Shown one piece after another: positions 1 to 18,436 of a stretch of DNA of 18,436 bases; position 1 is the stretch's first letter, and every line of letters begins with the position of its first letter. The notes beneath the pieces are model-generated. The model had not been told where the DNA came from and did not search any database. It was given only the letters and a program-made list of their open reading frames with translations. A program made the position numbers and the translations under genes. The DNA is from Candidatus Jordarchaeales archaeon (lineage in GTDB: Archaea > Asgardarchaeota > Jordiarchaeia > Jordiarchaeales > Freyrarchaeaceae). The stretch is from positions 1-18,436 of the forward strand of contig JAWCFL010000032.1 in NCBI GenBank assembly GCA_038858525.1. The letters are read 5' to 3'.

Positions 1-114
1 GGAAGGGCAATAATAGGAGCGGTTGACGGGACAAACGTTACTGCGATAGAAAATGAGGAGCAAAAAAGAGAGAGAAGGGAGCTCGTAAAAAGACTTGGTT
101 ACGCAATAGAGTGA
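1..114 (+). CDS. 3' end of an unidentified CDS (truncated by window start)
   Basis: Open from base 1 to TGA at 112-114; translates as GRAIIGAVDGTNVTAIENEEQKRERRELVKRLGYAIE*. No family recognised. Confidence 0.5.
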   Translation, partial: GRAIIGAVDGTNVTAIENEEQKRERRELVKRLGYAIE

Positions 115-122
115 GTGAAAAA

Positions 123-338
123 GGGGATTATGGCGCCCGGGGCGCGAGACTCAGAGGGTTAAAAGGTTAAAACCCTCTTTTGAACGCGCGCGGCGGTTGA
201 CTGCGTCCGCATGGACTCCGCCAGTGGGTTTATCTTCCCCCTTATTCGGGAAGAGATCTCGAGCCTCGGCGCCCTCTTTGGGCTCCACCGCCCTACCATT
301 GCCCAGCCGACGCCTAGGCGACCCGGGCGCCCTCACCT
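123..338 (-). ncRNA. GC-rich structured non-coding RNA candidate, family not identified
   Basis: GC-rich block in an AT-rich genome; perfect 10-bp terminal helix (132-141 GGCGCCCGGG with 322-331 CCCGGGCGCC); internal hairpins 153-160/171-178 (8 bp), 192-196/218-222 plus 205-208/213-216, 233-239/248-254 (7 bp), 279-283/301-305. Minus-strand TATA-like AAAATTAAAATAT at ~358-370 about 25 nt upstream of the proposed 5' end; oligo-T (minus strand) at 122-118 just after the closing helix. Confidence 0.7.
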
Positions 339-356
339 AGTTGAAAATAAGGTGGC

Positions 357-370
357 GATATTTTAATTTT
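357..370 (-). promoter_or_regulatory. TATA-like box for the ncRNA candidate
   Basis: Minus-strand AAAATTAAAATATC spaced about 25 nt from the 5' edge of the paired RNA. Confidence 0.45.
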
Positions 371-430
371 ATGTGCACGGAAAACTATTTCTTAGTTATT
401 ACTTGAATTATAGTGACTGTTTTCTAGGGG

Positions 431-1522
431 GTGTTTTTGTTGTCTTTGCCGAGAGGAAAGCTTGAAGAATACCTTAGCCATGTTTTCGGGAAAAATGTCG
501 AGGTAGTAGATATTAAGAGGATAGGTGGAGGAAAAGAGGACATAAAAGAAGTCGGGTACGGTGTTCCTCGCCTCATAGAGGCGAGAATAGAAGGAGAAAC
601 GAAAAAAATGGTTATGAGTTTTGTCGTTCCTGGACCATATGGTCATGAGTATATGCCAGACCGAGCACAAGTAGTTCTGTTAGCCCACCAGACATACAAC
701 AAGCTGCCGAGACATGTTCGCTCCTTCGACTGTGGAGGAGTGACGAGTAGAGGAGAAATCGTATCTGTTGGAAAGGTAGAAGAGTTCTTCGTACTTATGG
801 AGTATGCTGAGGGGGAGTTATACAAAGCAGACCTAGATAGGATCTCGGAGGAAAAAAAGCTGAAGCAGATAGATGTTGATAGAGCGCTTGCACTTTCTAA
901 CTACTTGGTAGAGATCCATAAGACCAAACGGAATGAACCATCACTCTACATTAGGAGAATAAGGGATCTGGTGGGCCATGGGGAAGGAGTTATGGGGTTA
1001 CTTGATACGTATACTCCAAATCCAGAATATGCGACAGAGGAAGATTTGATAAAAATTGAGAAGAAGTGTGTCGAGTGGAGATGGAAGCTTAAACGATATG
1101 TTCACAGGCTGAGTGTAGTTCACGGGGATTATCATCCTTGGAATGTTCTCTTTAGACAGGGAATAGACTTTACGCTTTTGGATAGGAGTAGAGGGGAGTG
1201 GGGTGAGCCTGCAGATGACATAACAGCTATGACGATAAATTACATTTTCTTCAGCGTGCTTACCTTTGGCAGTCTCGCTGAACCGTTCAAACGTCTCTTC
1301 GACCTTTTCTATGAGAATTACCTTGAAAAGACGGGGGATGAAGAGATCCTCAAAGTAGTTCCTCCATTCTATGCATGGAGAGGCTCAGTAATATCGCATC
1401 CTCAATGGTACCCGACGCTTACCCCAGAAACTCGGAGAAAACTGTTAAATTTCATAAATACTGTGCTTGAGAGCGAGGAATTTAATCCGAAAGAAGTAAA
1501 CTCATACCTTAAAGGTAGTTAA
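431..1522 (+). CDS. Aminoglycoside phosphotransferase (APH)/choline kinase-like family protein
   Basis: 363-aa ORF with GTG start; Brenner-type catalytic motif VVHGDYHPWNVLF followed by LLDRSRGEWGEPADDI, typical of the APH kinase fold. Confidence 0.75.
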   Translation: MFLLSLPRGKLEEYLSHVFGKNVEVVDIKRIGGGKEDIKEVGYGVPRLIEARIEGETKKMVMSFVVPGPYGHEYMPDRAQVVLLAHQTYNKLPRHVRSFDCGGVTSRGEIVSVGKVEEFFVLMEYAEGELYKADLDRISEEKKLKQIDVDRALALSNYLVEIHKTKRNEPSLYIRRIRDLVGHGEGVMGLLDTYTPNPEYATEEDLIKIEKKCVEWRWKLKRYVHRLSVVHGDYHPWNVLFRQGIDFTLLDRSRGEWGEPADDITAMTINYIFFSVLTFGSLAEPFKRLFDLFYENYLEKTGDEEILKVVPPFYAWRGSVISHPQWYPTLTPETRRKLLNFINTVLESEEFNPKEVNSYLKGS

Positions 1523-2069
1523 CCTTGCCATAAAATCGGTTCATTATATTGTTAAAAATTTTTAAAGCGCATTCTTTAGGGGAAAGCTTGTCGGACTCAA
1601 CTATAACGTCAGGGTTTTCAGGCTCCTCAAAGGGGACACCTAAACCTGGAACAGTTCGGCTTTCCCCCGACAAACCTTTTTCGTATATCTTTCTTGGTGC
1701 GCCATAAGTTTCTTTTCTCGTTGCCTCACGCCTCATGCAAACTTCTAATGGGCACTTGACGTAGACAAATAGAATATTTTCAATTTCTTTTCTTCCTTTT
1801 TCCCTGTAAGCCTTCCTGTTAGCAGTAGCATCAATTATGACGTTAATTCCGTTATCGTTAAGAAGACGGGCAATGAAAACCAGAACGCCATAAACAATCT
1901 CCCGCTCCTCCTCCGAGTATGTCGGATTAGGAGTTACGACTTTCCTGAGAAGGTCAGTTGAAAGAATCTGAGATTTAATATCACGCTCTGCCAGTAAACC
2001 TTGCAGCTCGCGAGCAATGGTGCTCTTTCCAGAGCCTGGCAGGCCGAAGAGCCAAACTGTCCAAGCCAA
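1509..2069 (-). CDS. Adenylylsulfate kinase (CysC)-like P-loop kinase
   Basis: 186 aa; Walker A GLPGSGKST, IDATANRKAYR, and FVYVKCPLEVCMRRE, resembling APS kinase; DGD-type motif not intact (LSTDLLRK). Confidence 0.7.
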   Translation of the reverse strand: MAWTVWLFGLPGSGKSTIARELQGLLAERDIKSQILSTDLLRKVVTPNPTYSEEEREIVYGVLVFIARLLNDNGINVIIDATANRKAYREKGRKEIENILFVYVKCPLEVCMRREATRKETYGAPRKIYEKGLSGESRTVPGLGVPFEEPENPDVIVESDKLSPKECALKIFNNIMNRFYGKVNYL

Positions 2070-2159
2070 AGCTAATCCTCCTTTTCAAACATAGGTTAAA
2101 CCTTTAAAAATATGTCGCTTCATAAAAGAAAATGCGTCTACTTTAAAGAGGGAAAAAGA

Positions 2160-3053
2160 ATGAGGTTAGCAATAGTAGGGGGTTCTTTATCACAAGTCCT
2201 AGCACTTAAAGTTGCTAAAATGCTTCGAGCGCCGTTTATAGACTGCGAATATAAAAAGTTCCCCGATGGAGAAAAATACGTCCGAATAGATGGTGAAGTT
2301 GAGGGATATGAAGTTGCAGTAATACATTCAATGCACCACACTCCTGATGAATGTCTCGTGGAATATTTTCTCCTAGTAGACACCCTAAAGGATCTAGGAG
2401 CCAAGAAGGTAACTGGCGTAATCCCTTATTTTCCCTATGCAAGACAGGATGAGCGCTTCAATCAAGGTGAGGCATTGAGCCTCAAAACAGTAGCAAGCCT
2501 TATCGAAAAAGCGGGAACAGACAAAGTCATAACAATTGACATGCATTTACACCGAATAGAAAGCATAAATAAGATATTCAAAATACCGGCTGAAAACATC
2601 ACGGCAATACCTTTAATCGCGCAATACATTAAGGAAAACTTCAAAATCGACAAGCCACTTATAATAGGACCTGACGAAGAGGCGGAGCAATGGGCAAAAA
2701 CAATGGCAGCAATACTTGACGCGGACTACGATATCCTAGAAAAAAAGAGGATAAGCTCAACGGAAGTAGAAGTAACCCCGCGGCAACTCCAGCCGCAAAA
2801 CAGGAACGTAATCATAATAGACGATATAATTTCCACAGGAGGGACGCTCGCAAAAACTATTCAGCTACTTAAAAGTAAAGGCGCGAAAACAATAATTGCT
2901 GCATGTACACACCCAATATTAGTTGATAATGCACTCAAGAAAATATACAAAGCCGGAGCGGAAACAGTAATAGCTACAGATACTGTTCCTAGCCCAGTAA
3001 GCCAAGTTACAGTAGCTCCTCTCATAGCACAAACACTTAGTAGTAAAAGTTAA
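2160..3053 (+). CDS. prs: Ribose-phosphate pyrophosphokinase (PRPP synthetase)
   Basis: Listed ORF 2112..3053; likely start ATG 2160 (MRLAIVGGSLSQVLALKVA) after a GAGGG-like SD. Motifs FPDGEKYVRI, YFPYARQDERF, PRPP loop VIIIDDIISTGGTLAKT. Confidence 0.92.
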   Translation: MRLAIVGGSLSQVLALKVAKMLRAPFIDCEYKKFPDGEKYVRIDGEVEGYEVAVIHSMHHTPDECLVEYFLLVDTLKDLGAKKVTGVIPYFPYARQDERFNQGEALSLKTVASLIEKAGTDKVITIDMHLHRIESINKIFKIPAENITAIPLIAQYIKENFKIDKPLIIGPDEEAEQWAKTMAAILDADYDILEKKRISSTEVEVTPRQLQPQNRNVIIIDDIISTGGTLAKTIQLLKSKGAKTIIAACTHPILVDNALKKIYKAGAETVIATDTVPSPVSQVTVAPLIAQTLSSKS

Positions 3054-3345
3054 AAAAGCTAAAAAGGGGTCACTAAAAAGAAATTAATACAAAGCGGAAT
3101 ATAATTTACTTTCCGTAAAACGGCAACACTACCAGAAATCTAAAAACATTTAATTAAAAAATAAGCAAAAATCTAAATGAAAAGTCATAAATTAATTGTT
3201 CTCAAAAAGCTTCATTCTTTATTTACATTATTCTCGCCGTTTTTATCCAAATATTAAATAAATTTCAAGAGCCAAAATTTAACAAGAGCTTAAGTTTAGC
3301 ATTCAAAAAGAAAAATTCTTTAAAAAAGACATTATTTGGTAATAA

Positions 3346-6021
3346 TTAACCTGTTGCTATACGCTTAGTGCGTCGTTCTATATAGTCGTCAATAATGGCA
3401 TCGATGTTAACGGCTTTTCCATTCCAACTCTTAGTTGGATCAGTTAGGTCTTCGCCATATTTGAACTGTATAATGCTTCCTGTTGAGTCTCTTACGGTAC
3501 CATCGTACTCTACTTTCACGTCTTGGAGGGCGTTGATTAGTCTGCGTTGTAAATATCCTGACTGTGATGTTTTGACTGCTGTGTCAACCAAACCTTCTCT
3601 TCCACCCATTGCATGGAAGAAAAATTCTATCGGGTCTAGTCCCTTTCTGTAATGCGCTGCTACAAATCCTCTTGACTTAGCGCTTAGGTCTCCTTTTTTA
3701 AAGTGTGGAAGAGTTCTCCCTTTATACCCTCTATGTATCCGTTGCCCTCTAACTGATTGTTGCCCTACGCATGCGGCCATCATTGCTAGGTTGAGAAGGG
3801 TGCCACGTGCTCCTGTTACTGCCATTATTACGGCGTGATTGTCTGGACCTAAATATTCACTGGCCACTTCGCCAGCCTTGTCTCTGACGTTGTTGAGTTC
3901 CTGCATTATTAGCATTTCAAGGCTTTCCTCTATCGTGCGCCCGGGTAGAGCCTCAAGTTCTCCTCTTCTATAGGTCTCTATTAATTCGTTAACTTTTTTC
4001 TCTCCTTCTTTTAATATTTCATTTATGCGCTGAACAGCCTCTTCGGGTATTTCTATGTCGTCTAAACCGAGGGTAAATCCCTTTTTAGTTATAAATCTGA
4101 TCAGCATACGTGTTACTGAGTCGATGAATTTCCTTGCCGCATCAGAGCCGAACTCCTTTGCTATTTTGTGGAGAAGGCTTTCAGGTACTCCTGCTCCGAA
4201 GGCGTTTTTGTCTATTACGCCTTTTTGAAGGACGCCGTCTACGACAACTACGTATGCGTCATGTGGACAATTCTCTTTAAGGCATACATCGCAATGTTTA
4301 CATGCCTTTGACTTGAAACGCGCGTTAAGCCCTTTAGGTAGGGTGAGGCTGAAGATCTGCTTCCCTGTCCAGAGGGGGGTTGGCTCTGTTATTGCTGGTG
4401 GAGGAAGTTCTGTTACACCGGCTGCGAGAGCCAGCTCACAGGCATCCTCCTTTTTGAGTAAAGTTTGCTCTTTAGTTAAAAGATAAGCAGCAGAAATGAA
4501 GTCTTGGATCCCGCCTATGATTGGCCCTCCATACCGTGGACTTAGAATATGTTCTTGGACTCTCATCAGTATGTAAGCTTCAACTCTGGCTTCCTCAGAC
4601 TGAGGCACATGGAGATTCATTTCATCTCCGTCAAAGTCAGCATTGTAGGGAGGGCAAACGCATAGGTTTAGTCTGAATGTTTTATATGGCATGACCCTGA
4701 CTTCATGAGCCATAATGCTCATTCTGTGGAGGGACGGTTGCCTGTTGAAGAGTACGATGTCTCCGTCATTGAGGTGACGTTCAACTATGCAGCCGGGGGT
4801 GAGGTCTTCAGCAACCTTGCTCCTGTTTTTGACGAATCTTAAATCGATGCGCCTACCGTCATTTCGGATAACGTAATTTGCTCCTGGATGTTCATCTGGG
4901 TCTCTCATAACTAGTTCTTTCATTTCTTCAATGTTAAGTTCAGTTACTCTTTCGGGTATAGTTAGGATTTTCGCTACTTCGATGGGGACACCTACCTCGT
5001 TTATTCCGATGTTCGGATCAGGGGATATTACTGTTCTAGCCGAGAAATCGACGCGTTTGCCTGAGAGGTTGCTTCTGAAGCGTCCTTCTTTGCCTTTCAA
5101 CCTCTGGGAAAGTGTTCTTAAAGCTCTGCCTGAACGGTGACGAGCGGGAGGTATGCCGGAGATTTCGTTATCAAAGTATGTAGTTACGTGATATTGAAGT
5201 AGCTCCCATAAGTCTTCGACGATAAGCTGGGGAGCGCCTGCTTCGATGTTTTCTCTTAAACGCTGATTTATTCGTATTATGTCGACGAGTTTATGTGTTA
5301 GATCATCTTCTGACCTAACACCGGACTCAAGTGTTATGCTTGGTCTAACACATACGGGGGGAACGGGAAGGACTGTAAGAACCATCCATTCAGGACGAGC
5401 ATACTTGGGATTTATACCGAGGAGCTTGCAATCTGTATCGGGTATGCGTTCACATCTTTCTCGTACATCGATTGGTGTAAGCCTTATAGAGCCAACTTCT
5501 GTTTCTTCGTAAAATGCGGTTGGTTTCTCTAGTCTTACCTTGCGTTGAGTTTCACCACAGTGAGGACAGGTTACAGTTCTGGACGCGCGGCGAAAAACTT
5601 CTTCAGCAACTTCGTCGCTTAGTTCGCCTGTTTCTGCTTCATGCTTCTCCATCTCTGCTAAGAAGAATTTTATTTCATCTTCTGGAAGTAGAAGTCTGTA
5701 GCAACGCCAACATGTAGCTCTTAAAACTTTATGAAGAATTTTAACAAAACCAACATGGATTACTGGACGGACGAGTTCAATGTGCCCGAAGTGTCCTATA
5801 CATTCACCTACAGGATTACCGCATAGTTTACAGCGACGTCCTGGCTCTACTGTTCCTAAGCGTTCATCCATCAGTCCTGTTTCTATTGGGGTACCGTCTT
5901 CATCATACGTATCTGGCGTGATTATTCGGGTGGCTGACATACGTCTTATTTCGTCTGGGGAAAGAACACTAAATCTTATTGAGTGAATCCTCTTGGTGAA
6001 CCTGAAAGTCACGCTACACAC
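3346..6021 (-). CDS. rpoA1: DNA-directed RNA polymerase subunit A' (Rpo1N)
   Basis: 891 aa; catalytic NADFDGDEMNLH, RFRSNLSGKRVDFSARTVISPDPN, FNRQPSLHRMSIMAHEVRV, zinc motif CKLCGNPVGECIGHFGH. Confidence 0.97.
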   Translation of the reverse strand: MCSVTFRFTKRIHSIRFSVLSPDEIRRMSATRIITPDTYDEDGTPIETGLMDERLGTVEPGRRCKLCGNPVGECIGHFGHIELVRPVIHVGFVKILHKVLRATCWRCYRLLLPEDEIKFFLAEMEKHEAETGELSDEVAEEVFRRASRTVTCPHCGETQRKVRLEKPTAFYEETEVGSIRLTPIDVRERCERIPDTDCKLLGINPKYARPEWMVLTVLPVPPVCVRPSITLESGVRSEDDLTHKLVDIIRINQRLRENIEAGAPQLIVEDLWELLQYHVTTYFDNEISGIPPARHRSGRALRTLSQRLKGKEGRFRSNLSGKRVDFSARTVISPDPNIGINEVGVPIEVAKILTIPERVTELNIEEMKELVMRDPDEHPGANYVIRNDGRRIDLRFVKNRSKVAEDLTPGCIVERHLNDGDIVLFNRQPSLHRMSIMAHEVRVMPYKTFRLNLCVCPPYNADFDGDEMNLHVPQSEEARVEAYILMRVQEHILSPRYGGPIIGGIQDFISAAYLLTKEQTLLKKEDACELALAAGVTELPPPAITEPTPLWTGKQIFSLTLPKGLNARFKSKACKHCDVCLKENCPHDAYVVVVDGVLQKGVIDKNAFGAGVPESLLHKIAKEFGSDAARKFIDSVTRMLIRFITKKGFTLGLDDIEIPEEAVQRINEILKEGEKKVNELIETYRRGELEALPGRTIEESLEMLIMQELNNVRDKAGEVASEYLGPDNHAVIMAVTGARGTLLNLAMMAACVGQQSVRGQRIHRGYKGRTLPHFKKGDLSAKSRGFVAAHYRKGLDPIEFFFHAMGGREGLVDTAVKTSQSGYLQRRLINALQDVKVEYDGTVRDSTGSIIQFKYGEDLTDPTKSWNGKAVNIDAIIDDYIERRTKRIATG

Positions 6022-6092
6022 CTCAAAATTAAATGATAAAAGAGTCTTTATTACTAATTAAGGGGTGGAATTTAAATTTTTCTTAGTGTCAG

Positions 6093-7067
6093 TCAGAGTT
6101 TATTTTGTATTTTTTCAAGGGCAAGAACTTGCCTTGGCTCGTAAACCACTAACCCTTGTGCTAGCTGTCTGAGGTGGGGTACTATTCTTAAAAACTCGTC
6201 TTTATGAATTACCGTATTGATGGCGTACCAACCTTCTTCTCCTGCAAGGGGAGATATTGTCGGCCTCTTAAGAGCGGGCAGTATTTTCAATATTGCTTGT
6301 AAGTTTTCCTCTTTTACGTTCATAAATATGTGAAGGCGATCCCTAGCGTCGACTGCTCCTTCGAGGAGAGTCATTACATCCTTTATTTTCTCCCGTTTCC
6401 AAGGGTGATTTAAGGCGTCCCTGTTAGATATGAGAACCGCTTGAGACTCGCATATCTCCTCGATTATTTTCAAGTTGTTAGAGAGGATGGTAGTTCCGGT
6501 TTCCGTGTTGTCTATTATTGCTTCAGCGTCTTCAGGTGGCTTGGCTTCTGTAGCTCCGAATGAGAGGAGTATTTTCACGTTGGGATTTTCTCCGTATCTA
6601 TACCAAGGTGTTATGACTTCAGGGGTTAATGAGCCAAAGCGAGTTCTATACTCGGAGTTCGCCATTATGCGGCGGAGTGAGAGATTTATGTATTCTGTCG
6701 CTATACGTATGGGTTTCCCTGCATTAGAAAAGAAACGTATCAAGTCTGAAAGAGAATTAATCTCAGTCCAGTAATTTGGCACAGCAAGGACAATTCTAAC
6801 TTTACCGTAAGCTAAACTCGATAAAGTTACGACGTCGGCCGAGGTTTCTTCTACCCAGTCCGCTCCTGTTATCCCTAAATCATGTGCTCCCGACTCGACG
6901 AGATTTGGTATTTCTTGTGGTCTGAGAACCTTCAAGTTTATCTCAGGGTCATTTATCCATGGCCTATAGGATCTTTCACTTCCTTTTACTTCATACCCTG
7001 CCTGCCTTAGTAAATTTAATGTTGCTTCTTGAAGAGAACCTTTAGGGATAACAAAGTTCAGCTTCAA
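6093..7067 (-). CDS. hisG: ATP phosphoribosyltransferase, long form with C-terminal regulatory-like domain
   Basis: 324 aa; FVIPKGSLQEATLNLL start region, ESGAHDLGITGADWVEE, DNTETGTTILSNNL; about 100-aa C-terminal extension. Confidence 0.9.
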   Translation of the reverse strand: MKLNFVIPKGSLQEATLNLLRQAGYEVKGSERSYRPWINDPEINLKVLRPQEIPNLVESGAHDLGITGADWVEETSADVVTLSSLAYGKVRIVLAVPNYWTEINSLSDLIRFFSNAGKPIRIATEYINLSLRRIMANSEYRTRFGSLTPEVITPWYRYGENPNVKILLSFGATEAKPPEDAEAIIDNTETGTTILSNNLKIIEEICESQAVLISNRDALNHPWKREKIKDVMTLLEGAVDARDRLHIFMNVKEENLQAILKILPALKRPTISPLAGEEGWYAINTVIHKDEFLRIVPHLRQLAQGLVVYEPRQVLALEKIQNKL

Positions 7068-7208
7068 TTAAGCCCACCATTTTTAATTATGATTTGTTAC
7101 TAATTGTGATTTGTTACAAGTTCCTCTCGGAGAGAAGAGAGACAACTAAATTTAAATGTTTGGGAATGAAGGAGTATAATGTTAAAGAAATTGAAGGGTT
7201 GATGATTA

Positions 7209-7628
7209 ATGTCTAAAGATAAGCTCTTGGCTTTAACTCAGATCTTGGAGAACATGAATAAAAAGGGAGGATTTTCGGCTAGTGTTATTTCGGGAGAGGA
7301 TGGATTGGTTGTAGCGGAAGCAAGCAGTTCTGGGAACAAACAAGTTATTGCAGCGATGGCTAGTCTAGCTCATTCGACTGCTATGAGAGTTAAAGACCAA
7401 ATAGGGCTTGGGGACTTAGAGCAGGTAACCATAGAGACAAGTGACGGGATCATAGTTTTTAAGAGTGTAGAAATCCCTAAGAGAAAATTTATACTAGCAG
7501 CCATATTACCCATCTCAGCCAAACGGAGATTTGCCGATGCAGCATCTGTTCTCCTATTTAAGGACAGAAGATATGAGCGAATAGTGGATGATGCAGTGGA
7601 GGAAGTAAAAGAAATATTCAAGGAATGA
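7209..7628 (+). CDS. Roadblock/LC7 domain-like protein
   Basis: 139 aa; GGFSASVISGEDGLVVAEASS... QVTIETSDGIIVFKSV... pattern of Roadblock/LC7 (MglB/Ragulator-like) folds. Confidence 0.65.
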   Translation: MSKDKLLALTQILENMNKKGGFSASVISGEDGLVVAEASSSGNKQVIAAMASLAHSTAMRVKDQIGLGDLEQVTIETSDGIIVFKSVEIPKRKFILAAILPISAKRRFADAASVLLFKDRRYERIVDDAVEEVKEIFKE

Positions 7629-7944
7629 ATCTATTTTCATTTTTTGGAATAAAGGCCTTAATCGAGTATCAACTTCAAATATTTTTAAGTTTAGCTGAAT
7701 CAATGAAATTAAGAGGGACGTCATAGTCTTGAGGGCTGCTTTTAGTTTGCCGATAAACTTGTTTCATTGTTTCTGGTATTTGTTAGTGAATAAGGGAGGG
7801 TATCATTTTCATTTAGTTCGATGCTGAAGGCGTGATTTACTTAATTGTTTAAACTTTAGACATAAGCGAAATAGAATTCCTCCTTAAATGTTAGGAGACA
7901 TTTATTTAGTGGTAGCGGTAATTAATGAGAGAAAAGTTAGGAAG

Positions 7945-8601
7945 TTACTTGGAAAGTTGAGAACTAAAGAAGAGTTTCAAGGTGTTTATTACTTCCTTTG
8001 TGTTCTTGCCAAGAGAAAGACCTTCCGTTAAAAGGTCATTAAGATGATCTATGTCGATTTCAACTGTTGGAGACGAGTATACTTTAACGGGTATACCTCT
8101 CGCTTTAGAGCTGGAGACATGTTTCTTGAAACTGTCCTCTCCGAATTGTGGGGGAAGAATGCCTGGCGGCTTCATAAAAAGGGCATTGGTTCCGCCTGAT
8201 CTCGACTGAGAGATAACTATAACTTCTTGGTCTTGTTCACCTAACTCTACAATGTTCAATATGTCTTTAGGTTTAATGAAGGGTAAGTCTGCAGGTAAAA
8301 CAAGGACAGAATCCGCGTTACATCTAGTGCAGAAGTCTATTCCAAGTTGAATTGCCTTGTTTAAGTCGCATGGAAGACGTTCAAAAATAAAATTTACTCC
8401 TTTAAGAGAGTTTACAATGCTCAAATCAGGTGTTACAATATGGATCTCCTTAAATATCTCTGATCTTTTTGCGATACCAATCACGTCAAGAAGCATTGCA
8501 AAGCTTAGTTTACGCCGCTCACTTAGAGAAAGAAAGGGTGACAGCCTTGACTTCGCTGCATCTAACCCCTTAAAGGGAATTACCAGGTGAATATTGTTCA
8601 T
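7945..8601 (-). CDS. cofC: 2-phospho-L-lactate (or phosphoenolpyruvate) guanylyltransferase
   Basis: 218 aa; VIPFKGLDAAKSRLSPFLSLSERRKLSFAMLLDV, LVLPADLPFIKPKDI, FGEDSFKKHVSSSKARG; adjacent to cofE/cofD. Confidence 0.88.
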   Translation of the reverse strand: MNNIHLVIPFKGLDAAKSRLSPFLSLSERRKLSFAMLLDVIGIAKRSEIFKEIHIVTPDLSIVNSLKGVNFIFERLPCDLNKAIQLGIDFCTRCNADSVLVLPADLPFIKPKDILNIVELGEQDQEVIVISQSRSGGTNALFMKPPGILPPQFGEDSFKKHVSSSKARGIPVKVYSSPTVEIDIDHLNDLLTEGLSLGKNTKEVINTLKLFFSSQLSK

Positions 8602-8783
8602 TCACATCATCTCCTACATTTGTAAAAAGTGTCTTTCGATGTGAAAGAAGCTACTATAATGAATACTTTGCTGGAGTTAAAAATGCATTATAATAAGGAG
8701 GAAGGATTCGTTTAGGGAGGAATTTTTTATTTAGGGTAACTTGATAAGCGACTATCGCGTCTTTCTGATTTGGAAATGGAACT

Positions 8784-9551
8784 TTGGAGGTGTCAGAGAT
8801 TAAGAAAATAGAAATAATAGGAATTAATGGTTTGCCTCTGGTGAGGGAAGGGGACGATATAGCTAAGCTGATCGTTGAAGCAGCAAGGAAACAGGGTATC
8901 GAAATACTTAACAACGACATTATTGTGGTGGCTCAATCTATAGTTTCTAAGGCTGAAGGTATGATTGTTGACCTGTCTAAGGTGGATCCTTCTCCTTTCT
9001 CGATTACAATAAGTAGGCAGGTTGGCAAATCTCCACAGATGGTCGAGGTTATTTTGAGGGAAGCTAGAAGAATAGTTAAAATGCGGCACGTCATTATCAC
9101 GGAAACGACGCATGGTTTTATCTGCGCCAATTCAGGAGTGGATGAATCCAACGTGTCAGGTGGAGGGAAAGTCACTCTTCTTCCTCGAGATCCTGATGAG
9201 TCTGCAAGACGCATTAGGGATGGAATTTTTAAACTTACGGGTGCAGATGTTGCAGTTATAATTTCAGATACTCATGGAAGACCCTTTAGAGAGGGGGCGA
9301 TAAATGTGGCCGTGGGGGTGGCGGGACTGAAACCGGTTTGGGATAGGCGTGGAGAAAAGGACTTGTACGGATATGTTTTGCATTCAACATTTGTTGCTGT
9401 GGCTGACGAATTAGCCTCAGCTGCAGAGTTAATTATGGGTCAAGCCGATGAGGGGATTCCAGTAGTCATTATACGAGGATACCAGTATATTAAAGGTGAG
9501 GGAAGTTACAAGGATCTTTTAATGCCTCCTGAAAGAGACCTTTTCAGGTGA
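8784..9551 (+). CDS. cofE: Coenzyme F420-0:L-glutamate ligase
   Basis: 255 aa; GINGLPLVREGDDIAKLI, NSGVDESNVSGGG, ISDTHGRPFREGAINVAVGVAGLKP. TTG start; GTG two codons downstream is an alternative. Confidence 0.92.
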   Translation: MEVSEIKKIEIIGINGLPLVREGDDIAKLIVEAARKQGIEILNNDIIVVAQSIVSKAEGMIVDLSKVDPSPFSITISRQVGKSPQMVEVILREARRIVKMRHVIITETTHGFICANSGVDESNVSGGGKVTLLPRDPDESARRIRDGIFKLTGADVAVIISDTHGRPFREGAINVAVGVAGLKPVWDRRGEKDLYGYVLHSTFVAVADELASAAELIMGQADEGIPVVIIRGYQYIKGEGSYKDLLMPPERDLFR

Positions 9552-10484
9552 GTGTCATTGATCACGCTGCTAACAGGGGGCACCGGTGGGCTGAAGCTAC
9601 TTAAAGGATTTCTTGAGGTTCTTCCCCAGGAGGAAATCGCCGTTATTGTGAATACGGGTGACGATATAGAGCTTCATGGGCTTTTTATAAGTCCAGATTT
9701 GGATAGTGCAGTTTATCTGGTTGCGGGATTGCTAGATGAAGAAAGATTTTGGGGCGTGAGGGGTGACACATTTAACTGCCTTGAGATGATGAGCAAGTAT
9801 GGTTTGCCCTCTTGGTTTGCTTTAGGGGATCGTGACTTAGCAACACATATATGGAGAACTTATCTTATCAGGAACGGTTTCCAACTTTCAGAGGTTACAA
9901 AACTTATGTGTGACAAGCTTAATGTTAAAGCGAGAATTATGCCTATGACGAACGATAAAGTGCAAACGTATATAGATACTGATTTAGGCGTTCTCTCATT
10001 GCAGGAATTTTGGGTTAAATACAGAGGACAACCAAGTGTTTTTGGGGTCGAATATAGAGGAGCCGAATATGCAAGTGCGCCCCCTGAGGTTATTGATGCC
10101 TTGAGGAAGTCTGAGGCGGTTATCGTGGGACCCAGCAATCCCATCACAAGCATAGCGCCCATATTAGCTATTAGGGACATAAAAGAGACCCTTAAAGAGA
10201 TAAGCTGCAAAAAAATTGCTGTTAGTCCTATAATAGGAGGAAGAGCGGTAAGCGGGCCAGCAGCGAAGCTAATGCAAAGCTTAGGCTTAGAGGTTTCCCC
10301 GCTAGGGGTGGCATGCTTCTACAAGGAGATAATAGACGTATTGGTACTCGACAGGACAGATGCTTCATTAGTGGATGTAATAAGGTCTGTTGGTGTTATA
10401 CCATATGCTACAAACATTTTAATGATGAACGATGAGGATAGACGACGTCTCGCTCTTGAAATTATAGAGCTGGTGAGTGAATGA
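9552..10484 (+). CDS. cofD: 2-phospho-L-lactate transferase
   Basis: 310 aa; TLLTGGTGGLKLLKGF, VNTGDDIELHGLFISPDLDSAVYLVAG, FGLPSWFALGDRDLATH-type region, GPSNPITSIAPILAI; GTG start abuts the cofE stop. Confidence 0.93.
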   Translation: MSLITLLTGGTGGLKLLKGFLEVLPQEEIAVIVNTGDDIELHGLFISPDLDSAVYLVAGLLDEERFWGVRGDTFNCLEMMSKYGLPSWFALGDRDLATHIWRTYLIRNGFQLSEVTKLMCDKLNVKARIMPMTNDKVQTYIDTDLGVLSLQEFWVKYRGQPSVFGVEYRGAEYASAPPEVIDALRKSEAVIVGPSNPITSIAPILAIRDIKETLKEISCKKIAVSPIIGGRAVSGPAAKLMQSLGLEVSPLGVACFYKEIIDVLVLDRTDASLVDVIRSVGVIPYATNILMMNDEDRRRLALEIIELVSE

Positions 10485-11272
10485 GAACTATTTTGAAGCG
10501 GCGAGTTATACTTGCAGCTATGGCAGGAATATGTGATGGTGATTTTTGCTTCCGAGCAGCAAAATCAGGAGCAGGAATGGTGACACTTGGAGGGTTAAAT
10601 TTCGATGAAGGAACAGTTTTGGCTGGCGAAATGATAAGAAGAAGGGGGCGTAAGGAGTTTGATGTGAAGCTTGACTCGCTCGAGAGGTTTCTTAGGGAAG
10701 AGGTAAGTAAAGCTTTGAAGGGAGGCGCCCCTGTTGCTATTAATGTGCGGGCAGCAACTTTGAGGGGTATTCTTTTCGCTGGTAATTTAGTATCAAAAAG
10801 CGGGGCTACAGCACTGGAGATAGATGCGCACTGTCGGCAACCCGAGATGATGGCGGTAGGAGCGGGACAAGCACTTTTAAATAGATTAGAAACGCTTTCG
10901 GAGTGGATAATGTGTCTTAAGGAATCTTTTAATGTAAAAGTCATTCTTAAGTGGAGAGGTAACGTGGTGGATGATTTAACTGTAGCAAAGCTGGCTGAGA
11001 AAGCTGGTGCTGACGCAATACATATAGACGCTATGAAGCAAGGAGTGGAATGTGGAGATTTAGAGTTAATCAGGAAAATTTCTGAAAACGTAAATGTTTT
11101 CTTGATAGGTAATAACTCTGTTAGGGACGTTAATAGTGCCATCGAAATGTTAAATTCTGGTGCTGATGCAGTTTCTATTGCTCGAGCAACGCTAAATGAC
11201 CCTTCAGTAGTGGGAAAAATAGCGTTAGGTGTCGAAGAAAAAATGAAACAAAAAGAAAACTTAAAATTTTAG
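10481..11272 (+). CDS. tRNA-dihydrouridine synthase-like / FMN-binding TIM-barrel protein
   Basis: 263 aa; MAGICDGDFCFRAAKSGAGMVTLGG N-terminus and GADAIHIDA...FLIGNNSV...GADAVSIARATL C-terminal barrel; 4-nt ATGA overlap with cofD. Confidence 0.7.
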   Translation: MRTILKRRVILAAMAGICDGDFCFRAAKSGAGMVTLGGLNFDEGTVLAGEMIRRRGRKEFDVKLDSLERFLREEVSKALKGGAPVAINVRAATLRGILFAGNLVSKSGATALEIDAHCRQPEMMAVGAGQALLNRLETLSEWIMCLKESFNVKVILKWRGNVVDDLTVAKLAEKAGADAIHIDAMKQGVECGDLELIRKISENVNVFLIGNNSVRDVNSAIEMLNSGADAVSIARATLNDPSVVGKIALGVEEKMKQKENLKF

Positions 11273-11309
11273 GCAAATATGGGGTGCAGAACGCTTTTTG
11301 ATTTGCAGT

Positions 11310-11744
11310 TTAGGAAGAATTATTTGTACTTTTCTTAGGCGTCATCGTACCGGATACTATCTTTGAGATTATTTCCTTTTGCGCCGCTCTTACTGCACTA
11401 GAAAAATTGAAACCACGAGTATCCATTCCCAGTTCATCGATGACGTCTCCGTAACTGTTCTCGTTTACTATTTTTATAAGAATTTCAGTAATGTCGTAAC
11501 GTTCTCCATGGAAACGCACCGTGATCTTATAAGCTTCCCAGTCAACTTCAGCACCATAAATGTCTCTTTGAATGTTTATTGCGTCCGCCACGGTCAATTT
11601 AGGATTAGAACTCAGTATTTCTTCAATTGAAGGTATTTTCACACCTTCAAGAGAAAGTAGGATACGCTGAATAAGCATACCCATAAGCCAGCAACGATTA
11701 AATCGGCCTTTCCAAGGCTTATTAGACAAACACCCACTTCCCAA
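11310..11744 (-). CDS. Hypothetical protein
   Basis: Up to 144-aa ORF; the true start may be at an internal Met near LMGMLIQRILLS. No family recognised. Confidence 0.55.
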   Translation of the reverse strand: MGSGCLSNKPWKGRFNRCWLMGMLIQRILLSLEGVKIPSIEEILSSNPKLTVADAINIQRDIYGAEVDWEAYKITVRFHGERYDITEILIKIVNENSYGDVIDELGMDTRGFNFSSAVRAAQKEIISKIVSGTMTPKKSTNNSS

Positions 11745-11876
11745 AATTTGGCAAGCAACTTTATTTATCTTTTAACAGAAATATTAATTTTACTTTTCAT
11801 CAGAGTTGGTTACAAATGGAACGCATTGTAGCAAAGCAAAAAGAAGTGGTAAAGTTAGGTTTTCTCCTCTGTAAGT

Positions 11877-12056
11877 TTAAAAAATTCCGTTAAAAAGGTT
11901 GTTCAGGTAATTGATTATGTTTGTTGCTATACTTCCTGACCAGTTAAAAACGCCGAACATTATGTTTAGCATTATGGCTAAACCTAAAATTGATAGGCCA
12001 ATTAAGATGGCTTCTTCTACGATAGGAGATCCTTCCTCGTTCTTTATTAATTCCAA
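11877..12056 (-). CDS. Small single-TM, type IV/Flp pilin-like protein (ORF not in supplied track)
   Basis: TTG start, 59 aa: MELIKNEEGSPIVEEAILIGLSILGLAIMLNIMFGVFNWSGSIATNIINYLNNLFNGIF*. Strong SD GGAGGGT at 12070-12064 (minus), TATA-like TTTAAATATT at 12110-12101. EEG|SPIVEE followed by hydrophobic helix. Confidence 0.6.
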   Translation of the reverse strand: MELIKNEEGSPIVEEAILIGLSILGLAIMLNIMFGVFNWSGSIATNIINYLNNLFNGIF

Positions 12057-12100
12057 ATCAAAAACCCTCCATGTATCTTCAAGCGTTAATAGTTAAGAAA

Positions 12101-12110
12101 AATATTTAAA
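12101..12110 (-). promoter_or_regulatory. TATA box for the pilin-like small gene
   Basis: Minus-strand TTTAAATATT about 50 nt upstream of the TTG start. Confidence 0.45.
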
Positions 12111-12173
12111 CACCACAGTTGTTGCGGCGTACTATCATTTAACAAAATCATCAAGCTAAAATGAAAAAGACAT

Positions 12174-12203
12174 ATTTTTGTCAACTATATTGTTGATAAA
12201 AAT
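12174..12203. repeat. Inverted repeat upstream of the actin gene
   Basis: ATTTTTGTCAAC (12174-12185), spacer TATATT, GTTGATAAAAAT (12192-12203): 12-bp arms with one mismatch. Confidence 0.6.
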
Positions 12204-12307
12204 GATGTTCAAAAAATTAAAATAGAAGTATAGCACAAATAATATTCTGAAAAATGGAAAAAGTTGAAGTAATTCTTGAAAAATGAAAATGAAGGGGACG
12301 TGGGAAA

Positions 12308-13453
12308 GTGACATATGAGGAAGAGATGATCGCTGCAAAGCCCCTTGTGTTGGATAATGGAACCGGGTTAACTAAGAACGGGTTTGCAGGAGAGGACCAA
12401 CCTCGCTCCGTATGGCCAACTTGTATAGGATATCCTAAGTATACATCAATAATGACGGACGTAGAACACCATACGAGGGAGTATTACATAGGGGAGGAAG
12501 CACTTAACCTGAGAGGAGTTCTTAGGCTGGTTTATCCTATAGAGCACGGCGTGGTGACAGACTGGGACGCCATGGAGAAGATTTGGCATTACACGTTCTT
12601 CAATGACTTGAGAGTAGATCCCTCAGAGCACCCTATTCTCCTAACTGAGCCACCGTTAAACCCGCGTGAAAACAGAGAAAAAATGGCTGAAATAATGTTT
12701 GAAACGTTTAACGCGCCAGCTGTTTATGTTGCAATGCAAGCAGTCCTTTCACTTTATGCGTCAGGAAGAACAACCGGACTTGTAGTAGACTCAGGAGATG
12801 GAGTAACGCACATTGTGCCAATTTACGAAGGATTCGCGTTAACGCATGCGATAACGAGGATAGATCTCGCAGGAAGAGACATAACTGAGTATTTAAGGAG
12901 GCTCTTAAGGCAACGAGGTTACAGTTTCGTCTCAACAGCTGAAAAAGAAATAGTTAGAGACATAAAGGAGAAGCTCTGTTATGTGGCTTTAGACCCTGAA
13001 AAGGAACTTAAGCTTGCTGAGAAAGTTTCAGGAATAGAAAAGACATACGTGTTGCCAGACGGAGAGACCATTACTGTCGGCGCTGAAAGATTCCTAGCAC
13101 CGGAGGTTTTCTTTAACCCAGGAGTTATCGGGCTAGACTCACCACCACTGGACGAGGTTATAGTTGACGCTGTCAGAAAATGCGACGTTGACTTAAGAAG
13201 AGAGCTTTACGGCAACATAGTTCTCTCGGGAGGATCAACAATGTTTCCGGGGCTAAGAGAAAGATTGCACAAGGAGTTATCAGAGCTCGTCCCAGAAAAT
13301 GTCGAAATTAAGATAATAGCGCCTCCAGAAAGACAGTACAGTGTTTGGATTGGAGGGTCAATACTAGCTTCTCTAAGAACATTCCAGAAAATGTGGGTTA
13401 CAAGAAAGGAATATCAAGAAGGAGGAGCTGCAGTTATTCACAGATGCTTCTAA
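12308..13453 (+). CDS. Actin family protein, highly eukaryote-like (Asgard/lokiactin type)
   Basis: 381 aa; [153 protein letters not shown]-terminal HRCF. Confidence 0.96.
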
Positions 13454-13606
13454 GTTTTGTACTTTCCTTTTCCTTTTTTATGATTACATTTTCTTGCGAG
13501 ACTTACTAAAGATAATATAAAGGAGAATGTTTGCGAATTAGGACGAAACACGTAAGGTTTTTCTTAAATTCTCTGGAAGATATCTCTCAAAAAGTGCAAA
13601 GGATTT

Positions 13607-15229
13607 TTGGGTGATTTTTTGGTTAAGGCTTTAAAAGAGTATAATTTAGTTAGAAAAAATCACCGTAAAGTAGATTTAAAATTTGCACTTTGTTATCCTA
13701 GTACATATTCTGTTGGTATGTCTTCTTTGGGGTTTCGTTTAATTTACACACTTATAAATATAAGGGAGAATGTCGCGTGTGAGAGGGTTTTCTATGTTCC
13801 AGAAGAGAGACCTAGAAGCGTTGAGTCTGGCTTAGAGTTAAGTGAGTTTGACGTAGTTGGTTTCTCTTTACAATACGAGGAAGATTACGTGAACTTAGTG
13901 AAAATGCTTCTTAGTTCAGGGATACCCGTCTGGAGAAGTGAAAGAGACGAGAAAAACCCATTAATTGTCGCAGGAGGAGTGTGTGCAATCGAAAATCCAA
14001 TGCCATTATCAGACTTCATTGATGTATTCTTAATAGGAGATGGGGAAGCATTAATAGAACAACTAATAGATATATGTGTTGAGGAGAGAGGGAAACACGC
14101 ACGGATGGAGGCTTTATCAAAAATAGACGGCTTTTATGTGCCTGGGTTAAATGATGGGAAAGTTAAGAGAGTATGGTGTAAATCCATTGAGGACATTTTT
14201 TGTCCAACTATGCAGGTAATTCCAGTTAAAGAAGAAAAAGGACTTACACCCGTTTTTGGCCGGTCATTCCTTTTAGAGATCGCTAGGGGGTGCGAGAGGG
14301 GATGCAGATTTTGTCTGATAGGTTTCTGCGGCAGGCCTAGACGTATTAGAAGCGAAAGAAGACTTAGACAGCTTATGGAAGAAGGAATAAAGCAAAGTGG
14401 GGTAAGAAAGGTTACTCTGATTGCACCTTCAATTTCAGGATTAAAAATAGTTGATTTATGTTGGGAAGCAGTAAATGCCGGCTTAGAAATTTCATTGCCT
14501 TCTTTAAGTATTGATGCTGTCACCGATGATTTGCTTGATGCAATAGTAGAAGGAGGACAACGAACAGTTACTATAGCTCCAGAGGCAGGAACAGAAAACA
14601 TGAGAATAAAGATAAACAAGCCTTTTTCGGACGAGGAAATAATCGCTACGGCAGAGAAAATAGAGGAACGAGGACTTAGCCTGAAAGCGTATTTCATTAT
14701 TGGGCTTCCTTATGAAAAAGAAGAGGATGTGGACGCCATTGCTAAACTTATCGATAGAATATCCAAAAGTGGTGGGAGGAAGTTAAAGGTTAGCGTAAAC
14801 CCGTTTGTCCCAAAGCCTCATACACCTTTTTCCTGGGTGCCTCAAAATTCACTTCAAACTCTTAGATATAAAAGGGCACGAATACAAAAACTCCTGAGAG
14901 GTAAGAGGATTAATCTTGAAGGAATGGATCTAAGAAAAGCATTTATTGAGGCATTTTTGTCTTTGGGGGGAAGCGAAATAAGTCGTATAATAGAGTTGGC
15001 GGCACGTTATGGTGGAGGACTTGGTGGCTGGAGGAGAGCGTTCAAGGAGAGCAAATTCAAAGCGGAGCACATATATAAGTTTAGGAGCCCTGATGAAGAG
15101 CAACCTTGGGAGATAGTTGATGTAGGTGTTAACAAACAGTTTTTAATTAAAGAGTGGGAAAGAGCCATTGATGGCGTCCAGACGCCTCCTTACAGTCACT
15201 GTAAAGAATGCATGATTTGCGACTACTAA
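13607..15229 (+). CDS. Radical SAM protein with B12-binding-domain-like N-terminus (TIGR03960/YgiQ-like architecture)
   Basis: 540 aa; radical SAM cluster motif CERGCRFC, N-terminal YPSTYSVGMSSLGFRLIYTLIN...FDVVGFSLQYEEDYVNLVKMLLSSGIP...PLIVAGGVCAIENP, GDGEALIEQ. Confidence 0.85.
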   Translation: MGDFLVKALKEYNLVRKNHRKVDLKFALCYPSTYSVGMSSLGFRLIYTLINIRENVACERVFYVPEERPRSVESGLELSEFDVVGFSLQYEEDYVNLVKMLLSSGIPVWRSERDEKNPLIVAGGVCAIENPMPLSDFIDVFLIGDGEALIEQLIDICVEERGKHARMEALSKIDGFYVPGLNDGKVKRVWCKSIEDIFCPTMQVIPVKEEKGLTPVFGRSFLLEIARGCERGCRFCLIGFCGRPRRIRSERRLRQLMEEGIKQSGVRKVTLIAPSISGLKIVDLCWEAVNAGLEISLPSLSIDAVTDDLLDAIVEGGQRTVTIAPEAGTENMRIKINKPFSDEEIIATAEKIEERGLSLKAYFIIGLPYEKEEDVDAIAKLIDRISKSGGRKLKVSVNPFVPKPHTPFSWVPQNSLQTLRYKRARIQKLLRGKRINLEGMDLRKAFIEAFLSLGGSEISRIIELAARYGGGLGGWRRAFKESKFKAEHIYKFRSPDEEQPWEIVDVGVNKQFLIKEWERAIDGVQTPPYSHCKECMICDY

Positions 15230-15367
15230 AAAGATTAAAAACTCAAAAATTAAATAAATAGAAGAAAAATAAACAAAATATTAATTTTTTAAAAAATAAA
15301 GATGATAAAACCTAATTTTTAAATTCGGCTTCGGAAAAAAGATTTACAGAAGACGAAGAGGCGTTTA

Positions 15368-15688
15368 GTGATGGAATATGACAAGAAAAGGTTTAGAGAG
15401 GAATTTCCTCATCTTGCAAAGGAACTTGAAGACGTGGAGGGAGTAAGGGTTCAGATAAGAGGCGTTAGAACTTGTGAAATTAAAGACATAGATGTTGTCA
15501 GGTTGATTCGAAGATGTGACAGAGAAGAGCAAGCGATAGAGATTATAGAATATTTAAAAAAGAGAGGAGAAATTTCTGAAGAATATGCTTCACAGATACT
15601 TAAACAGCTTAAAGAGAAAGGATTAAGATCTTTTGGAAGCAAGATTTCGTGGGGATTCTTTGAAAAAGAATATAGGAATAATTTCTAG
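15368..15688 (+). CDS. Small conserved archaeal protein, probably DUF2095 family
   Basis: 106 aa MMEYDKKRFREEFPHLAKELED...GVRT...; recalled similarity to DUF2095, not verified. Confidence 0.55.
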   Translation: MMEYDKKRFREEFPHLAKELEDVEGVRVQIRGVRTCEIKDIDVVRLIRRCDREEQAIEIIEYLKKRGEISEEYASQILKQLKEKGLRSFGSKISWGFFEKEYRNNF

Positions 15689-15775
15689 AGTCATAGTCTT
15701 AAAAGAGGAATTCGCTTTCAATGAATTTTTAAAGGATTATTTTGATGATTTTCGTTCTTTCTGGGGGGAACTTAA

Positions 15776-16978
15776 ATGTTAATAGGAATAGTGGGAAAGC
15801 CTAATTCGGGGAAGACCACGTTCCTCAATGCTGCGAGCGGAGCCAAGTATAAAGTTGCAGATTACCCATTTACAACTATAGAGCCGCAGCCAGGAACAGG
15901 ATATGTAAGAGTAAAATGTGTATGTGGTGAATTGGGAGTAAAAGACGACCCACAAAACTCAATATGTGTGAGAGGTAATCGATTTATTCCGGTGAATTTA
16001 TTGGACGTAGCTGGGCTGGTTCCCGATGCGTGGAGGGGGAGAGGGCTTGGAAATCAGTTTCTCGATAACCTTAGGAGGGCCGATGTACTAGTTCATGTAG
16101 TTGACGCTTCAGGTAGCACTGATGCTGAGGGAAAAATTCTGGAAGCAGGTTCATGGGACCCTGTAAGGGACATAGAATTTCTTGAAAAAGAAGTAGCTAT
16201 GTGGTTCAAACAAATAATAGTGAGGGACTGGCAAAAAACGGTTAGGCAAGTTGAGGCGGGTGTCAAAACGTTAGAGGAGAGTCTTACAGAAAAACTTGCA
16301 GGTCTTGCTATAAAGCGTTCGCATGTAAAGGCGGCAATCAAACTATGCAATTTTGATCCTTCTAAGCCAAGCAAGTGGAGCGATGACGAGTTATACGTCT
16401 TTGCTCACCAGTTAAGAAAGATAGCAAAACCGATTGTGATTTGTCTAAACAAGGTGGACAAGAAAGCTGCCAGGATAAACGTTGAGCGACTTAAAAAGCA
16501 AAACATTGATTTTGTGCCCGCTAGTGCGCTCGCTGAGCAGTTCCTAAGAAAGCTTGCAGAAGAAAAAATAATAGAGTACCTTCCAGGTGATGGCGACTTC
16601 AAACTGGTTTCACAGAAAATAACTGAAAAACAGAGGGAAACATTAGAAAAAATAAGGGAAGAAATACTCCGCGTATATGGTTCAACAGGGGTTCAGGAAA
16701 CGTTAAACAAAGCGGTCTTTGAAACTCTAGGAATGATAACAGTTTATCCTGTGGAGGACATCAACAAGCTTACAGACCATAAAGGACATGTTTTACCCGA
16801 TGCGCTACTAGTTCCAAGAGGAACAACTGTGAAGGAGCTCGCATACATGATTCATACTGAGCTAGGAGAAACATTTATCTATGCTTTAGATGCAAAAACC
16901 AAGCAACGCCTCCCGGAAGATTACGAATTGAAAGATAAAACTATAATTAAGATTGTTTCAGCTAAAGGATTAAGGTAG
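15776..16978 (+). CDS. ychF: OBG/YchF-family GTPase with C-terminal TGS-like domain
   Basis: 400 aa; G1 GIVGKPNSGKTTFLNAAS, G3 LLDVAGLVPDAWRGRGLGNQFLDNLRRADVLVHVVDASG, G4 LNKVDK, C-terminal VLPDALLVPRGTTVKELAYMIHTELGE TGS-like end. Confidence 0.88.
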   Translation: MLIGIVGKPNSGKTTFLNAASGAKYKVADYPFTTIEPQPGTGYVRVKCVCGELGVKDDPQNSICVRGNRFIPVNLLDVAGLVPDAWRGRGLGNQFLDNLRRADVLVHVVDASGSTDAEGKILEAGSWDPVRDIEFLEKEVAMWFKQIIVRDWQKTVRQVEAGVKTLEESLTEKLAGLAIKRSHVKAAIKLCNFDPSKPSKWSDDELYVFAHQLRKIAKPIVICLNKVDKKAARINVERLKKQNIDFVPASALAEQFLRKLAEEKIIEYLPGDGDFKLVSQKITEKQRETLEKIREEILRVYGSTGVQETLNKAVFETLGMITVYPVEDINKLTDHKGHVLPDALLVPRGTTVKELAYMIHTELGETFIYALDAKTKQRLPEDYELKDKTIIKIVSAKGLR

Positions 16979-16989
16979 GGCGGGGAAAC

Positions 16990-17157
16990 GTGCGAAAAGA
17001 ATGTCCAAAATGTAGAGGAAAGGGAAAAGTTGAATGTTCTGAGTGCGGAGGGAGGGGAAAGTATGACCCCTATAGCGGGCTCGTATGCAGGACGTGCTGG
17101 GGGACAGGACGTATAATGTGTGATTACTGTGATGGTGAAGGGACTGTAGTAGAGTAG
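16990..17157 (+). CDS. Standalone DnaJ-type cysteine-rich zinc-finger small protein (ORF not in supplied track)
   Basis: GTG start, 55 aa: MRKECPKCRGKGKVECSECGGRGKYDPYSGLVCRTCWGTGRIMCDYCDGEGTVVE*. Four CXXCXGXG motifs; begins 11 nt after the ychF stop with a purine-rich GGGCGGGG-like SD. Confidence 0.75.
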   Translation: MRKECPKCRGKGKVECSECGGRGKYDPYSGLVCRTCWGTGRIMCDYCDGEGTVVE

Positions 17158-17296
17158 CATGTAACAAGTTAAAGTATCGTCTAAGTTTTTATAGAAAGGG
17201 GAAATAGGCTTCCTGAAGCAAAAATGCAACACCGCAGTAATCTTTTTAATAGGATAGTAATCATGGGTTTGTCGAAGTTAGTTGGGGGTAAAAGTG

Positions 17297-18436
17297 GTGG
17301 CGAAGATAGTTATTATCGGGGCCGGGGCTGCGGGAACAACAGCAGGAATATGGGCAAGGAAAACAGATAGGAAGGCGGAGATAACATTAGTGACAAAGGA
17401 GAAGTATCCGGAGTATTCTCGGTGCGGTCTTCCATACACCATATCAAAGCATATTTCAGAGTTTACAAACCTCATAACGCATGACGCTGGATGGTATTCG
17501 AGTTTTGGAAAAATGAATTTACTACTAGGAACAGAAGCAACAAACATAAACGTAAAAGATAGAACAGTAGCAATTAAAAACTTGCAGAGCGGCGAAGAAA
17601 AAACGCTTGAATATGATGCGCTAGTAATAGCTACGGGCTCTAGACCGGCTTTTCCACCTATAAAGGGAATAGAAGGAAAAAGTAATGTTTACTCGTTAAG
17701 AACTATAGATGACGCAATGGCAATTCATGAGGCGGCAAAGAAAAGTAAAAGGTGTGTTGTTGTAGGCGCAGGATTAATTGGTGTAGAGACAACGGAGGCG
17801 CTAGTTGAGCTTGGAGTAGAGGTAACCCTCGTTGAGTTCTTGCCAAGCGTTCTTCCATTGATGATTGACGCCGACATGGCGGACATGGTAGAGGACGCGC
17901 TCAAAGAGCATGGGGTAAAAGTATACACGAATACTGCCGTGAGCGAGCTAATAGGTGAAACAAGGGCGGAGAAAGTCGTCTTAAAGAATAGAAATACTGG
18001 AGAGGAAGAAAGAATACCTACGGATTTCGTTGTGATATCTGCAGGAGTGAGGCCTAATACTGAGTTGGCGGTAAAAGCGGGAGTAGCTTTGGGAAGCACC
18101 AAGTATATAAAAGTCGATTCGCGGGCGCGAACCAATATTGAGGGAATATACGCAGCGGGGGACTGTACAGAATATGTTGATTTCGTAACAGGCCAACCTG
18201 TAGCAATAGGCATGGGAACAATAGCTGTGAGGCAAGGCAAGGTAGCAGGAATAAACGCAGCCGGTGGGGACGCTGAAATGCCTAAGGGTGTATTGCTTAC
18301 AAGGATAACGAAGGTTTTTGGGGTGGAAGTAGCAGCGGTAGGCCCTATTACAGACTCATTAGAAAAAACAGGAATAAAGCCGATAGTGGGCAAGATGACG
18401 TATTCGAGTAAGCCAGAGTATATGCCGGGCGGAAAA
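17297..18436 (+). CDS. FAD-dependent pyridine nucleotide-disulfide oxidoreductase (NADH oxidase/CoA-disulfide reductase-like), truncated by window end
   Basis: MAKIVIIGAGAAGTTAGIWARK FAD-binding motif, YSRCGLPYTISKHI redox Cys, ALVIATGSRP, CVVVGAGLIGVETTEALVELGVEVTLVE, IYAAGDCTEYVDFVTG; open to the last base, so absent from the ORF track. Confidence 0.9.
   Translation, partial: MAKIVIIGAGAAGTTAGIWARKTDRKAEITLVTKEKYPEYSRCGLPYTISKHISEFTNLITHDAGWYSSFGKMNLLLGTEATNINVKDRTVAIKNLQSGEEKTLEYDALVIATGSRPAFPPIKGIEGKSNVYSLRTIDDAMAIHEAAKKSKRCVVVGAGLIGVETTEALVELGVEVTLVEFLPSVLPLMIDADMADMVEDALKEHGVKVYTNTAVSELIGETRAEKVVLKNRNTGEEERIPTDFVVISAGVRPNTELAVKAGVALGSTKYIKVDSRARTNIEGIYAAGDCTEYVDFVTGQPVAIGMGTIAVRQGKVAGINAAGGDAEMPKGVLLTRITKVFGVEVAAVGPITDSLEKTGIKPIVGKMTYSSKPEYMPGGK

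Follow-up and report, generated by a model that had tools for sequence, protein, structure and literature searches.

A lokiactin-type actin gene in a Jordarchaeales contig and the conserved sequence upstream of it

Lokiactins and the gene at 12308-13453

Lokiactin is conserved in all classes of Asgard archaea (PMC9834061). In cells of L. ossiferum, antibody-labelled Lokiactin forms twisted two-stranded filaments with a rise of 27.9 Å and a twist of −167.7 (PMC9834061), and actin filaments are also present in cells of HC1 (10.1101/2025.02.26.640444), which is the cultured Hodarchaeales strain Ca. Margulisarchaeum peptidophilum (10.1101/2025.11.30.690169). Protrusions lose their dynamics under actin inhibitors, and co-precipitates of Lokiactin contain profilin and gelsolins (10.1101/2025.11.30.690169). 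In published maximum-likelihood trees the lokiactins are sister to eukaryotic actin (PMC9834061), and LokiActin is 58% identical to rabbit actin (PMC12050087). A lokiactin is already known from every Asgard class, filaments have been visualised inside cells, the structure of a Hodarchaeales actin is deposited, and Asgard profilins and gelsolins are characterised. The family is a central part of the case for a dynamic actin cytoskeleton older than the eukaryotes; to that case the Jordarchaeales instance described here adds nothing.

We analysed a stretch of 18,436 nucleotides of contig JAWCFL010000032.1, referred to as the window. Positions 12308-13453 of its plus strand form one uninterrupted open reading frame, with a GTG start and a TAA stop, that encodes 381 amino acids. 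The predicted protein matched the Pfam Actin model (PF00022) over positions 5-407 of its 410, at 468 bits (E = 2.8e-140) where the cut-off is 27, and a PDB search returned actins at E-values of 1e-164 to 4e-198. Actin motifs were found along the protein, with DNGTG at residue 16, YPIEHG at 76, SGDGVTH at 162 and a further listed motif at 345. His80, within YPIEHG, aligns with actin His73, and the protein ends in HRCF (378-381), where the eukaryotic HRKCF is one residue longer. The earlier note on this DNA had read an actin gene with these motifs here, and the intact reading frame and the Pfam match bear that reading out. When about 5.8 billion proteins were searched, a full-length match of 100% identity came up, annotated as "actin family protein [Candidatus Jordarchaeales archaeon]", and an exact-sequence look-up returned MEM1511856.1, MEM2155793.1, MEM2359983.1 and MEM2468093.1, on 13 contigs of which the longest is 470,836 bp.

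Based on the reading frame, the Pfam and exact GenBank matches, the sequence identities and an AlphaFold model, we conclude with a probability of roughly 0.95 that 12308-13453 encodes the lokiactin of an Asgard archaeon of the Jordarchaeales, the Jordarchaeales orthologue of a single, highly conserved gene found in all Asgard classes, with the function proposed below. The names Freyarchaeia and Jordarchaeia refer to one lineage (PMC11291895), abbreviated here as Jord/Frey. With its exact sequence public and its family under study since 2015, the gene is already known and is ordinary for its lineage. Its practical value is that of a reliable taxonomic marker, which identifies the window as Asgard and specifically as Jordarchaeales. 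The new points are modest ones: the GTG start is confirmed, the upstream DNA holds a conserved promoter-like block that includes a palindrome, and the differences between lokiactins and eukaryotic actins concentrate in subdomain 2 and the D-loop.

The surroundings of the gene are archaeal. We found this locus, 21 kb long and with its gene order unchanged, on four Jordarchaeales MAG contigs from four assemblies (at least four; contigs of 175-470 kb), with 99.8-99.99% DNA identity to the window. The neighbouring genes in the window encode RNA polymerase subunit A' (a split subunit; NF006336, 1457 bits), HisG, a Roadblock/LC7 protein, CofC, CofE and CofD of F420 biosynthesis, an MJ0144-family dihydrouridine-synthase-like protein, a B12-binding radical SAM protein, an archaeal DUF2095 protein and a YchF-related GTPase, and a CoA-disulfide-reductase-like gene runs off the window end. 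Jordarchaeales are placed by the NCBI taxonomy under kingdom Promethearchaeati, i.e. among the Asgard archaea. The suggestion in the earlier note that the contig was probably Asgard was correct, as shown by the exact Jordarchaeales proteins, the four MAG contigs and the archaeal neighbours.

The block of actin, radical SAM, DUF2095 and GTPase genes is kept within Jord/Frey loci. When the Atabey, Heimdall and Hel loci were compared, we found no conserved gene order around actin between Asgard classes and no regulator gene adjoining actin in these loci; the window gene is stand-alone, as in other classes. Neither the window nor the 21-kb loci contained a gene for profilin, gelsolin or a second actin. 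A minus-strand open reading frame directly upstream (11310-11744) was considered as a profilin and rejected, as it had no Pfam match at E ≤ 10 and no meaningful PDB match. Rfam and tRNA scans of the window gave no matches. Apparent indels among the MAGs in the downstream oxidoreductase gene are N runs at scaffold gaps and were set aside as artefacts.

Similarity and placement among actins

The window protein belongs to the same orthologous family as the Lokiactin of L. ossiferum (UYP47028.1) and the actin of the cultured Promethearchaeum syntrophicum MK-D1, to which it is 78% identical without gaps (293/378). Identity to lokiactins of Atabey-, Njord-, Hel-, Hod-, Heimdall- and Thorarchaeia was 77-83%. 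Among solved structures the best match was the HC1 actin, PDB 9wc4, at 73% identity (273/374; 89% positives, 661 bits), again without gaps. Two published peptides specific to L. ossiferum Lokiactin were matched at 12/15 and 13/15 residues. A search of one genome per prokaryotic species returned 381 relatives, and the best 80 of the 381 came from all Asgard classes, save three oddly labelled MAGs.

Identity to eukaryotic actins was lower. BLASTP aligned the protein to a yeast-type actin at 63% (234/370, 3 gap positions), which was the best value, and the mean identity to 26 conventional eukaryotic actins was 60.8%. Against the same eukaryotic set, 81 Asgard actins ranged from 58.7 to 62.6%, with the window protein 14th of the 81, and an identity of about 61% is therefore typical of Asgard actins and ordinary for this protein. 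Among the eukaryotic actins of the set, pairwise identity averages about 91% and never drops under 80%; the window protein falls below that minimum and outside their clade. The earlier note had described the protein as nearly as actin-like as eukaryotic actins themselves; that description is overstated, given how similar the eukaryotic actins are to each other.

For phylogenetic placement, full-length actin domains from 191 sequences were aligned and reduced to 124 taxa, and trees were built by neighbour joining (NJ) with 200 bootstraps. A single bipartition set the lokiactin group, including the window protein, apart from eukaryotic actins in 97.5% of replicates, and the Jord/Frey subgroup was recovered in 84.5%. 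The window protein lay among the Jord/Frey sequences, adjoined by Atabey/Njord and then by Hel/Loki-type and Heimdall/Hod sequences. The nearest nameable long branches outside the lokiactin clade were divergent actin paralogues of Hermod-, Hod- and Promethearchaeota MAGs, and other long branches were eukaryotic actin-like proteins, e.g. Arp-T2. Outgroups were sought in a library of representatives at 50% identity, where the best 150 matches were all actin-like, at least 37% identical and mostly without names; the tree accordingly has no named Arp, crenactin or MreB outgroup and does not settle deep relationships.

We also scored positions that are at least 95% fixed in a different state in lokiactins and in eukaryotic actins, with close kin of the window protein left out of the reference. 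At these 34 diagnostic positions the window protein carries the lokiactin state in 32, the eukaryotic state in one (F207) and a third state in one (H55). Lokiactins and eukaryotic actins are fixed alike at 166 alignment columns. Together, the tree and the diagnostic residues support membership of the window protein in the lokiactin clade. The phylogeny, which the earlier note had proposed as a check, thus places the protein within lokiactins and not inside the eukaryotic actins or, in a tree without a named crenactin outgroup, with crenactins.

Three other explanations of the gene were weighed. That the assembly contains eukaryotic contamination, or an actin gene recently transferred from a eukaryote, could be suspected from the high identity of 61-63% to eukaryotic actins and from the fact that lokiactins and eukaryotic actins stay together when clustered at 50% identity. 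Against this, at least four independent assemblies contain the same locus, flanked on either side by archaeal genes, and the GC (0.448), GC3 (0.414) and codon usage of the actin gene are indistinguishable from those of its neighbours, its codon usage correlating at r = 0.75 with that of the remaining window genes. Multi-assembly contiguity and neighbour-like composition therefore exclude eukaryotic contamination at the actin locus, as the earlier note had expected. The gene also has no introns and sits in an archaeal-type TATA/Shine-Dalgarno context, and its product is 77-83% identical to actins of every Asgard class against only about 61% to any eukaryote, in line with the 97.5% bootstrap separation and the lokiactin state at 32 of the 34 diagnostic positions. 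Contamination and recent transfer, taken together, are extremely improbable. Still less probable, and in our judgement negligible, is a prokaryotic actin of the crenactin or MreB type that resembles eukaryotic actin in fold only. Crenactin, as in Pyrobaculum calidifontis (Thermoproteota), has arcadins as its regulators, not profilin and gelsolin. The window protein fails the NCBIfam crenactin equivalog NF053560, with a partial match over residues 51-272 that reached 50.8 bits against a cut-off of 630; its match to Pfam MreB_Mbl (PF06723) was 23.8 bits, below the cut-off of 27, and matches to the MamK and BeeR models were weak, secondary and far under their cut-offs of 400 and 530 bits. Such weak matches are expected for any member of the superfamily, whereas the Actin model was exceeded by a wide measure (468 bits versus 27), and crenactin is only about 20% identical to actin (PMC5173319) where the window protein reaches 61-63%, a likeness far beyond the crenactin level, as had been claimed from the sequence.

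A divergent Arp-like paralogue, as opposed to the main cytoskeletal filament former, is very unlikely, though the least improbable of the three. L. ossiferum has three actin-family paralogues besides Lokiactin (PMC9834061), and divergent Asgard actins adjoin the lokiactin clade in the NJ tree. These divergent paralogues and Arps belong to the same superfamily and phylum, but they are 50-55% identical to the window protein, lie on long branches and, unlike lokiactin, are patchily distributed (PMC9834061). The window protein, by contrast, sits inside the tight, short-branched lokiactin clade and aligns without gaps to the P. syntrophicum and HC1 lokiactins. Arps (Arp2, Arp3 and others) have characteristic insertions and are diverged relative to actin. 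We found no Arp-type insertions in the window protein, which has 3 gap positions over 370 columns when aligned to a yeast-type actin. The evidence as a whole favours a lokiactin.

Predicted fold, nucleotide pocket and filament contacts

An AlphaFold model of the window protein was computed from an alignment of 50 diverse sequences including divergent actins; an alignment of 30 Asgard actins at about 80% identity gave a pLDDT of 36. The model from the diverse alignment reached a pLDDT of 92.2 and a pTM of 0.89, with low confidence only at the N-terminus and at the D-loop, its least confident internal part. In a Foldseek search all 50 of the top 50 PDB matches were actins, and comparison with G-actin structures gave TM scores of 0.93-0.98 and rmsd values of 0.7-2 Å, typically about 1-1.3 Å. 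Superposition on yeast actin (1yag) gave TM scores of 0.95/0.98 and an rmsd of 1.2 Å. The fold of the model is the same as that of eukaryotic actin, as represented by yeast Act1 (1yag, 8thx) and rabbit skeletal actin.

Alignment indicated that the phosphate loops and catalytic residues are kept (actin numbering), with D11, G13, G15, K18, Q137, D154, G156, D157, G158, V159 and H161 all present. The nucleotide pocket likewise retains R210, K213, E214, G301, G302, M305 and F306, and its only changes are S14T, T303S and K336Q. The first of these is conservative and is shared by the HC1 actin, which also has T; K336Q sits at the adenine pocket. Both His73 and R177 are present. Judged from the model and these residues, the window protein is predicted to be an intact four-subdomain actin with the full ATP-binding and hydrolysis apparatus.

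Residues expected to make filament contacts are also largely retained. The hydrophobic target cleft for the neighbour's D-loop is intact (Y143, G146, T148, I345, L346, L349, T351, F352 and M355), as is the W-loop (Y166, E167, G168 and F169). The hydrophobic plug at 266-269 reads VIGL, where yeast-type actin has VLGL and metazoan actin FLGM, and the interstrand contacts carry the changes K113R, E195Q and E241V relative to eukaryotic actin. The structure prediction, also proposed as a check in the earlier note, thus returned an actin fold with filament-contact residues conserved by alignment and some interstrand changes.

The D-loop segment at residues 51-60 (12458-12487, plus strand) contains a lokiactin-specific two-residue insertion, H55-T56, as seen in an alignment to yeast-type, metazoan and HC1 actins. 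The insertion, in the motif DVEH(Y/H)xREYY, is common to lokiactins, and D51, V52, H54, R57, E58, Y59 and Y60 are invariant across 30 Asgard actins. Subdomain 2 with the D-loop holds 15 of the 34 diagnostic positions. Relative to eukaryotic actin, the window protein has identical or conserved nucleotide and hydrolysis residues, His73, R177, target cleft, W-loop and acidic N-terminus, and it differs by two additional D-loop residues, one fewer C-terminal residue and the group-diagnostic differences concentrated in subdomain 2. With a D-loop two residues longer, K336Q and the interstrand changes, filament geometry or dynamics could differ in detail from those of eukaryotic actin.

Comparison with the other Asgard actins showed smaller differences. 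The HC1 actin, from another Asgard class, matches the window protein in D-loop length and in catalytic residues; the plug is MVGK in HC1 versus VIGL in the window protein, K113 is replaced by E versus R, and the C-termini differ. The seven chains of the 9wc4 entry suggest that it is a filament reconstruction. Compared with other lokiactins, the window protein comes from a hyperthermophilic class and carries some lineage-specific residues, among them W36, C39, H55 and F207.

Proposed function and flanking signals

Its homologues, the Lokiactin of L. ossiferum and the actin of HC1, suggest that the window protein would bind ATP and, given 73-78% identity, would polymerise head to tail into a two-stranded, right-handed, F-actin-like filament in which the D-loop of one subunit inserts into the cleft of the next. 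ATP hydrolysis would be expected to follow filament assembly, and the filaments may scaffold the cell body and membrane protrusions. Turnover would probably be under the control of profilin and gelsolin-family proteins whose genes lie in other parts of the genome, as the literature on the class suggests: gelsolin-family proteins occur in Freyarchaeia genomes (PMC11291895), and genes for profilin/gelsolin regulation have been reported for the class (PMC11291895; PMC10307638 supplement). Profilin and gelsolin assays in the literature have for the most part relied on rabbit actin.

The whole process would be expected to run at roughly 80 °C because the host lineage is hyperthermophilic. The IVYWREL fraction across the proteins of the window is 0.447, which predicts growth at about 84 °C by the relation T = 937F − 335, reportedly that of Zeldovich et al. 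2007. This prediction agrees with the published inference that Jordarchaeia are bona fide hyperthermophiles with reverse gyrase (PMC10307638 supplement). The IVYWREL fraction of the actin itself is no higher than that of soil and marine orthologues.

To examine the region upstream of the gene, we aligned related loci with actins 94-97% identical and a further five Jord/Frey loci, four at 89-90% and one at 97%. Among the loci at 94-97% the start column reads GTG, ATG, ATG and GTG, one of these loci has ACG at in-frame codon 7, and the acidic EEE at residues 4-6 is kept across Asgard classes. Because the start column is ATG in two loci, codon 7 is ACG in another and EEE is conserved, the alignment confirmed GTG at 12308, and not the in-frame ATG at 12326, as the predicted translation start. 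A Shine-Dalgarno-like AGGGGA (GGRG) lies at 12293-12298 on the plus strand, 10-15 nt upstream of the GTG. The GGRG purine motif is found 10-13 nt upstream in the closer loci, and GGAG or GAGG 7-13 nt upstream in the five further loci, such that GGGG, GGAG or GAGG occupies the equivalent position in all 10 of the 10 aligned Jord/Frey loci.

Further upstream, the plus-strand sequence AAAAAATTAAAATAG (12211-12225, 83-97 nt before the start) consists of a BRE-like, A-rich run and, after it, a TATA-like box, and is invariant in five related loci. In archaea, TATA boxes precede the transcription start by about 26 nt. Transcription of the actin gene is accordingly predicted to begin near 12247, which would leave a 5′ UTR of about 60 nt. 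The earlier remark on archaeal TATA and Shine-Dalgarno signals was a reasonable one, as both the BRE/TATA-like block and the Shine-Dalgarno-like motif are conserved in related loci.

An inverted repeat, TCAAC-TATATT-GTTGA, is found at 12181-12196, 112-127 nt upstream of the start, and is a candidate transcription-factor site on the evidence of its conservation. Five loci with actins of 94-100% identity carry it with little or no change, amid intergenic DNA that has diverged on either side. The palindrome occurs once in the window and at least once in 78 of 200 shuffles, which is not significant by count, and its support comes from conservation. The whole block from 12181 to 12225 is invariant in the closer group and only loosely recognisable in the 89-90% group, in which the repeat is not recognisable as a palindrome. 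The block is absent upstream of actin in other Asgard classes, and the combination of palindrome and TATA block is peculiar to the lineage of the window among lokiactins.

These observations allow a speculative reading in two parts. A lineage-specific transcription factor that binds the candidate palindrome TCAAC-N6-GTTGA, a short way upstream of the TATA-like box, may control the actin gene, and, because Jordarchaeia are hyperthermophiles, the protein may be among the most heat-stable polymers of the F-actin type. We regard the two parts jointly as doubtful, if possible. If true, the palindrome-binding factor would offer a first way into the regulation of an actin gene in an archaeon, and a heat-stable Jordarchaeales actin could be practical for in vitro reconstitution of Asgard actin dynamics.

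At the other end of the gene, 153 nt separate the actin stop codon from the next gene. A scan of the window found no bacterial-type hairpin terminator, and sigma-70/hairpin scans are uninformative for an archaeon. On reading the sequence directly after the stop codon, we found a T-rich tract on the plus strand, GTTTTGTACTTTCCTTTTCCTTTTTTA (13454-13480). This tract is probably an oligo-T archaeal terminator, and the actin gene is probably monocistronic.

Small open reading frames beside the actin gene

Two small ORFs on the minus strand lie between the dihydrouridine-synthase (Dus)-like gene and the lokiactin-type actin gene (12308-13453, plus strand). The one closer to actin, at 11877-12056, is oriented divergently to it and encodes a 59-aa product annotated in GenBank as 'hypothetical protein'. 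This protein is kept at 69-90% identity in related loci, even though the intergenic DNA there has diverged. Pfam and PDB searches with it gave no match. Read by eye, its N-terminus, MELIKNEEG/SPIVEEAILIGLSILGLAIM, resembles the signal of Flp or type-IV-pilin-style proteins, with a glycine followed by a glutamate at +5 and then a hydrophobic helix. A conserved TATA-like sequence, ATATTTAAACACCACA (12101-12116), may be the promoter of this ORF. The second ORF, at 11310-11744, is 65-83% conserved across related Jordarchaeia/Freyarchaeia loci, where it occupies the same place between the Dus-like gene and actin. Its start codon is ambiguous, with annotations differing between 110 and 144 aa, and no match to it was found in Pfam, NCBIfam or PDB.

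Gene neighborhoods of Asgard actins

A Roadblock/LC7 gene (7209-7628, plus strand) is located ~5 kb from actin in the window, and Roadblock genes also occur <7 kb from actin in the Heimdallarchaeaceae (L006, 722-1105) and Helarchaeota (L007, 3901-4947) loci. Small Ras/Arf-type GTPase genes are found 8-9 kb from actin in the Jordarchaeales loci (L001-L004, ~20385-20834) and in what is apparently the Atabey locus (L005, 1-292). Because both families are strongly expanded in Asgard genomes, their nearness to actin may be due to chance. Directly 3′ of the Heimdallarchaeaceae actin, and on the same strand, is a gene for prefoldin-beta (L006, 9349-9693); in eukaryotes, prefoldin is an actin chaperone. 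Upstream of the Helarchaeota actin, comparison by eye of 7899-7950 with 7979-8030 in L007 (agaatgagttggtgaatttacacggagagaggaagtcc... versus agaataaattggtgaattgacatggaagaagaagtcc...) suggests that the stretch preceding this gene, together with its initial codons, is present a second time in degenerate form.

Within 7945-11272 of the window, the F420 biosynthesis genes cofC (minus strand), cofE and cofD (both plus strand) are clustered with the Dus-like gene, which is of the MJ0144 family, and in one further locus (L008) this cof-Dus block is inverted with respect to actin. The gene for RNA polymerase subunit A′ (3346-6021, minus strand; NF006336, 1457 bits) stands alone, flanked by hisG and a PRPP synthetase gene, and neither rpoB nor rpoA″ adjoins it in the window or in the 21-kb metagenome-assembled genome (MAG) loci. 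This isolation appears unusual, since most archaea keep rpoB, A′ and rpoA″ in a single operon.

Right end and composition of the window

A CoA-disulfide-reductase-like gene (17297-18436, plus strand) is missing from the ORF list because it extends beyond the window end, and two minus-strand ORFs (17278-17547 and 17725-18393) probably represent its antisense shadows. The apparent split of this gene in two MAGs (L001, 15278-15375; L003, 15568-15666) is an artefact of N runs at scaffold gaps. Over all window proteins the IVYWREL fraction is 0.447, which predicts an optimal growth temperature of ~84 °C, and in spite of this predicted thermophily the GC content is just 36-47%. No tRNA or Rfam match was found across the whole window.

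Lokiactins in libraries and under other labels

The representative protein library clustered at 50% holds no separate Asgard-actin representative and gave no match above 66% identity to the window actin. Lokiactins have therefore been absorbed into clusters with eukaryotic actin representatives, and would be hidden from any analysis using that library. Three lokiactin-bearing contigs (L011, L027 and L031) carry non-Asgard labels: a 141-kb contig of Thermoproteota archaeon S9B3_HD70, whose lokiactin is 97% identical to the window protein, a contig of Candidatus Deferrimicrobium sp., and a 4-kb contig from a Bathyarchaeota bin. We suggest that all three are probably mislabelled or misbinned.
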